A DNA stretch of 64,000 bases from an uncultured virus (IMG/VR IMGVR_UViG_3300025890_001884). Lineage: Duplodnaviria; Heunggongvirae; Uroviricota; Caudoviricetes. The notes under the pieces are model-generated. The model had not been told where the DNA came from. It worked only from the letters and a program-made list of their open reading frames with translations, and did not search any database. Location: the IMG/VR virus record IMGVR_UViG_3300025890_001884. One strand, given 5' to 3'. Position 1 is the stretch's first letter. Each line of letters starts with the position of its first letter. Shown here piece after piece: positions 1 to 64,000 of this stretch. The position numbers and the translations under genes are program-made.

Positions 1-1
1 T

Positions 2-241
2 CTGAAGACAAGACAAGCTGGAGTAGTTACTCGACTCTTGGACGTTGAATGGAATGTCGGGAAGTCAGGTGCTGTTTCACCAGTCGCAATCTTAGAGCCC
101 TGTGTGATTGGAGAAGCAACTATTTCTAGAGCAACTCTGCATAATATAGCTTATATAGATGCACTGGGGTTAGAAATAGGTTGTGATGTAGAAGTAATTA
201 GAAGTGGAGAAATAATCCCGAGAATAGTAAAAAGAGTATGA
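2..241 (+). CDS. ligA: NAD-dependent DNA ligase subunit A, C-terminal part (OB-fold); 5'-truncated by the window edge
   Basis: Frame is open from position 2. VEWNVGKSGAVSPVAILEP...ATLHN...VIRSGEIIP is the LigA OB-fold signature. It stops before the Zn-finger/HhH/BRCT domains, as in the split T5 ligase. Confidence 0.9.
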   Translation: MKTRQAGVVTRLLDVEWNVGKSGAVSPVAILEPCVIGEATISRATLHNIAYIDALGLEIGCDVEVIRSGEIIPRIVKRV

Positions 242-714
242 TTTGTGAAATTAAACATTATCAGCAGTTAACTGTTGATGAACTCTATCGTGTAATACAA
301 CTAAGAATACAAGGATTCATTGTAGAAAACAAAGTATGCTATCAAGACTTAGAAGATAAATACGACAAGCATCAATATTATATGATGTGGTATGAGAATG
401 GTGAAATGATTGGAGTCAATGCTTTATGCTATAAAAAGAAATTTAAAGGAGATGATGGAACTATATATGAATATCCTGCGTTCCGTAGACAGGCGTGGAT
501 GTCTGAATACAAAGGCGGATGTACTACTAGAGATTTGACTGAAGGCAAGAAGTTCTGTATGAAAAACTATGGAAGTCCTAGAATGATGTTAGAAATAACT
601 TATGAAGGAGGCAAACAACCTTTCTTAGACTTTGGTTTCAAAGAAGTAGGCACAAACACAGATTCAGCAGGAAGAAAGAATTGGATATTTGTATATGAGC
701 CCGATACTTATTAA
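238..714 (+). CDS. ElaA-like GNAT-family protein (copy 1)
   Basis: N-terminus LTVDELYRVIQLRIQGFIVENKVCYQDLE resembles the ElaA start. ATGA overlap with ligA. Confidence 0.65.
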   Translation: MICEIKHYQQLTVDELYRVIQLRIQGFIVENKVCYQDLEDKYDKHQYYMMWYENGEMIGVNALCYKKKFKGDDGTIYEYPAFRRQAWMSEYKGGCTTRDLTEGKKFCMKNYGSPRMMLEITYEGGKQPFLDFGFKEVGTNTDSAGRKNWIFVYEPDTY

Positions 715-1465
715 CATAGATGTTACAGGTCTTTGTAATGAGACTTGTAATTATTGTCCTCGTAGTAGTGGATATCCTAATGCTAAGCATTATATGTCTA
801 TTGAACTATTCAAAGAGTTCGTATCAACACTACACAGTTTTAAAGGGACAATATGTTTCACAGGCAGAGGAGAGAACTCTCTGCATCCCGACTTTGGCAC
901 TCTTGCCATGATATTACATCACGATAACAGAACATATAGAACAAGAATCTTGACTAATGGTTATAGATTAAAAGAAAAAATGCAATACTTTGATCTGTTT
1001 GATACATTAATAATTAACAGTTATAAATCTAAAGAACAGATGGAAGAACGCAAAAAGCTGATGCCTAGAGCAACACATAGATATTGGGACCAAAGTATGA
1101 AACCAGAAGAATGGGGAGAAACTCCAATCCAAGTATCTAACAGAAGTGATATTTACAATCGTATTGCTTCAGATAGGTCAGCTATAAATGAAGTATGTAT
1201 TCTACCTAAAACCAAAGGTTGGATTCATTGGGACGGCAGCATACAAATGTGCTGTAATGATTGGACAGATACTAATGTATTTGGAAATATTAAAACAGAT
1301 AACTTCTTTGATGTATGGAAACACAATCCTGAACTACAGAAGTTAAAACAAGAATTATGGGAAGGTAATCGTGCAGCAAATCCAATTTGTGCAACATGTA
1401 ATAGATTACCTACCAACAGAGATAGGAATAAGATAAAATGGCTGAAGAGATTAGAGATGACATAG
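695..1465 (+). CDS. Radical SAM protein with SPASM/twitch domain (copy 1)
   Basis: CNETCNYC is a CxxxCxxC motif, followed by TNG. C-terminal C...WDGSIQMCC...CATC is SPASM-like. Confidence 0.85.
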   Translation: MSPILINIDVTGLCNETCNYCPRSSGYPNAKHYMSIELFKEFVSTLHSFKGTICFTGRGENSLHPDFGTLAMILHHDNRTYRTRILTNGYRLKEKMQYFDLFDTLIINSYKSKEQMEERKKLMPRATHRYWDQSMKPEEWGETPIQVSNRSDIYNRIASDRSAINEVCILPKTKGWIHWDGSIQMCCNDWTDTNVFGNIKTDNFFDVWKHNPELQKLKQELWEGNRAANPICATCNRLPTNRDRNKIKWLKRLEMT

Positions 1466-2130
1466 ACGCAATAGTAAACCTTAGTGGTGGACTAGAGTGT
1501 GCTGCAGCTCTATGGTATGCAGTTGCCAAAGGATATAATCCAGTTGCGTTACATTTATACAACAAAGAAGGTTGGGGAAATGTAGCGGATGCACAGTTAG
1601 CAGCTGCCCAAGAACAAGCCGACCACATGGGTGTTAGACTTCTAGTAGACGAGGCTAATATGCCTCAACAAAATAGAAGAAACAACTACCCAGTTTTACA
1701 ACATCTATCTGCTATCTCTACACTAATGGTTGGCAATCCCTTTGTCAGATTCAAAGCTATTATATGGGGGGCAAACTCTGATGATTCATTTAGACAGAGA
1801 TTACAATTAAAGTTTCCATTTAGAGCAATAGCTTGTGGGTGGAGTCAGACGCTAGACCCACACGGGATTAAACCACACCACATAATTAAACTACCTACTA
1901 ATGTATTTCCTTTTGAATGGATGCAGAAGTCCGAACTTGTGGCAATGTTGCTAAAAGCCGAGCCAAAGTTATTGGAAATGGTGTGGAGTTGTACTGGTGA
2001 ATTAGATTTAATGAGTAATGGTAAGTACTTACCTTGTGGTAAATGTGACAAGTGTATTGAACTTACATATTCAAAGAAAGTTGCATGGAAGTCTGTACAC
2101 AAAATACAAGAAGGAAGTTTTAAAGAATGA
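1438..2130 (+). CDS. QueC-like PP-loop ATP pyrophosphatase (copy 1)
   Basis: NLSGGLEC PP-loop variant and C-terminal WSC...PCGKCDKC Zn site typical of QueC. Confidence 0.7.
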   Translation: MAEEIRDDIDAIVNLSGGLECAAALWYAVAKGYNPVALHLYNKEGWGNVADAQLAAAQEQADHMGVRLLVDEANMPQQNRRNNYPVLQHLSAISTLMVGNPFVRFKAIIWGANSDDSFRQRLQLKFPFRAIACGWSQTLDPHGIKPHHIIKLPTNVFPFEWMQKSELVAMLLKAEPKLLEMVWSCTGELDLMSNGKYLPCGKCDKCIELTYSKKVAWKSVHKIQEGSFKE

Positions 2131-2240
2131 AGTACATAAGTGATATCATAAGTAGATTCTTTGAGTGGTCTTTCAAAAGAAATGCACGAAAACAATTTGA
2201 TAAATCTATGCTGAAATATAGAGATAGTGATAACACATGA
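2127..2240 (+). CDS. 37-aa small ORF (MKYISDIISRFFEWSFKRNARKQFDKSMLKYRDSDNT)
   Basis: Below the ORF-track cutoff. Fills the gap exactly, with ATGA stop/start overlaps at both ends (2127-2130 and 2237-2240). Confidence 0.6.
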   Translation: MKYISDIISRFFEWSFKRNARKQFDKSMLKYRDSDNT

Positions 2241-2617
2241 GTGGAGGAGTTTATAACAAAACTTACTTCGACAATCATCCGTGGGAAAAGGATAAAGAAG
2301 GAGTGCTCTATGGAGTTATCCTTGTAAACAAGGCAACATGGGAACGAGAAACAATAAAAGTAGGCATCGCAAAAGGGCGAACATTCAAAGACGTCGTCAA
2401 ACGAGGACGTGGCTTCACAAACTACGACATCAGAATACAGAGAATTTGGAGCGGGACGATATACGACTGCTGGAGATGGGAACAGAAACTACACAAGAAA
2501 TATGAAATGGACAGACATAAGACACAGCATCACTTCGGTGGACACACTGAGTGCTTTGTCATGGACTCAAAAATACTGGAGGACTTCCCCAAGAAGCATG
2601 AAATATTTAGGGATTAG
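2237..2617 (+). CDS. GIY-YIG/T5orf172-like domain protein
   Basis: LYGVIL...IKVGIAK...WEQKLH...GGHTECF pattern. Confidence 0.5.
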   Translation: MSGGVYNKTYFDNHPWEKDKEGVLYGVILVNKATWERETIKVGIAKGRTFKDVVKRGRGFTNYDIRIQRIWSGTIYDCWRWEQKLHKKYEMDRHKTQHHFGGHTECFVMDSKILEDFPKKHEIFRD

Positions 2618-3926
2618 TGAAGGTTTTCACGATGCAGCTGTAGCTGTAGTAAACAATAATCAGATACTCTTTGCTACACACGCCGAGAGATATACAGGAG
2701 TAAAAAACGAAAGGTATGTTCCCGACTTTTTAAAAGCAAGACACGACCTTAGTATATTCTATGAAGATACAGACTTGAAGAATATGCGTAGATTAAAGAA
2801 TGGTCAAAGAGCCACTATCAATGGAGAAGAATACGATACATTTGTAGGACATCATGAAAGTCATATGGCAGCAGGATACTATACTGCTCCTTTCAAAGAT
2901 GATGTAGTATGCGTTGTAATAGATGCAATCGGTGAGTACGATACAGCAAGTATATGGAAAGATGGAGAGAAAGTATGGAGTCGAACATATCCAGACTCAC
3001 TAGGATTATTTTATAGTGCTGTCACGAAACGCATCGGATTAAAACCAAACGAAGATGAATACATAACAATGGGTATGGCAGCGTATGGAACGCCTTGTGT
3101 AGATATGGGAAACATAATGCACACAAATCTGCACAAAGGAATACCATTAAAGAAATGGTTTTGGAATACACCTGAAGATATAGCCGCTTCAGCACAGTTA
3201 TTTATAGAAAGCGAGATATTAGATATCATGCGTAAGGCTAGAGAGTACGGAAGTAAATTAGTTTATGGAGGTGGAGTAGCATTAAACTGCGTGGCAAATT
3301 CAAAAGTAAGACCACTCTTTGATGATATGTGGATATTTCCAAGCCCAGGAGATGCTGGGAGTTCGCTAGGAGCAATTCTAGCACATACAAAACAAAGAAT
3401 CAAATATGATGACTGCTTTCTTGGATTCGATATAGAAAGAGAATTAAATCCAATAAAAGTAGTTGAAGAATTAATAAATAATAAAGTAGCAGGAGTAGCA
3501 AATGGAAAAGCAGAATTTGGACCTCGTGCACTTGGTAATAGGAGTTTGCTTGGTGATGTGCGTTACGACATTAAAGATACCGTTAATGCCATTAAACGCA
3601 GACAAAAGTTTCGTCCTTTCGCACCAGCGATTTTGGAGGAGTTCGTAGATGAATATTTTGAAGGATATACTAATGAGTATATGCAATTCGTGGCGACAGC
3701 AAAACATGACTACGCTTCAGTCACACATTGTGATGGAACAGCGAGAGTACAAGTTGTTAAAGCAAATAGTAAGTCAGCACTGCGACCCATACTAGAACAA
3801 TACTACGAAGTTACTAAAGTGCCGATGTTGTTAAACACAAGTTTAAATATTAAAGGACAACCAATGGTAAATAATTGGGAACAAGCATTAGAGTTTGAAA
3901 ATAAGTATGGAGTAAAAGTATTTTGA
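2598..3926 (+). CDS. Carbamoyltransferase (NodU/CmcH/TobZ family)
   Basis: Likely start MKYLGISEGFHDAAVA. Motifs HHESH, DAIGE, GGVALNC, EFGPRALGNRS, RPFAP, LLNTSLN. Confidence 0.92.
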   Translation: MKYLGISEGFHDAAVAVVNNNQILFATHAERYTGVKNERYVPDFLKARHDLSIFYEDTDLKNMRRLKNGQRATINGEEYDTFVGHHESHMAAGYYTAPFKDDVVCVVIDAIGEYDTASIWKDGEKVWSRTYPDSLGLFYSAVTKRIGLKPNEDEYITMGMAAYGTPCVDMGNIMHTNLHKGIPLKKWFWNTPEDIAASAQLFIESEILDIMRKAREYGSKLVYGGGVALNCVANSKVRPLFDDMWIFPSPGDAGSSLGAILAHTKQRIKYDDCFLGFDIERELNPIKVVEELINNKVAGVANGKAEFGPRALGNRSLLGDVRYDIKDTVNAIKRRQKFRPFAPAILEEFVDEYFEGYTNEYMQFVATAKHDYASVTHCDGTARVQVVKANSKSALRPILEQYYEVTKVPMLLNTSLNIKGQPMVNNWEQALEFENKYGVKVF

Positions 3927-4735
3927 TTTATTGGAATGGATGTAGCTTTGTACAGGGAATGGAAATAAAGAGAAGACAAGACCAGTTCGCTTCACTAGTA
4001 TCTGCACACTTTGGACAGCCTTGGTTAAGACATTCTAAAGTAGGTGGAAGTAATGATAGAATATCAAGAGTAGTTATAGATGATATCTGCTCAGAAAATG
4101 GCTTAGCAGGAGAGGTGAATCTAGACAGTGAACTTTATATTCAAAAAGAAAATGTTAAGATAAAGTTAGCTATCATACTATGGTCTGGAATAAATAGATT
4201 TGAGTATGTAAATCCAACTACTAATACTTGGAGACAAGCTGCATGGATGCACCACAGAATGGAGCCGAAGCATCCATTTAAACTTAGTCATAATTCACGA
4301 ATGTTCTTTCACCAAGACATGGATAGAAAAATGCATGCAGGAGTAGAGAACTATGGCAGGAATGTTAGGTACCCAGTATATAACTTAAGATGGAGTATGC
4401 AATATATGTTATCAGTAAAGTACATACTTAAAGCACATGGAATACCATATTTATTTTATAACTTAAGCGATGGACAAATAAAACCAGCGTTAAAATACAT
4501 AGATAAACCACACTGGGAAGGTGCTAATGTAACATGGCAACAAAATACTATGAAGCTAGACGATTGGTATAGAGAATTACCGCACATGAAAGAAGAAGCT
4601 TTCTATGATATGTGCAAAAGACACAAGGTGCCATTTGGACCAAAAGACCATCCACTAGAGGAAGGAAATAGGTTAATGGCAGATAGAATTATAAAGGATA
4701 TATATGATAAAAAATTGGATAAAGTCTTTAGTTAA
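3923..4735 (+). CDS. SGNH/GDSL-like hydrolase or acyltransferase
   Basis: N-terminal NGCSFVQG, GGSNDRI, and C-terminal DHPLEEGN resemble SGNH blocks. Confidence 0.55.
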   Translation: MIYWNGCSFVQGMEIKRRQDQFASLVSAHFGQPWLRHSKVGGSNDRISRVVIDDICSENGLAGEVNLDSELYIQKENVKIKLAIILWSGINRFEYVNPTTNTWRQAAWMHHRMEPKHPFKLSHNSRMFFHQDMDRKMHAGVENYGRNVRYPVYNLRWSMQYMLSVKYILKAHGIPYLFYNLSDGQIKPALKYIDKPHWEGANVTWQQNTMKLDDWYRELPHMKEEAFYDMCKRHKVPFGPKDHPLEEGNRLMADRIIKDIYDKKLDKVFS

Positions 4736-4811
4736 AAAAATTAAAGCATTATGGTTTCATTACCGAAATAAGGGAAAGTATATTGAAGATACTCACATCT
4801 ATGAGGAGTAA
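4704..4811 (+). CDS. 35-aa small ORF (MIKNWIKSLVKKIKALWFHYRNKGKYIEDTHIYEE)
   Basis: Amphipathic, basic short ORF filling the gap before the promoter. Preceded by AAGGA. Confidence 0.45.
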   Translation: MIKNWIKSLVKKIKALWFHYRNKGKYIEDTHIYEE

Positions 4812-4844
4812 TCGATACTTTGAAGTGAAGTTTGGGTGTACCAA

Positions 4845-4887
4845 ACAAAAAATAGTTCTTGACAGATGCCCAAACTTTTTGTATAAT
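4845..4887 (+). promoter_or_regulatory. Consensus sigma70-type promoter upstream of ligB
   Basis: TTGACA (4859-4864), 17-nt spacer, TATAAT (4882-4887), with upstream AAAAATAGTTC. Confidence 0.9.
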
Positions 4888-4916
4888 ATATTATATATTT
4901 AGAAAGGAAACCGTAA

Positions 4917-5672
4917 GTGAAACAAATTATACCACCGACTAACTGCCCTTCGTGTGACAGTGTCTTAGAGTTCGTTAATGACCAGTTATTCTGTAAAAAC
5001 GACCTTTGCGCATCACAGTGGGACAAGAAAGTGGTTAACTTCGCTTCCACACTAAAGATAAAAGGACTTGGACCTGCAGCTGTAAGTAAGCTGAACATCC
5101 AAGACTACGCTGAATTATATGAATTAACTGTAGAGGATTTACAGGCAAGACTAGGTTCAGTTAGATTAGGAGAGAAACTCTTTATAGAGATTCGTAATTC
5201 TGAATCGTTACCGTTGGTTAAATTACTACCAGCGTTTTCGATTCCGCTTATCGGGCGATCAGCTTCTCAAAAATTATGCAATAGTATATCTCATATTGAA
5301 GATATAAGCGAGAAGACTTGTGCAGAAGCGGGCATCGGACCGAAAGCAACTGCTAATCTAATTAACTGGTTAGAAACTGAATACTACCTAGACGATTACA
5401 ACAACACACTGCCTTTCAAATGGACAAATAAAATATTAGAAAAAACAAAGGTTTCAGGAGTTGTGTGTATTAGTGGTAGACTTAAAAGTTATAAAACTAA
5501 AGCTCATGCAGAGCAAGTGCTTAGTCAATATGGATTTGTCGTAAAATCAAGTCTGACAAAAGATGTGACTCATCTGGTTAATGAGTCTGGAATCGAGTCA
5601 GCAAAAACACAGACAGCTCGTGACCGAGGTGTTAATATTATAACTAACCTAAAACATTTATTAGAGGATTAA
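4917..5672 (+). CDS. ligB: NAD-dependent DNA ligase subunit B (Zn finger, HhH, BRCT)
   Basis: PTNCPSC...C...C Zn finger, IKGLGP/GIGPK HhH motifs, and a C-terminal BRCT (VCISG...SLTKDVTHLV). GTG start. Confidence 0.9.
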   Translation: MKQIIPPTNCPSCDSVLEFVNDQLFCKNDLCASQWDKKVVNFASTLKIKGLGPAAVSKLNIQDYAELYELTVEDLQARLGSVRLGEKLFIEIRNSESLPLVKLLPAFSIPLIGRSASQKLCNSISHIEDISEKTCAEAGIGPKATANLINWLETEYYLDDYNNTLPFKWTNKILEKTKVSGVVCISGRLKSYKTKAHAEQVLSQYGFVVKSSLTKDVTHLVNESGIESAKTQTARDRGVNIITNLKHLLED

Positions 5673-5676
5673 TAAA

Positions 5677-6393
5677 ATGGCATTACCAAAATGGACAGAC
5701 GAAAGAACTTCAGAATTGACTTCTTTTGTCGGTGACGAAAGCCCTGTATCACAGGCAACTGTAGCTTCTGCTGCAGAACAACTAGAAACTTCAGTAAGAA
5801 GTGTATCTAGTAAATTAAGAAAGATGGGTTTTGATGTTGAACTAGCTTCAGCTTCAGCTACTAAATCTTTCTCAGATGAGCAAGAAGCTACTTTAAGTAA
5901 CTTCGTGACAGATAACTCTGGCTCATACACATACGCAGATATCGCTGCAAACTTTGAAGGCGGACACTTTAGTGCTAAGTCAATTCAAGGTAAAATTCTT
6001 TCTATGCAGTTAACAGAACATGTTAAACCTGCTCCTAAAGTTGAGACTGTTAAGTCTTACAACGAGGAAGAAGAAAGCCAATTCGTTTCAATGGTAAACG
6101 ACGGAGCTTTCATTGAAGATATAGCTGAAGGCTTAGGTAGAAGTGTAAACTCTATCAGAGGAAAAGCTTTATCACTTCTTAGAGCTGGGGAAATCAATGC
6201 GATTCCTAAGCAAAAAGAAACTAAAGGTTCAAGCAAAGCTGATCCTTTAGCAGACCTAGACATCGACGGTATGACTGTAGATGCTATTGCTGACACAATC
6301 GGCAAAACAGTAAGAGGCGTGAAAACAATGCTTACTAGAAGAGGTCTACAATGCAGCGACTACAATGGCGCAGCTAAAAAAGAAATAGGTTAA
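5677..6393 (+). CDS. D5: T5 D5-like DNA-binding protein
   Basis: Follows ligB as in T5. Repeated HTH-like units (SVRSVSSKL, SAKSIQGKI, SVNSIRGKA, TVRGVKTML). Confidence 0.8.
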   Translation: MALPKWTDERTSELTSFVGDESPVSQATVASAAEQLETSVRSVSSKLRKMGFDVELASASATKSFSDEQEATLSNFVTDNSGSYTYADIAANFEGGHFSAKSIQGKILSMQLTEHVKPAPKVETVKSYNEEEESQFVSMVNDGAFIEDIAEGLGRSVNSIRGKALSLLRAGEINAIPKQKETKGSSKADPLADLDIDGMTVDAIADTIGKTVRGVKTMLTRRGLQCSDYNGAAKKEIG

Positions 6394-6412
6394 TCTAACC
6401 TTTTCACCTTCG

Positions 6413-6445
6413 CGAGAGGCTCTACGGAGCCTTTCGTATCTTTTA
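6413..6445 (+). terminator. Probable intrinsic terminator after D5
   Basis: Stem-loop CGAGAGGCTC-TACG-GAGCCTTTCG followed by TATCTTTT. Confidence 0.7.
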
Positions 6446-6473
6446 ACCACTAAATTGTCTTGGGAGATTCAAT

Positions 6474-7841
6474 TTGACACTAGAAAGTGCATTACTGAAG
6501 CAAATCTTGTCGCTTGGCGATTTTGATACTTGGAACGGCTTAAAACAACATTACCTACCTGAAGGAGAGTACCGAAAGTTATGGAATATTGTAGATAAGC
6601 ATGTAGCTAAATATAAAAATCTACCAACATTTGAAGAACTAAAACTAGAAGTTCGTTCTGCTGAATTACAAGAGAAAATATACGCTATCGAAACTGTGGA
6701 AACAGATGTCGAGGCAGACTTATTGCTAGACTATCTCAAGAACCAATTTACCCAATCAGAAATCTTAGGCTCAATCGAGTCATACATAGATAACCAAATC
6801 GCAATATCAGACGCAAGAGAAAACATTGATTTACTTCAAGAAATAGTCGTGTCTGTAGAAGATAAAGTAGATACTCAAGATGCAAATGAGAGTATGGAAA
6901 CTATTGAGTTGTTTGATGATGATGAAACATACAAGAAACGAATAAGTCTAGGACTGAATCAAGACTTTGATTTAGAATATTCATTCAAGTCAGACGAACT
7001 TATCATGCTCGGTGCTACATCAGGTGGTGGTAAGTCTTTAGTATGCTGTAATATTGCAAGTACAGTAAGAAAACAAGGTCGTAGTGCTTTGTATTTCACA
7101 ATAGAAATGAACAGTAAAGATATTCTGCAAAGAATAGTAGCGATTGAAACCGAAGTAAACGCTAACCGATTAATCCACCAAAACTTAGAGCCACATGAGT
7201 GGAATAAAGTAGGAGAATGGTGGGCAGGAAGATTCGTAGATGGAGAAGAAGTATTAGCAAAGTATGATAACTTAGAGAAAGCTAACTTCAAAGAGTTCCA
7301 TAAAGAGTTAGTTAGAAATAAAATTGACTACTCTAAACCACAGATAGAAATTTATTATGACCCAGCCCTTACCACAGCAAAAATTGCTAGTGTTGTAAGA
7401 CAGAACCTACAGAAATTACATAATCCAGGTGTAATTATTATCGATTATCTCAACCAAGTAAAAAGAAGTAATAATCAAAAGGCAGGTCAATATGACTGGA
7501 CAGAACAGATAGAGATATCTAAATATTTTAAAACGTTGGCACAGGAGTATGATACTACTACTGTTACAGCAATCCAAACTAAAGCAGACGGTTCTGCTAA
7601 ATTCTCAACCAATGTCGACAATGCTGTAGATGCTTTCTATAGTATAGACCATTTTGACCAATCAGATTGTATGAAGTTTTCTTGTAAGAAAAGAAGAAAT
7701 GCAAAAGTTGCAGGCTTTACTTCTGTAATGGATTGGAACACACTAAAGGTTGGACCTCACACTGCGTTAGACCCAGACGAGAAAGCTGAGATGAAAGAAA
7801 CTATGGGAACAGGAGAAAAGGTAGAGGACGTACCTTGGTAA
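6474..7841 (+). CDS. DnaB-like replicative helicase (T5 D6-like)
   Basis: Walker A GATSGGGKS, YFTIEM, Walker B IIIDYL. TTG start. Confidence 0.88.
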   Translation: MTLESALLKQILSLGDFDTWNGLKQHYLPEGEYRKLWNIVDKHVAKYKNLPTFEELKLEVRSAELQEKIYAIETVETDVEADLLLDYLKNQFTQSEILGSIESYIDNQIAISDARENIDLLQEIVVSVEDKVDTQDANESMETIELFDDDETYKKRISLGLNQDFDLEYSFKSDELIMLGATSGGGKSLVCCNIASTVRKQGRSALYFTIEMNSKDILQRIVAIETEVNANRLIHQNLEPHEWNKVGEWWAGRFVDGEEVLAKYDNLEKANFKEFHKELVRNKIDYSKPQIEIYYDPALTTAKIASVVRQNLQKLHNPGVIIIDYLNQVKRSNNQKAGQYDWTEQIEISKYFKTLAQEYDTTTVTAIQTKADGSAKFSTNVDNAVDAFYSIDHFDQSDCMKFSCKKRRNAKVAGFTSVMDWNTLKVGPHTALDPDEKAEMKETMGTGEKVEDVPW

Positions 7842-7845
7842 CAAA

Positions 7846-8007
7846 ATGATACTATACACAGAAGACCAATTACTAATAGCTTACACTAGACATATAAGAC
7901 AAGTAAGTAAACTAAAACATGTACCAATTCCTTCACTAGAAGAATTTAGATTAATCTATGAAGATGAATGGACACAAAGATACAAGGAGATGAACGATGG
8001 CGGATGA
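7846..8007 (+). CDS. 53-aa hypothetical protein (MILYTEDQLLIAY...)
   Basis: Read from the sequence. Fills the gap between the helicase and the next ORF. Confidence 0.55.
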   Translation: MILYTEDQLLIAYTRHIRQVSKLKHVPIPSLEEFRLIYEDEWTQRYKEMNDGG

Positions 8008-8494
8008 TAGAGTAAGTAGAGAAACTGCTGAACTAATACCGTTACCACCACATACATGGTATGTAAGAACAATAGGTTGGATGTTAGAGCAAGAGAAAGT
8101 AAAAGAGAACATAGCAAATGTTCCGCCTAACCAACCTTTAATAGACAGCTTGAGGCAGCATGGGGTCAAATCTCCCATCCTGTGCATGCCCAACTGGTAC
8201 CCCATTGCCGGCTCTCAACGAATGAGAGCCGCATTGGACCTTCCAGAGATACACAACCAAGAAATAAGAGTCTGCCGCTTCGACCAGGAGTGGTGGCTTT
8301 TATATTACCTATGGGGAGACACAGATTTTAGAGACAAGTCAATAGCAGTCTGGTTCCAGATGGCAGAACTAGTTTGGAAGTCTAGATACTACGAGCATGA
8401 GGTTGACCCAAGTGGTATGGATATGAGAGAGTTCGAACGCATTGGAGATAAACTAAAATGGAAACATAACAAAGATGACGCTAAGTGGAAATAA
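7997..8494 (+). CDS. ParB/Srx-like domain protein
   Basis: IDSLRQHGVKSPILC...IAGSQRMRAA resembles the ParB-N core. AGGAG RBS. Confidence 0.5.
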   Translation: MADDRVSRETAELIPLPPHTWYVRTIGWMLEQEKVKENIANVPPNQPLIDSLRQHGVKSPILCMPNWYPIAGSQRMRAALDLPEIHNQEIRVCRFDQEWWLLYYLWGDTDFRDKSIAVWFQMAELVWKSRYYEHEVDPSGMDMREFERIGDKLKWKHNKDDAKWK

Positions 8495-8506
8495 TAAGTC
8501 ACATAA

Positions 8507-8547
8507 CAAAAATAATCCTTGACACGGGGTTAAAAATTTGATATAAT
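8507..8547 (+). promoter_or_regulatory. sigma70-type promoter upstream of primase
   Basis: TTGACA (8519-8524), 17-nt spacer, TATAAT (8542-8547) with extended -10 TG. Confidence 0.9.
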
Positions 8548-8557
8548 ATATATAATT

Positions 8558-9406
8558 ATGACAGCAGAAGAACTTTTACAGGAAAAAGGAATACATTATC
8601 AACTTAGTGGTAAAGACGCTAAAGTTAAATGCCTTAACCCAGAACATGACGACACTAATCCAAGTATGAGAGTGGATAGAGTTACTGGCGTATTCAACTG
8701 TTTTTCCTGTGGTTTTAAAGGAAATTTGTTTACATACTTTGGAGCACCTTCTAGCCCTTTAGAAGTAAGGCTCCATCGTATTCGTGAAGGAATTACGAAA
8801 GTCAAGTCTCAAACAGTAGGTATTCAATTACCTAAGGAAAGAATAAGATGGGCAGGTGGACCGCTAAGAAATATCTCAGAGGAAACTCTACAGATATGGG
8901 ACGCGTTTACTTGGAACACTCCTAAGTTTGAAGGCAGAATTGTCTTTCCAATCCGTAACATCACAGGAAAAACTGTTGCCTTAATCGGAAGATTAATCAG
9001 TGAAGCAGGTATGGGACAATCGAAGTACTATATCTATCCTGGCGGGGCAGAAATGCCCTTTTGTCCTGCCAAGGTAAAACCAATTCAGAACAGAGTTATT
9101 CTAGTGGAAGGCATATTCGATGCTCTCAACTTATGGGATAAAGGTCTAAAGAATACTGTTTGCTGTTTTGGAACGCAACAAGTGAATTGGGTAAAGCTAT
9201 CTCTATTAAAAATGCAGGGAGTACAAGGAGTTGACATCATGTTTGATGGAGACGAAGCAGGAAGTAGAGCTGCAGAAGCTGCCAAAGGTTTAGCTGAGAA
9301 GCTAGATATGTCAGCAAGGATAGTAACTTTACCACTAAATACAGATCCTGGTAACTTAAATCGTGACCAGATAGAAAGACTTAAGAAGAAATTATATGGC
9401 GAATAA
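8558..9406 (+). CDS. DNA primase (CHC2 Zn finger + Toprim)
   Basis: CLNPEHDDTNPS...CFSC, then ILVEGIFD and MFDGDEAG. Confidence 0.93.
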   Translation: MTAEELLQEKGIHYQLSGKDAKVKCLNPEHDDTNPSMRVDRVTGVFNCFSCGFKGNLFTYFGAPSSPLEVRLHRIREGITKVKSQTVGIQLPKERIRWAGGPLRNISEETLQIWDAFTWNTPKFEGRIVFPIRNITGKTVALIGRLISEAGMGQSKYYIYPGGAEMPFCPAKVKPIQNRVILVEGIFDALNLWDKGLKNTVCCFGTQQVNWVKLSLLKMQGVQGVDIMFDGDEAGSRAAEAAKGLAEKLDMSARIVTLPLNTDPGNLNRDQIERLKKKLYGE

Positions 9407-10235
9407 CTATAAAAATTGTGCTACTAACAGGTCTACAAATGAATTGTGGACTGAGTATGATTATACTTTTTGTGAAGAACAAGAGTGGGATGTAGAGTTC
9501 TGCTCAGACACATTAGGAAGAACGCCAGTATCAATTAGAAAAGCTAAACAGAAATACAATTTAACTTTTCACAAGCCGTCCCTATGGGAGAAAGGTGGAA
9601 AGAGATGGCATCCACTAGCTAAGGCAATACTATTTGAGTATAAGAAAAAACACATAGAAGATAAAACTCCTATACTACAAGATGAATGGTTTGAGATACA
9701 AAGAAAGTTATATGATGTAGAAGGTTTCTACAGAAATTACAAGCAGTGCGATATGCAAACCGAAGCTAAGCGAATGGTTAATCATCGTCAGACTGAATAT
9801 TCAAGAGCAGATATACATGACTCTTGGACAGTATTAAAAGAACCTACAGATGCTAAAGATATTATAAAAGTAGTATGCCCTGTGGGACACGAGTTCACTC
9901 ATCATTTTCATGCGTGGACAGATAAAGACATAGGTTGTTTAGCCTGTGCAAGAAAAGAAGATTCAACATTGTACTTTTTAGATTTTGGCGAATTTATAAA
10001 GATAGGTATTACTGTCAAGACTCCAGAGAAACGATTTCCTGAGTATGAGTTTGATACAATACTAACAATAGACAAGATAGGCTGGGGGCATGCCCACTAT
10101 ATAGAACAACAAATTATTAAAAACAACAAAGAGTTTGCAACAGAACCTGAATTACTAGTAGGCAATGGCTCAACAGAGTGTTTCACTCCTGCTGCAAAAC
10201 AATCAATTTTAGAGGAATTAAAACAATGGCAGTAG
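9396..10235 (+). CDS. Putative free-standing homing endonuclease (C-terminal GIY-YIG/T5orf172-like domain)
   Basis: CPVGH...CLAC Zn motif, then LYFLDFGEFIKIGIT...RF...EQQI...GSTECF. Inserted between primase and polA. Confidence 0.55.
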   Translation: MANNYKNCATNRSTNELWTEYDYTFCEEQEWDVEFCSDTLGRTPVSIRKAKQKYNLTFHKPSLWEKGGKRWHPLAKAILFEYKKKHIEDKTPILQDEWFEIQRKLYDVEGFYRNYKQCDMQTEAKRMVNHRQTEYSRADIHDSWTVLKEPTDAKDIIKVVCPVGHEFTHHFHAWTDKDIGCLACARKEDSTLYFLDFGEFIKIGITVKTPEKRFPEYEFDTILTIDKIGWGHAHYIEQQIIKNNKEFATEPELLVGNGSTECFTPAAKQSILEELKQWQ

Positions 10236-12487
10236 CAATAATAGAGACCAAGATGTCATCTACCAACTGGGATAGATACTTCGATTTTGAGGTAGACCGA
10301 TATGCTCTATGCTCAAATTCGAGTATCAAAAAAGTCTTGAAAAAAGATGTGGATATAGAAATCGATACTGATGCGTACGAATGGCTCATTCTTGTAGGTT
10401 CAGAGGCTTTCAAAATGTATACAAAAAAGACATCAGTAACAGAGTTCAATGGAAAAGTTTGCGATTCTAAGTTTTTAGGTTTAATTAATCCTGCAATGAT
10501 TAAGTTCAAACCAGAAGCAAAGACAGAGTTCGAGCGTGCAGTCGAGAGTATATCGAAATACATAAGCGGAGAACTTAAACAAGAAAGACTCGGAGAAGAT
10601 AAATGTTATGGAATCACAGAAACAAGTGACTTAATGATTTATCTTAATAAAGCACTAGCAGATAAGAAAGATTATGTTGCACTAGATAGTGAGACTTCTG
10701 CTTTATATTGTAGAGATGGTTATATGTTAGGATTCTCTATGTCTTATGAAGCTAATCATGGAGTTTACGTTGACTGCGAGGCAATTGATGAAGAAGCTGA
10801 AGCTCTTATGCAGAAGATATTTGATACTAAGAGAATAGTATTTCATAATAGTAAGTTTGATTTACAATGGTTTGAGTACCATTTCAACTTTAAGTTTCCA
10901 AGATTTGAAGATACAATGTTAATGCACTATATGTTTGATGAACAACCAGGAAAGCATGGACTTAAACAGTTAGCAATCAAACACACACCATATGGAGACT
11001 ACGAACAAGAGCTAGACCAGTGGAGAGAAAGCTATTGTAAGACTCATGGAATACTCAAAGGAGATTTCAGTTATGACTTGATACCATTTGAAGTAATGAA
11101 AACATATGCAGCAATGGATGCAGTAGTTACTTTATTATTGTTTGAGAAGTTTGAAGCTCCTCTTAGAAGTAACGACAAACTATATTGGGTGTATAAGAAT
11201 CTACTCATCGAAGGAGTAAGATTCCTTAAAGATGCAGAGTCTAACGGTGTACCTTTCGATAAGGCTAGACTAGAGTTTGGACAAAAGAGAATGAATGAAG
11301 ATATTAATAAGGCAGTTGCAGAACTATACAAGTTTACCGAAGTAAAAGCTTACGAGAAAGCTAAAGGTTCTGACTTCAATCCTAACTCTACAGTACAACT
11401 TAGAGAGTTATTATTTGACTATTTAAATCTGACCCCAACGGGGAAGAAAACAGGCACAGGAGCCCACAGCACAGATGCGGAAGTTCTCGGACAACTCGCA
11501 GAGGAACATGAAGTACCTAAACATATTCTTGAAATAAGACAGAAAGTTAAGATTAAATCTACCTATCTTGATAAAATTATACCTAACCTTGATAGAGATT
11601 CAAGGCTTCGTACAAACTTTAACCTACACGGAACTACAAGCGGAAGGCTATCATCTAGTGGTAAACTAAATATGCAACAACTTCCAAGAGACAATCCGAC
11701 TGTAAAAGGTTGTATCAAAGCAAAAGAAGGATACAAGATAGTTGCAATGGACTTAACAACAGCAGAAGTTTATTGTGCTGCGATACTCGCAAAGGATAGA
11801 GGACTACAGAATGTATTTAAGTCAGGTGGTAATTTCCACAGTACGATTGCTAAACAAGTATTCAGACTACCAGGAGAGGTAGAAGAAGTTGCAGAGTTCT
11901 ATCCTGCCAAAAGACAACAGGCAAAAGCCGTTACCTTTGGTATTATGTATGGAGCAGGCCCGAAAAAGATTAGTGAACAGGTCACGAAGGATAGTGGAGA
12001 ATACTTTTCACCACTTCAAGCGAAAGAAGTTATTGATGATTACTTCGAGGCTTTTCCTAAACTCAAAGAATGGTTAGACAATACTCAAAAATTTATTCAA
12101 GCAAATGGATATGTATATTCTCACTTCGGAAGAAAGAGAAGATTGCCAAATGTCTTTAGTAAAGATAAAGGTATTGCGTCACACGAAGTTCGTAGTGGTG
12201 TAAATGCTCTCGTTCAATCTGTGTCTAGTGATATTAATTTATTAGGTGCAATTGATATGCAGAAACATATTGTTGCTACAGGCATGGATGCCAAGATATT
12301 TGCACTCGTTCACGATTCAGTTTTAGCAGAAGTAAAAGAAGAAATAGTAGAAGAATATAGTGCTAAACTGAAAGAAGTTATACAAAAAGATAGAGGACTT
12401 ATGATACCAGGAGCTCCAGTTGGATGTGACTTTGATGTTGCTGATGACTACAGTTTAGGTAAGTTCGAGAAACTATATGGTATTTGA
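10226..12487 (+). CDS. polA: Family A DNA polymerase with 3'-5' exonuclease
   Basis: ExoI ALDSET, HNSKFD, YAAMDA; TTSGRLSS; motif B RQQAKAVTFGIMYG; motif C VHDS. Likely start MAVAIIETK after GAGG. Confidence 0.95.
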   Translation: MAVAIIETKMSSTNWDRYFDFEVDRYALCSNSSIKKVLKKDVDIEIDTDAYEWLILVGSEAFKMYTKKTSVTEFNGKVCDSKFLGLINPAMIKFKPEAKTEFERAVESISKYISGELKQERLGEDKCYGITETSDLMIYLNKALADKKDYVALDSETSALYCRDGYMLGFSMSYEANHGVYVDCEAIDEEAEALMQKIFDTKRIVFHNSKFDLQWFEYHFNFKFPRFEDTMLMHYMFDEQPGKHGLKQLAIKHTPYGDYEQELDQWRESYCKTHGILKGDFSYDLIPFEVMKTYAAMDAVVTLLLFEKFEAPLRSNDKLYWVYKNLLIEGVRFLKDAESNGVPFDKARLEFGQKRMNEDINKAVAELYKFTEVKAYEKAKGSDFNPNSTVQLRELLFDYLNLTPTGKKTGTGAHSTDAEVLGQLAEEHEVPKHILEIRQKVKIKSTYLDKIIPNLDRDSRLRTNFNLHGTTSGRLSSSGKLNMQQLPRDNPTVKGCIKAKEGYKIVAMDLTTAEVYCAAILAKDRGLQNVFKSGGNFHSTIAKQVFRLPGEVEEVAEFYPAKRQQAKAVTFGIMYGAGPKKISEQVTKDSGEYFSPLQAKEVIDDYFEAFPKLKEWLDNTQKFIQANGYVYSHFGRKRRLPNVFSKDKGIASHEVRSGVNALVQSVSSDINLLGAIDMQKHIVATGMDAKIFALVHDSVLAEVKEEIVEEYSAKLKEVIQKDRGLMIPGAPVGCDFDVADDYSLGKFEKLYGI

Positions 12488-13121
12488 AGACTTACAGATA
12501 TGTTTTATACATATTCCTAAATGTGGTGGGACAAGTGTTTCTACGCAATATTTAACAAGTAGAAATATAAGAAACTTTTTTGGGAAAACTTGGAGAACTG
12601 GATTAGAAGTACAATTCGATAGAGCTATAGGAAGAAAAGGAGATAGACAAGTACTTCATAATATGCACGCAGATGCAGACCAATATTATCCTGTATTTAG
12701 AGAATATGATATGATAACGCAAGTAAGGAATCCTCATCATAGATTTGCTAGTGCATACAAGCATTTATCTAGTATAGAATTAATAGATACTCCATTTGTA
12801 AAATGGGTTCCTCGTGCTATTGAAAGTTTATATACAGGAAACTGGTCAGCATCTTTAGATGCAGGTCATCAGTACATACAGCACTTGCACATTGTAAATC
12901 CAGGATTTGATGCAAGTATTTTATTTAAACATCAATACAGCTATATCAGACCTGAAGTAGAAGTACACAAGTTAGAGGAAGGAACAATTTGGAAAAGACT
13001 GGGAATAAAACCAGGTAAACATAATGTAAGTGAAAAAGAGTATAAGACACCTTGGACAGCACATAACAGTATGTTAGTTAGAGATTATTATGAAAGAGAC
13101 TTTGAAGAACTCGGATATTGA
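12477..13121 (+). CDS. Sulfotransferase (Sulfotransfer_2-like)
   Basis: 5'-PSB FIHIPKCGGTSV, 3'-PB VRNPHHRFASAY, C-terminal YYERDFEELGY. Confidence 0.85.
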   Translation: MVFEDLQICFIHIPKCGGTSVSTQYLTSRNIRNFFGKTWRTGLEVQFDRAIGRKGDRQVLHNMHADADQYYPVFREYDMITQVRNPHHRFASAYKHLSSIELIDTPFVKWVPRAIESLYTGNWSASLDAGHQYIQHLHIVNPGFDASILFKHQYSYIRPEVEVHKLEEGTIWKRLGIKPGKHNVSEKEYKTPWTAHNSMLVRDYYERDFEELGY

Positions 13122-13785
13122 TAGCATTATACCATGCGGTGGCGGTATTGAAACTGCAGCTGCTGTTGCTTGGGCAGTTGGGCAAGGTTATAAACCTGTT
13201 CTATTTACAGAAGTTTTAGATAGAAAGTCTCCTGCACAAAAAGGAATGACTAGAGCAAGTGAATATATTGCAAAGTATTTTGACTTAGAATTTTTTATTA
13301 GTTATAATGATGTGCCTATGGAGAATGAAAGTGTACCCCCTAGCGATTATATTATACACAATCCAATAAAATTAATTCTAGGAAATCCTAGTCTTAGATT
13401 TAAGTATTTTATTTTAGGAGGCAATTCAGAAGATAGTTTGCAACAAAGAATACAAGTACGATATATACAAAAGTTAGTGGCTGCAAGATGGAGTAATCAA
13501 TGGGATATGCACGGACTAGACTGGAGACACTTTTTGAAAGTCCCTCACGCACTATTTCCTATGGAGTATTTAACAAAGTCAGAAATCATATCAATAATGA
13601 TGAGAAAACACCCAGACCTTGTAAAGAATACATGGACTTGTATACGTCCTGTAAAAGAAGAAAACAATTATAAACAATGCGGACAATGTCCGAAATGCAA
13701 CGAATGGAGTTCAGCACTAAGACAGGCTAAGAACTCTAACATTAAAGTTATGGAAGGAAGAAAATATGAGTTTGATATGCGTTAG
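13090..13785 (+). CDS. QueC-like PP-loop protein (copy 2)
   Basis: PCGGGIETAAAVAWAV parallels copy 1 (LSGGLECAAALWYAV). TWTC...QCGQCPKC Zn site. Confidence 0.65.
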   Translation: MKETLKNSDIDSIIPCGGGIETAAAVAWAVGQGYKPVLFTEVLDRKSPAQKGMTRASEYIAKYFDLEFFISYNDVPMENESVPPSDYIIHNPIKLILGNPSLRFKYFILGGNSEDSLQQRIQVRYIQKLVAARWSNQWDMHGLDWRHFLKVPHALFPMEYLTKSEIISIMMRKHPDLVKNTWTCIRPVKEENNYKQCGQCPKCNEWSSALRQAKNSNIKVMEGRKYEFDMR

Positions 13786-14293
13786 TAAAGAGTGGCACGA
13801 GTTAACAATACAAGAGCTATATAGAATCATACAGTTAAGAATCGAAGGATTTATAGTACAAAATAAAACTTGTTATCAAGATTTAGAAGCACACTACGAC
13901 CAAAATGGATGGTATACTATGTACTATGATACAACACTAGGTATGAATCCACAGTCAATGGTAGGGCAAACGCAGTTTTGTACTCTTAAGACTTTTTATG
14001 GTAGTGATGGTACAGCTTATAATTATCCTGCATGGCGTAGACAAACATGGGTGCCAGGATATAGAAATCCTGAAGAAGAACACGAACAGACTACTGCAGC
14101 TTGTATGAAGTATACAGGAAAGCCCTATATGATGTGTGAAGTAATAGAATGGGGATATGTAGAACATATCGTAGGATTGGGGTGGACTTGTGTTACAGAT
14201 GAGCCTTACTATGATGATGCAGGTAGACCTAATTGGGTGCTTGTGAACCATGACATAGATTTTAAGGAGAAATTTAATGCGGGCACAGTATAA
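13766..14293 (+). CDS. ElaA-like GNAT-family protein (copy 2)
   Basis: LTIQELYRIIQLRIEGFIVQNKTCYQDLE, YPAWRRQ and DDAGRPNW make it a clear paralogue of 238..714. Confidence 0.65.
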   Translation: MSLICVSKEWHELTIQELYRIIQLRIEGFIVQNKTCYQDLEAHYDQNGWYTMYYDTTLGMNPQSMVGQTQFCTLKTFYGSDGTAYNYPAWRRQTWVPGYRNPEEEHEQTTAACMKYTGKPYMMCEVIEWGYVEHIVGLGWTCVTDEPYYDDAGRPNWVLVNHDIDFKEKFNAGTV

Positions 14294-14831
14294 AGATGGG
14301 TCAAAAGTTATAACAAAAAAGCTAGTGAGAAAACAATTAGACAGTAACGTTCCTTGTAATCAAATAGAGTTTGATGTAGATAAAGACTGGTTATTAGATA
14401 AAGCTTTGAAGTGTGAAAGAAAACAGTTCTATCATCATGGAAGAAAGGAAGAAAAAGTTGAAGGCTACAAGTACGCACATATAAGCTATCCCGAGCTAGA
14501 GATAATGGTAGGTGAGAACGGTTTAAATTTAAACTGTAAGTATAATATGAAGTTTGTATTTATTGCTCCTAATGCTACTATTGGTTGGCATAAAGACTGG
14601 GGCACAAAGTGTGCATTTAATTGGGTAATAAATGGTAACAAAGCAGCTATACGATACTCCAATGGACAAGAGGGCGCTCAACTCGATTACGCGTATAAAT
14701 CTGCACTAATAAATACGCAGGAAGAACATATGGTACAAAATAATGACAAAGAACGAATACTGTTTAAAATATCTATATTCGATAGAAGCTACGAGGAAAT
14801 ATGCAACAAGTTCAATTCCCGATTTATGTAA
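14277..14831 (+). CDS. Double-stranded beta-helix (cupin/2OG-Fe-like) protein
   Basis: IGWHKD (HxD) and distal EHMVQN...R. Confidence 0.45.
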   Translation: MRAQYKDGSKVITKKLVRKQLDSNVPCNQIEFDVDKDWLLDKALKCERKQFYHHGRKEEKVEGYKYAHISYPELEIMVGENGLNLNCKYNMKFVFIAPNATIGWHKDWGTKCAFNWVINGNKAAIRYSNGQEGAQLDYAYKSALINTQEEHMVQNNDKERILFKISIFDRSYEEICNKFNSRFM

Positions 14832-15274
14832 TTCATAGTGATAATGTAGAAGAATTAGATGGTATACTTTGGCTAGATGACCAAGTATTAGATGACAAAA
14901 ATATGCAAGGGGAAACTCTAGGAATGAGAAGAATACAAACCCCAATGAAAAGTATCTATCCTTTAAGATATATGATTGAAGATGAAATCAGTATGTTAAA
15001 GCATAGAGGAACAACCTTTATAGATAGTAAAGGAAAAATCATTGTTAAAGAAAAAAATAGAACAGCTAAACTTATGTATCATAAGATTAGAAAAAGAGAA
15101 TTAAAAGAAGTAGCGACTGTAATATGGCTGACTGGAGTTCCTTTTCCTTTTATAGAGAAAAGACCACCACCAGCTAAATATACATGGGCAGGAGTATTAC
15201 ATTTATCAGGCTTTCCTTGGAAAGTGTGGGAATATTGTGAAGAAAAGAAAAAAGATAGTTGGAGAAAAGTTTGA
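14801..15274 (+). CDS. Conserved T5-like hypothetical protein (normally between pol and D10)
   Basis: FPIY...VLDDKNMQGETLGMRR resembles the T5 post-polymerase ORF. Confidence 0.55.
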   Translation: MQQVQFPIYVIHSDNVEELDGILWLDDQVLDDKNMQGETLGMRRIQTPMKSIYPLRYMIEDEISMLKHRGTTFIDSKGKIIVKEKNRTAKLMYHKIRKRELKEVATVIWLTGVPFPFIEKRPPPAKYTWAGVLHLSGFPWKVWEYCEEKKKDSWRKV

Positions 15275-15480
15275 ACTTACGAACAAAAATTAATGAAAGA
15301 ATGGATATACTACAGGGATGGATGGAACAAGATTACCATTTAGCTAGACCTGAAGTAGTATATGAGCATACATTAACTGTTAGTAAGTTTTGGTCAGTAT
15401 TATCTGAAGAAGATAGGGACTATATACAGGCGGTACAGTCTGCAATAGATAGTGAATCAAAAATATCATGGAAAAGATGA
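15271..15480 (+). CDS. Hypothetical protein
   Basis: ORF coupled to both neighbours. Start uncertain (15259 or 15271). Confidence 0.5.
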   Translation: MNLRTKINERMDILQGWMEQDYHLARPEVVYEHTLTVSKFWSVLSEEDRDYIQAVQSAIDSESKISWKR

Positions 15481-15743
15481 ATCATATAGGCAAAGAAGCC
15501 AGACGTAAAAAGAAAGAAAACTTCGCTTGGTGGATAAAGTGGGCATCTTCTGTGGCTATTTTAGGAGCAATGTCAATTAGATCTGCAGGCGTATTGCCTA
15601 CAGCTGACCTGGTATTGTCGTTTATAGGAGTGTTCGGATGGACTTTAGTAGGATTACTATGGAAAGACCGAGCAATAATAGTATTAAATGCAGCAGGACT
15701 TACAATATTAGCAATAGGATTATTAAAAGTTGCTTTTGGATAA
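15468..15743 (+). CDS. Small membrane protein (about 3 TM helices)
   Basis: Three hydrophobic segments; WKDRAIIVLNA. Confidence 0.65.
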   Translation: MEKMNHIGKEARRKKKENFAWWIKWASSVAILGAMSIRSAGVLPTADLVLSFIGVFGWTLVGLLWKDRAIIVLNAAGLTILAIGLLKVAFG

Positions 15744-15760
15744 GTAAAAAGGAAAAATAT

Positions 15761-16036
15761 ATGAATACAAATGAAGCACAAGAATTAATGATAGCACTAG
15801 AAACTCACATTTGCTATGTAGAATACACTAGTTTAAATAGTGGTACTCAAAAAGAAAGGGAAATGACATGTTGCCCTTACTTTATCCCTAGTGGAAATGG
15901 ATTATCGTTTAATCAGAAAGCGTCTCTAATGGATAAATGTTTAGCATATGACATTGAGTTTGAAAGATGGGATGACATAGACTTAGAGACTATAACAGAT
16001 TGGTATACTATACAAGAACAACCTTATGAAGAATAA
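15761..16036 (+). CDS. Hypothetical protein (SH3/WYL-like)
   Basis: Start at MNTNEAQ after AAGGA. CYVEYTSLNSG..REMT and YDIEFERW pattern. Confidence 0.5.
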   Translation: MNTNEAQELMIALETHICYVEYTSLNSGTQKEREMTCCPYFIPSGNGLSFNQKASLMDKCLAYDIEFERWDDIDLETITDWYTIQEQPYEE

Positions 16037-16535
16037 GTATTTTGTTGTAAAAAATTATTTATCAGCAGATGAATGTGATGATTACATTGCACTTACTAGA
16101 GTACTTGACCCAAATCCTACTTTAGAAGTTGGACTAAAAACTAGAAATAAAGGACAGCATGCTGTAAATAGAACTTACTGGACTATACGTAGTATGGGCA
16201 AACATTTTAGACCTCTGAAACAATTAGCAGAAGAAAAGTTTGAATTAAAACCTGACTCATTAAAGTTTAAATGGCAACACTTTGCACATATTATGTGTTA
16301 TGATATCCCAGGTCAAGGATTAGAGTGGCATGCAGAACCTAATATCTCTACTGTGTCTGTATCTATTAATTTATCAAATGAGTGGGAATATGACGGTGCA
16401 GACTTTCAAATGAGAAACCTACCTGATTTAAAATTAAATAGAGGAGATGCAATATTATATAGTGGAAGCTGGGTACATAGAGTTTCTGACTTAGTAAGTG
16501 GAAGAAAATTAAGTTTTGTGATGTGGTTAAAATGA
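16026..16535 (+). CDS. 2OG-Fe(II) oxygenase (prolyl-hydroxylase-like)
   Basis: WHAE, YDGADF and HRVSDLVSGRKLSFVMW (HxE...H...R). Confidence 0.75.
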   Translation: MKNKYFVVKNYLSADECDDYIALTRVLDPNPTLEVGLKTRNKGQHAVNRTYWTIRSMGKHFRPLKQLAEEKFELKPDSLKFKWQHFAHIMCYDIPGQGLEWHAEPNISTVSVSINLSNEWEYDGADFQMRNLPDLKLNRGDAILYSGSWVHRVSDLVSGRKLSFVMWLK

Positions 16536-17050
16536 TTACATATAGTAGTTGGATTACTCCTGAAGAAGTAAGAGAAATAGAACAAACAATATTAGTAAAA
16601 GAAAAGTATGTATTAGATATTCCTCCAAGATGGCGAACTCCATTTAAAGGATTAACAGGTAAGTATTCTTGTTATAACTGGTTGGATGATTTTGAATTTT
16701 TAATACCTAAATTACAAACAATATTAAAGACTACTCATGTAGTACAATGCTGGGCTAATGTTTTGCGACAAGGAGAAGGAGTTCCAAGACATAAACATGC
16801 AAGGGGTAAGTCTCCTAATTTTAAATGTGGTAATTTATTTATAACAGGAGATACGAGTATAGGTACTGACTATGATTGGATAGGCAATATTCCTAGTACT
16901 CCTGGAGATTTACAATGGTTTGGTTGTCATTTATTTCATGAAGTAAAACCAAATATAAGTAAAAAAGAAAGAATTAGTTTGGCATTTGACTGTCATCCTA
17001 TACAAGAAGATATGAGTGTATTTACAAAAGGAGAATATAGAGAAATATAA
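16532..17050 (+). CDS. Putative 2OG-Fe(II) oxygenase
   Basis: WANVLRQGEGVPRHKH...LFHEVKPN...RISLAFD. Confidence 0.7.
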   Translation: MITYSSWITPEEVREIEQTILVKEKYVLDIPPRWRTPFKGLTGKYSCYNWLDDFEFLIPKLQTILKTTHVVQCWANVLRQGEGVPRHKHARGKSPNFKCGNLFITGDTSIGTDYDWIGNIPSTPGDLQWFGCHLFHEVKPNISKKERISLAFDCHPIQEDMSVFTKGEYREI

Positions 17051-18558
17051 TGTGCGGATTTATAGTAACACAAAATAAACATATGGCAGTAACAATGCTA
17101 CAACGACAAGAGTTCCGTGGACCTGATGGTATGGACTTCTGGTCTGATAACACTTTAACTCTTGGACATGCTCTATTAGACATTAGTGGGCAAAAGCAAA
17201 AACAACCATATAAGACTAGAAAAGGACATATACTTGTATTTAATGGAGAAATGTATGACACGACACAACCCAACGATACAAAGTTTTTAGCTAATGGATA
17301 TGATATGTATGGTCTAAGCTTTTTAGAATTTACAAATTGGCATGGGTCTATAGCAATATATCAACCTAAAGAAAAGAAAGTAACTTTAATTAGAGATCAA
17401 TTTGGTGCAAAACCATTATGGTATTATAAAAAAGGAAAAGCTTTTGCAGCTGCTACAAGTCTTAGAAGTTTTATAAGCAAAACAAAAAATGATAGTAAAG
17501 ATAAACAATTTATTTTTAATCCTTTATGGTCTGGTAATGCTTCGCCTTATCATAACATCCATAAAGTAGGCCCAGGACAAGTTATAGAACATAATTTAGA
17601 AACTGGTGTAACCGTTCAACGTAATCTATGGCAAAATTATCAAATAAGGTCATGGAAATTTGACAAGCAAGAATTTAGAAAAAGAACAATAGAGTCAATA
17701 AGAAAAATTGCTAAGAATAAACAAAAGACAGCAATATTTCTTAGTGGAGGCTTAGATAGTACATTTGCCTTATCTTGTATAAAAGACATGGGATTAGACT
17801 TAACAGCATATATTTGTCAGTATGATAAGAGTAGAGCGGAACATCAGAATCATGATGGTTTTAGAGGCGAAGGAGTTCTGGCAGAACGAACATGTAAAGA
17901 GTGGGGAATTCCATATAAAATTATTGTACTAAAGCAAGAAGATATGGCACATTTATCAAGAAAATGGATAGCAAACACTCACTTTCCTTGGGTTGACAGG
18001 AATAGACAAGCCCCGAGATACCTACTAGCCCAAGCAGCTAGTAGAGATGGTTGTAAAGTTGTAATTACAGGAGATAGTGCTGATGAACTATACACAGGAT
18101 ATAGACACCACTCCAAAAGAATAACAGACCCCAACTGGGATAAAGAAACAGTAAATAGATGTATAAAAATGGGGTGGTTTCCAAGTCAAGTTTTTTCTAA
18201 AACTGATAAATTTAATAATGGATTATTCTTTGATTTACTAGCTACATCAGAACAAAATATACTAGCAACTGACCAAACTTGTGGAATGTTTGGAATGGAA
18301 TCAAGACCTGTATTTTTAGGTCAAAACTATGTACAGTACATATACTCTTTTAATGGAGCAGTGAAGTTTAAACAACAGGAAGGTTGGTACCCAGGAACAT
18401 ACAAATATTTACTCAGAGAGGTGTTTGGAGATATGTTACCCAAACATGTTAGAGAAAGAAAAACAAAAATAGGTTGGTCTAGCCCTTGGAACAACAACTA
18501 TGAGCCTATGACAGATAAATGGCACAGAGAAGATTTGGATTATCTAACAGTATTATGA
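17050..18558 (+). CDS. Asparagine synthetase B-like glutamine amidotransferase
   Basis: N-terminal MCG (Ntn Cys), RGPD, FNGE, RDQFGAKPL, PP-loop LSGGLDS, TGDSADELY. Confidence 0.9.
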   Translation: MCGFIVTQNKHMAVTMLQRQEFRGPDGMDFWSDNTLTLGHALLDISGQKQKQPYKTRKGHILVFNGEMYDTTQPNDTKFLANGYDMYGLSFLEFTNWHGSIAIYQPKEKKVTLIRDQFGAKPLWYYKKGKAFAAATSLRSFISKTKNDSKDKQFIFNPLWSGNASPYHNIHKVGPGQVIEHNLETGVTVQRNLWQNYQIRSWKFDKQEFRKRTIESIRKIAKNKQKTAIFLSGGLDSTFALSCIKDMGLDLTAYICQYDKSRAEHQNHDGFRGEGVLAERTCKEWGIPYKIIVLKQEDMAHLSRKWIANTHFPWVDRNRQAPRYLLAQAASRDGCKVVITGDSADELYTGYRHHSKRITDPNWDKETVNRCIKMGWFPSQVFSKTDKFNNGLFFDLLATSEQNILATDQTCGMFGMESRPVFLGQNYVQYIYSFNGAVKFKQQEGWYPGTYKYLLREVFGDMLPKHVRERKTKIGWSSPWNNNYEPMTDKWHREDLDYLTVL

Positions 18559-18944
18559 TAGGTTTTACATGCGGAGCATTTGATTTATTACACGCAGGAC
18601 ATATAGTAATGTTAAAGGAAGCGAAAGATAACTGCGATTATTTAATAGTAGGATTACAGACTGACCCAAGTATAGACAGGCAAGACAAAAATCAACCTGT
18701 ACAGTCTGTATACGAAAGGTATATACAACTTAGAGCAGTTAAATATATTGATGAGATTATACCTTATGATACAGAACAAAGTTTACTTGATTTGTTAGAA
18801 GCTACTCAAATACAACTTCGGTTTGTAGGGGAAGATTGGACAGATAAACATTTTACAGGAAAAGGATTGCACGAAGTATATTATACTAGTAGAGCACATT
18901 CTTTCTCAACAACACAACTAAGGAACAGAATAAATGATAGATGA
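18555..18944 (+). CDS. Cytidylyltransferase (TagD/RfaE-like)
   Basis: GAFDLLHAGH (HxGH) and C-terminal FSTTQLR. Confidence 0.88.
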   Translation: MIGFTCGAFDLLHAGHIVMLKEAKDNCDYLIVGLQTDPSIDRQDKNQPVQSVYERYIQLRAVKYIDEIIPYDTEQSLLDLLEATQIQLRFVGEDWTDKHFTGKGLHEVYYTSRAHSFSTTQLRNRINDR

Positions 18945-19464
18945 GTTAAAATCTTGGGGAGCCAAACCTACCTACAGTGGATTAGGATTTATATTCGTAC
19001 ACGAATCTAGCAAGCAAATTAGATGGAACTTCTATTGCCCTGACCTTACACCTGTTGAAGTAAATGATTTTCATACTCATAGGATTAAATTTGAGTCCCA
19101 AATAGTAAGAGGGCGACTAATCAATGAAGTATGCAAGTGGCAGAAGTCAGAAAACAGTCTACTACAGATAGTAGAAACCAACTGTATACATCCACATTTT
19201 GAACCGAGCGTAACTGAAGAAAATATAAAAATACGACTAGATGGAAAATACTCACTTCCAGCAGGTGCATGGTATATTAGCGAAGCAGATACCTTTCATA
19301 GAGTTGTGTGTCCCGAAAAAACAATAACAAGACTACACATACTTGATAAGGAAACAAAAAATAACTTGACAATAAAGAGAAAAGATAAGCCATTTGTTTG
19401 TCCTTTACAGGACTTTAAAAAGCCTGAAAAAGAATGTTGGGAAATACTTAGGACATTCTTTTGA
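18934..19464 (+). CDS. Cupin-fold hypothetical protein
   Basis: FHTHRIKFESQIVRG...TFHRV. Confidence 0.5.
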   Translation: MIDELKSWGAKPTYSGLGFIFVHESSKQIRWNFYCPDLTPVEVNDFHTHRIKFESQIVRGRLINEVCKWQKSENSLLQIVETNCIHPHFEPSVTEENIKIRLDGKYSLPAGAWYISEADTFHRVVCPEKTITRLHILDKETKNNLTIKRKDKPFVCPLQDFKKPEKECWEILRTFF

Positions 19465-20741
19465 AAGCAGTAATAAAAAATAGAATACAGATAATGGGTA
19501 CACCTGATGTATTTAATAAAATAGAAAAAGAGTTGACTTATACGTTACCTCCTCGTATGCCACAAGACCCACCTATGGTGCTCAAAACAATTAGGTATAT
19601 TAGAAAAGGTTTAATCTCTATTCCTGTTGGAAGACTAGATTTAATCCCAGATGATTACGAAGTTTTCGATAAGAGGATTAGTGTAGAAGCAGACTTTCCT
19701 GAGTTTAAGTTTGATTTACGACCAAGCCAAAAAGCGGTTTATGATGAAGTAGATGACTGTGCTATAATTAACGCTTGGGTAAGTTGGGGAAAGACTTTTA
19801 CAGGTTTAGCTATAGCAGCGAAGCTCGGTCAGAAAACATTAGTAGTTACACATACAACTACATTAAGAGCGCAGTGGGAAAAAGAAGTAAAAAAAGTATT
19901 TGGAATTGACGCAGGAGTAATTGGTGGTGGTAAGTTTAATGTAGAGCCTCCTATAGTAATTGGTAATATACAGTCATTATACAGACGAGTAGACGATATA
20001 AAAGAAGTATTCGGAACAGTTATTTTAGATGAGATGCACCACGTATCAAGTCCAACTTTTACGCGTATAGTAGACGAAATGCCTGCTAGATTTAAAGTAG
20101 GACTGACAGGAACACTAGAACGAAAAGATGGAAGACATGTAGTGTTTAGAGATTACTTTGGGCATAATGTATTTAAACCACCAAAAGAAAATTATCTAAT
20201 ACCCAAAATAGATATTTACAAAACAGATATAAGATTTATAGATGGTTCGTTTACGCCTTGGGCAGAACGAATCAACGACCTTACTCATAACGAAGAATAT
20301 GTCCATAGTGTGAGTATGATAGCGGCAAAGTATGCTGCAGAAGGACATAAGGTATTGGTTGTTTCGGATAGAGTACATTTTCTAAAAAGATGTGCTAATC
20401 TTGTAGGAGACAAAGCAGTATCAATAACAGGCGATATGAATTTTGAAGAAAGAGAAGAAGCTATGCAAGAAGTGAGAACAAGTAAAAATATTTTATTTGG
20501 AACACAATCTATATTTTCAGAAGGTATATCATTAAATGAATTAAGTTGTTTAGTACTAGGTACACCAGTTAATAATGAACCATTACTTACACAGCTTATA
20601 GGCAGAGTAGTCCGAAAAATGGATGGCAAAAGACAACCAGTTATCGTAGACATAAACTTAAAAGGCAAAACAGCATCTCGTCAAGCAAACGCTAGGATGG
20701 GATATTATATTAGAGAAGGCTATGAGGTAGCCGTATTATGA
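19461..20741 (+). CDS. D10: SF2 helicase (T5 D10/UvsW-like)
   Basis: VSWGKT, DEMHH, GLTGTLERKDG, QLIGRVVR. Confidence 0.9.
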   Translation: MKAVIKNRIQIMGTPDVFNKIEKELTYTLPPRMPQDPPMVLKTIRYIRKGLISIPVGRLDLIPDDYEVFDKRISVEADFPEFKFDLRPSQKAVYDEVDDCAIINAWVSWGKTFTGLAIAAKLGQKTLVVTHTTTLRAQWEKEVKKVFGIDAGVIGGGKFNVEPPIVIGNIQSLYRRVDDIKEVFGTVILDEMHHVSSPTFTRIVDEMPARFKVGLTGTLERKDGRHVVFRDYFGHNVFKPPKENYLIPKIDIYKTDIRFIDGSFTPWAERINDLTHNEEYVHSVSMIAAKYAAEGHKVLVVSDRVHFLKRCANLVGDKAVSITGDMNFEEREEAMQEVRTSKNILFGTQSIFSEGISLNELSCLVLGTPVNNEPLLTQLIGRVVRKMDGKRQPVIVDINLKGKTASRQANARMGYYIREGYEVAVL

Positions 20742-21643
20742 CAGAAGAAACAAAAGAAATCCAATTAAATTTGGAAGAGATGAGAAAGATGAAAATCTTT
20801 GTAGCTACTCCAATGTATGGTGGTCAATGCTATGGACTATATACTAAATCACTGATGGACACTACAAGTATGTTTATGCATTATGGAATTGAAATGCAGA
20901 TTTATTATTTATTTAATGAATCGTTAGTAACTAGAGCAAGAAATTATTGTGTTGCTAACTTTTTAAAATCTGAGTCAACTCACATGTTATTCATAGATAG
21001 TGATGTTGCATGGCAAGCCAAAGACTTAATGTATATGACTCACTTAGTTGCAGAAGACCCAGAGAAATATAGAGTTATGACAGGACTATATCCTAAGAAA
21101 ACTATAGCTTGGGAGAAAGTATTGAAAGCTGCTAAGTCAGGAACATTTGACGATAATCCAGTAGCACTAGAAAAAGTTGCAGGAGATATGGTTTTTAATC
21201 CAGACCATGGAGCATATCCAGATGGTAGAGCACCTATATATGAACCAGTAAAAGTCAAAGAGGCAGGTACAGGATTTATGATGATACATAGAAGTGTATT
21301 TGAAGAATATGCAGAAGCACATCCCGAGTTAGAGTATACTCCTGACCATTTAAGAGAAGGGGAGTTTAAATTAGGAGAAAAAATTCATGCTTATTTTGAC
21401 TGTATAATCAATGAAGAAAACAGATATCTAAGTGAAGATTATATGTTTTGTGAAAATTTGAGAAAGCAAAATATAGATATATGGACATTACCAATGATTG
21501 AACTTATGCATTGTGGTAGTTACATCTACCAAGGTAAACTAGTAGATATGGCATTGAATGACGTTCATGCAACAATGTCTCCAGAAGATATTGGAAAAAT
21601 TCGATCTAGTCGTCCGTATGAAGATGACAAAAATAGTTCTTGA
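20738..21643 (+). CDS. GT-A fold glycosyltransferase-like protein
   Basis: VATPMYGG, ESLVTRARN, LFIDSD (DxD), GTGFMMI, LSEDY. Confidence 0.75.
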   Translation: MTEETKEIQLNLEEMRKMKIFVATPMYGGQCYGLYTKSLMDTTSMFMHYGIEMQIYYLFNESLVTRARNYCVANFLKSESTHMLFIDSDVAWQAKDLMYMTHLVAEDPEKYRVMTGLYPKKTIAWEKVLKAAKSGTFDDNPVALEKVAGDMVFNPDHGAYPDGRAPIYEPVKVKEAGTGFMMIHRSVFEEYAEAHPELEYTPDHLREGEFKLGEKIHAYFDCIINEENRYLSEDYMFCENLRKQNIDIWTLPMIELMHCGSYIYQGKLVDMALNDVHATMSPEDIGKIRSSRPYEDDKNSS

Positions 21644-21668
21644 CAACATCTATAAAATTTGATATAAT
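21628..21668 (+). promoter_or_regulatory. sigma70-type promoter
   Basis: AAAAATAGTTC, then TTGACA (21640-21645), 17-nt spacer, TATAAT (21663-21668). Confidence 0.9.
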
Positions 21669-22055
21669 ATGTTATTATTTAATTGGAATGAGATTTTAAA
21701 AAGAAGCAAAGGAAATGTTTTGGACACCATTACAATCCTGCGAATTATTACTTTTAAACTTACACCCAAAAATTACAACGACCGAGTGTTTAAATTTTAT
21801 GAACACTACTATGGCGGACAGTCGTTTCTCTTGAATCCTGAGAAACTACTAAATGCTGGTCGCAGCTACTCAGATAAAGAAGTAGTGGAATATGCAGGAG
21901 TCGCATCGTTTCGCAATTACTTTGAGTATCAGCAAACCAAAGACTCCACACTTGACCTTCTGATGTTACCAATATCAGAAGATATTATTACTAAAAACAG
22001 ACTGCTTGACATAAAAAACGGCAGGATTCATTTTATGTTCGAGGAGACACAATAG
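21669..22055 (+). CDS. Conserved T5-like hypothetical protein upstream of D11
   Basis: ORF position matches T5 synteny. Confidence 0.6.
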   Translation: MLLFNWNEILKRSKGNVLDTITILRIITFKLTPKNYNDRVFKFYEHYYGGQSFLLNPEKLLNAGRSYSDKEVVEYAGVASFRNYFEYQQTKDSTLDLLMLPISEDIITKNRLLDIKNGRIHFMFEETQ

Positions 22056-22065
22056 GAGAATTATT

Positions 22066-22695
22066 ATGGCAATAGGCTTTAATGTAACCAAGGGCTCAGC
22101 CCAAAAAGATAAAATATCAACTTATAACTACGCGGATAAGGAAGACCACAAGGTAAGACTAGTGGGCGACTTACTCCCTAGATATGTCTACTGGATTAAA
22201 GGAGAGAACAACAAAAACATCCCTATGGAATGTTTGTCTTTCGACAGAAACTCTGAAACCTTTAATAACATCGAACACGACCACGTAAGAGACTTTTACC
22301 CAGACTTAAAGTGTGGATGGTCTTATGCGGTTCAATGTATTGATTATTCAGACAATTCAGTTAAAGTATTGAATCTTAAAAGAAAACTGTTTGACCAAAT
22401 TATTGTAGCTATGGAAGACTTAGGTGATCCAACAGACCCAGTAACTGGTTATGACATTCATTTTAAAAGAAAGAAAACTGGACCTCAAGTATTTAACGTT
22501 GAGTATCAGTTAGCTGTCTTAAAATGTAAAAATAGAGAACTAACCGACGAAGAAAAAGAGCTTATCAAAGATCTTAAATCCATGGATGATGTACTTCCTA
22601 GACCTACTGCTGACGCACAGTTGGAATTGCTAAGAAGAATCAATAATCAGGATGGCGGAGAAGAGCAAGTAGATTCGGAGTTCGACGTATCATGA
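22066..22695 (+). CDS. D11: T5 D11-like ssDNA-binding/recombination protein
   Basis: RLVGDLLPRYVYW, GDPTDPVTG, KTGP..NVEY, acidic tail. AGGAG RBS. Confidence 0.8.
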   Translation: MAIGFNVTKGSAQKDKISTYNYADKEDHKVRLVGDLLPRYVYWIKGENNKNIPMECLSFDRNSETFNNIEHDHVRDFYPDLKCGWSYAVQCIDYSDNSVKVLNLKRKLFDQIIVAMEDLGDPTDPVTGYDIHFKRKKTGPQVFNVEYQLAVLKCKNRELTDEEKELIKDLKSMDDVLPRPTADAQLELLRRINNQDGGEEQVDSEFDVS

Positions 22696-23198
22696 TTGGA
22701 GTAGGAAGTATCTTTCCTAATTTCCACATGGTTGGAGTAGATGAAAGCAATAGTTTTTTAGATTTAGATGTATTAGCACCCAATAGTTGGACTGTTATGT
22801 ATTTTTATCCTAAAGATTTTACTTTTATCTGCCCTACTGAAATTGCAGGAATGGATATGCTAGTATCAGAAGCAGATGTTATCGGCGTTAGCGGTGACAA
22901 TGAGTTCTGTAAACTAATGTGGAAACAAACAAATGACACAATTAGAAATATTAATCATATTTTAGCTGCAGATTGTGGACTTAAGTTATCTACTAAACTA
23001 GGAATAGTTGATGAAGATAATGGAGTCTGCTTTAGAGCTACATATATTGTAGACCCAGAAGGGGTTGTTCAACATGTATCAGTCAATGCACTTGATACAG
23101 GTAGAAATGCAAACGAAGTACTAAGAACACTACAAGGCTTAAAAGCTGGTGGACTTACAGGTTGTGAATGGCAACCAGGAGAAGACTTCGTAGCATGA
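22692..23198 (+). CDS. ahpC: Peroxiredoxin (AhpC/Prx1)
   Basis: FYPKDFTFICPTEI, RATYIVDP, GRNANEVLR. Confidence 0.92.
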   Translation: MIGVGSIFPNFHMVGVDESNSFLDLDVLAPNSWTVMYFYPKDFTFICPTEIAGMDMLVSEADVIGVSGDNEFCKLMWKQTNDTIRNINHILAADCGLKLSTKLGIVDEDNGVCFRATYIVDPEGVVQHVSVNALDTGRNANEVLRTLQGLKAGGLTGCEWQPGEDFVA

Positions 23199-23509
23199 AG
23201 CAATTAAAAAAATTACTATTATGGATAGTAGATACCTGGCGTATAATCATGGATGCAAAATATAATCCATTAAAGTATATTCCAGACCCAAGTTTACAAA
23301 CTTACTTTATGTTAGTATTGTTTACTATGTGGTCAGTATACTTTGGATTTGTTGCCTCTTACTATATGGGATGGCTTGGCTATTCAGTAGTAACAAGTAT
23401 CATTGTTCATATTGCAGTTCTTTTACCTATAAGTTTCACTAATGCGGTATTTTTAGACGCAGAAAGAGATGGAGCAAGATGGGTAAAAGATTGGAGAAAT
23501 GAAAAATGA
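23195..23509 (+). CDS. Hypothetical membrane protein
   Basis: Two hydrophobic helices. ATGA coupling. Confidence 0.6.
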   Translation: MKQLKKLLLWIVDTWRIIMDAKYNPLKYIPDPSLQTYFMLVLFTMWSVYFGFVASYYMGWLGYSVVTSIIVHIAVLLPISFTNAVFLDAERDGARWVKDWRNEK

Positions 23510-24456
23510 TATTGTTCACCGCAGACTGGCATATTAAATTAGGACAAAAGAATGTACCTGTAGCGTGGGCTTGCTCTCGTTATGAGATGTTCTTTGAACA
23601 AATACAGAATGTAATTGCGGAAAATAATTGTGATTTACACATCATTGGTGGGGACTTGTTTGACCGAGTTCCCAGCATGGATGAACTTACTCTTTACTTT
23701 GATTTTATAAAGAGAGTAAATGTAAGAACTATTATCTATGACGGCAATCATGAAGCCACAAGAAAAAATAAGACTTTCTTTACTAACCTTAAGAAAGTTA
23801 CCAGTAGTATCAATCCTCTAGTAGAAGTAATTGATACAACATATTACGAAGATAACTGGGCAATATTACCTTATGCAGACTTACACAGAAAAGATGCAAT
23901 AGAAAATATTGATGCAGAAATCTTATATACTCATGTTCGTGGAGAGATACCACCACATGTAGTACCAGAAGTAGATTTAGAAAGATTTGATAAGTTCAAA
24001 GTTGTTTTTGCTGGAGATTTACATGCTCACGAGAATACTCAAAGAAACATTGTATATCCAGGCAGTCCTATGACTACATCATTTCATAGAAATCAAGTCC
24101 AAACGGGGTATTTACTAATAGACGGCTTAGAATGGAAGTGGGGGAGTTTTAAACTACCTCAACTTATTCGTACTAGTGTGACTAACCCAGATGATATGAT
24201 TCAGACCGACTTTCACCATACTATATATGAGTTGGAAGGAGATGTTCAAGATTTAGCTAAAGTTAAAAACACTGAGCTACTTGATAAGAAAGTAGTAAAA
24301 CGAGAAATGGAAGCAACTCTTAAGTTGAGTCAAGACATGACAATATCAGAAGAACTAATAATGTATCTATCTGAAATCTTAAGTCTGGAAGAAACTAAAA
24401 TACCAAATATTATAGGAGTGTTTAATGATTATTCTAAAGAAGCTGAAGTGGGATAA
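23506..24456 (+). CDS. D12: SbcD/Mre11-like nuclease (T5 D12)
   Basis: TADWH, GGDLFD, GNHE, GDLH, YPGSP. Confidence 0.92.
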   Translation: MILFTADWHIKLGQKNVPVAWACSRYEMFFEQIQNVIAENNCDLHIIGGDLFDRVPSMDELTLYFDFIKRVNVRTIIYDGNHEATRKNKTFFTNLKKVTSSINPLVEVIDTTYYEDNWAILPYADLHRKDAIENIDAEILYTHVRGEIPPHVVPEVDLERFDKFKVVFAGDLHAHENTQRNIVYPGSPMTTSFHRNQVQTGYLLIDGLEWKWGSFKLPQLIRTSVTNPDDMIQTDFHHTIYELEGDVQDLAKVKNTELLDKKVVKREMEATLKLSQDMTISEELIMYLSEILSLEETKIPNIIGVFNDYSKEAEVG

Positions 24457-26230
24457 TTGCTTTTCTTATGGAGAAGGAAACGAGTTAGACTTAGATAAGT
24501 CAACTCTTACACAGCTTGTAGGCACAAATGGAGTGGGAAAATCCTCTATTCCCTTGATTTTAGAGGAAGTATTATTTAATAAAAACAGTAAAAATGTTAA
24601 GAAGGCAGATATCGCAAACCGCTATATCAATAGTGGTTATAATATCTCTCTATCTTTTACAGTGGATAATGATGAGTACTGTATTAGCGTTATAAGACGT
24701 GCAGCACTTAAGTGTAAACTTACAAAAAATGGAGAAGATATAAGTTCACACACAGCGTCAAATACGTACAAGACGCTTGGGGAAGTATTGGGCATTGATT
24801 TTAAAACCTTTTCTCAATTAGTTTACCAAAACACCAATGCATCATTACAATTCTTAACAGCGACTGACACGAACCGTAAAAAGTTCTTAATTGACCTCTT
24901 GAAGCTAGACGAATATGTGTCTTACTTTGAGATTTTTAAAGAAGCTGTAAGAGTAAAAGCAAACGAAATCACAGGAAGCAATGCGAAAATTGCAACAATC
25001 GAGAAATGGTTGGCAGATAATATTCTTGAAGATAGTGTCATACTCGAAAAGATGATTTTACCAAAAATTAATGAAGAAGATGAAGAATCTTTACGTTCTT
25101 TACAATTAGAATTTGAAAATATCTCCGAAAAGAATAAAAAAATAAATCTTAATGAAATGCTGAAACAGCAGGTAAAAAACATACCACTAGAACAGTACAA
25201 AGCAGATTTACAAACTTATCCTGAGTTGCAAGATACTTCTGATATAGAACAAGATATAGGAAAAGTAAACCATAATCTTGCATATCATGAGAGACTCTTA
25301 AATGAGTATGAAAGTCAAACAGGTAAGTGTCCTACATGCGGTCAGGACATAGAAGTAGACTTCACAGAAGAAAAACTAGAACTTCATAGAGAAGGAATAA
25401 AGACAGCAAAGCTAAATTACTTAGAGAAGAAAGCAGATTTAACCGAGATACAACATGCAAATAAAATACATAGGGCAGCAACCAAAGGAGTCCAAGACTG
25501 GGAACAAACCTACAGGTCTATTGACCATGAGCTCCCGTCAGAAGCAATGGATGGAGAAAGAATCTCCGAGCAAATTCAAGACCTTCGTAAAACGATTGCC
25601 GATAGTAGGTCGAATCTTCAAGAGGTTATAGATGAAAACGAAAGAAGAGAAAGACATAACACCAGAATTAGCATCATCTTGGAACAAACTGATGGATTTC
25701 AAAGGGAGCTTGATGCAAGTAAATCTAGTCTTGAGAGTTCAGAAAGCAAATTGGCGATTCTTGAAACACTCAAAAAAGCATTTAGTACGAACGGACTTTT
25801 AGCTTATAAAATAGAATCTCTAGTGAAAGAATTAGAAGTTCTAACAAACGACTACCTCGCAGAATTTAGTGATGGTAGATTTAGTATTAACTTTGTAGTG
25901 GAGAACGATAAATTAAATGTGGAAGTCTCAGATAATGGCAATATTATTGACATTCTTGCTCTTTCTAGCGGCGAGTTAGCTAGAGTAAACATAGCAACCT
26001 TAGTAGCAATACGAAAACTAATGGCTTCTATAAGTCGTAGTCAAATCAATGTGCTATTTTTAGATGAGGTAAACCAAGCCTTAGATGAAGTTGGTAAAGA
26101 AAAAGTAGTGGAAGTATTACTTAAAGAAGAAAACCTTAATACATATATGGTATCACATGGTTGGACTCACCCATTACTAGAAAAAATAGAGATAACTAAA
26201 ATAGATAATATTAGTTATTTAGAAGGATAA
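24425..26230 (+). CDS. D13: SbcC/Rad50-like ATPase (T5 D13)
   Basis: Walker A GTNGVGKS, CPTCGQ Zn hook in a coiled coil, LSSGE signature, LFLDE. Confidence 0.93.
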   Translation: MIILKKLKWDNCFSYGEGNELDLDKSTLTQLVGTNGVGKSSIPLILEEVLFNKNSKNVKKADIANRYINSGYNISLSFTVDNDEYCISVIRRAALKCKLTKNGEDISSHTASNTYKTLGEVLGIDFKTFSQLVYQNTNASLQFLTATDTNRKKFLIDLLKLDEYVSYFEIFKEAVRVKANEITGSNAKIATIEKWLADNILEDSVILEKMILPKINEEDEESLRSLQLEFENISEKNKKINLNEMLKQQVKNIPLEQYKADLQTYPELQDTSDIEQDIGKVNHNLAYHERLLNEYESQTGKCPTCGQDIEVDFTEEKLELHREGIKTAKLNYLEKKADLTEIQHANKIHRAATKGVQDWEQTYRSIDHELPSEAMDGERISEQIQDLRKTIADSRSNLQEVIDENERRERHNTRISIILEQTDGFQRELDASKSSLESSESKLAILETLKKAFSTNGLLAYKIESLVKELEVLTNDYLAEFSDGRFSINFVVENDKLNVEVSDNGNIIDILALSSGELARVNIATLVAIRKLMASISRSQINVLFLDEVNQALDEVGKEKVVEVLLKEENLNTYMVSHGWTHPLLEKIEITKIDNISYLEG

Positions 26231-26231
26231 T

Positions 26232-26828
26232 ATGAGTAGAAAAACAGGAAAGAGTTTAAATCCTAGTGATTTTTATCCTACACCGCCTTGGTGTTATGAA
26301 AATTTAGAAATAGACTGGAGTGTATTCACTTCTGCCCACGAGCCTTGTAGAGGAGACGGCAGAATCGAACTATTTTTACAAGAGAAAGTAGGCACAACAA
26401 CATATTCTGAAATATTAGAGGGGAAAGACTTTTTTGAGTGGGAAGATGATGTTGATTTGATTTTAACAAATCCACCATTTAATATACTACAAGAGTTTGC
26501 AAATCATGCAATGGCTCATAGTAATACTTGTATATTCCTCTCAAGATTAAACTACTTAGGTAGTATTGGTAGACACAACTGGTGGAAAGAGAACACTCCT
26601 ACTGCCCTTCACGTACTTAGTAAACGTCCTTCTTTTACAGGAGAAGGTACAGATGCTACAGATTACTGTTGGATAGTGTGGGACAAAACCGATAGAACAG
26701 AAAGGGGCGTTTTCTTTATTGCACCTCCTTCTCCCTCGCAAGTATTAGAAGGTAAAGAACTAGCATATACTAAAGAGGAGCTACAAGAAGGTAGTGAAGT
26801 GTACAACAATATCATTCTGTCAACATAG
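26232..26828 (+). CDS. Amino-DNA methyltransferase (N6-adenine type)
   Basis: DFYPTP, EPCRGDG (motif I variant), ILTNPPF (motif IV). Confidence 0.8.
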   Translation: MSRKTGKSLNPSDFYPTPPWCYENLEIDWSVFTSAHEPCRGDGRIELFLQEKVGTTTYSEILEGKDFFEWEDDVDLILTNPPFNILQEFANHAMAHSNTCIFLSRLNYLGSIGRHNWWKENTPTALHVLSKRPSFTGEGTDATDYCWIVWDKTDRTERGVFFIAPPSPSQVLEGKELAYTKEELQEGSEVYNNIILST

Positions 26829-26868
26829 AAAAATATATATTGACAACATCTCATAAATTTGATATAAT
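26828..26868 (+). promoter_or_regulatory. sigma70-type promoter upstream of glutaredoxin
   Basis: TTGACA (26840-26845), 17-nt spacer, TATAAT (26863-26868). Spacer nearly identical to the 21640 promoter. Confidence 0.9.
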
Positions 26869-26888
26869 ATAATATAAAAAGGAGTAAC

Positions 26889-27119
26889 ATGCAAGTAGTA
26901 ATTTACAGTATACCAAATTGTACATATTGTGTACAAGCAAAAAATTTAGCAGAAAATCATCCAAAAGTCGAGGAGACTATATATAAGATGATGGGCGATG
27001 GTTTTAAACCAACAGAAGTTAGGGAACTGTTTCCGACAGCAAGAACATTTCCTCAGATTATAGTAGACGGAGAAAAGATAGGCGGATTCACAGAACTCAA
27101 GGCTTTACTAGATGGTTAA
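26889..27119 (+). CDS. Glutaredoxin
   Basis: CTYC, TFPQI, IGGF. Confidence 0.9.
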   Translation: MQVVIYSIPNCTYCVQAKNLAENHPKVEETIYKMMGDGFKPTEVRELFPTARTFPQIIVDGEKIGGFTELKALLDG

Positions 27120-27600
27120 TTCTAGAAGGAAAGGTCATGACGCTGAGATACGCGTAGCAGATATGCTTAAAAGAATCACAGGCGAGGAGTTCGTACAGAC
27201 TCCTGGCTCAGGTTCTGGCAAGATAAAAGGTGATTTAATGGTACCTCACAAACATAACCTCTTTACAATAGAGGTTAAGTTCTATCGTGATATGGCATTT
27301 AATCATAAAATATTTACTCAAAAGAGTAATACCTTTGTGGGTTGGTGGTCTAAGTTGTGCAAACAGGCACAGGATATGGAGCAGGAACCTCTGCTTATAT
27401 TTAAAGAGAATCACTCACAGTGGTACGTGGCAACGACAAGAAAGCCATGTTACAAAAAACATATGTACATAAACTGGTTGGGGTGCTATGTCACCTTTGC
27501 TGAACAATTTTTAGAAACAGAGGAGTTAAAGTTTACAAATGGCGATAAAATTTACGAGCCATGGAGAGTCGATCCCGAATGGGAACTTACTAATAGTTGA
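27112..27600 (+). CDS. D14: T5 D14-like Holliday junction resolvase (PD-(D/E)xK)
   Basis: NSRRKG...E, PGSGSG, GD...IEVK. Confidence 0.8.
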   Translation: MVNSRRKGHDAEIRVADMLKRITGEEFVQTPGSGSGKIKGDLMVPHKHNLFTIEVKFYRDMAFNHKIFTQKSNTFVGWWSKLCKQAQDMEQEPLLIFKENHSQWYVATTRKPCYKKHMYINWLGCYVTFAEQFLETEELKFTNGDKIYEPWRVDPEWELTNS

Positions 27601-28396
27601 TGGACTCAACTTGGCGTTCAGATGGAAACATCAGGGCAAGAATGACTTTGAACATGATTATGTACGAACAGTACAATCATTAGCAAAGTCTTATGACTGC
27701 GGAGAAATCGTAGTCTTAGGGGATGGCGGTAGTAATTACCGTAAGGAAATATATCCCGAATACAAAGCAAACAGAAAAGAAAGATATGCAGAACAGACTG
27801 AGAAAGAGGAACAAGAGTTCCAAGAATTCTTAGCCGAGTTCCAAGTTACTATGAATACTTTAAAGTATAAGGGACACCTTACGCTTAAATATGCAGGAGT
27901 AGAAGCTGATGACATAGCTGCTCTTATCTGTCAAAACAGAGAGAATCTAGGTATACAAAATATTTGGATGATTTCATCAGATAGAGACTGGGATTTACTT
28001 ATTGATGAGAATATAAGTAGATTCTCTACAGTCACTAGAAAAGAAACAACGCTTCATAATTGGGACGAGCATTATGATTTTGACCCAGAGTACTTCTTAA
28101 CATATAAGTGCCTAACAGGGGATAAAGGAGATAACGTTCCAGGAGTTGATGGTATCGGTCCAAAGAGAGCGACACAGATTATTCAACAATATGGAGATAT
28201 TTTTGATATTATGGCGAGTTTACCAATAGACGGAAAGTATAAATTTATACAGAACTTAAATGAGTTCGGAAGTGACGGACTTGAAATTGGTATTAAACTC
28301 ATGGATTTAACATATGACGTAGATGGAGCAGTACTCGGTCACGCCAAAGAGATTATAGGATTAGTGGAGAATTATGTCAGTGAAAATAGACTTTAG
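27539..28396 (+). CDS. D15: Flap endonuclease / 5'-3' exonuclease (T5 D15)
   Basis: IVDGLNLAFR, YKANR, EADD, SSDRDW, GDKGDNVPGVDGIGPKRA. Confidence 0.95.
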   Translation: MAIKFTSHGESIPNGNLLIVDGLNLAFRWKHQGKNDFEHDYVRTVQSLAKSYDCGEIVVLGDGGSNYRKEIYPEYKANRKERYAEQTEKEEQEFQEFLAEFQVTMNTLKYKGHLTLKYAGVEADDIAALICQNRENLGIQNIWMISSDRDWDLLIDENISRFSTVTRKETTLHNWDEHYDFDPEYFLTYKCLTGDKGDNVPGVDGIGPKRATQIIQQYGDIFDIMASLPIDGKYKFIQNLNEFGSDGLEIGIKLMDLTYDVDGAVLGHAKEIIGLVENYVSENRL

Positions 28397-30149
28397 TAAA
28401 GATAGTCTTTTAGATGATTTTGCTTTAGCAACTCTAAAAGATAGATATATGGTAGGTGATGAAACTTCACCCCAAGAAGCTTTTGCGCGTGCCGCAACAG
28501 CTTTTGCAGATGATGAGGCTCATGCACAAAGACTATATGATTATGTAAGTAAACTATGGTTTATGTTTGCTACGCCAGTATTATCAAACGGAGGCACTAA
28601 AAGAGGATTACCTATTAGTTGCTTTTTAAATTATGTAGATGACAGCAGAGAAGGGATAACAGACCACTTCACAGAAAATGCTTTCTTATCTTCTTTTGGA
28701 GGAGGTATTGGAGGTAGCTGGAGTGATGTTCGTGCGTCTGGCTCTAAGACTTCTAAAGGAAGTGAGAGTACAGGAGTAATACCTTTTATGAAGGTAGTAG
28801 ACGCAGAAATGTTAGCTTTCTCACAAGGAGTAACTAGACGGGGCAGTTACGCAAGTTATATACATATGAGTCACCCCGAGATTGAGGAATTTTTAGATGT
28901 ACGGAAGCCAACTGGTGGCGATACTAACCGTAAGTGTACTAATATCCATCACGCTGTGGTTGTTCCTGACGCTTTTATGGAGCTTATTCACTCCGCTTCA
29001 AAGTATCCTGATTTTGACGACAGCTGGGATCTTACAGATCCTCATTCCCTTGAAGTAAAGAAAACTGTATCTGCGAGAGCGTTATGGGTTAAAATACTTC
29101 AGAATAGAATGGAAACTGGAGAGCCTTACTTAATGTTTGAAGATGCGGTAAACAAAGATTTGCCCGAGTTTCAAAAGAAGAAAGGAATGAAAGTACATCA
29201 CAGTAATCTGTGTTCAGAAATAACACTCGCCACAAACGAAGAAAGAACGGCAGTTTGTTGTCTCTCTAGTGTTAATCTAGAGTATTATGATGAATGGAAA
29301 AAAGTACCTGCATTTATACCTGACTTAGTCAGAATGTTAGATAATGTACTTGAATACTTTATTCACAATGCTCCTGACCAATTAGAGAAAGCTAAGTTTA
29401 GTGCTCAGAGGGAGAGGAGTATTGGACTTGGTGCTATGGGTTTTCATGCGTATTTACAAAAAAATGGAATACCTTTTGACAACCCAATGGCAACAGGCGC
29501 TAATTCTGAAATGTTCCAACATATCAAAACACAAGCGGAAAACACAACTAGACAACTAGCTGTTGAAAGAGGGGCTTGCCCAGACGATGATACTTGTTCT
29601 GTAAGGAACGCTCATCTATTGGCAATCGCTCCTAACGCTTCATCTAGTATTATCTGTGGAAACACAAGTCCAAGTATTGAACCATATAGAGCAAATGCCT
29701 ATACTCAAAAGACAAAGTCTGGTAGTAACTTAGTTAAGAATAAATTTTTAGATAGGTTGCTAATGAGTAAAATAGGACATGCTGAAATATATGATAACAC
29801 TTGGAAAAGTATTGTTGCAAACAGAGGTAGTGTACAACATCTTGACGTACTTGACGAGTGGGAAAAAGATGTATTTAAAACAGCCGTAGAAATCAATCAA
29901 GCATGGATTGTAGAACACGCTAGTATCAGACAGGAATATATCTGTCAGTCACAAAGCGTAAACCTATTTTTCCCACCTGATGTAAATAAGGGCGATTTAC
30001 ATAATGTCCATATGTTAGCATGGGCGAAAAATTTAAAAACATTGTATTACTTGAGAAGTGAAGCTATCAGTAGAGCTGATAATGTATCTAATCAAGCTAA
30101 GCGAGAAATAATATTTGAACAGTCAGACTGTTTAAGTTGCGAGGGATAA
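28374..30149 (+). CDS. nrdA: Ribonucleotide reductase class I alpha subunit
   Basis: PISC, SNLCSEI, IAPNASSS, KTLYY, C-terminal CLSCEG. Confidence 0.95.
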   Translation: MSVKIDFSKDSLLDDFALATLKDRYMVGDETSPQEAFARAATAFADDEAHAQRLYDYVSKLWFMFATPVLSNGGTKRGLPISCFLNYVDDSREGITDHFTENAFLSSFGGGIGGSWSDVRASGSKTSKGSESTGVIPFMKVVDAEMLAFSQGVTRRGSYASYIHMSHPEIEEFLDVRKPTGGDTNRKCTNIHHAVVVPDAFMELIHSASKYPDFDDSWDLTDPHSLEVKKTVSARALWVKILQNRMETGEPYLMFEDAVNKDLPEFQKKKGMKVHHSNLCSEITLATNEERTAVCCLSSVNLEYYDEWKKVPAFIPDLVRMLDNVLEYFIHNAPDQLEKAKFSAQRERSIGLGAMGFHAYLQKNGIPFDNPMATGANSEMFQHIKTQAENTTRQLAVERGACPDDDTCSVRNAHLLAIAPNASSSIICGNTSPSIEPYRANAYTQKTKSGSNLVKNKFLDRLLMSKIGHAEIYDNTWKSIVANRGSVQHLDVLDEWEKDVFKTAVEINQAWIVEHASIRQEYICQSQSVNLFFPPDVNKGDLHNVHMLAWAKNLKTLYYLRSEAISRADNVSNQAKREIIFEQSDCLSCEG

Positions 30150-31109
30150 ATGAGTTTATTAAAAGAAAGAGAATACTATAAGCCTTTTCAATATCCTTGG
30201 GCATTTGAGAACTATAAGAAACAACAACAAATGCATTGGCTACCTGAAGAAGTACCATTACAAGATGATATAAAGGATTATAAAGAAAAACTAAGTGAAG
30301 GTGAAAGGACATTGCTAGACAATATCTTTAAGTTTTTCACACAAGCAGATGTAGACGTATGTGGAGGCTATGCCCACCATTACTTGCCTACATTTAAACA
30401 ACCAGAAGTAAGAATGATGTTAGTTAGTTATGCTGCTATGGAAGCAGTACACCAAGAAGCATATTCCCTTCTACTAGAAACTTTAGGTAAGTCGGAAGAT
30501 ATGTACCAAGAGTTTTTTGATATCAATGCTATGATGGAGAAACATGAATATCTACAAGATTTCGGTATGAACACTCCATATGATATGGCAAAGACAATGG
30601 CAGTATATAGTGCATTTACAGAAGGAGTACAGTTATTTAGTAGCTTTGCGATTCTTCTAAACTACCCACGACATAACTTGATGAAAGGAATGGGACAGAT
30701 TGTTACATGGAGTATTCGTGATGAATCATTACATGTAGAAGGTTTGTCAAAACTATTTAGAACTTTTATTTCAGAGAATCCTGAGTTATGGACTGATAAG
30801 TTAAAGTACGAAATATACTGTGCTGCAGAAAAGACAGTAGAGTTAGAAGATAACTTTATTGATATTTGTTTTGATAAAGCAGATATACCAGATTTGACAG
30901 CAAAAGAAGTCAAGGAATATATTAGATATATTGCTGACAGAAGGTTATTAGGTATCGGTATGAAGAAAATATTTCATAGTACAGATAATCCTTTACCTTG
31001 GATTGACATGCAAGTCAATGCAGTTGAGCATACCAACTTTTTTGAAAACCGTGCTACCGAGTATGCTAAGGCTAGTACACAAGGCAATTGGCAGGATGTA
31101 TTTAAATGA
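30150..31109 (+). CDS. nrdB: Ribonucleotide reductase class Ia beta subunit
   Basis: FFTQAD, EAVHQEAY (radical Tyr), RDESLH, NFFE. Confidence 0.95.
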   Translation: MSLLKEREYYKPFQYPWAFENYKKQQQMHWLPEEVPLQDDIKDYKEKLSEGERTLLDNIFKFFTQADVDVCGGYAHHYLPTFKQPEVRMMLVSYAAMEAVHQEAYSLLLETLGKSEDMYQEFFDINAMMEKHEYLQDFGMNTPYDMAKTMAVYSAFTEGVQLFSSFAILLNYPRHNLMKGMGQIVTWSIRDESLHVEGLSKLFRTFISENPELWTDKLKYEIYCAAEKTVELEDNFIDICFDKADIPDLTAKEVKEYIRYIADRRLLGIGMKKIFHSTDNPLPWIDMQVNAVEHTNFFENRATEYAKASTQGNWQDVFK

Positions 31110-31312
31110 GTTCAGAATTACCTACACAAACAATCACTATCGATGAAACCTCGTATGATGTATCAGCATTATCTAAAGAACAACAAAGTATTGTTAATGC
31201 AATAAACAAGTGCGATATCGATTTAGAAGATTATAAGCACAAGATGGCTATTACACAAACGGCTAGACAGGCGTATGTTAATGATCTTGGCGAACAATTA
31301 AAGGAAGACTAA
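31106..31312 (+). CDS. Small hypothetical protein
   Basis: ITIDETSYDVSALS followed by a coiled coil. Coupled ORF. Confidence 0.6.
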   Translation: MSSELPTQTITIDETSYDVSALSKEQQSIVNAINKCDIDLEDYKHKMAITQTARQAYVNDLGEQLKED

Positions 31313-31956
31313 TGAAGATATTCGTAGGATATGAAAGTGAATATCCCGAAATGTTTGAAGTGTGTAAGGCATCAATCTTACGATTTAATCCTACACATGA
31401 AGTTATACCTTTAATTACATCAGAGTTGGAGGAACAAGGAATCTACACTAGAGAAGAAAAAGGAAATACTGAATTTGCTTTTACTAGATTTCTTGTACCA
31501 CTTCTCTCTAATTATATGGGATATTCTTTATTCTGTGATGGCGACTTTCTATGGAGATGTGATCCGCAAGAAATAACTCATTTTAAAAAGAATAATGATT
31601 CTGTTATGTGTGTACAACACGCAGAATTAATGTTTGACCAGTACACAAAAATGCACGATAAACTAAACAAACCTTATAAGAAAAAATATTGGTCATCTTT
31701 AATGTATTTTAATAATGCAGAATGTAAAATGTTAAATAAGTGGTATGTAAACAATGCTGCTGCTAAACACTTACATGGGTTTACTTGGGCAAATGGAATA
31801 GGTTCTTTACCTGCTTCCTATAATGCTTTAGTAAATTATTATGACTTTGGTGAGAGAGCTAAAGGAGTACATTTTACAGATGGCGGACCATGGATGGGTA
31901 TAAACGACCATGAGCAATATTGTAAAGAATGGACAGACATATATAATTCATTATAA
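31312..31956 (+). CDS. GT-A glycosyltransferase (GT8-like)
   Basis: IFVGY, TEFAFTRFLVP, FCDGD (DxD), WSSLM, HFTDGGPW. Confidence 0.8.
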   Translation: MKIFVGYESEYPEMFEVCKASILRFNPTHEVIPLITSELEEQGIYTREEKGNTEFAFTRFLVPLLSNYMGYSLFCDGDFLWRCDPQEITHFKKNNDSVMCVQHAELMFDQYTKMHDKLNKPYKKKYWSSLMYFNNAECKMLNKWYVNNAAAKHLHGFTWANGIGSLPASYNALVNYYDFGERAKGVHFTDGGPWMGINDHEQYCKEWTDIYNSL

Positions 31957-32873
31957 TGAGAAACATACCTGTAGTAGCAGTAGACCAGTATGACTTTCTA
32001 GCACACAGACGAGAGCAGGAAAAGAAACATTGGGCAAAAAAGAATAACCTAACAGAGTTAGATTCGATTCTTACTGTTGAAATAAATACTACAGAGTTAT
32101 GTAATAGAACTTGTGTCTTTTGTCCGAGACACGACCCAAAAGTATTTCCAAATAGAAACTTGCATCTTACCATAAAAGGAGCCGAGACAATAGGTCTTGA
32201 ACTAGGTAAGGCAGGTTTTAGTGGAAAAATATCATTGAGTGGATTTGGAGAAAATTTACTCAACCCAAATTTCAGAGAGATAGTTCATATCTTTCGACAC
32301 ACAGTTCCATTAGCAACTTTAGAGTGTAACACTAATGGCGACAAACTTACCCAAACATATGCAGAAGAACTATTTGAATATAGTGGATTAGATTTAATTT
32401 ACATAAATCTTTATGATGGCGTAGAGCAAATGACTCATTTCGATAAAGTTATGAAAAATATACCTGAAGAAAAGTACAAGTATCGTATGCATTGGGGAGA
32501 TTTTGAGAACCATGGATTATTACTTAACAACCGTAGCGGGGTCATCGATTGGGTAGGTATAGAAGAATCTAATGTGGCTTCTTTAAAAGGTAAACCATGT
32601 CATTATCCTTTCTATAAAATGTTCGTAGACTGGAATGGAGATGTTCTATTTTGTTCAAACGACTGGGGAAGGGAACATGTTGTGGGAAATTTACTACAAG
32701 ATACATTACACAATGTATGGTTTGGTAAACCTATGACAAAAATTCGTAAAAAATTAATAAAAGGAGATAGGTCACACAGCCCTTGCAATAAGTGTAGTGT
32801 AGACGGTTCTCTGTTTGGAAAAGAATCTTTCAATCTAGTAAAGGAGTACTATGAAAATCGCAGTAACAGGTAG
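31956..32873 (+). CDS. Radical SAM protein with SPASM/twitch domain (copy 2)
   Basis: CNRTCVFC, NTNGD, PCHYPF...WNGDVLFC...PCNKC. Confidence 0.88.
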   Translation: MRNIPVVAVDQYDFLAHRREQEKKHWAKKNNLTELDSILTVEINTTELCNRTCVFCPRHDPKVFPNRNLHLTIKGAETIGLELGKAGFSGKISLSGFGENLLNPNFREIVHIFRHTVPLATLECNTNGDKLTQTYAEELFEYSGLDLIYINLYDGVEQMTHFDKVMKNIPEEKYKYRMHWGDFENHGLLLNNRSGVIDWVGIEESNVASLKGKPCHYPFYKMFVDWNGDVLFCSNDWGREHVVGNLLQDTLHNVWFGKPMTKIRKKLIKGDRSHSPCNKCSVDGSLFGKESFNLVKEYYENRSNR

Positions 32874-33354
32874 CAGTAAATTAGCAAATTGTATACAAGG
32901 TAATAAAATAAGAGTAGAGTTTGGGGCAGATTGGTCACAGTATGATGTATTTGTAAACAATGCTCATGTAGAGTGGGAACAGTGTAGACTTCTCGAAGAA
33001 GTATACGAGGTATGGAAAGATGATGAAACTAAAACAATAGTTAATATTTCGTCAAGAGCCCATCAACCTAATATATCTAAAGGATATAAGTACGCCGCAC
33101 AAAAAGCCGCTCTAAATCATATGGCAACTAACTTAAATTATAACAGTGATGCCAAGTGTAGAATTGCTACAATCAACTTTGGGTTATTAGAGTCTTCAAT
33201 ACATTCAAGTATCTCATATGAGAGAGCAGGTGAGTGGGTAGATTGGGTGATAAAAAACTCAGACATTACTGAAATAACAATTGAAAATCCTGCAAATTAT
33301 ATCCAAATTCAAAATGAAAAAGAAATCGCTAGAAGTTTAGGATTGAAGTCATGA
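32851..33354 (+). CDS. Minimal short-chain dehydrogenase/reductase-like protein
   Basis: IAVTGSS, FVNNA, IVNISS, YAAQK (YxxxK). Confidence 0.75.
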   Translation: MKIAVTGSSKLANCIQGNKIRVEFGADWSQYDVFVNNAHVEWEQCRLLEEVYEVWKDDETKTIVNISSRAHQPNISKGYKYAAQKAALNHMATNLNYNSDAKCRIATINFGLLESSIHSSISYERAGEWVDWVIKNSDITEITIENPANYIQIQNEKEIARSLGLKS

Positions 33355-33977
33355 TGGGACGAGTAATATTAGTAGGAAATTCAGTAGAATTACTTCAACA
33401 CGAGTATGGCTCATATATTGACAGTTTTGACACAATTGTTAGATTCGGAAAAGGCATACCTACAGATGAAAATTTTGAACAGATAGGTAAAAAAACTGAT
33501 GTATGGATTACAGGTTTCTTAAGGCAGAAGCATTATACTAGGTTTAAAAATGTTAAAATATTATTTAATCGCTGTAGAATACACATGAACATAGAGCCAA
33601 AGTCTCCTATGCTACTTCCAGAGTATGAAGTTATGTTCACAGATAAAGAAATACTAGAAATATTTGATTTAGTAGGAGCTACTAATGATAAGGCATTAGG
33701 TGACCGTCCTTCTGCAGGTTTTCTTGGTATATTGTATTTTTTAAATAAGTGTGAATATGAGAGTATAGAAATCATAGGATTTGATTTTTTCTCTAAAAAG
33801 TTGCCTTTCTCTACAGGAGCAGACTATCCCGCTAGTTGGCATTTGCCAGTTAATAGTAAGGAGAGGAGTCCTCACAATCCAAATGAAAAACAAATAGTAA
33901 AAGAGTTAGCCGATAGAGGCAAAATTAAATGGAAAGTTCTTTCAGATTTGAAAGATGAGTTTCTAGATTTTTCCTAG
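33351..33977 (+). CDS. GT29 sialyltransferase-like protein
   Basis: ILVGNS...YGSYIDSFDTIVRF...GKKTD (sialylmotif L-like), PSAG...GFDF (motif S-like), H...E. Confidence 0.65.
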   Translation: MMGRVILVGNSVELLQHEYGSYIDSFDTIVRFGKGIPTDENFEQIGKKTDVWITGFLRQKHYTRFKNVKILFNRCRIHMNIEPKSPMLLPEYEVMFTDKEILEIFDLVGATNDKALGDRPSAGFLGILYFLNKCEYESIEIIGFDFFSKKLPFSTGADYPASWHLPVNSKERSPHNPNEKQIVKELADRGKIKWKVLSDLKDEFLDFS

Positions 33978-34913
33978 TCTAAATCCTACTTTTACTAGTG
34001 ACCCAGCTACGCGTTTCTGCTTAGTTGATTTTAACATCAAAAGCTCATTATTTCGTGCATTTCGCATATTTATAGGTATACTAGGAATTAAGTTGGTATA
34101 CATATCCCAAGGAAGCGAGAGCTGTATAGTTGTAGGTAACATTGTATAAGTTTTAAGTAACCACTTATGCTGTATATTTAATTGAAAACATTTTCTTAGC
34201 ATTACATTATAATTAACACTATCAAGTGGTCCAAGAGCCTCTAGTTCTACTAAAATATCATTTTTACCATTCATGTATAGTGGCATAAATTTATGTTGAT
34301 AACCTAATAATCTTGTCATAAACCATTCTGTACTTGCTTGGTAAAGAAGTCTATCAATCTTAGGCATATTAGGAGATCTTGATTCTAAGCCATCTTTTTC
34401 TGTAGGACAGAATAATTCTTCTAGTGAAAAAGTTTTTAACATGTCATAGTTAAATATCATAAACTCTGGATCAATATTATGTAGTTTAGTTGGTGAAATA
34501 GGTATTTGTAAAATTCTGTAAAAGTCTTTGAATCTTGGATGTTTTCTAAAGACTCTTTTATGAGATAAGAAAGAAACAGACCCCGCAAAGAATTCTTCAT
34601 TAGGAAAATTATTAGACCATTTACCGTTTATTATATTGTTGCCACCTAGCCAAACTATTCTTTTATGTAGTCCACCTTTATCTTTCCAATGATCTAGTAA
34701 GTGACACATACATTTGGCTAAGTCTGACTTTCTCCAAAAAGATTCATATATTTTAACATTTGGAAAGTTATCTACTATCCATTCAATCGGAGCTTCATCC
34801 CAATCTTTATTATTTACATATAGATGTATTCTAACTTCTTCTTTATCGGGCAGGAGTGATGCTAAAGTAAACATACTCCATACTTTTTTATAGGGGTGTA
34901 CTATTTCAATCAT
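33963..34913 (-). CDS. GT8-like fold protein, DxD apparently lost
   Basis: TLASLL...IHLYV...RIVWLGGNNII...FMIFNYD layout resembles GT8, with GGN at the DxD position. Confidence 0.35.
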   Translation of the reverse strand: MIEIVHPYKKVWSMFTLASLLPDKEEVRIHLYVNNKDWDEAPIEWIVDNFPNVKIYESFWRKSDLAKCMCHLLDHWKDKGGLHKRIVWLGGNNIINGKWSNNFPNEEFFAGSVSFLSHKRVFRKHPRFKDFYRILQIPISPTKLHNIDPEFMIFNYDMLKTFSLEELFCPTEKDGLESRSPNMPKIDRLLYQASTEWFMTRLLGYQHKFMPLYMNGKNDILVELEALGPLDSVNYNVMLRKCFQLNIQHKWLLKTYTMLPTTIQLSLPWDMYTNLIPSIPINMRNARNNELLMLKSTKQKRVAGSLVKVGFRLGKI

Positions 34914-35814
34914 TTTTTATCTTTTTAAATTCCCAAAAGTTATCTACATATGCCTGTAGTCTTTCTTCCGCATCTTCATCAAATTCAAATATTACTCCAG
35001 AGTTTCTTGCTGAGAGTATTTTACAAAGTGCAAGGTACGATTGTCTGTTTGATACTGTATCATAAAAACTTTCGTAAGTTAATAAATTTTTCTCTCGTGC
35101 TTCTTTAGGAAAGCTAACAAGAGAAAGTCTTTTTCTGAGAAGGAGTGCAATTAATCCCATCTCACTATTTGGAGCAGTCGCTACTTCTTTACAATTAAGT
35201 AGTAGTTCATACCCACCTTCTTTTTTGTTTAGTACATTTTCTGCACCAAATCTTCTTTTTAAATCGGCAATATAAACATGAGCAGTAATTGGATGAGGTT
35301 TTATTACATATCCTTCATCTACTAATTTCTTTACTCGTCTATAATCAATTACAGTTCCTTTACATAATAAATTACTACCTGGTAAGAAAATTACTTTATC
35401 ATAAAATTCTGTATTCCATTGTAAATTATATTTATTCTGTAGTCCATTTACTATTTTTTCGATTCTTTCTTCATCAATCTTTATGTCTGAATTAGCAATC
35501 GCTTTAAATAATTTGGTGTTAATTTTTATAGAATTAACTCTACAGTATATTCCTTTACCTAAAAAATCTGTATATAACCATTTTCTAATACTATGTAGTT
35601 CATTAGTATTAAACCATAAATCATATTCCCAGGCAACTCCTTCACTAGTGTCAAGAACAAGTTTCTCTTTTAATTTAGCTAATCCATCTAAGTCATCTTT
35701 AGGTCTTGTACAAGAGCCTGACTTCATGAAGTGAGTTGGTATATCTCCCAATGACTCATTTATAGTCATTGCTACCAGTTTATTTTTCTTAACTGGCTTC
35801 TGCTTTGTTCTCAT
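34906..35814 (-). CDS. KpsS/KpsC-like (capsule synthesis) glycosyltransferase-like protein
   Basis: VIKPHP...LLLNCKEVATAPNSEMGLIALL resembles the KxHP...V.T.NS..G.EAL motifs. Confidence 0.55.
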   Translation of the reverse strand: MRTKQKPVKKNKLVAMTINESLGDIPTHFMKSGSCTRPKDDLDGLAKLKEKLVLDTSEGVAWEYDLWFNTNELHSIRKWLYTDFLGKGIYCRVNSIKINTKLFKAIANSDIKIDEERIEKIVNGLQNKYNLQWNTEFYDKVIFLPGSNLLCKGTVIDYRRVKKLVDEGYVIKPHPITAHVYIADLKRRFGAENVLNKKEGGYELLLNCKEVATAPNSEMGLIALLLRKRLSLVSFPKEAREKNLLTYESFYDTVSNRQSYLALCKILSARNSGVIFEFDEDAEERLQAYVDNFWEFKKIKND

Positions 35815-35956
35815 TTCTTAGCTTGAAAATTTCTTTTTCTAGGTTTTTTATTCTTTCTTCTGTTTCACCAATATGGTCAAAGACGGCTGCCATCATTGAC
35901 TCTAATTTTTTATTAAGATAGTTTGGTGTAATATCTTCTTGTTCTGCTTTCATCAT
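35789..35956 (-). CDS. Small coiled-coil protein
   Basis: Start MMKAEQ immediately after the upstream stop. Heptad pattern EERIKNLEKEIFKL. Confidence 0.6.
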   Translation of the reverse strand: MMKAEQEDITPNYLNKKLESMMAAVFDHIGETEERIKNLEKEIFKLRNENKAEAS

Positions 35957-35957
35957 A

Positions 35958-38690
35958 TTAAGAATCGCTCCATTGTGAGCCATCCCAATAAGATAATCCA
36001 AAGTCTGCTAGACTCGCAACTTCGGTATCAAAAATTGTACCTGCTTGGGAGGCGGTTATTCTTTCAAATACTGTTGTTGTCGTATCGAAAGTTGTTGTTG
36101 TTAAGTGGTCAGTTGTTCTGTTTGTTTCTGTTGCTCTAGTTGTGGAGATAGTAGTTGTTGTTGTTCTATCTGTTCCAAAAGTAGTAGTCCTAGTTGTTTC
36201 AAAAGTGGTTGTAGTTCCAAATGTAGTTGTTCTACTTGTTTGAGTAGATTGACTTGTTTCAAAAGTACTTGTTGTTGTTCTGCTTGAACCAGTTGTTCTA
36301 CTAGAGGCTGTGCTTCTATCTGTATCAAATGCTGTTGTTGTTTCTCTGCTTGAAGCTGTTGATCTAGTTGTAACTGTTCCCTGTGAAGTCTCAAACGTTG
36401 TGGTTGTAGCTCTACTTGAAGCTGTTGACCTAGCTGTATTAAATGTTGTTGTTGTAGAGTGAGATGTTCCAGTAGTTCTAGAAGATGCTCTCGAAGTAAT
36501 ATAAGCAGTTTCGTAAGCTGTAGATTGACTAGTGTTTGTACTTCTACTTGTGTTTGTAGTTTGTGTAGTATTCGTACCTCTTGCAGTATTCGTACTTCTT
36601 GCAGTAATATATGAACTAATAGTAGCGAATGTTGTATTATCAATATATGCTGTACTAGTAGCAAATGTAGTTGCTGTATTTGTAGCCTGAGTAGTATTAG
36701 TACTTCTACTTGTGTTTGTAGCTTGAGTAGTATTCGTACTTCTGCTTGTTCCAAATGATGTATTATTTGTAAACGCTGTATTATTTGTAAAGCCAGTACT
36801 TCTACTTGTGTTTGTGGCTTGAGAAGTATTTGTACTTCTACTTGTACCAAATGCTGTATTATCAATATAGGCTGTTACTGTATTAGTATTTCTAGCTGTA
36901 TTTGTAGCCTGAGTAGTATTAGTACTTCTTGATGTGTTTGTAGCTTGAGTAGTATTCGTACTTCTACTCGTACCAAACGCTGTATTATCAATATACGCTG
37001 TAGTTCTAGAAGTGTTTGTATTTCTACTCGTACCAAACGCTGTATTATCAATATACGCTGTTATTCTACTAGTATTAGTATTTCTAGAGGTATTATTTGT
37101 AAATCCTGTACCTCTAGAAGTATTAGTATTTCTAGAGGTATTATTTGTAAATCCTGTGCTATTTGTAAATCCTGTAGCTCTACTTGTATTATTTGTAAAT
37201 CCTGTAGAGTTTGTAAAGCCAGTACTTCTTGAACCTGCTGTATTGTTTGTAAAGCCAGTTGACCTTGATGTATTATTAGATGCAGTATAGAATTGTGTTC
37301 CACCTTCTGGGTCAAAGTTATAATCAATGTATACAGTTATGTAAATAGTAGTTCTAGAAGTGTTTGTTGAAACGGCAATTGCTGTGTTTCTGGAAGTGTT
37401 CGTATTTCTAGCAGTGTTGGTTGCAAAAGCGGTGTTTCTAGCAGTATTAGTATTTCTAGCTGTATTTGTAGCAAAACTTGTAGAGTTTGTAAACGCTGTA
37501 TTTCTTGCAGTATTTGTAGCAAAACTTGTAGAGTTAGTAAATCCTGTACTTCTACTTGTATTTGTTGCCTGCGTAGTATTATACGCAGTAGAGTTTGTAA
37601 AAGCGGTGTTTCTACTTGTGTTTGTTGCTTGTGTAGTAGTATAAGCTGTTATAGTAGCAAATGTTGTATTGTCAATATAAGCTGTTGTAGTAGCAAATGT
37701 TGTGTTATCAATATATGCTGTTGACGTATTAGTATTTCTAGAAGTATTGGTTGCCTGCGTAGTAGTATAAGCTGTTATAGTAGCAAATGTTGTATTGTCA
37801 ATATATGCAGTATCTCTAGCTGTGTTAGTACTTCTTGCTGTATTTGTTGATTGTGTAGTAGCATACGCTGTTATAGTAGCAAATGATGTATTATCAATAT
37901 ATGCTGTTGTTGTTGCAAATGTAGTAGTAGTACCAGTTGTTTGTGTTGTGTTCGTGCTTCTAGACGTATTTGTTGCTTGTGTAGTATTTGTGCTTACTGT
38001 TGTTCCAACTGCTGTATTATCAGTATATGCTGTCGATGTAATAAATGTTGTTGTATCTTCGTAAGCAGTTGTTGTTGCAAAAGATGTGTTTCTGCTAGTA
38101 CCTATTGTTGTATCAAAAGATGTTATGTATGCAGTTGTAGTATTAAATGCTGTAGTTGTACTTTTACTTGTATTAAATGTTGTAGTTGTAGTAAAGGCCG
38201 TTGTAGTCGACTGCGAAGTATTAAATGTTGTTGTTGTATTAAATGTCGTAGTTGTAGTATACGCTGTCGTCGTACCTTGTGAAGTTGTAAAAGTAGTTGT
38301 AGTTGTAAACGCTGTAGTTGTATTAAAAGCAGTTGTAGTACTGGTTGTTGTATTGAATACTGTTGTTGTTGCAAATGTAGTTGTTCTACTTGTGTCTGTT
38401 GTTCTGCTAGTGTCGAAAGTTGTACTTCTACTTGTATCAAAAGTTGTTGTAGTATTGTAGTCGGTATCAAAAGTAGTAGTCGTATTGAATACTGTATTTT
38501 GTACACCTGATATAGTACTAGTAGTTGTAGCAGTCTGTCTTGTAGTCGAGTGCGTAGCAGTAAACGGCCCAGCTAAAGTTCCGCCATCATTGACGTAAAC
38601 TTCGTTGACACGACGAATTGTTCCACTGTCGTTGACAGCGATAAATCGAACAGTCCGTAGTGTGCCGGAATCGTTTACAAATATTGCCAT
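35958..38690 (-). CDS. 910-aa Thr/Asn/Ser-rich repeat fibre protein with mirror-complementary halves
   Basis: N-terminal 3x VND(S/G)GT domain, about 830 aa of 4/6-residue Thr-started units, and a unique central TVYIDYNFDPEGGTQFY. Confidence 0.85.
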   Translation of the reverse strand: MAIFVNDSGTLRTVRFIAVNDSGTIRRVNEVYVNDGGTLAGPFTATHSTTRQTATTTSTISGVQNTVFNTTTTFDTDYNTTTTFDTSRSTTFDTSRTTDTSRTTTFATTTVFNTTTSTTTAFNTTTAFTTTTTFTTSQGTTTAYTTTTTFNTTTTFNTSQSTTTAFTTTTTFNTSKSTTTAFNTTTAYITSFDTTIGTSRNTSFATTTAYEDTTTFITSTAYTDNTAVGTTVSTNTTQATNTSRSTNTTQTTGTTTTFATTTAYIDNTSFATITAYATTQSTNTARSTNTARDTAYIDNTTFATITAYTTTQATNTSRNTNTSTAYIDNTTFATTTAYIDNTTFATITAYTTTQATNTSRNTAFTNSTAYNTTQATNTSRSTGFTNSTSFATNTARNTAFTNSTSFATNTARNTNTARNTAFATNTARNTNTSRNTAIAVSTNTSRTTIYITVYIDYNFDPEGGTQFYTASNNTSRSTGFTNNTAGSRSTGFTNSTGFTNNTSRATGFTNSTGFTNNTSRNTNTSRGTGFTNNTSRNTNTSRITAYIDNTAFGTSRNTNTSRTTAYIDNTAFGTSRSTNTTQATNTSRSTNTTQATNTARNTNTVTAYIDNTAFGTSRSTNTSQATNTSRSTGFTNNTAFTNNTSFGTSRSTNTTQATNTSRSTNTTQATNTATTFATSTAYIDNTTFATISSYITARSTNTARGTNTTQTTNTSRSTNTSQSTAYETAYITSRASSRTTGTSHSTTTTFNTARSTASSRATTTTFETSQGTVTTRSTASSRETTTAFDTDRSTASSRTTGSSRTTTSTFETSQSTQTSRTTTFGTTTTFETTRTTTFGTDRTTTTTISTTRATETNRTTDHLTTTTFDTTTTVFERITASQAGTIFDTEVASLADFGLSYWDGSQWSDS
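36070..38555 (-). repeat. Coding array of 12- and 18-nt units, symmetric in protein about 37310
   Basis: Units TNTSRS, TNTTQA, TAYIDN, TGFTNN, TTFATI, TSRS, TAFG. Near-identical DNA copies, e.g. 36962-37000 vs 37022-37060. Confidence 0.9.
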
Positions 38691-38693
38691 GTC

Positions 38694-38918
38694 TTAACTC
38701 GAGTATACGAAAAAGATGTGGCCGCTTGACGTACTTCCTACTCCTGTTGGAGCAGTCGTAGTAATTGTGTGCGGTAATCTAGCTGAAGGCACTGTGCCTG
38801 ATGTAATCTTGGCTGCTGCGATACCTGCACCTTGAAAGTTTGCGCTGGAATCTACGGCTTGAACACCATCAATTTTTATTCCTGCGTCTTCGATATTAAA
38901 ATCTAATTTTTGTCCCAT
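38694..38918 (-). CDS. Small virion/fibre-associated protein
   Basis: IAAAKITSGTVPSARLP fibre-type motif. Tightly coupled to its neighbours. Confidence 0.55.
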   Translation of the reverse strand: MGQKLDFNIEDAGIKIDGVQAVDSSANFQGAGIAAAKITSGTVPSARLPHTITTTAPTGVGSTSSGHIFFVYSS

Positions 38919-38919
38919 T

Positions 38920-41900
38920 TTATACCTCTATTGTTGTTCTTATATATTTATAAGCCATTGTATCACCACTTGCTGGTGTTACTCTTAATCTTACATTACC
39001 ACTACTTATATCTGCATCAAATGTTGCTTGTGCACCATTATCAAATATAGAAGCGTACTGCGTTAAATAAACTGTTGTTCCGTCATGGAAAAGTGTTATT
39101 TCTAGTGATTGATAATCACTGTCTGTTGAATTTGTTATCTGTACTAAATATTTAGCAGTTCTAAATGTAGCTGCTGTAAAACTATCTAGTGTAAATACTG
39201 TTGTTGCTGTAGAGCTTCCTGTGCCTACATCCATACCAGCTACTTCATCTATGTGAAGTTTTTGTGGTGGTGCTGAATCTTGGATACCTAAGTTACCATT
39301 TACATTTGTTGTATCGGCACCATCTCCAAGTGTAACTGCTCCAGAGAATGTAATATTCCCTGTCATGTTTTTACCGCCAAGTGCTGCACTTGATAATTGT
39401 GTAGTTGTTACAGAGTTATTTGCAATCTCACTTGACCCAACAGCGTTTGCTGCTATTTTAGCTGCTGTTATTGCATTAGCATTTATTTTTGCAGTCGTTA
39501 CTTGTAAAGCTCCTAAATGAATTGTATCTATTGATCCAGTCTTTAATTCTGCGCTGTCTACTGCATTGGCTGCTATCTCTGCTGAGCCTACTGCGTCAGT
39601 AGCTATTAAGTCTGCGGTAATTAATCCTGAGGATATCATACCTACATTGTTAATTGCATTGTCTGCCATCTTAGCTGCTGTTACTGAATCAGCGGCAAGA
39701 TGTATTGTATCAATACTACCACTTACTAATTCTGATGAATCTACCGAGTTAGCCGCTAATTCTGAAGAACCTATTGCTCCTACAGTAATTGATTCTGCTG
39801 TTACTGAATTACTTGCTATCTTAGCTGCTGTAACAGCATTATCAGCTATCTTAGCTGTTGTTACATTAGCATTTGCAATATGTGCTGTATCAATACTGCC
39901 GTCTACATAATGTTCTGAATTTATAGAATCATCTGCAATTTTTGTTCCATCTATTGCGTCATCTGCAATATTACCAGTAGCAATAGTATTAGCTGCTATA
40001 TCTCCTGATACAATAGTTCCATTAGATATTAAGTCTGATGTAATTAAACCGCTTGATATAAATGCTACACTATTAATAGCGTTATCACCTATTTTAGCTG
40101 ATGTTACTGCATCACTTGCTAGTTGAGCTGCTCCTACTTGTCCATCATCAATATGTTTTGTTAAGATACTGTTCTGAGCTATCTTAGTTCCATCTACCGC
40201 GTTATCTGCTATGTTGGATGTTGCTATTGTGTTGGCTGCTATTTCAGCTGTTGTAACACTTCCTGCTATAATCTTACTTGCATTAACAGTATTGTTTGCT
40301 ATTGCAGAAGCTGTTCCTGTTAAGTTACCTGTTACGTTTCCTTCTATGTCTGCTACTAGTACACCTTTTGTATAACCTGTTCCACTTGTGTTTACTGTTG
40401 TGGTTGGCTGTACTTGTAAATCTTTGAATATTTGCCACTTACCAGAGTTATCTGCGTTTCTAAATATACCTGAGTATTTGTCTGTACCACTAGTATCATA
40501 TAATCCATAGAAACCTATATCAACTGCATCTGAACTTCCGTTGCCAGTTGCCATTGAGATAAGAGAATCTCCAGTTGTAATTGTTGTAGCTGAAGCTGCG
40601 AATGAGGTTCCTGATACTGTCACGTTTCCTGAGAAAGTAACATTACCTGACATTGTCTGTCCACTCAACGCATCTGATTTAAGTTCTGCTACTGATACAG
40701 CATTTGCTGCTATCTGGGTAGTTCCTACTGCATTTCCAGCTATTTCTACTGCGGAGACTGAATTTACTGCGAGTTTTGCATTTGTTACTTGGTCATCTCC
40801 AATATGTATTGTGTCTATTGAGCCTGATACTAGTTCTGCTGTATCTACTGAGTTTGCACCTAATTGAGTGCTAGTGATACTCCCGTCAGCAATCTTAGCC
40901 GCAGTAACTGCATTATCTGCTATCTTTGCTGTGGTTACATTAGCATTTAATATTTTTGCTGTTATAACTGAGTCAGAAGCTAGGTGTATGGCATCTATAG
41001 AGCCACTTACTAGTTCTGCTGTATCTACAGAGTTTGCAGCAAGTTGATCTGCTGTAATCTGTGCATCGTCTATGTGTCTTGTTAAAATACTATTAGAAGC
41101 AATCTTTGTACCGTCTACTGCGTTGTCTGCTATGTTACCTGTTGCTATAGTATTATCTGCTATATCTCCTGATACAATAGTACCATCTGCGATATGGTCT
41201 GAAGCAATTACTCCAGAAGGTAGCTTAGCTGCTGTAATAGCATTATCTGCTATTTTACCAGTTGTTACATTACTATTAGCTATTTTAGCTGTTGTAACTT
41301 GTGAAGCTCCTATATGTATAGTATCTATACTACCTGTTATTAGTTCTGCACTATCTACAGAGTTAGCCGCTAATAAATCTGCGGTAACAGTACCAGCTGG
41401 TATTTGAGTAGCCGTGACCGAGTTATTTGCTATTTCACTACTTCCTACTGAATTTACTGCAATTTTTGCACTTGTTACTGAGTTAGCGGCTAGTTTAGCT
41501 GCTGTTACTTGTAAAGCCCCTAAATGTATTGTATCTATTGAACCTGTTTTTAATTCTGATGAATCTACTGCATTTGCTGATATTTCTGCGTTTGCTATAG
41601 CGTTAGCAGCTACGTGTCTTGCTACTATTGAATCTGTTGCTATTTCAGCTCCTGTTACATTGTTTGCAGCTATCTTAGATGTTATTACTTGTGCAGTAGC
41701 AATGTGAGAAGAGTCTATACTTCCGTCTATTAGCTGAAGACTATCAACTGAATTAGTTGCTAGTGCAGCTGTGTCTATTGAGTTATCTGCAACTCCTGTT
41801 ACTGCTGACTGCTGTAGTTGAGCTGCTGCAATAGCATTAGTTGATATTTCACTAGTTCCTACTGCATTTGCTGCTATTTCACTACTTCCTACTGCGTTTG

Positions 41901-42006
41901 CTGCTATTTCACTTGCTGTAATTGAATTACTTACTATTTCAGTAGTACCTACTGCATTCGCCTCAAGTGAGGAGACTAATGCATTACTTTTTCCTATGAG
42001 TGACAT
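38920..42006 (-). CDS. Tail-fibre-like protein with 5/10-residue repeats
   Basis: Two long arrays of (A/D)N(A/S)V(T/G)xAKIA-type repeats flanking a non-repeat central domain, plus a C-terminal globular domain. Confidence 0.75.
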   Translation of the reverse strand: MSLIGKSNALVSSLEANAVGTTEIVSNSITASEIAANAVGSSEIAANAVGTSEISTNAIAAAQLQQSAVTGVADNSIDTAALATNSVDSLQLIDGSIDSSHIATAQVITSKIAANNVTGAEIATDSIVARHVAANAIANAEISANAVDSSELKTGSIDTIHLGALQVTAAKLAANSVTSAKIAVNSVGSSEIANNSVTATQIPAGTVTADLLAANSVDSAELITGSIDTIHIGASQVTTAKIANSNVTTGKIADNAITAAKLPSGVIASDHIADGTIVSGDIADNTIATGNIADNAVDGTKIASNSILTRHIDDAQITADQLAANSVDTAELVSGSIDAIHLASDSVITAKILNANVTTAKIADNAVTAAKIADGSITSTQLGANSVDTAELVSGSIDTIHIGDDQVTNAKLAVNSVSAVEIAGNAVGTTQIAANAVSVAELKSDALSGQTMSGNVTFSGNVTVSGTSFAASATTITTGDSLISMATGNGSSDAVDIGFYGLYDTSGTDKYSGIFRNADNSGKWQIFKDLQVQPTTTVNTSGTGYTKGVLVADIEGNVTGNLTGTASAIANNTVNASKIIAGSVTTAEIAANTIATSNIADNAVDGTKIAQNSILTKHIDDGQVGAAQLASDAVTSAKIGDNAINSVAFISSGLITSDLISNGTIVSGDIAANTIATGNIADDAIDGTKIADDSINSEHYVDGSIDTAHIANANVTTAKIADNAVTAAKIASNSVTAESITVGAIGSSELAANSVDSSELVSGSIDTIHLAADSVTAAKMADNAINNVGMISSGLITADLIATDAVGSAEIAANAVDSAELKTGSIDTIHLGALQVTTAKINANAITAAKIAANAVGSSEIANNSVTTTQLSSAALGGKNMTGNITFSGAVTLGDGADTTNVNGNLGIQDSAPPQKLHIDEVAGMDVGTGSSTATTVFTLDSFTAATFRTAKYLVQITNSTDSDYQSLEITLFHDGTTVYLTQYASIFDNGAQATFDADISSGNVRLRVTPASGDTMAYKYIRTTIEV

Positions 42007-42007
42007 A

Positions 42008-42340
42008 TTATGTTTGCTCCAAATATGAGAGTACGCAGTCGATTGAATTTGCTACATTACTCTGTACCTTGATTATATCCCCAGCTTCTAAAACAACTTT
42101 TGCATCTCCACCAATAACTACTTGTGTAGAATTACTTGGTATTGGAGTGTTATGCATTAAAGCTACGTGAGTACTTGAACTTGCGTCAAAAAACTCTACT
42201 GTTGCTTCAATTTGTCCACCACTTTGATTACAAATGTAACACCCAATAATTGTAGATGTTGTACTACCTGGGCAAGTATAGACACTCGTTAACGAGGTTC
42301 CTACACTAGCTTGTGATGCTGATTTAAATGCTGATGCCAT
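42008..42340 (-). CDS. Hypothetical virion protein
   Basis: YTCP...ICN...KVVLEAGDIIKV beta-sandwich pattern. Confidence 0.55.
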   Translation of the reverse strand: MASAFKSASQASVGTSLTSVYTCPGSTTSTIIGCYICNQSGGQIEATVEFFDASSSTHVALMHNTPIPSNSTQVVIGGDAKVVLEAGDIIKVQSNVANSIDCVLSYLEQT

Positions 42341-42344
42341 AATC

Positions 42345-42545
42345 TTATCCTAATGCTATGCTCAGTGCCAATGCTTCTGCTTCTGATATTCCTGCAGAAG
42401 TCAAAGTAACAATTTCACCTGAGCTGTTCTTTGTGTAAATTGTTTTGTCAGAAACATTCATAGCAAGTTCATGCGTTTGCAAATCACTTGTTTGAGGTAC
42501 ACTGCCTGCTGTTTCTGATCTTTTAATTTTAATTACATGGGACAT
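42345..42545 (-). CDS. Small fibre-associated protein
   Basis: IKIKRS...P...L...ELAMN..D start, shared with 42549..44105. Ends ALSIALG. Confidence 0.55.
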   Translation of the reverse strand: MSHVIKIKRSETAGSVPQTSDLQTHELAMNVSDKTIYTKNSSGEIVTLTSAGISEAEALALSIALG

Positions 42546-42548
42546 TTC

Positions 42549-44105
42549 TTAGAATGTTCCTCCGTCTAGTGTATTTGACCATGCGACTGTTCCGTTTGCT
42601 CCTACTTGAAGCATTTGACCTACTGAATTAGTAGAGTCATAAGTACCAATATTTAATGTTGTAAATTGATTACCACCATTTGCTCCGAAAATCATTTGAC
42701 CTTCAGCAATAGCGTTGTCTAAACCTTTAATTTGTAAAGTATCTGATGCTATTTCTATAGAAGTATTGTCTACATTAACTGAAAGAGTATTACCTGATTT
42801 ACCAAGTCCTGCTCCTGCTGTTACACTACCAGCTCCTGAGAACTGAGTAAAGGTTAATGCATCAGTACCAAGAGTTGCTGAACCAGTAACGTTTGAAAGA
42901 ACGAAACCTGCGTCTGCATTAGTAGAACCTTCTTCAATAAAAGTAAATAGTCCTCCAGTTACATCAGCACTTGAATCTGCGTCTAGCGCTCTTGTTAACA
43001 CTGCTGCGTTTGAACCATCACCGACTGTACTTACAAAGTAAACACCATTCTGTGTTCCTGTTGATTGATTTTTAACAAGTACTCTATCATTAAGTATTAA
43101 AGTAACACCGTCTACTGATATAGCTCCATTTGAGCCATATGTTAGAGTTGCCCCTACACCACCAGTACCATTATTATACGTTCCTGAAATAGCGGCTTCT
43201 GTTGCTACTCTACAAGAATCTTTAATATCTAGTGCTTGTTTTACGCTGTCTACGTATGCTTTAGTTGAGGCATCTGTTGCTTGGGTAGGAGTACCAATAT
43301 TAGTAATCCTGTTTGCACCCATGTCAATTGTTTGTGAGCCTGCAACTGTAAGTCCACCATCAAAGTCTACTGATGGGGTAAATGTTGTAGTACCAGCAAC
43401 TGTTATAGTATCGCTACTTGCGTTACCAATATTTACTGCTCCATTAAGAGTTGTGCCACCTGTGACTTCTAAATCGCCACTTGCAGTTACATCTGTACCA
43501 CTTATAGTACCTGCGGCTACTATATTACCTGAGCTCGCATTTACTGTGAATTTGTCAGTAGCAATTGCTAAGTTGCCAGTCATGTTTACGCCCGCTAGCG
43601 AACTTAATCCTACGACTGATAGAGCACTGCCTACTGTTGTTGATTCACTTCCGTTAGTAGTAACAAATTTTAGATATGAGGTTCCGCCCTGGTTTATATC
43701 TAATGCTGCTGCATTGTTATCTAATAGTGTGAGTGAATTTGCTTGACCTGAAAGGTCTAATGTACCACCATGAGTAATAACTAAATTGCCTGTTGGCGCT
43801 ATTGTTAAATTACCTGAAGCTGTACTAAGAGTATTGCTAGATCCTGTAATTACAATATTACCAGTTTTTAATTGGTCAATTTTGCTACTACTGTCAACTA
43901 CTACAGCTGAACTTGCTGTCAGCGTACCAGCTGTATGGTCGAGCATTTCGACATACAAGTCCCCGCCTATTGTTGTTACCGCCGAGGTGCTTGGATGCCC
44001 TACAAATAGTTTCTTTGAATTTGATGAATACGCTAATTCACCAGCACCGAGGGAAGAGGGAGCGGCGGAACTCGCACTTCTTTTGATTTTAATGGTTTGT
44101 GCCAT
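42549..44105 (-). CDS. Tail fibre protein
   Basis: IKIKRS...GELAY N-terminus, DASTKAYVD, DRVLVKNQ...NGVY, ends LDGGTF. Confidence 0.75.
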   Translation of the reverse strand: MAQTIKIKRSASSAAPSSLGAGELAYSSNSKKLFVGHPSTSAVTTIGGDLYVEMLDHTAGTLTASSAVVVDSSSKIDQLKTGNIVITGSSNTLSTASGNLTIAPTGNLVITHGGTLDLSGQANSLTLLDNNAAALDINQGGTSYLKFVTTNGSESTTVGSALSVVGLSSLAGVNMTGNLAIATDKFTVNASSGNIVAAGTISGTDVTASGDLEVTGGTTLNGAVNIGNASSDTITVAGTTTFTPSVDFDGGLTVAGSQTIDMGANRITNIGTPTQATDASTKAYVDSVKQALDIKDSCRVATEAAISGTYNNGTGGVGATLTYGSNGAISVDGVTLILNDRVLVKNQSTGTQNGVYFVSTVGDGSNAAVLTRALDADSSADVTGGLFTFIEEGSTNADAGFVLSNVTGSATLGTDALTFTQFSGAGSVTAGAGLGKSGNTLSVNVDNTSIEIASDTLQIKGLDNAIAEGQMIFGANGGNQFTTLNIGTYDSTNSVGQMLQVGANGTVAWSNTLDGGTF

Positions 44106-44124
44106 GTTTCTGTCCTAAATGAGC

Positions 44125-44505
44125 TTAAAAAGCCCCTGCGTCTATAGTGTCCGAGTCTGTTGAGTCGTTGCCTATCATTATAGGAACAAAACTATATACG
44201 CCCGAAGACGTTTCTCTATAGATCTTTAACTGATTGTCATCAGTGTCATAAAATAAATCTCCTTCCGCTAAGTTTGCTGTACTAGAGGCTGGAGAGGATG
44301 TTTGTACGAAAAATTGGTTAGCTAAAAAGTTAAGGGCTCCTTCGACAGTGGATTGACTAGAAAGTGTCCCTACCGGATTGTCGAATGTGAGTGAGCCTGC
44401 ATCTGTTGCACTGGCGGCTACAGCGCTAGAAACCGTTAATGTAGTGGTCTGTGCTGTTGCGCTTAAACTTGTAGTTTGAGGAGTAATCGTGACTGTAAGT
44501 GCCAT
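44125..44505 (-). CDS. Fibre-associated virion protein
   Basis: EGDLFYDTDDNQLKIY motif. Ends IDAGAF. Confidence 0.55.
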   Translation of the reverse strand: MALTVTITPQTTSLSATAQTTTLTVSSAVAASATDAGSLTFDNPVGTLSSQSTVEGALNFLANQFFVQTSSPASSTANLAEGDLFYDTDDNQLKIYRETSSGVYSFVPIMIGNDSTDSDTIDAGAF

Positions 44506-44843
44506 TATCTTGTAACTTCTGCTGTAACTCTTGCTACGCCTTGGATGAGTCTGGTAATACTGTTTGCACTACTGTTAAATAGTTCTAAATCATAATAGTA
44601 TTTTCCTGACGCTACGTTCCGTGTTAATGCATATCCTAAACTCATTGTTAATTTACCTTGTGCGGCATTTGTAACTGTACAAGAAAAGGTTGCTGTAAGA
44701 GTACTAGATGTTGGCGTGGGTCTTAGTTGTGCAGACGCAGTGTGACTACTCAGATTAACTGGGTCGCCGTTTTGCGCTACTACTAATTCTATGGAAAAGT
44801 CAGACCCCTGGTCTATGACTATATCATAATTTCCTGCTGCCAT
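44505..44843 (-). CDS. BppU-like / Ig-like baseplate-fibre adaptor
   Basis: YDIVIDQGSDF...GKYYYDLEL...RLIQG. GGAG RBS. Confidence 0.6.
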   Translation of the reverse strand: MAAGNYDIVIDQGSDFSIELVVAQNGDPVNLSSHTASAQLRPTPTSSTLTATFSCTVTNAAQGKLTMSLGYALTRNVASGKYYYDLELFNSSANSITRLIQGVARVTAEVTR

Positions 44844-44864
44844 AATTGTACTCCTATAAATAGA

Positions 44865-44904
44865 ATTATATCAAAAATATGGGGTGTTGTCAAGAACTAT
44901 TTTT
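44865..44904 (-). promoter_or_regulatory. sigma70-type promoter driving the fibre/glycosylation operon
   Basis: Minus strand reads AAAAATAGTTC, TTGACA (44893-44888), 17-nt spacer, TATAAT (44870-44865). Confidence 0.88.
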
Positions 44905-44943
44905 AAGAGGGGGTATGTTTTAAGTTAAAATAAGGTATGATAC

Positions 44944-45315
44944 TTAACTTGGTTTGGTTGGCCAAGTAATATTATCTATATCTGTAACGCTAGATTGAGC
45001 TGTAGGCATATCTCTTAGTGTTTGCCTGTAAGTTACCCACTCTGTTTTTTTAGAAGCACTTAAAGGAGAATCTGACATTTGTGTCCAATCTGATTCAGAT
45101 AATAGAGTATTTCTTTTTCTTCTTACCTCTGGTAAAATGTCCGCGGTATATGATGTAACAACGCCGTCTACGATTTTTTGCGTTGCTCTATCGTAATGTC
45201 CTTGAATAATCCCTTCACCACTTTCAAGTAATATATCTGATAAATCTGTAAGATGGGTGCTACTACCTTGTGTAGTTATTAATCCTGTACTAATGTTGTA
45301 TATGCTGTATTTCAT
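44944..45315 (-). CDS. Tail fibre assembly chaperone
   Basis: RRKRNTLLSESDWTQMSDSPL...W..YRQ.LRD.P...WPTKP. Confidence 0.85.
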   Translation of the reverse strand: MKYSIYNISTGLITTQGSSTHLTDLSDILLESGEGIIQGHYDRATQKIVDGVVTSYTADILPEVRRKRNTLLSESDWTQMSDSPLSASKKTEWVTYRQTLRDMPTAQSSVTDIDNITWPTKPS

Positions 45316-45323
45316 TTTTCTTC

Positions 45324-48300
45324 CTATTGTGTATTATCTACATCTATATATATTGCTTGATATGTGCTGTTGAATATAGAGCCACTATTATTCCACTTAA
45401 CTCTCCAATATACAGTTTCTTGTGACGAACTCATTCCACTGAGAGTTCCTTGCCAAACAAACACATAGCTTCTAAATGTACCTGCATCAGCGTTCATTGC
45501 AGGACTTAAAGCAGTCCAAGTAGTTCCATTGAAACTATATTGTATAGTTCCATTTCTTACATCACCTAATACAGCACTGTATATAACTTGATAACCTGCA
45601 CCATTTCTAACATTGTTTAATGTAGTATTCATATAAACAGCTTCAGTGCTATTAACAGTAGAGCCAGGATATAGTCCATTCCATTGGTTATTTTCGGCTG
45701 TTACTCTAAGAGGTACAGTTCCTCCCGTTTGGTTAATAATGTCAGCACTTGCATTGGCAAAATGTTTGACATTCAAAGTATCTACATCAATTTTTTCTGA
45801 ACGAATAGCAGATATCTGTGCTGCTCCTACAGCATTCGCTGCTATGGTTAAAGTAGTAATCTGATTTGCTGCAATAGTAGCTGTAGTAATTTGATTCGCC
45901 GCTATCTTAGCCGTGTTAATAGCATTAGCTGCTATTTCTGACTCTCCAACATTACCTGCTCTTATTTTTGCTGATGTGATAGCATTAGCTGCTATTTGTG
46001 CATTACTAATTGTTCCTGATAATTTACCTGTACCGACTGCTGTAATCATAGCGTCATCTACACTGCCTGACTTTATTTCTGCTGAATCAATAGCATTAGC
46101 AGCAATCATGGCATTAGTAATATCTCCATTACCTACACTAATTTTTGCAAAAGCAATATCTCCTGTACCAATAGCTATTTTTGCTATGTCTATAGAACCT
46201 GTACCAATAGCTATTTTTGCTATATCAATATCTCCAGTTCCGATAGCTATTTTTGCTATATCAATATCTCCAGTTCCGATAGCTATTTTTGCTATGTCTA
46301 TGGAGCCTGTTCCGATACTTATTTTTGCTATACCAATATCTCCTGTGCCAATAGCTATTTTTGCTATGTCTATAGAGCCTGTTCCGATACTTATTTTTGC
46401 TATGTCTATAGCTCCAGTCGCGCTTATTTCTGCGTTTGTTATACTGTTTGCTACAATTTTTGCTGCTGTGATTGAGTTAGCTGCAACATGGTCGCCGTTT
46501 ACAGAATCATTTTGAATGACAAGACTAGTTACAGAGTTAATTGCTATTTGATTATTATTAATAGAGTTTGCTGCAATAACAATTGCATTTACTGAGTTTG
46601 CTTTTAATTGGTTTGACTCAATAGCATTTGCAGCTATAACAACTGCATTTACAGAATTTGCTGCTATCTCTGAATTACCTATTGCATTTGCTTGAATTAT
46701 AGCTGCTGTTACTGAATTTGATTTTAGCTGTGCATTTTCTATAGAGTTAGCAGCTATACTATCTACGTTGATAGCATTACTGGCTACACTTGCATTTACT
46801 ATGGCATTGGCAGCTACCCCTACTGTTGTTATAGCATTTCCTGCTACCTGGTCAGTATCAACTGCTCCATTTTGAATTATTATTCCATTTACAGAGTTGA
46901 TTGCGATTTCGCTACTTCCTACTGAATTTCCTAATAATATAGTTCCGTTTACTGAGTTAGCAGCTATTGAAGCTGAAGTAACTGAGTTTGCAGATATCTC
47001 TGCATTATTAATTGTGTTTGCCCCTATTTGAATACTTCCTACAGAGTTAGAAGCTAGTTCTACTCCTGTAATACTATTTGCTGTAACTGTAAAAGCACCT
47101 ACTGCGTCTGATGTAAGTTGGGCGGCTGTAATACTATTAGCTGTTATTGCTACTGTTCCGATTGAATTTGCTGATATCTCTGAACTACCAATAGCATTAG
47201 CTGTTATAGCTATACCGCCGATTGAATTTGCTGCTATCTCTGAGCTACCAATAGCATTAGCTGCTATAGCTATACCACCTATTGAATTAGCGGCTATTTC
47301 TGAAGTGCCTATAGCATTTGCAGTTATTGCTGCACTGCCGATTGAGTTTGCTGATATATGGGAAGAATCTATTTCTCCTGCTATTATATTTGCAGCCCCT
47401 ATTGAATTTGCAGATATATGAGACTCATCTATAGCATCTGCTACAATAGCTGCAGCATTTATTGAGTTAGCTGATATTTGTACTCCTGTAATAGAATTTC
47501 CAGATATCTGTACACTTCCAATGGCGTTTGCTCCAACTTCCTCATCATTGTCTATTTTTACTTTATTTGTGAATGAAGTAATAGCAAAGGTTCCAGCATT
47601 ATTAGCTACTTCTGCAAGTATCGCATCTGAAGAAGAATCTATTCTTAATGCTTGTCTAAATATATTTTTACCAGAGTATGCTCTTGAAGGTGCAGAACTT
47701 ATGTTCATACTTGTATTACTTTCTATATAAGATACTGTAGAATAGAATCTTGTTGCTCCTGCAACATCTACTATAACTACATCTCCTGCTCTAAAATCTG
47801 TTGTGAACGCTGTACTCGTTCCTGTTATTGTACTAGACCCAGCTGTTAAAGTTATTGTTCCAGTTGCTTGTACTATATCATTGTTTGACTCTCCGAGTCT
47901 TTTCATAAATGTATATAGTATTTTATTACCATTAACATCTGCAGCATCTTCATCTGTGTGTAAATGTATTGCTTGTAATGGGTCTGATCTAGTATTTCCT
48001 CTGTCTAAGGCTCCATCATAGTCAAATAATAGATAACCAGTTTCTCCATTTGCTAAGTTGTTAAAACCTGCCTGTGTGGTAAAGTTAGTATTTGCACTTG
48101 CAAAGGCTAATCCATCTGCTCCATTTAATGGTTGGTACGAGTATGTGTTATTTGAAAAAGTTATAGTACCATTTGAAGTATTGATATTTTGAGTAGCAGT
48201 TAATAAACCACCTCTTACAATACTACCATTTAATCCTGCTGGTATAGTATCCGCAGAAAAAGGTGCTAGACTAGAGACATCGAAGTCTACTTTTGTTTGT

Positions 48301-51300
48301 ATGTAAGAAGATGTTTGTCCACTTGTATTTCTTGTTTGAACTCTTAGTATATATTCATCTCCAACTACTACATTTCGTATAGTATAGGAAACTTGTTTGT
48401 CTACATCTATTTTTACAAATTCATCGTGATTTGGGTCGTGGGCTTCAGTCTGTGCATTATGTTGTATTCTATATCCTGCTAAGTGTTCGTATACATCAGT
48501 TAAACTATTACCATCACTATCTGTTCTAGTAGAAGTAGGATGAGTCCAAGATAATAAAATATCATAACCAGATACTCCTGCATCTAATGTTACATTGTCT
48601 CCACCACTAGGTACTATAGCCGCTGTTAGATTTTGAGGTACTGGTACTTCTTCTGTTCTTTTTGGTTTTCTTAATTCTGCTGGAAGTTCTGGTATTTCAT
48701 ATCCTCTATCTACTGCATTAAACTTTTCAATATTATACTCTGCAGCATTAATATTATAAGTCATCTCTCCACTATTTTCTTTTATTGAAGTAACAACATA
48801 CTGTTTTATATTTCCAGTTACATCTACACCTTTATCTGTTTCTCCAGATATAGCATAGATAACTTCTCCATTTGGTACAGAACTAAATGCACTTGATACA
48901 GTTATTGAAGTTGAATTAAAAGAACTTACTGTTTGTTTTTCTATTCTAACATCTTCTGACCAGTGTAGTTGTACTAAAGCGCCTGCGTCATCTTTAACAT
49001 TTCTTGCTTTATATTGGTCATCTATATCTCCACCAGCTTCATCAACTAATACTAAGTCTCCTTCTCTATAAACTACAGAATTAATTGTTGCTGTTTCTTG
49101 TGTTAAATATGCACCGCCACTAGGATATATTAAGTGTAGTTCATAATTATTATTTGAATCTAAAGTACTTGATAAGTCTCTATCTGTTTTTATTACTGTA
49201 GTAGTTGAGCTTGAAGATGTAGTAACTCTACCGCTTAATTGTGTGCCTGAATCATCTGCATCCTGAATATTAATAACATCTCCAGGTCTAAGAACTGCTC
49301 CAGCATTAATTCCTGTTGCAAAAGTTACAACTTCTCTTTCTAATCTTTCTGTAAATAAATGCCACTTACCATATCTATGTGCTTGTCCTTGTGATGTACA
49401 ACCAAATGCTGTAACTGTTTTTCTAGTTATTCTTCCTGATTTTTGTATTTCATCTATGTCTTCTACAACTTCTGTTGCTTGTTTATAACTATCTTCTGGG
49501 TCATTCCATCCTACTCTTACTTGATTGTGTTTAAGTCTTCCTGCTGTACCGGAGTAAGCAAACTCGCCATCTACAACATTTCCTTTTGTGAATGTGTAAA
49601 CAGCTCCTTTTTGAATATTAGAGCCTAAAGTGACTTCTCCATTATACCAGATAAGCATACTTCTAATAACTGTTGCAAATTGTTTTAAAGTTTTTAGTGC
49701 GTCTTGATTCTTTGCTATATAAGTGTTGCAAGTAAATCTTGGTTCACTTCCCCCTTTGCCATCTGGTACTAATTCATCACAGTATTTTGCAATTTGATAC
49801 ATAGTCCATTTGTCAATTTGTGAAAAAGTACCTTCAGGATCTAAATAGTTTCCTAATCCGTATCTTGGATTAGTAAGCATGTCCATAAATATCCATACTG
49901 GATTATCAGTAAATACTGGTTCGTAGTTTGCTTGGTCTGCTGTTTGTGTTAAATTGTTAAATTCTAGTTTGTCTCCTCTAAAATTACCATCCCAATCTAC
50001 ATATGCTCCTGTATCAGCTCCTGTAGTAACATTTCTTGTATAAGTTGCAACAGATCGTCTAACACCTGCTGCAGTATACTCAAATCTTGGGAAATAGTTA
50101 GTAGGTACTTTTACCTTCATTCCAAATATCTCATATCCTCTTTGTGGAATCTGAGTGAAGTCTTCTGCATCTACTACAACTCCTGCATATGCAGTATAAG
50201 GATATCTTAGCTTATCTGTAATAATATTTTCTATAGATTTTAATTGTGAACTATTAGTTTGTTGCCATGAATTTTCTTTTTGATTTATTGGTGAAAGTCT
50301 TTGAATTTTTATTCTGTAGGCATCATAAGGTTGGAATTCTTCTGTATTAATGAGGTAAGTATAACTAAACGCTTCTTTTGATTTGTCTGTTATAATTCCT
50401 GATTGAGAATCTTTAGTTCTAGTATTTTTATGATAGCTAGTTGTTGATGTTGCAATAGTTGGTCTGCCTACTACTAAGGCGTCTGTATAGGTACTGCCTC
50501 CGTCTCTTGAATAACCAAAATATATTCTATGTTCTGCAAAGCCAGGTCCTAATTTACCATTTTCTTTTTGTGAAATTAATCCTTGTGGAAACGCCATATT
50601 AAGTTTTACGGCATCTACTTCCCCAGGATTACCAACATTCATTTGTGCTGAAGTCTTGATTACTTCATTTGCGGTAGCATTGGTTGTTGGTTGGTCTAAT
50701 CCAAAAGTACTATTTGTTGGATAACCAGTGCCTTGTACTTGATCTAAAGAAGCATTAATATTAGCAGCTGAAGAGGCACTTCCTATTCCTGCCGGAGTAG
50801 GTAAGTATGGCTGGTCTCTTTCTCCTGTTCTGAAAGCAAATCCAAAATTATTATAATTATATTGAGGAGTTTCATTTGATTCTTTTATTGGACTGGATAG
50901 TATAGCAATAGTATTTGCTGTATCAATACCTCCACCAACTGTTAAAGTTGCTCTATTGTTATCAGCATCATAACTTGCTACTTTGTCTACTAAGTCTAAA
51001 TATAAACTTGTATTTGATTTTGTTTGTGCAGGTGCTAAGTCTACTCTTACTGCAGATGTATTTATAAATTCTGTAATTTTTGTAGCGAGCTGTGTTCCAT
51101 TTGGTCCAGCTCCGTCTATTCTTAAATAGGCGGGAACTATGTGAGCTGTAGCATCATAAACATCTGAACTTGCAAATGTCATAATAGAAGTATCAGTTCT
51201 AATAATATTATTTCCTGCTATAGTGTCGCCTGCATTAATACCTTTTTTAGCTGCTCCTATTATTTGAATTTCTCTTGTGCCATCTGTAGTTAAAGAGTAT

Positions 51301-51533
51301 TCAAAAATAGAAGGACTGTTATTGTCTACTACTATCTTAGTACTAGCGGTATATCCTGAATCTACTGACCTTTGTGGTGAAAAAGTGTTATTATTAGTTT
51401 CTCCTATTACAGGATTTTTATCGAGTCTTATACTTGCTGCTCCATTGACTAATCCTTCTATCGGGCCTTCTGATAGTGCATCATATATTATGGCTGTTTG
51501 AGCTGTTGATTTTCCTCTAGTTACGTATGCCAT
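45324..51533 (-). CDS. Central tail tip protein (lambda gpJ/TipJ-like) with repeat shaft
   Basis: LSEGPIEGL, YPYTAY, DNPVWI, YCDELVPDGKGGSEPRF, FGCTSQGQAHR, FnIII-like region, then about 600 aa of repeats. Confidence 0.88.
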   Translation of the reverse strand: MAYVTRGKSTAQTAIIYDALSEGPIEGLVNGAASIRLDKNPVIGETNNNTFSPQRSVDSGYTASTKIVVDNNSPSIFEYSLTTDGTREIQIIGAAKKGINAGDTIAGNNIIRTDTSIMTFASSDVYDATAHIVPAYLRIDGAGPNGTQLATKITEFINTSAVRVDLAPAQTKSNTSLYLDLVDKVASYDADNNRATLTVGGGIDTANTIAILSSPIKESNETPQYNYNNFGFAFRTGERDQPYLPTPAGIGSASSAANINASLDQVQGTGYPTNSTFGLDQPTTNATANEVIKTSAQMNVGNPGEVDAVKLNMAFPQGLISQKENGKLGPGFAEHRIYFGYSRDGGSTYTDALVVGRPTIATSTTSYHKNTRTKDSQSGIITDKSKEAFSYTYLINTEEFQPYDAYRIKIQRLSPINQKENSWQQTNSSQLKSIENIITDKLRYPYTAYAGVVVDAEDFTQIPQRGYEIFGMKVKVPTNYFPRFEYTAAGVRRSVATYTRNVTTGADTGAYVDWDGNFRGDKLEFNNLTQTADQANYEPVFTDNPVWIFMDMLTNPRYGLGNYLDPEGTFSQIDKWTMYQIAKYCDELVPDGKGGSEPRFTCNTYIAKNQDALKTLKQFATVIRSMLIWYNGEVTLGSNIQKGAVYTFTKGNVVDGEFAYSGTAGRLKHNQVRVGWNDPEDSYKQATEVVEDIDEIQKSGRITRKTVTAFGCTSQGQAHRYGKWHLFTERLEREVVTFATGINAGAVLRPGDVINIQDADDSGTQLSGRVTTSSSSTTTVIKTDRDLSSTLDSNNNYELHLIYPSGGAYLTQETATINSVVYREGDLVLVDEAGGDIDDQYKARNVKDDAGALVQLHWSEDVRIEKQTVSSFNSTSITVSSAFSSVPNGEVIYAISGETDKGVDVTGNIKQYVVTSIKENSGEMTYNINAAEYNIEKFNAVDRGYEIPELPAELRKPKRTEEVPVPQNLTAAIVPSGGDNVTLDAGVSGYDILLSWTHPTSTRTDSDGNSLTDVYEHLAGYRIQHNAQTEAHDPNHDEFVKIDVDKQVSYTIRNVVVGDEYILRVQTRNTSGQTSSYIQTKVDFDVSSLAPFSADTIPAGLNGSIVRGGLLTATQNINTSNGTITFSNNTYSYQPLNGADGLAFASANTNFTTQAGFNNLANGETGYLLFDYDGALDRGNTRSDPLQAIHLHTDEDAADVNGNKILYTFMKRLGESNNDIVQATGTITLTAGSSTITGTSTAFTTDFRAGDVVIVDVAGATRFYSTVSYIESNTSMNISSAPSRAYSGKNIFRQALRIDSSSDAILAEVANNAGTFAITSFTNKVKIDNDEEVGANAIGSVQISGNSITGVQISANSINAAAIVADAIDESHISANSIGAANIIAGEIDSSHISANSIGSAAITANAIGTSEIAANSIGGIAIAANAIGSSEIAANSIGGIAITANAIGSSEISANSIGTVAITANSITAAQLTSDAVGAFTVTANSITGVELASNSVGSIQIGANTINNAEISANSVTSASIAANSVNGTILLGNSVGSSEIAINSVNGIIIQNGAVDTDQVAGNAITTVGVAANAIVNASVASNAINVDSIAANSIENAQLKSNSVTAAIIQANAIGNSEIAANSVNAVVIAANAIESNQLKANSVNAIVIAANSINNNQIAINSVTSLVIQNDSVNGDHVAANSITAAKIVANSITNAEISATGAIDIAKISIGTGSIDIAKIAIGTGDIGIAKISIGTGSIDIAKIAIGTGDIDIAKIAIGTGDIDIAKIAIGTGSIDIAKIAIGTGDIAFAKISVGNGDITNAMIAANAIDSAEIKSGSVDDAMITAVGTGKLSGTISNAQIAANAITSAKIRAGNVGESEIAANAINTAKIAANQITTATIAANQITTLTIAANAVGAAQISAIRSEKIDVDTLNVKHFANASADIINQTGGTVPLRVTAENNQWNGLYPGSTVNSTEAVYMNTTLNNVRNGAGYQVIYSAVLGDVRNGTIQYSFNGTTWTALSPAMNADAGTFRSYVFVWQGTLSGMSSSQETVYWRVKWNNSGSIFNSTYQAIYIDVDNTQ

Positions 51534-52225
51534 TATGCTATCACTCGCTTGCTAACCCAATCAATGTTTCCACCACCACCACCACCACTAGCTGTACCAC
51601 CATATGATCCTGTGCCTGTGCTTCCTTCTGAAGGTTTTGATATAAATCTATACCCCATTTGATTTTTTATTCTACTTTGTGTAAATCCAAAATTAGTAAC
51701 TGCTCCACCTACTTCCATTCTTCCATAACAGATTGGTACAGGTACTCCCATTTTTGTTGTATTAATTGGACCGTTAAATAATGAACTCTTTTCTTCTTTT
51801 AATTCATCGGGGTCATCCATCGTCATTTCTATTATTCCTTGTAATGCTAAACTCACACCAATTGACATCATTGCTGCTGCTATTTTTGCAGCTGTACCAG
51901 TATCTCCCATTGATATACTTACAACGATAAGAATAATTCCTAAAATTATTTTGCCTATTCCTTTTTTAGAACCTTGAGGAATTGGAGTTATGATTATATC
52001 ATCTTTACCTAAATTATGTCCAATATTATCATAGTCCATAAAGTCTTCGCCTTTTTGAACAGTAAACTGAATATCACTATCTGTACATTCTAATAGGTAT
52101 CTTCTGACTCCTCCTTTCATACAGTCGAGCGCATGCATAGCCTCTTGGACTGTGTCGCAGTTAAGTCTATGAGTTTCTCCAAAGAGTTTTCCCATTCTTC
52201 CCATTAAGTGTATTGTTCTAGTCAT
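51533..52225 (-). CDS. Tail assembly protein I (lambda gpI-like)
   Basis: TIHLMGRMGKLFG...SLFNGPINT...GVPVPICYG. Confidence 0.85.
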   Translation of the reverse strand: MTRTIHLMGRMGKLFGETHRLNCDTVQEAMHALDCMKGGVRRYLLECTDSDIQFTVQKGEDFMDYDNIGHNLGKDDIIITPIPQGSKKGIGKIILGIILIVVSISMGDTGTAAKIAAAMMSIGVSLALQGIIEMTMDDPDELKEEKSSLFNGPINTTKMGVPVPICYGRMEVGGAVTNFGFTQSRIKNQMGYRFISKPSEGSTGTGSYGGTASGGGGGGNIDWVSKRVIA

Positions 52226-52538
52226 AATTTGGTTCCAAAATATAGTGGTCTTTGTCGGGATACGATACGATTAAATATGGTATACCAACGGCGTTACAAT
52301 TATCTATGTCATGTTGACTCGGTTTACAATCTTCATCGTAGTGACTATGGACTACAAATATTATTTTCGAATTGAGTTGATATGTAATGAAAGTTTTTGC
52401 GTCCATTTTAAACATATCTTTTTCTTCTGAAATATTTTCGAGAGGAATATAAATTTTATTATTATTTTCTTCTACAACAAGTCCACAACATTCTCTAGGT
52501 GCGCATTGTTCAGCATGATGAAATATAGAATCCATCAC
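52218..52538 (-). CDS. Tail assembly protein K-like, JAB/MPN domain only
   Basis: HAEQCAPRECCG...VHSH...PSQHD. No NlpC/P60 domain. Confidence 0.8.
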   Translation of the reverse strand: MMDSIFHHAEQCAPRECCGLVVEENNNKIYIPLENISEEKDMFKMDAKTFITYQLNSKIIFVVHSHYDEDCKPSQHDIDNCNAVGIPYLIVSYPDKDHYILEPNYD

Positions 52539-53746
52539 GAGAAGGCTCTTGCTCCTGGGAATCCTCCAAACGGAAGTTCTACGTTTGTATTTGTAGCGTT
52601 CTTTCCTGTACTTGTTGCTGTGCCCGAGCTGATTGGATTAAATCCAAATCTTTTTTTACATCCTGTAGTAGTCTTACTGCATCCATCCCCTCTTTCCCAA
52701 TAAGGGCCATGTCCAGGAGCTTGATCATCACTTGGAGATCTTGCTTTCCATAATAGTGTTTTACCATTTGTAGATGAAGTAGCCACATTGTCTGTAAATT
52801 TTACATAACTGTTATCTCTATCGTCTAAAAAGCTAAAGTATTCTGTACCATGAGAATATGTTGAGTATACTCTAACTCTTTTAAAGTTAGAATTACTATC
52901 TGATGGTGTTCCTGGTGAGCTTGTAGATTTAACAGCTTGCCAATAGTCTGTCACAGTAACACTTGAAGTAGTACTGTTTGCATTAAATCTTGTAGTTGTT
53001 TTAGTAGTTTTGTAATAAGTATTTATAGTAATAGCACCACTAGAATATGTTGTGAAAGTAGTTGTACTTGGTACTACATACTCATCATCTTGATTTACAT
53101 AAACTGTGTATTCTGTGCCATCTCCCCCTGTTTTTAATTTTCCTTCTAAGTGCCAATTACATCCGCTTTGTGCTTTCTTCCATTCAGGTAAGTGTTCACT
53201 TGCTCCTTGATACATGAAAGGACATCTCTCCGCTAAGACATTTCTTGCTGGTAGAGTCACTCCTTGTATATCAAATGGGGCAACTAGTTCAAAAGTTACT
53301 GAAGCTTTTGTTCTTGATTTAATTCTATCAATAACCCAAACAGATCTTGGAAACTCTATAGGAGGACTTGCATCTCCTGTTTCTCCATATAAATACTTTT
53401 TAAGAGTTAATCTTCTAATTACTCTTAAACCAATCATTTCATGATAATCTAAACCTACTGCATCACTTAATACGCTTAGAGCATTTGCTAGAGTTACTGT
53501 AGGGCGAGCTATTGCTCCATCATTTTTTAGTTCGAATCCATCTGCTTTTATAGGAATAGGAGTATAAGTACGAATAGTAGAGTTAGTAGTAAAGTCTCTC
53601 ATTCTAAGAGAGGTAGATTCGTCATCATCTATTCCACTAGTAAAATATGCAAAGTTATCTTTTACAAATTCAAACTCATATAGTTGTACCAGCTCTGAGC
53701 CTGGGTCTAACTTCTGTATATCCTTTACTAATATTTTCTCAGCCAT
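52535..53746 (-). CDS. Minor tail protein L (lambda gpL-like)
   Basis: RRLTLKKYL, FELVAPFD, C...CSKTTTGCKKRF, LPFGGFPG. Confidence 0.85.
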   Translation of the reverse strand: MAEKILVKDIQKLDPGSELVQLYEFEFVKDNFAYFTSGIDDDESTSLRMRDFTTNSTIRTYTPIPIKADGFELKNDGAIARPTVTLANALSVLSDAVGLDYHEMIGLRVIRRLTLKKYLYGETGDASPPIEFPRSVWVIDRIKSRTKASVTFELVAPFDIQGVTLPARNVLAERCPFMYQGASEHLPEWKKAQSGCNWHLEGKLKTGGDGTEYTVYVNQDDEYVVPSTTTFTTYSSGAITINTYYKTTKTTTRFNANSTTSSVTVTDYWQAVKSTSSPGTPSDSNSNFKRVRVYSTYSHGTEYFSFLDDRDNSYVKFTDNVATSSTNGKTLLWKARSPSDDQAPGHGPYWERGDGCSKTTTGCKKRFGFNPISSGTATSTGKNATNTNVELPFGGFPGARAFS

Positions 53747-54117
53747 TATGCTTCGTAGACTCTCCTAAAAGTGCAACTTAAAGAATAATATTCTGCATAC
53801 TCCCAAGTCTGTTGCCAGTCATCACAAACAACTTTTACTGTTTTTTCTCCACCACTTTCATTGCTATCTTCATAAGTATAGTTAAAAGCAGTTACTCCTC
53901 CTTTAAGTTCAAAAAAGTCTGCTATATCATCTATGTCTGCTTTTGTTCTTGTTGCAAAATTTATTGAAAATTCTTGTTGTAAATTATTTATACCATTAGC
54001 TATTCTTTGTTCATAGCCATCTCCAAATTGTGTTTTAAATATCTTCGGTGTATTCTTTCTAGTAAAACCTTTATCTGGTCTAAATGTTACACTTCCGTTG
54101 CTAAATCCTATTGCCAT
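53746..54117 (-). CDS. Minor tail protein M (lambda gpM-like distal tail protein)
   Basis: QFGDGYEQRIANGIN...GGVTAF. Confidence 0.85.
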   Translation of the reverse strand: MAIGFSNGSVTFRPDKGFTRKNTPKIFKTQFGDGYEQRIANGINNLQQEFSINFATRTKADIDDIADFFELKGGVTAFNYTYEDSNESGGEKTVKVVCDDWQQTWEYAEYYSLSCTFRRVYEA

Positions 54118-54118
54118 A

Positions 54119-57100
54119 TTATCCGCTTAATAGCCCTCCAGGTCTTTGCTGTTTGCCTATTTCTTCTAGTACAGCCATGTTGATTGCTTGTGCAAATTGT
54201 TTTCCTGTTTCTTCATCACTAGTAGTATCTGAACTACCGTCTGCCATGTTTACATTGATTGTTGTATTCACAGGTCCGTTGTTTTTGCCACTTAATTCTA
54301 CAGGTATGCTTCTATTATTTGGAAGAGGTACTACTGCTTCTTTACCATGTAGTACTGCTCCATAACCTGAACTTGGTCCATCTGAAACACCTCCTCCTGA
54401 GAAAGATCTATAGCCTTTGCTCATCACTCCCCCATCTCTACCAGTTGGTACTGTTCCTGTAAAAAATTGTGCCATAGTACCTAAAAAAGTTCCTCCGCCT
54501 GTTGCAAGTGCCATTTTTGCTCTTTCATACATAGTAATCATTAACTGAATCTGAGCAACTTTTGCCATTATTTTTGCGGTCTTATCTTCTTGTCCTGCTA
54601 CTGCTCCCATCAGGCCTATAACACCTGAGAACTGATTTAAGTTTTTACTAAATTCGTCTCTTTTGCCTTTTCCTTCATCTTTATAAGGAACAGTTCCGTC
54701 TCCTACTGATTGTTCTGTTCCGTTTCCTGCTGGTTGTTTCCATTCAAACTTCTGAGTCTGTGGGTTAAACCCATATTGTCCAGGTTCTAAGATATTCCAA
54801 GCTGCTAGTGCTTGTGCTGGTGTTAAAGAAGTTGAAACGTTTTCTAAATTTCCCATAGTAGTTTTGAATCCAGTTACTTTTTCTCCACTACCTGCTATAG
54901 CAGTTTCTAAAGATGATTTTTTATTCTCTGCCGTCATAAACTCTTGTGCTCTCATAGGCACTTCGCTTAATAATCTGTTAAAGAAAGTTCCTATAAATTT
55001 GTCTTTATCTCCACCATATAGTAACTCATTTATTTCTTTAGAAACTGTTGCTAAATGACCGCTTGCTGAATCTTGCTGGGGCCCTGCCTCTGTGATGCCA
55101 TTTCCATACACGGACCTTTTTCTTGTTTCTCCATCTGCATTTGTATAGCTTTCTGTTTTTCTTTGCATCAAATTTAGTTCTGCAAAAGTCATATAAACTA
55201 AAGAGCCATCTACCTTTTTCATTAACATACCTTTAGCAGCATTACTTCCCTTGTTCTGAGGTATATTTGATTCTACTTGTAATTGTTTTTGTAGATTTAA
55301 AAGGTTTTCTGCTCTAGATCTTGCTTGTGCACCAAGCGAGCCTACTTGAGTAGTTTGCATATGTTTATTAAATGCAGCTGGATTTTCTTTTAGACTTCTT
55401 ACTTCGCTTTCATGATCTAATCCTCCTATAATATCCATTTTTGTCTTGTGTGCTTCTAAATCTTTTGCTAATCTTGCTCCACGCATCGTTTCTACATCAA
55501 TCTCACCTTGTAAAATATTTCTTTGAATAGTTCTAAGATTGTTTGCTATGCTATCTCCTGCACCTTTGATTTCCATTCCATGTGTAAAACCGCTTTCTAT
55601 AATATTCTCTTTTATTATTCTTCCATGTCTTGTTGCGGCATCGTCTAATTTTTCTGCTTCTGTTTTACCTGTGGGCATTACTGCCCCTAATGTGTCTTCT
55701 AATAGTTGTTCTGAAAGGAATCCTCCAATAGCGTCAGTTATTGTAGTTGTAAAAGCTTTACCTATATTATCAAACATACTAGAGTCTCCTCTCATGCCTG
55801 CTCCTATAGCTTTTCCAAGATTTGCTTCTAAGTCTTTATATACTCCATGATAGGTTGAAAACATTAAGCTTGACCTTTTTTCTTCTAAATCATAAGCTAT
55901 TTTTGCACCATGAATTACTTGATACTGAGCAGCTATTTGTTGATTTAATGCTTTAAGTTTTTTATCGTCTGTCTCTGTTTGTACTTGAAGATTTAATTGG
56001 TCTAGTTTAAGTATTTCTCCTTGAAGTTTAAATCTTTTTTCTTCTACTTTTAATGTTTTATTTAAAGTAGTCATTCCAGCTAAATCGCCAAACAGTGATA
56101 GTGTTTTACTCTTTGCCATTTTCTTTTGTAGTTCTACAGCCTGAGTTTGGAAGTAAGTATATAACTGTAATTTAGCAGTCTCACGATCTAAGTGGGCTTG
56201 ATATTGACTTTGTGTTTTTATTAACTCTTTGTATTGTTGAATATTAGAGTCAAACAAATTTAACATATCTTGAAAAGGAACTTTAGGTAAAGATTGCGAT
56301 ATTCTATTTTGCTGTTTTACCATTTCTTTAGCATTGTTATTCAAAGCTTTAATAGCAGCACCTTCAGCACCTATCGCATCTTTTATTTTAATCATCTCTA
56401 TAGTTAATGCAGGAGTTAATTTACCAGTTTTTATTATTTCTTCGTTTAAATCTGCAAACCTACTATCTAATTTTGCAAGAGTAGTAATTGTAGTTGCAAA
56501 TTCAGCTTCTAATTCCCTAAATTTCTCAGAATTAATATCTGATATTCTTCCTAAGTATAATAAGTCTCCTGTTATTTTTGCAAAGTCAACACTTTGTACT
56601 GCTTCAAAAGTATGTAATAAACTTTGCTCTCCACTACCTATTAATCCATCTGCTCTTACTTGAGACATTTTTAGTAATTCTTCATTTAAAGTTGCTATAG
56701 ATCCTTTACTAGCATCTACTCTTTCATTGAAGTTTTCTAGTATTTTATTAGCGTCTTTATTGAGATATTGCATAAAAGCTCTAAATGCCATATATAGCAT
56801 TGAGATAACAGCAGCATATCCCATCAGGCCTGATAAAAACATCCCTACTTTACTAGCGAATACAGAAACAGTATTAAATATTGCTTTAATATTTGCGGCA
56901 CTTCTAGAAAAGAATAGTTGAATTTGAGCTGCTCCTTGTTGTGCTTTTGCTACATTTTTTGTTATAAAAGTATCATGCTCTTTAGTCATTTGCAAAAGAA
57001 TTTTTTTGTAATAAGCTCTTTTCTTATCACTCATGTTTTTAAACATTCCAATTTCTCTACTATGTTGTGAGTGTAAATTGGAGATTTGTGCTTTACTTAA

Positions 57101-58231
57101 TTTTTTACCATCTGCAATTTGAGCACCCAGCTTTCCACCTGCTCCTAATCTATCTGCACCTAGCTTTCTTGCAAACTTGTTTTGTGCTAGACTTGGTGAT
57201 GATAATTGTTTCACTTTAGCTGCTAATTCTTCCTCTTTAAGTTTTAACCTTTCTATTTCAGCTATTCTAGCTTCAGCTGCGTCTGCCTGACGTATTCGTA
57301 ATTCGTTTGTGCTAGGGATTAAACTTTTAATGATAGAAGATGCAAATAACCCCATTGCAATTGCTGCATTGGTTGTGTTACCTGCAATAAATTTAGCCAT
57401 TGGTTCTGCGATAGCAGCAATAGCTGGTCTTACTTTATTTAATAATTCATCAAAAGCGATACCTACCTGTGCTAAAGCATTTGCAGTAGGATCCATGATT
57501 TCATTAATCTTTCCAAACTTTTCTTCTGCTTGTCCAAGTACTTCGTTTACAACTGCTTGTGATTTTTGATATATTGAAAGTTGGTTTTTATTTAGACCTA
57601 GTGCGGCTGCATATTTTGTCGATGCCTCTTCTAGTCTTAATATAATACCTAATTCGTCCAATAGTTCTGGTTCCGCTTTAGTAACACCTCTTACTAATCT
57701 GTTGAATGAATCTGTCACATCTCGACCGAGTGCGACTGAAACTGTAAATGCGGCTTCTGATAGTTCTCTTAACTGTCCTGAAGAAAGTCCCGCGGCTCTA
57801 CCAATAGCTGCGGCTTGTGAAGCTTCTGAAAAACTAATCATTCCTCGAGTAGCTGCCTGAATATCTTTTGATAAGGACTGGTACGCGATACCTGTTGCAG
57901 CAGCAAAAGCTACTTGTCCTTCTCTTAATACACGAAAGTCTGCCGCACCTTTTAGGAATCTAAAGGCTGCGTCAAGGGCAAATAAGTTAGCGGCTAAAGT
58001 AGCATAGGCAGGAACAAGTCCTCCTGTGATACCTTGGGACATTTTTGAAAAGTTTTTAGTTGAATTTGAAGATGCCTGTGCAGCACCTTTTAAACTACGG
58101 TCTGCTGATTGTGCACTCTTACCTGTATTTTTAAGACTTTTTCCTGCTTTATCAGCTTGTTGTGAGACTTTTTCTAAACCTTTGGCATTTGCCTTGAATT
58201 CAATTGTCCCACCATCTATCTTTTTCGACAT
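54119..58231 (-). CDS. Tape measure protein
   Basis: 1370 aa, helical and Ala-rich. T5 pb2-like N-terminus (LVPAYATLAANLFA, ELLDELGI). C-terminal LHGKEAVVPL. Confidence 0.88.
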   Translation of the reverse strand: MSKKIDGGTIEFKANAKGLEKVSQQADKAGKSLKNTGKSAQSADRSLKGAAQASSNSTKNFSKMSQGITGGLVPAYATLAANLFALDAAFRFLKGAADFRVLREGQVAFAAATGIAYQSLSKDIQAATRGMISFSEASQAAAIGRAAGLSSGQLRELSEAAFTVSVALGRDVTDSFNRLVRGVTKAEPELLDELGIILRLEEASTKYAAALGLNKNQLSIYQKSQAVVNEVLGQAEEKFGKINEIMDPTANALAQVGIAFDELLNKVRPAIAAIAEPMAKFIAGNTTNAAIAMGLFASSIIKSLIPSTNELRIRQADAAEARIAEIERLKLKEEELAAKVKQLSSPSLAQNKFARKLGADRLGAGGKLGAQIADGKKLSKAQISNLHSQHSREIGMFKNMSDKKRAYYKKILLQMTKEHDTFITKNVAKAQQGAAQIQLFFSRSAANIKAIFNTVSVFASKVGMFLSGLMGYAAVISMLYMAFRAFMQYLNKDANKILENFNERVDASKGSIATLNEELLKMSQVRADGLIGSGEQSLLHTFEAVQSVDFAKITGDLLYLGRISDINSEKFRELEAEFATTITTLAKLDSRFADLNEEIIKTGKLTPALTIEMIKIKDAIGAEGAAIKALNNNAKEMVKQQNRISQSLPKVPFQDMLNLFDSNIQQYKELIKTQSQYQAHLDRETAKLQLYTYFQTQAVELQKKMAKSKTLSLFGDLAGMTTLNKTLKVEEKRFKLQGEILKLDQLNLQVQTETDDKKLKALNQQIAAQYQVIHGAKIAYDLEEKRSSLMFSTYHGVYKDLEANLGKAIGAGMRGDSSMFDNIGKAFTTTITDAIGGFLSEQLLEDTLGAVMPTGKTEAEKLDDAATRHGRIIKENIIESGFTHGMEIKGAGDSIANNLRTIQRNILQGEIDVETMRGARLAKDLEAHKTKMDIIGGLDHESEVRSLKENPAAFNKHMQTTQVGSLGAQARSRAENLLNLQKQLQVESNIPQNKGSNAAKGMLMKKVDGSLVYMTFAELNLMQRKTESYTNADGETRKRSVYGNGITEAGPQQDSASGHLATVSKEINELLYGGDKDKFIGTFFNRLLSEVPMRAQEFMTAENKKSSLETAIAGSGEKVTGFKTTMGNLENVSTSLTPAQALAAWNILEPGQYGFNPQTQKFEWKQPAGNGTEQSVGDGTVPYKDEGKGKRDEFSKNLNQFSGVIGLMGAVAGQEDKTAKIMAKVAQIQLMITMYERAKMALATGGGTFLGTMAQFFTGTVPTGRDGGVMSKGYRSFSGGGVSDGPSSGYGAVLHGKEAVVPLPNNRSIPVELSGKNNGPVNTTINVNMADGSSDTTSDEETGKQFAQAINMAVLEEIGKQQRPGGLLSG

Positions 58232-58234
58232 TGT

Positions 58235-58642
58235 TTACCTGCTTCTCGCTTTTGCTTTTGCTGACAGTTCAGCTTGCTTCTGTGAGTCTTTGACTCGTTT
58301 ATTTATAGAGTTTGAGTTCTCATTTTCTATATGAGCTAAAAAGTAGACGACTGTGCGTTTGTCCTCGATATCGAATGTCTCTAAGTAAGTACCTATAGGA
58401 GCAAAATCTTTGCCCATATACATTCCACTTGCTCCGTCCCACCTATCAGTTAATATGCTATGTAGCATAAATGATTGTTGGACCTCTAATGGATAATCAC
58501 TCACTTCTGGAGGCATCTTATCGGGATCGGGATCTTGATTTAGTTGCTCGCAGATTGCAAGGTATTTGTCTAAATCAATATCCTCAGAAAATTGTTTTTT
58601 AATTAGCCCAAGTATTTTACTTACTTGGTTTTGGTAAAATTT
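58235..58642 (-). CDS. Tail assembly chaperone frameshift extension (gpT-like)
   Basis: The -1 frame relative to the upstream chaperone is open from the slippery site to 58235. Confidence 0.7.
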   Translation of the reverse strand, partial: KFYQNQVSKILGLIKKQFSEDIDLDKYLAICEQLNQDPDPDKMPPEVSDYPLEVQQSFMLHSILTDRWDGASGMYMGKDFAPIGTYLETFDIEDKRTVVYFLAHIENENSNSINKRVKDSQKQAELSAKAKARSR

Positions 58643-59055
58643 TCCAGTTCTCCGACAGTTTCACTTACCCACTCATCGAAATCACTAGAGTTCTTCATAA
58701 GTAACTCTGCATTTTCGTTGTTCCACACTAAAGTGTCTTCTGGGTCTACTTCGCTAATATCTACTAATAGAAGCTCTTCTAAGTAATTATATTTTAAGCC
58801 TTTCCAGCCTTTTATGATTGCTTTGCAGTATTCAGTTAAGAATTTATCATTATCAAGCTGTTCTTCGTATGCCCTAGTCTTTTTGTTGAACTTTTGTGAT
58901 ACACTTTTATTTCTAAGTTTTAGCAATTCTTCTCTTGCTAAATAAGTAAGTTTTACAGTAAATCCCTCTAATCCTGGGAAATCTACTTCTACTGTCTTGC
59001 TTGGAGTTAACAAACTCTTAAGCGATACTACTGGTGTTTTATTTTCTGTTGTCAT
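58621..59055 (-). CDS. Tail assembly chaperone (gpG-like)
   Basis: Between tail tube and TMP. Likely start MTTENK after AGGA. AIIKGWKGL. Confidence 0.8.
   Translation of the reverse strand: MTTENKTPVVSLKSLLTPSKTVEVDFPGLEGFTVKLTYLAREELLKLRNKSVSQKFNKKTRAYEEQLDNDKFLTEYCKAIIKGWKGLKYNYLEELLLVDISEVDPEDTLVWNNENAELLMKNSSDFDEWVSETVGELENFTKTK
58636..58642 (-). promoter_or_regulatory. -1 ribosomal frameshift slippery heptamer A-AAT-TTT
   Basis: GAA AAT TTT ACC AAA ACC AAG TAA at the end of the chaperone; X XXY YYZ in the correct phase. Confidence 0.75.
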
Positions 59056-59070
59056 TTGTTTATTCCTATT

Positions 59071-59103
59071 AAAAAAATGTATGGGGAAATGACTCCCCAT
59101 ACA
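59071..59103 (-). terminator. Intrinsic terminator after the major tail gene
   Basis: 10-bp stem TGTATGGGGA/TCCCCATACA followed by T7 on the minus strand. Confidence 0.85.
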
Positions 59104-59115
59104 CTCAGTTTGTTA

Positions 59116-60333
59116 TTAAGCTCCTACGTAAGTAACTGATACTTCGTTGGTAGCGTCCGCTGCTGTTGCTGATGATAAGTCTGTTGGTAAACCATGGAAG
59201 GCTACATCTACAGATATTACATCTGATAAATCATGGGCAGGTAACTCTAAGTGAGCTTTTGGCAATGTAACTGCAACTCGAGGAGTATTACTACCACCAC
59301 CGATATTGAATGTCATTGCAAAAGCGTTAGTGATTACGCCTCTTGATTCTTGAAGTTTCTCAAATAAGTCTAAAGACCCATTTGCCACATCATTTAGATA
59401 ACAAGTGAAATTACCTGTCACCGACCTTGTACCAGTAACATGACCTAATGGTAAGTTTACTTGTCCAATTGTTTCCGGTGTTAAGTAAGTATTGTTGTTC
59501 TCTATAGTAATGTTTCCACCTGTTAGAGTAACTGCAAAGGTTGTGTCTGAACTACCTAAGCTACCGACTGCACCTGATACTTCACTTGCATCATAGACTA
59601 GTGATAAGTCTGTTAATTTTTGTCTAATGAAGTTTGAAGTCGTGTCTACTCCTTCTCTGATTAAACCTTTTGCTGTAGCTCCTGAAGCTTCAGTATTTAA
59701 AGAAGCCGCTTCTTCAATTGTTTTGCCGTTTCCAGACCAACCGATTTGTGCGATTCCTTCAATATCAAAGTCAATTGAAGCCGAGCCTACTGAACAATCT
59801 GCTAATTTGTAAATTGTTACTCCGTCAGTACCTGTAGTATATAGTGCGTTAGTTGAGTCTTTTGCTGCTCCAAGAACAAAGTACATGTTGAAAGATCCAA
59901 CTTCTACATTGTTTGAATTTGCAAAATCAAAGACTTGACTATTTGTTCCACCGAAAGCGTCTCCGCCACAAGCTTTATCATAGTCTTTTGCACTCATTGC
60001 TGCCCATAAAGGGCCTTCTACTGCAAAATGTTTTGCTGCATCGGCATGGTCGCCTGATACATATTTTGCGTTACTACCTGACTTTGTAGGTCTCATGTAA
60101 GTGTTAAAACTCCACTCTGCTGGTGCAAAAGAGTCGGTGAACATTGCTCTACCTCTCTTACTGTAACCAGCGGATGTTGCCGCTTCACTTAATGTTATTT
60201 CTGAAGTATTTGTAGCTTGGCTGAAAGAAAATCCATCTAATACAGGTATCTCATAAAGAGCTGTGTTTCCAGATGTTCCGTCTTCTGACCATTCCATAAA
60301 TACTTTGGTATCTCTACTAAAGAAAAATGCCAT
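59116..60333 (-). CDS. Major tail tube protein (T5 pb6-like)
   Basis: SRDTKVF, EIPVLDGFSFSQ, PAEWSFNTYMRP, GTRSVTGNFTCYL. Confidence 0.88.
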   Translation of the reverse strand: MAFFFSRDTKVFMEWSEDGTSGNTALYEIPVLDGFSFSQATNTSEITLSEAATSAGYSKRGRAMFTDSFAPAEWSFNTYMRPTKSGSNAKYVSGDHADAAKHFAVEGPLWAAMSAKDYDKACGGDAFGGTNSQVFDFANSNNVEVGSFNMYFVLGAAKDSTNALYTTGTDGVTIYKLADCSVGSASIDFDIEGIAQIGWSGNGKTIEEAASLNTEASGATAKGLIREGVDTTSNFIRQKLTDLSLVYDASEVSGAVGSLGSSDTTFAVTLTGGNITIENNNTYLTPETIGQVNLPLGHVTGTRSVTGNFTCYLNDVANGSLDLFEKLQESRGVITNAFAMTFNIGGGSNTPRVAVTLPKAHLELPAHDLSDVISVDVAFHGLPTDLSSATAADATNEVSVTYVGA

Positions 60334-60347
60334 TTTATATATCTCCG

Positions 60348-60812
60348 TTAATATCGAATCTCTACGGTAATTTCTCCAACACCGAGAGGTTCTAATACAC
60401 CTTCATCTGTATCTACAGTTAAGATTGAAGTCTGTACTGTAGACTGAGATGTTCCTGTTGAATCTGTGTAAGTTAATGGATCATTATCCTCTAACACAGT
60501 TTCTACATCTTCTAACAATTCTTCGAGTGCTTCAATGACATCATTGTCATCTGATACATAACATCGAACTGTTATTCTTAAAAATCTAAATCGAAAGCCA
60601 CCGCCATCGTATTCTCTTGTTTCGCCCCCTGCTCCTATATGGATGGTAGGGAACTCATTCACTTCGTCCCAAAATTTGAGTCTGCGCTCTACATTACTTA
60701 CAGAAGTTCTCATTGGAGGACTTCCATTTATCTGCGTCTCTAACGCTACTGCTAAGGCTTCGACTATGGCTCTACGACGCGACGAATATCTTCTTGCTTG
60801 TGTTGAGTCCAT
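60348..60812 (-). CDS. Tail terminator protein (T5 p142-like)
   Basis: Synteny; FWDEVNEFP, TDEGVLEPLGVGE. Confidence 0.78.
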   Translation of the reverse strand: MDSTQARRYSSRRRAIVEALAVALETQINGSPPMRTSVSNVERRLKFWDEVNEFPTIHIGAGGETREYDGGGFRFRFLRITVRCYVSDDNDVIEALEELLEDVETVLEDNDPLTYTDSTGTSQSTVQTSILTVDTDEGVLEPLGVGEITVEIRY

Positions 60813-62374
60813 TATACTCTCCTTACTTTGAGGAACTTATCTCCTATTATACTTTGTGCTATTGCTCTAACACTTTGCCCTATTATCTTTCTTGGGTCTC
60901 TTTGTGTACTGCCTTGTTTATATCCTGGTTCAAATGTTTGATAAGGCATTTTCATGTAAGTATAGTCTACTTGTACACCGCCTTTTGGTCCTACCATTAC
61001 TTGTGTAGGTTCTACACTATTAGCAAATCTACCACTTCTATACACTAATGCTCCACCTTGTCCCATTCTACTTGCTACTTCTTGAGGAAGTTGTGCTTCT
61101 AACATTGCTTGTAGATGCAAAGGACTTTGTGCTGTTTTTGCTTTTTCTACTGTTCTTCTGCCAGTTTTTTTATATTTAGCACCAGCTGCTGCTAAACCAC
61201 CACTACTACTTCTGCTTTTAGTACTTTTAGTAGATTTCTTACCTGCTTTAGTTTTACCTTTTTTCGTTTCTGTCTTTTTATATTTAACAATATCAGATAC
61301 TATCTTTTGATTTATTTTAAATCTCATGTCTAAGCCACCAGACTGGTTTACTTTCAGTCTTTTATTGCCTATACTTTTTTCAATCTTTTTGGCAATGTTT
61401 GCTGGTATATTCTTAGTTGCCCATTGTCTAAAAGAAGGAGAAGTCTTGTGATCAATACCTGCTTTTGTTAACATTCTCTGCAATTCTTTTGTTAACTTTA
61501 AATTCTTTTGGTTTATATATTTTTTTAATGCTCCTTTATCATATTCTTTTGATAAAGGATTTCTTGCAACATCTTCATAATCAATCTTTACTTTAAATTG
61601 TTTCTTAAAATCTTCTAAACTTAGGTCTGAAAAATGTGCTATATTATAATTATTTAAAAACTGTTTTGTAAATTCTTTGTGTACAGCTTCATATGCCTTA
61701 TTAAAATCTTTTCCTTGAAACTCTCTAGCAAAGGTGGATTCATCTAATAGATCATTTAGCTTTTGCTGTCCTCTCTCTTGATAATCCTCATCGCCTTTTA
61801 AATTCATTATACTTCCGCCTATTGCAGTAGTAGTTCTATCTTTACCTCTATGTAACCCAGCAAATCTTTTTGTCTTTCTCATGCCCTTTTCAAATTTATT
61901 TTGGGACATTGGAGAACCTTTTCCTTTGGCAAATTTTAACTCTTTATGTATACCTTTATACACTTTTCCCATTATATACCCCATAGTATTTTTATGGATA
62001 TTTAATAGTTTATTAAAATTCGTACCTTGACTTGGTTTCTTACCAAATGTGTTCGGTTTAAAAAGAATTCTTGTTCTATTACCTTTTATAAAGTGTATAT
62101 CAAGTAAGTTTCCGCCTATATTACTAAAGTGAGCTATGTATATCTCTTGAGTAAAGTTCTTTTTCCAAGATTTACTTACTGCATTACTAATTTCAGTTGC
62201 ACTGGGCATTGGGCTAAGAGCCGCTCCAGTTAAAAATTCATCGACAGCTTGTTCTATCTGATCTTTTAAGTATACTCTATCTACCATTACTTCAGTTTCA
62301 AAAGTTTCATCTACTTTATCTGAGTCTGCGGCGTCAATTGCGTCTAGCAACATCTGCTCAACAAATTTGATCAT
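60812..62374 (-). CDS. Tail completion/neck protein (T5 p143-like C-terminus) with long N-terminal region
   Basis: C-terminal LVYRSGRFANSV...YTYMKMPYQTFEP...RDPRKII; synteny. Confidence 0.6.
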   Translation of the reverse strand: MIKFVEQMLLDAIDAADSDKVDETFETEVMVDRVYLKDQIEQAVDEFLTGAALSPMPSATEISNAVSKSWKKNFTQEIYIAHFSNIGGNLLDIHFIKGNRTRILFKPNTFGKKPSQGTNFNKLLNIHKNTMGYIMGKVYKGIHKELKFAKGKGSPMSQNKFEKGMRKTKRFAGLHRGKDRTTTAIGGSIMNLKGDEDYQERGQQKLNDLLDESTFAREFQGKDFNKAYEAVHKEFTKQFLNNYNIAHFSDLSLEDFKKQFKVKIDYEDVARNPLSKEYDKGALKKYINQKNLKLTKELQRMLTKAGIDHKTSPSFRQWATKNIPANIAKKIEKSIGNKRLKVNQSGGLDMRFKINQKIVSDIVKYKKTETKKGKTKAGKKSTKSTKSRSSSGGLAAAGAKYKKTGRRTVEKAKTAQSPLHLQAMLEAQLPQEVASRMGQGGALVYRSGRFANSVEPTQVMVGPKGGVQVDYTYMKMPYQTFEPGYKQGSTQRDPRKIIGQSVRAIAQSIIGDKFLKVRRV

Positions 62375-62967
62375 ATTACAACTCTATATAAATCTAGTAC
62401 TCTCTTAATATGGTCTGGAAAGTCAGTACTTGATTTTATACCTGAAGTTCCTTGGTTACTCATTTGAGCATTGCCTAAACTTCTTCTTTCTTTATGCTCG
62501 TCTTTCATGTAATAATTTACTAAGTCAAAGAGTGCGAGTTTTAAATCACTTGGGCATGTTGAATATCCTGCATTATATGTAATTTGCACAGAACCTACTC
62601 CTTTCTTCCAAGAGATTGGGTTACCACTCTCATTTGTTCTTACGACTGCATCACTTTCTACATCTACATAGTATTCGTAGTTGCCTGTAGTGAGAGTTAC
62701 ATAAGGACTTCCATAGTCTGGTCTTTCTTTTACTGTATCAACCGTAACTAACGGACTTTCACTCATTGTAATGGTGCTTGTGTAGTTGTCATTGATTGTA
62801 AAAGTTTCAACCTTATCTGTAGAATAAAAGTCTACAAAACTTATTCCGCAATACTTCTTAACTAAATCAGATACCAGAGGTACCATAACAGATAGACGGT
62901 CGTCATCCTTCTCGCCTCGGAGGCCTTCTGCGTCTTTGTATTCATTTACTGTTATTAAGTCTGCCAT
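62371..62967 (-). CDS. Head completion / head-tail connector (T5 p144-like)
   Basis: Likely start MADLITVNEYK. ITYNAGY...PSDLKLA...FPDHIKRVLDLYR. Confidence 0.8.
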   Translation of the reverse strand: MADLITVNEYKDAEGLRGEKDDDRLSVMVPLVSDLVKKYCGISFVDFYSTDKVETFTINDNYTSTITMSESPLVTVDTVKERPDYGSPYVTLTTGNYEYYVDVESDAVVRTNESGNPISWKKGVGSVQITYNAGYSTCPSDLKLALFDLVNYYMKDEHKERRSLGNAQMSNQGTSGIKSSTDFPDHIKRVLDLYRVVI

Positions 62968-62971
62968 AGTT

Positions 62972-63002
62972 AAAAAGTGTGGGGTTTTAGGTAAACCCCA
63001 CA
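62972..63002 (-). terminator. Intrinsic terminator after the major capsid gene
   Basis: 10-bp stem TGTGGGGTTT/AAACCCCACA followed by CTTTTT on the minus strand. Confidence 0.8.
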
Positions 63003-63018
63003 AAAACCTATTAAGCTA

Positions 63019-63999
63019 TTAAGAAGCTTTGTACTGTAGTAAGTGACAAGAAGTGGTTGCATCGATTAGATCGGTGAAGCCAATTCTTTGTGAAGCTACA
63101 AGAACTCTTCTTTGGTTAGCTACTTCGTAGTCGGACTCAATGGTTACACCTCTAAGTCTTGGTAATACAAAGTTTCTTGGGTTAACCGCAAGAGCATGCA
63201 TTTTTGAAACTGCTGGTGTAGCAAATTCATCACACATTAATACTCTTGAACCAAATACGGTTCCAATTTCACCAGTTAGCTTAGTTGCCTGATTACCAAC
63301 TAGGTTAGCATCTTGGAACTCAGCATCTTCTAGTAATTCGTAGTAGCCTCTTTGAGAGACAACATATACTACGTCTGAAGGATTGATACCATATTTACCC
63401 ATTTCTTTTCTGGCACCTAACAACGCTGCTGCTGTTAGTTTATCAGAAGCAAAAGCTGTAGCTGATTGAGTTTTGTTAGAACCAGCCATTGTGATTAGCC
63501 CTTCAAAAGCTGCACCACCAGTACCAAAAGCACCGTCTGCGTGATTACCAGCTAAGATAGCATTTTCCATTGCTCTAGCATGAGATCTTACCATTGACTC
63601 TCTAATTAAAGGAAGAATCGGTAGGATAGCATCTTCTTCAGTTTCATTACCTAAGTATGATTGTGAAATTAATTTTTTAGTTGAAAGTGTTCTCTCAGTT
63701 AAGTCGACACCTGCTCCATTAGCTGGATCATATGCGTCGCCTCTTGGGTCTAAGTTACCTTTCGGTGCGCTTCCAGAAGCTGTTTGGTTAGCTGTAAATT
63801 CAGCATAGCCGCTATCTGGTAAGATTGGGATAATCATATTAGCAGAGTTCATTGGGATTTCTCTAAATAGAGGAGCCAATACTAACTCATTTTGAATATC
63901 TCTTTCAATGTTAGTTGAAACGATTTGCTCAAAATCAGCTGATGATACTTCAACACCTGACATTACATTAACTTTTTCCATTAATGATTTTGCATGGTC
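63019..63999 (-). CDS. Major capsid protein, HK97 fold (T5 pb8-like); 5'-truncated by the window edge
   Basis: FEQIVSTNIERDIQNELVLAPLFREIPM, ETEEDAILPILPLIR, ARKEMGKYG. Frame is open to the window edge. Confidence 0.92.
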   Translation of the reverse strand, partial: DHAKSLMEKVNVMSGVEVSSADFEQIVSTNIERDIQNELVLAPLFREIPMNSANMIIPILPDSGYAEFTANQTASGSAPKGNLDPRGDAYDPANGAGVDLTERTLSTKKLISQSYLGNETEEDAILPILPLIRESMVRSHARAMENAILAGNHADGAFGTGGAAFEGLITMAGSNKTQSATAFASDKLTAAALLGARKEMGKYGINPSDVVYVVSQRGYYELLEDAEFQDANLVGNQATKLTGEIGTVFGSRVLMCDEFATPAVSKMHALAVNPRNFVLPRLRGVTIESDYEVANQRRVLVASQRIGFTDLIDATTSCHLLQYKAS

Positions 64000-64000
64000 G

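What the first reader, a model, noticed from the sequence alone, without database searches (positions are those of the whole stretch)
35958..38690. A 'reverse-complement' protein: 910-aa fibre whose halves pair unit-for-unit around a central loop (candidate giant beta-hairpin)
Seen in sequence: the only non-repeat internal segment, TVYIDYNFDPEGGTQFY (DPEG = residues 460-463), sits at the midpoint of the repeat region, with about 1.22 kb on each side. Parsing into Thr-started 4- and 6-residue units and reading outward on both sides gives matched lengths and complementary residues (N-arm/C-arm): TIYI/TSRS, TNTSRT/TGFTNN, TAIAVS/TAGSRS, TNTSRN/TGFTNS, TNTARN/TGFTNN, TAFA/TSRA, TNTARN/TGFTNS, TNTARN/TGFTNN, TSFA/TSRN, TAFTNS/TNTSRG, TNTARN/TGFTNN, TSFA/TSRN, TGFTNS/TNTSRI, TNTSRS/TAYIDN, TTQA/TAFG, TAYN/TSRN, TAFTNS/TNTSRT, TNTSRN/TAYIDN, TTQA/TAFG, TAYT/TSRS, TTFATI/TNTTQA, TAYIDN/TNTSRS, TTFATT/TNTTQA, TAYIDN/TNTARN, TNTS/TNTV, and so on. 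I followed more than 55 consecutive pairs by hand with no loss of register. Phe/Tyr almost always faces Arg/Gln (occasionally Lys/His), whichever arm carries it. The DNA is not an inverted repeat, so the symmetry must be selected at protein level. Inference: one antiparallel beta-ribbon zipped by cross-strand aromatic-Arg/Gln pairs, about 130 nm long at about 0.33 nm per residue. Both termini would sit together at a virion-anchored base, with the aromatic/acidic loop at the tip. I know of no described phage fibre with this kind of pairing code.
Basis: partly seen in the sequence, partly recalled or inferred. Interest (0 to 1): 0.96.

Follow-up and report, generated by a model that had tools for sequence, protein, structure and literature searches.

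The report
Giant fold-back beta-hairpin phage fibre
A 910-residue threonine-rich tail-fibre protein of an uncultured marine T5-like phage has two halves that match residue for residue in reverse order (aromatic opposite arginine or glutamine), which points to one chain folded back into a very long, thin beta ribbon of a kind not described for any fibre.

Summary
In the 910-aa ORF (35958-38690, minus strand), residues i and 926-i give 67 aromatic/Arg-Gln-Lys-His pairs with no gap. The next best register gives 38, and the maximum over 300 unit shuffles is 20. All aromatic and basic residues of the arms lie on one face of a period-2 pattern. The DNA holds no matching inverted or mirror repeat.

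All 46 complete relatives analysed (668-1621 aa) keep the centre at (L+15..18)/2. Close relatives differ by mirror-image indels, for example 12, 32, 18, 4, -10 | -10, 4, 18, 32, 12. Sequence identity falls symmetrically from both termini towards the centre.

Best reading (about 0.75): the chain folds back at a variable central turn into an antiparallel beta ribbon. The conserved N- and C-terminal domains sit together at the virion end and the variable tip sits distally.

The 3-D structure, the length (about 130 nm, inferred) and the oligomeric state are not shown; AlphaFold2 gave no confident model of the arms.

The gene closes a siphovirus tail-fibre module. I found no description of such a fibre in print.

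This scan found the same family earlier on other genomes, with the same reading.

The parts
35958..38690 (-). Whole gene: 910 codons plus stop. Thr-rich fold-back fibre protein.
   Evidence: ORF list and translation. Intact homologues were found in 68 complete loci, giving 47 unique proteins.
38562..38690 (-). N-terminal anchor domain, residues 1-43. Three tandem 14-15-residue beta-hairpin repeats of the form (h-h-V-N-D-x-G-T-h-R).
   Evidence: Mean column identity is 80% across 26 sequences (A2). It matches phrog_13729 positions 6-51 at E=1e-7. AlphaFold2 gives pLDDT 85.6 with six strands forming three hairpins. The same module heads 205 other proteins in a 1.84-billion-protein library.
37338..38561 (-). 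N-arm, residues 44-451. Thr-x period-2 repeats made of irregularly ordered 4- and 6-residue units.
   Evidence: Pairs gaplessly with the C-arm at i+j=926. The strict pairing code runs from about residue 70.
37272..37337 (-). Central tip, residues 452-473. Non-repeat, aromatic and acidic, with the DPEGG turn at residues 460-464; the centre of symmetry is residue 463.
   Evidence: The segment is hypervariable among otherwise 93-100% identical relatives. A turn-type motif (DPExG, GPEG, SGG, GGG and the like) lies at or near the centre in most relatives; it is absent or offset in L026, L062, L067, L068, L069 and L011.
36072..37271 (-). C-arm, residues 474-873. Thr-x period-2 repeats complementary to the N-arm in reverse order.
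   Evidence: Mirror-image indels against the N-arm in L030, L047, L050 and others.
35961..36071 (-). C-terminal domain, residues 874-910, carrying the conserved ER.TA...GT.FDTEV...S.WDG..W motif.
   Evidence: Mean column identity is 74% across 30 sequences (A3). No PHROG, Pfam or PDB match.
38694..38918 (-). Conserved 74-aa gene immediately upstream. Candidate adaptor between the 1028-aa fibre and this protein (inferred).
   Evidence: Present directly upstream in 45 of 47 loci; the other two loci begin too late to show it. No family match.
38920..42006 (-). 1028-aa tail-fibre protein upstream.
   Evidence: phrog_892 tail fiber protein, E=1.8e-100. Found in 44 of 47 loci.
33963..35814 (-). Two conserved downstream genes (302 aa at 34906-35814 and 316 aa at 33963-34913). 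Candidate fibre chaperones by position only.
   Evidence: Both are found downstream in 47 of 47 loci. The only match is phrog_26179, of unknown function. No Pfam, NCBIfam or PDB match.

Best explanation
The protein is the distal fibre of a marine T5-like siphovirus. One chain runs out about 400 residues as a beta strand and reverses at a short, variable aromatic/acidic turn (residues 452-473). It then runs back antiparallel, so that residue i lies opposite residue 926-i.

One face of the ribbon carries Thr-Thr pairs interrupted every 4 or 6 residues by one large pair: Phe or Tyr opposite Arg, or Phe opposite Gln. This fixes the register. The other face carries only small residues (Thr, Ser, Ala, Asn, Gly, some Ile) and could pack against other ribbons.

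The conserved triple-hairpin N-domain and the conserved C-domain end up together at the virion-proximal end. The N-domain is a modular anchor shared with many other phage proteins. The hypervariable turn is the distal tip and the likely receptor contact.

Fibre length is tuned in evolution by indels that must occur as mirror pairs in both arms.

Shown: the mirror complementarity, its conservation, the mirror indels, the mirror conservation gradient, the gene context and the N-domain's fold prediction and modularity.

Inferred: beta conformation (from the period-2 pattern), intramolecular pairing, a length of about 130 nm (0.33 nm per residue), the tip's function and the oligomeric state (unknown; a monomer or a trimer of hairpins are both open).
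For: - Pairing: 67 pairs at one gapless register against 38 for the next best, and at most 46 in any shuffle.
- One-face code: aromatic-RQ 65 against 12.2 expected, T-aromatic 1 against 38.6 expected, and no aromatic-aromatic or RQ-RQ pair.
- Partner specificity: Phe-Arg 29, Tyr-Arg 18, Phe-Gln 17, Tyr-Gln 0, Fisher p=0.0015. Across 21 family members the counts are F-R 637, R-Y 570, F-Q 483 and Q-Y 19; these sequences are related, so the counts are not independent.
- No DNA-level symmetry.
- Family: 46 of 46 complete unique homologues (668-1621 aa) have the best register at L+15..18, with up to 130 pairs for 151 aromatics.
- Gapped alignment pairs 70-94% of the possible partners in all 46. It exceeds every shuffle in 7 of 7 weak members tested, using 8 or 10 shuffles each.
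- Mirror indels: window against L030 gives +10, +4 | +4, +10 at -102, -72 | +70, +99 from the centre. Against L047 it gives -12, +16 | +16, -12. Against L050 it gives 12, 32, 18, 4, -10 | -10, 4, 18, 32, 12. After an ordinary BLOSUM alignment, 391 of 396 window pairs map onto residues that are again partners in L030.
- Identity to close relatives is 93-100% at both termini and 44-76% at the centre, symmetric on both arms.
- Turn-type motifs with Pro/Gly lie at or near the centre in most relatives.
- All tandem-repeat periods in the DNA are multiples of 6 nt, that is an even number of residues, which keeps the two faces in phase.
- Context: the gene is the last fibre gene of a lambda/T5-like tail module. 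The major tail protein is about 31% identical to those of T5-like phages. Gene order is conserved in the related loci.
- N-domain: phrog_13729 at E=1e-7; AlphaFold2 pLDDT 85.6; fused elsewhere to Gly-rich, Ig-like and propeller domains.
Against: - No structural confirmation. AlphaFold2 on the central 201 aa with a 19-row, gappy alignment gave pLDDT 36.8 and almost no secondary structure.
- Nothing here separates pairing within a chain from pairing between antiparallel chains, except the turn-like, variable centre and the polarity argument.
- About half of the 46 relatives pair only 45-60% of their aromatics without gaps. They need 1-residue bulges or larger gaps. Gapped alignment has a high background: shuffles reach roughly 40-75% of the observed count.
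- A free two-stranded ribbon over 100 nm long has no known precedent and leaves edge hydrogen bonds unsatisfied.
- Nothing shows that the protein is in virions.
Confidence: 0.75

Rival explanations
1. The pairing is between chains. Two extended chains (or chains of neighbouring fibres) lie antiparallel, with residue i of one opposite residue 926-i of the other, and there is no fold-back. The centre of the sequence would sit on a two-fold axis.
For: An antiparallel homodimer predicts the same i+j=constant signal, the same L+16 rule and the same mirror indels. No structural result excludes it.
Against: - The centre is a non-repeat segment that, in most relatives, holds Pro/Gly turn motifs and varies in length. 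That is expected for a turn and not for a strand crossing a dyad.
- A two-fold fibre would have identical ends. Yet the N-domain is a modular virion anchor, and variability peaks in the middle of the sequence. That pattern fits a distal tip.
- Phage fibres sit on three-fold sites (established knowledge), which an antiparallel dimer does not match.
Confidence: 0.1
2. It is a trimeric six-stranded needle of the T4 gp37 type, greatly lengthened. Three hairpins associate around a three-fold axis through their small-residue faces. The aromatic/Arg face is then the outer surface, not the sole source of stability. This is a sub-case of the fold-back reading with a defined oligomer.
For: - gp37's collar domain D10 is built from residues 811-881 plus 1010-1026, so that chain goes out to the tip and comes back (passage of PMC6957217).
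- The second face here holds only small residues, which would suit a narrow core.
- Phage fibres are as a rule trimers (established knowledge).
Against: - There is no sequence relation to any solved chain.
- Only 3 His occur in 910 residues, so there is no row of iron-binding His sites as in gp37.
- The N-domain holds three internal repeats in one chain and is predicted as a compact monomeric fold. That would also suit a single chain docking on a three-fold site.
- The oligomeric state was not testable here.
Confidence: 0.35
3. The mirror pattern is a by-product of low-complexity tandem repeats in a disordered, perhaps glycosylated, Thr-rich linker, with no specific pairing.
For: The arms are built from local tandem repeats. 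AlphaFold2 returned an unstructured, low-confidence model.
Against: - Shuffles that keep units, composition and period never exceed 46 pairs against 67 observed.
- Side registers at plus or minus 6 and plus or minus 38 reach only 25-38 pairs.
- Mirror-image indels and the constant L+16 centre over a 2.4-fold range of lengths cannot come from repeats alone.
- T-aromatic pairs are depleted about 38-fold.
Confidence: 0.02

Closest known systems
Needle (domains D10-D11) of the phage T4 long-tail-fibre tip protein gp37
   Same: Both are distal phage fibre parts in which the chain runs out to the tip and returns, so that N-side and C-side segments lie together at the base. In gp37, D10 is built from residues 811-881 plus 1010-1026 (passage of PMC6957217). 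In both, the receptor-binding tip sits at the turn.
   Different: gp37's out-and-back part covers about 200 residues and is held by seven iron ions bound by His (same paper). Here each arm has about 400 residues (300-760 in the family), His is nearly absent (3 of 910), and the register is kept by an aromatic/Arg-Gln pair code. There is no sequence similarity. The trimeric state is not shown here.
Antiparallel coiled-coil arms of SMC/Rad50-type proteins (recalled; not tested here)
   Same: One chain folds back so that a long N-side arm pairs with a long C-side arm. The arm lengths must co-vary, and the terminal domains meet at one end.
   Different: Those arms are alpha-helical heptad coiled coils in ATPases. 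Here the pattern has period 2 (beta), there is no heptad and no ATPase, and the setting is a phage fibre. This is an analogy of architecture only.
Cross-strand pairs in small beta-hairpins and single-layer beta-sheets (tryptophan-zipper peptides, OspA; recalled)
   Same: Antiparallel strands are stabilised without a hydrophobic core by side-chain pairs across the strands, including aromatic-cation pairs and Thr-Thr pairs.
   Different: Those are 12 to 20-residue hairpins or a few strands. Here about 390 consecutive cross-strand positions appear to be used in one hairpin, with a binary code that is conserved and co-evolves.
RNA stem with compensatory changes (analogy)
   Same: Two halves of one polymer are complementary in reverse order. 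Changes and indels on one side are matched on the other, and the loop is variable.
   Different: The complementarity is between amino-acid side chains, not bases. The DNA and RNA are not self-complementary.
phrog_13729 N-terminal module (phage proteins of unknown function)
   Same: Residues 4-49 match profile positions 6-51 at E=1e-7. The triple V-N-D-x-G-T-x-R repeat is the same.
   Different: Other members are mostly 150-250 aa, with globular, Gly-rich, Ig-like or propeller distal parts. None of the 12 that I read has mirror-paired Thr-rich arms.

Membership tests
T4 gp37-type needle | The chain goes out to the tip and returns, so that N-side and C-side segments pair | tested here: met
   Met by covariation only: a gapless register at i+j=926, the L+16 rule and mirror indels. 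There is no 3-D confirmation.
T4 gp37-type needle | A row of His residues binding iron along the needle axis | tested here: not met
   Only 3 His in 910 residues, none of them in the repeat code.
T4 gp37-type needle | Sequence relation to gp37 or to any solved fibre | tested here: not met
   phmmer against all PDB chains gave 0 hits at E of 1 or less. The N- and C-domain profiles gave nothing meaningful.
T4 gp37-type needle | Homotrimer | not testable with these tools
   No oligomer prediction of the arms was obtained.
Beta-solenoid or triple beta-helix fibres | Direct repeats of constant period, so that residue i stacks on residue i+P | tested here: not met
   The best parallel offset gives 41 pairs against 67 antiparallel. 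DNA repeat periods vary from 18 to 222 nt. The irregular order of 4- and 6-residue units on one arm is mirrored on the other.
phrog_13729 (N-terminal module) | Profile match over the triple-repeat N-terminus | tested here: met
   E=1e-7, residues 4-49 on profile positions 6-51. The whole protein gave no hit.
T5 L-shaped fibre pb1 type | C-terminal intramolecular chaperone (peptidase S74) domain | tested here: not met
   No Pfam family at E of 0.01 or less and no PHROG for the whole protein. The family name is recalled.
Phage tail fibre (functional class) | Encoded within the tail-fibre module of a tailed phage, with conserved synteny | tested here: met
   The gene lies downstream of the tape-measure, J-like, fibre-assembly and phrog_892 fibre genes. 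The order is conserved in 44-47 of 47 loci.
Phage tail fibre (functional class) | Presence in the virion and binding to a host receptor | not testable with these tools
   The phage is uncultured, and no proteomic or EM data were available.

The most novel reading that the evidence does not exclude
A single polypeptide forms a free-standing, two-stranded beta ribbon more than 100 nm long with no hydrophobic core. A simple side-chain code keeps it in register: aromatic opposite Arg/Gln, Thr opposite Thr, and small residues on the other face. It docks as a monomer on a three-fold fibre end through a pseudo-three-fold triple-hairpin N-domain. Its length evolves by mirror-paired indels. This would be the protein counterpart of a nucleic-acid stem-loop, and the code is simple enough to copy in design.
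Probability: 0.35. Interest if true: 0.95.

Novelty: categorically new. Interest (0 to 1): 0.88.

Why it matters
If the fold-back ribbon is real, it adds a new class to the short list of fibrous protein folds. That list currently holds coiled coil, collagen, triple beta-helix, beta-spiral and the gp37 needle.

It would also show a residue-level pairing code in a natural protein that behaves in evolution like base pairing, with matched indels on both arms and occasional two-sided changes at a pair.

It gives a directly testable system. Natural variants from 668 to 1621 residues should give fibres whose length scales with arm length.

It offers a simple rule set for designing long, thin, register-defined beta-ribbon materials.

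For phage biology, it places the receptor-binding tip in the middle of the gene. That changes how host-range regions should be sought in this widespread group of marine T5-like phages. It also identifies a modular N-terminal anchor shared by hundreds of phage proteins.

Tried and rejected
- **Word-indexed protein search** with the whole protein: 7999 candidates scored, none at E of 0.001 or less. This is probably the composition filter and is uninformative.
- **tblastn of the whole protein** against 50,697 GenBank phage records: no match, with the low-complexity filter on. Megablast of the 9-kb fibre region: no match.
- **Own assembly**: not held, so not searched.
- **AlphaFold2 on residues 363-563** with a 19-row alignment: pLDDT 36.8, no fold. 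I do not read this as disorder.
- **Complex prediction**, N-terminal 75 aa against C-terminal 61 aa, each with its own alignment: no verdict (score 0.00, mark 0.32). It counts neither for nor against.
- **Protein Atlas**: only unnamed viral clusters and no structure.
- **PDB fold searches with the N-domain model**: Foldseek's best hit was E=1.5 (banana lectin, probability 0.23), and VIA-align gave no Z of 2 or more. No fold assignment follows. BFVD gave only N-termini of uncharacterised phage proteins (TMq up to 0.77, E of 0.014 or worse).
- **DNA or RNA self-complementarity** as the source of the symmetry: rejected.
- **Beta-solenoid**: rejected.
- **A second, inter-chain register** at i+j = 926 plus or minus 6: cannot be separated from the lag-6 autocorrelation of the arms, so I dropped it.
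- **Profile search with the N-domain**: did not return the full-length Thr-rich relatives. The best hits were 57-102-aa fragments, so the family test rests on the 78 IMG/VR loci only.
- **Rows dropped from the family counts.** Of the 78 loci, L049 had no Thr-rich ORF of 250 aa or more. Nine ORFs were cut by a locus end (L005, L008, L010, L017, L018, L025, L028, L036, L059). L071/L072 were left out of the from-Met counts because the first Met is internal; stop-to-stop they still give the best register at L+18, with 49 pairs against 31.
- **Literature**: seven full-text searches found no description of such a fibre. I read passages of PMC6957217 and PMC5537660 only; for all other papers I saw listings only.
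Full report
**What is there.** The minus-strand ORF 35958..38690 encodes a 910-residue protein with 37% Thr and almost no Lys, His, Pro, Leu or Met.

It has five parts:
- a 43-residue N-terminal domain made of three tandem V-N-D-x-G-T-x-R hairpin repeats;
- a Thr-x period-2 arm (residues 44-451);
- a non-repeat aromatic/acidic segment with a DPEGG turn (residues 452-473);
- a second Thr-x arm (residues 474-873);
- a 37-residue C-terminal domain.

**Checking the observation.** I counted, for every constant C, the positions where an aromatic residue at i faces Arg, Gln, Lys or His at C-i.
- C=926 gives 67 pairs out of 86 aromatic and 82 RQKH residues.
- The runners-up are 920 (38) and 932 (35); the rest of the top-25 list gives 19-27.
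- The alignment of the two arms in reverse order is gapless from about residue 70 to 856.

Shuffles that keep composition and periodicity never come close:

| Shuffle | Result |
|---|---|
| Thr-started units | mean 15.6, max 20 of 300 |
| Dipeptides | max 27 |
| C-arm units only | max 23 |
| C-arm blocks of 6-48 residues | max 26-46 |

The best parallel offset gives 41.

Within residues 70-455 against 471-856 (386 pairs), every aromatic and all but one Arg/Gln/Lys/His (a single Gln) lie on one of the two alternating faces. On that face I count:
- 65 aromatic-RQ pairs (12.2 expected);
- 92 Thr-Thr pairs (58.8 expected);
- 1 Thr-aromatic pair (38.6 expected);
- no aromatic-aromatic or RQ-RQ pair.

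The other face holds only Thr, Ser, Ala, Asn, Gly, Ile, Asp, Glu, Val and that one Gln.

Arg takes Phe or Tyr, but Gln takes only Phe. The counts are F-R 29, Y-R 18, F-Q 17 and Y-Q 0, with Fisher p=0.0015. Across 21 family members the counts are F-Q 483 and Y-Q 19, but those sequences are related.

The DNA is not self-complementary or mirror-symmetric at the corresponding diagonal. It has only four short local inverted repeats.

**Relatives.** A scan of IMG/VR returned 78 loci.
- One (L049) had no Thr-rich ORF of 250 aa or more.
- Nine ORFs were cut by a locus end.
- The remaining 68 loci give 47 unique proteins.

For 46 of 46 proteins analysed from the start Met (668 to 1621 residues), the best register is L+15 to L+18, with up to 130 pairs for 151 aromatics. 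L071/L072, whose first Met is internal, give L+18 when read stop to stop.

So the two arms stay equal in length over a 2.4-fold range. Landmark measurements agree: the distance from the end of the N-domain to the turn, and from the turn to the DTEV motif, differ by at most 9 residues in the 16 proteins with a single DPE-type turn.

About half of the relatives pair only 45-60% of their aromatics without gaps. With a gapped alignment all 46 reach 70-94%. One subfamily shows single-residue bulges about every 21 residues in one arm.

Gapped alignment has a high background. Even so, the observed count exceeded all 8 or 10 unit shuffles in 7 of 7 weak members tested. Examples are L034 (114 against 54-65) and L073 (82 against 53-61).

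**Mirror indels and mirror conservation.** I made ordinary BLOSUM62 global alignments of the window protein with close relatives. These show indels of equal size at equal distance on either side of the centre:

| Relative | N-arm indels | C-arm indels |
|---|---|---|
| L030 | +10, +4 (at -102, -72) | +4, +10 (at +70, +99) |
| L047 | -12, +16 | +16, -12 |
| L050 | 12, 32, 18, 4, -10 | -10, 4, 18, 32, 12 |

After such an alignment, window pairs map onto residues that are again partners in the relative:
- L030: 391 of 396;
- L031: 365 of 377;
- L050: 340 of 379.

Identity to close relatives is 93-100% in both terminal domains. It falls symmetrically along both arms to 44-76% at the centre. The turn region differs even between proteins whose termini are identical.

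All tandem-repeat periods in the DNA (18 to 222 nt) are multiples of 6 nt. Local duplications therefore add an even number of residues and keep the two faces in phase.

**Context.** The gene is the last fibre gene of a tail module on the minus strand. The order is:
- major head protein, adaptor, terminator and major tail protein;
- chaperone, 1370-aa tape measure and minor tail proteins;
- a 2069-aa J-like protein and fibre-assembly proteins;
- a 518-aa protein and a 110-aa protein;
- a 1028-aa tail fibre (phrog_892) and a 74-aa protein;
- then this gene.

The major tail protein is about 31% identical to those of T5-like phages.

In the related loci the 74-aa gene lies directly upstream in 45 of 47. 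The 1028-aa fibre is present in 44 of 47. Two genes of 302 and 316 aa follow downstream in 47 of 47.

By position, the 74-aa protein could be an adaptor and the two downstream proteins could be chaperones. This is inference only, by analogy with the T4 and lambda fibre operons (recalled).

**The terminal domains.** Both are strongly conserved, with 80% and 74% mean column identity.

A profile of the N-terminus found 205 proteins at E of 0.001 or less in 1.84 billion. Most are 150-250 aa and carry the same triple repeat at their N-terminus, followed by unrelated distal parts. Those distal parts include Gly-rich, Ig-like (just below the curated cut-off) and propeller-like domains.

The module is phrog_13729, of unknown function. 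Residues 4-49 of the window protein match it at E=1e-7.

AlphaFold2 with a 96-row alignment predicts three beta-hairpins at pLDDT 85.6. No solved fold matches. In BFVD it superposes on the N-termini of uncharacterised phage proteins, with TMq up to 0.77 and E of 0.014 or worse.

A conserved N-terminal module fused to varied distal parts is the usual design of phage receptor-binding proteins (established knowledge). This supports the N-terminus as the attachment end.

**How it most likely works.** The period-2 pattern, the single gapless antiparallel register and the mirror indels fit two antiparallel beta strands in contact along their whole length.

Three points favour pairing within one chain:
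- the turn-like, length-variable, non-repeat centre;
- two conserved termini that would meet at one end;
- variability that peaks in the middle of the sequence, as expected for a distal tip.

At 0.33 nm per residue (the standard beta rise), the arms of about 400 residues give about 130 nm. The family would span roughly 100 to 250 nm. This is inferred.

The large pairs would set the register and cover each aromatic ring with a guanidinium or amide. The small-residue face could pack against other ribbons. I cannot tell a monomer from a trimer of hairpins.

**What did not work.** AlphaFold2 on the central 201 residues gave pLDDT 36.8 and no fold. I read this as a failure of the method on a shallow, gappy alignment of a low-complexity sequence, not as evidence of disorder. 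It does mean that no 3-D evidence exists.

**Comparison with what is known.** The nearest precedent is the needle of T4 gp37. Its collar domain is made of residues 811-881 plus 1010-1026, so the chain goes out and back, and its stem holds seven iron ions bound by His (passages of PMC6957217).

The window protein shares the out-and-back logic. It fails the other defining features that I could test:
- no sequence relation to any solved chain;
- nearly no His.

Its arms are also several times longer.

Hairpin arms described in T4 gp34 are 2-4 nm long (passages of PMC5537660). Beta-solenoid and triple beta-helix fibres need constant-period direct repeats, which are absent here. SMC-type antiparallel coiled coils are an architectural analogy only (recalled).

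Seven full-text searches found no description of a fibre with such a pairing code. Pfam, NCBIfam, PHROGs (for the whole protein) and the PDB gave nothing.

**Earlier notes of this scan.** Four earlier findings on other genomes describe relatives of 1022 to 1483 residues. They reach the same reading and name the same closest known structure. I saw them after forming my reading and do not count them as independent evidence.

New here, as far as their summaries show:
- the one-face rule;
- the Gln-Phe and Arg-Tyr partner specificity;
- the mirror conservation gradient;
- the shuffle control for gapped alignment;
- the conserved flanking genes;
- the identification and confident fold prediction of the N-terminal module.

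**Verdict.** I rate it as a new architecture of fibrous protein, with interest 0.88. My confidence in the fold-back beta ribbon is about 0.75, and the oligomeric state is open.

Noticed in passing
window 38694-38918 (-): A 74-aa gene lies a few bases upstream of the fibre gene and is conserved at that spot in 45 of 47 related loci (57-100% identity). Its first half, as I read it, resembles the repeats of the 1028-aa fibre. It has no family match. It may be an adaptor between the two fibre proteins.
   Followed up: partly
window 33963-35814 (-): Two genes of 302 and 316 aa follow the fibre gene in 47 of 47 related loci. The only match is phrog_26179 (unknown function) for the 302-aa protein; Pfam, NCBIfam and the PDB give nothing. 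By position they are candidates for fibre chaperones or modifying enzymes.
   Followed up: partly
proteins P0011-P0150; window 38562-38690: The triple V-N-D-x-G-T-x-R N-terminal module heads 205 proteins in the representative library. Most are 150-250 aa. Their distal parts vary: Gly_rich_2 (P0064, P0119), Big_2-like (P0031, below cut-off) and an SGL/lactonase-like propeller (P0139). It looks like a widespread, undescribed phage anchor domain.
   Followed up: partly
protein P0095 (397 aa): This protein has a related N-terminal module followed by Thr/Ser-rich period-2 repeats. The repeats are interrupted by a roughly 180-residue non-repeat segment that gives a weak intein-splicing match (PF14890, E=6.6e-5, below the cut-off). 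It may be a fibre gene carrying an intein-like insert.
   Followed up: no
loci L034, L037, L032, L027, L048, L051, L076: In one subfamily the best gapped pairing needs single-residue bulges in the N-arm about every 19-25 residues, five or six in a row. These may be regular beta-bulges that change the twist of the ribbon.
   Followed up: no
loci L068 and L069: These two near-identical proteins differ by 30 residues (1161 and 1191 aa). The shorter one pairs well only if 30 residues next to the turn are looped out on one arm. It may be a recent one-sided deletion that has not yet been matched on the other arm.
   Followed up: no
window 33950-33990: All long ORFs from 238 to 33977 are on the + strand, and the structural genes from 33963 onward are on the - strand. 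The two blocks converge and overlap by 15 bases, and the GC and AT skews change sign there.
   Followed up: no
window 38920-42006 and 45324-51533 (-): The 1028-aa fibre and the C-terminal third of the 2069-aa J-like protein share repeat families (phrog_892, phrog_13518, phrog_26466, phrog_32822). In the related loci, tblastn with the J-like protein also hits the fibre gene at 28-39% identity.
   Followed up: no
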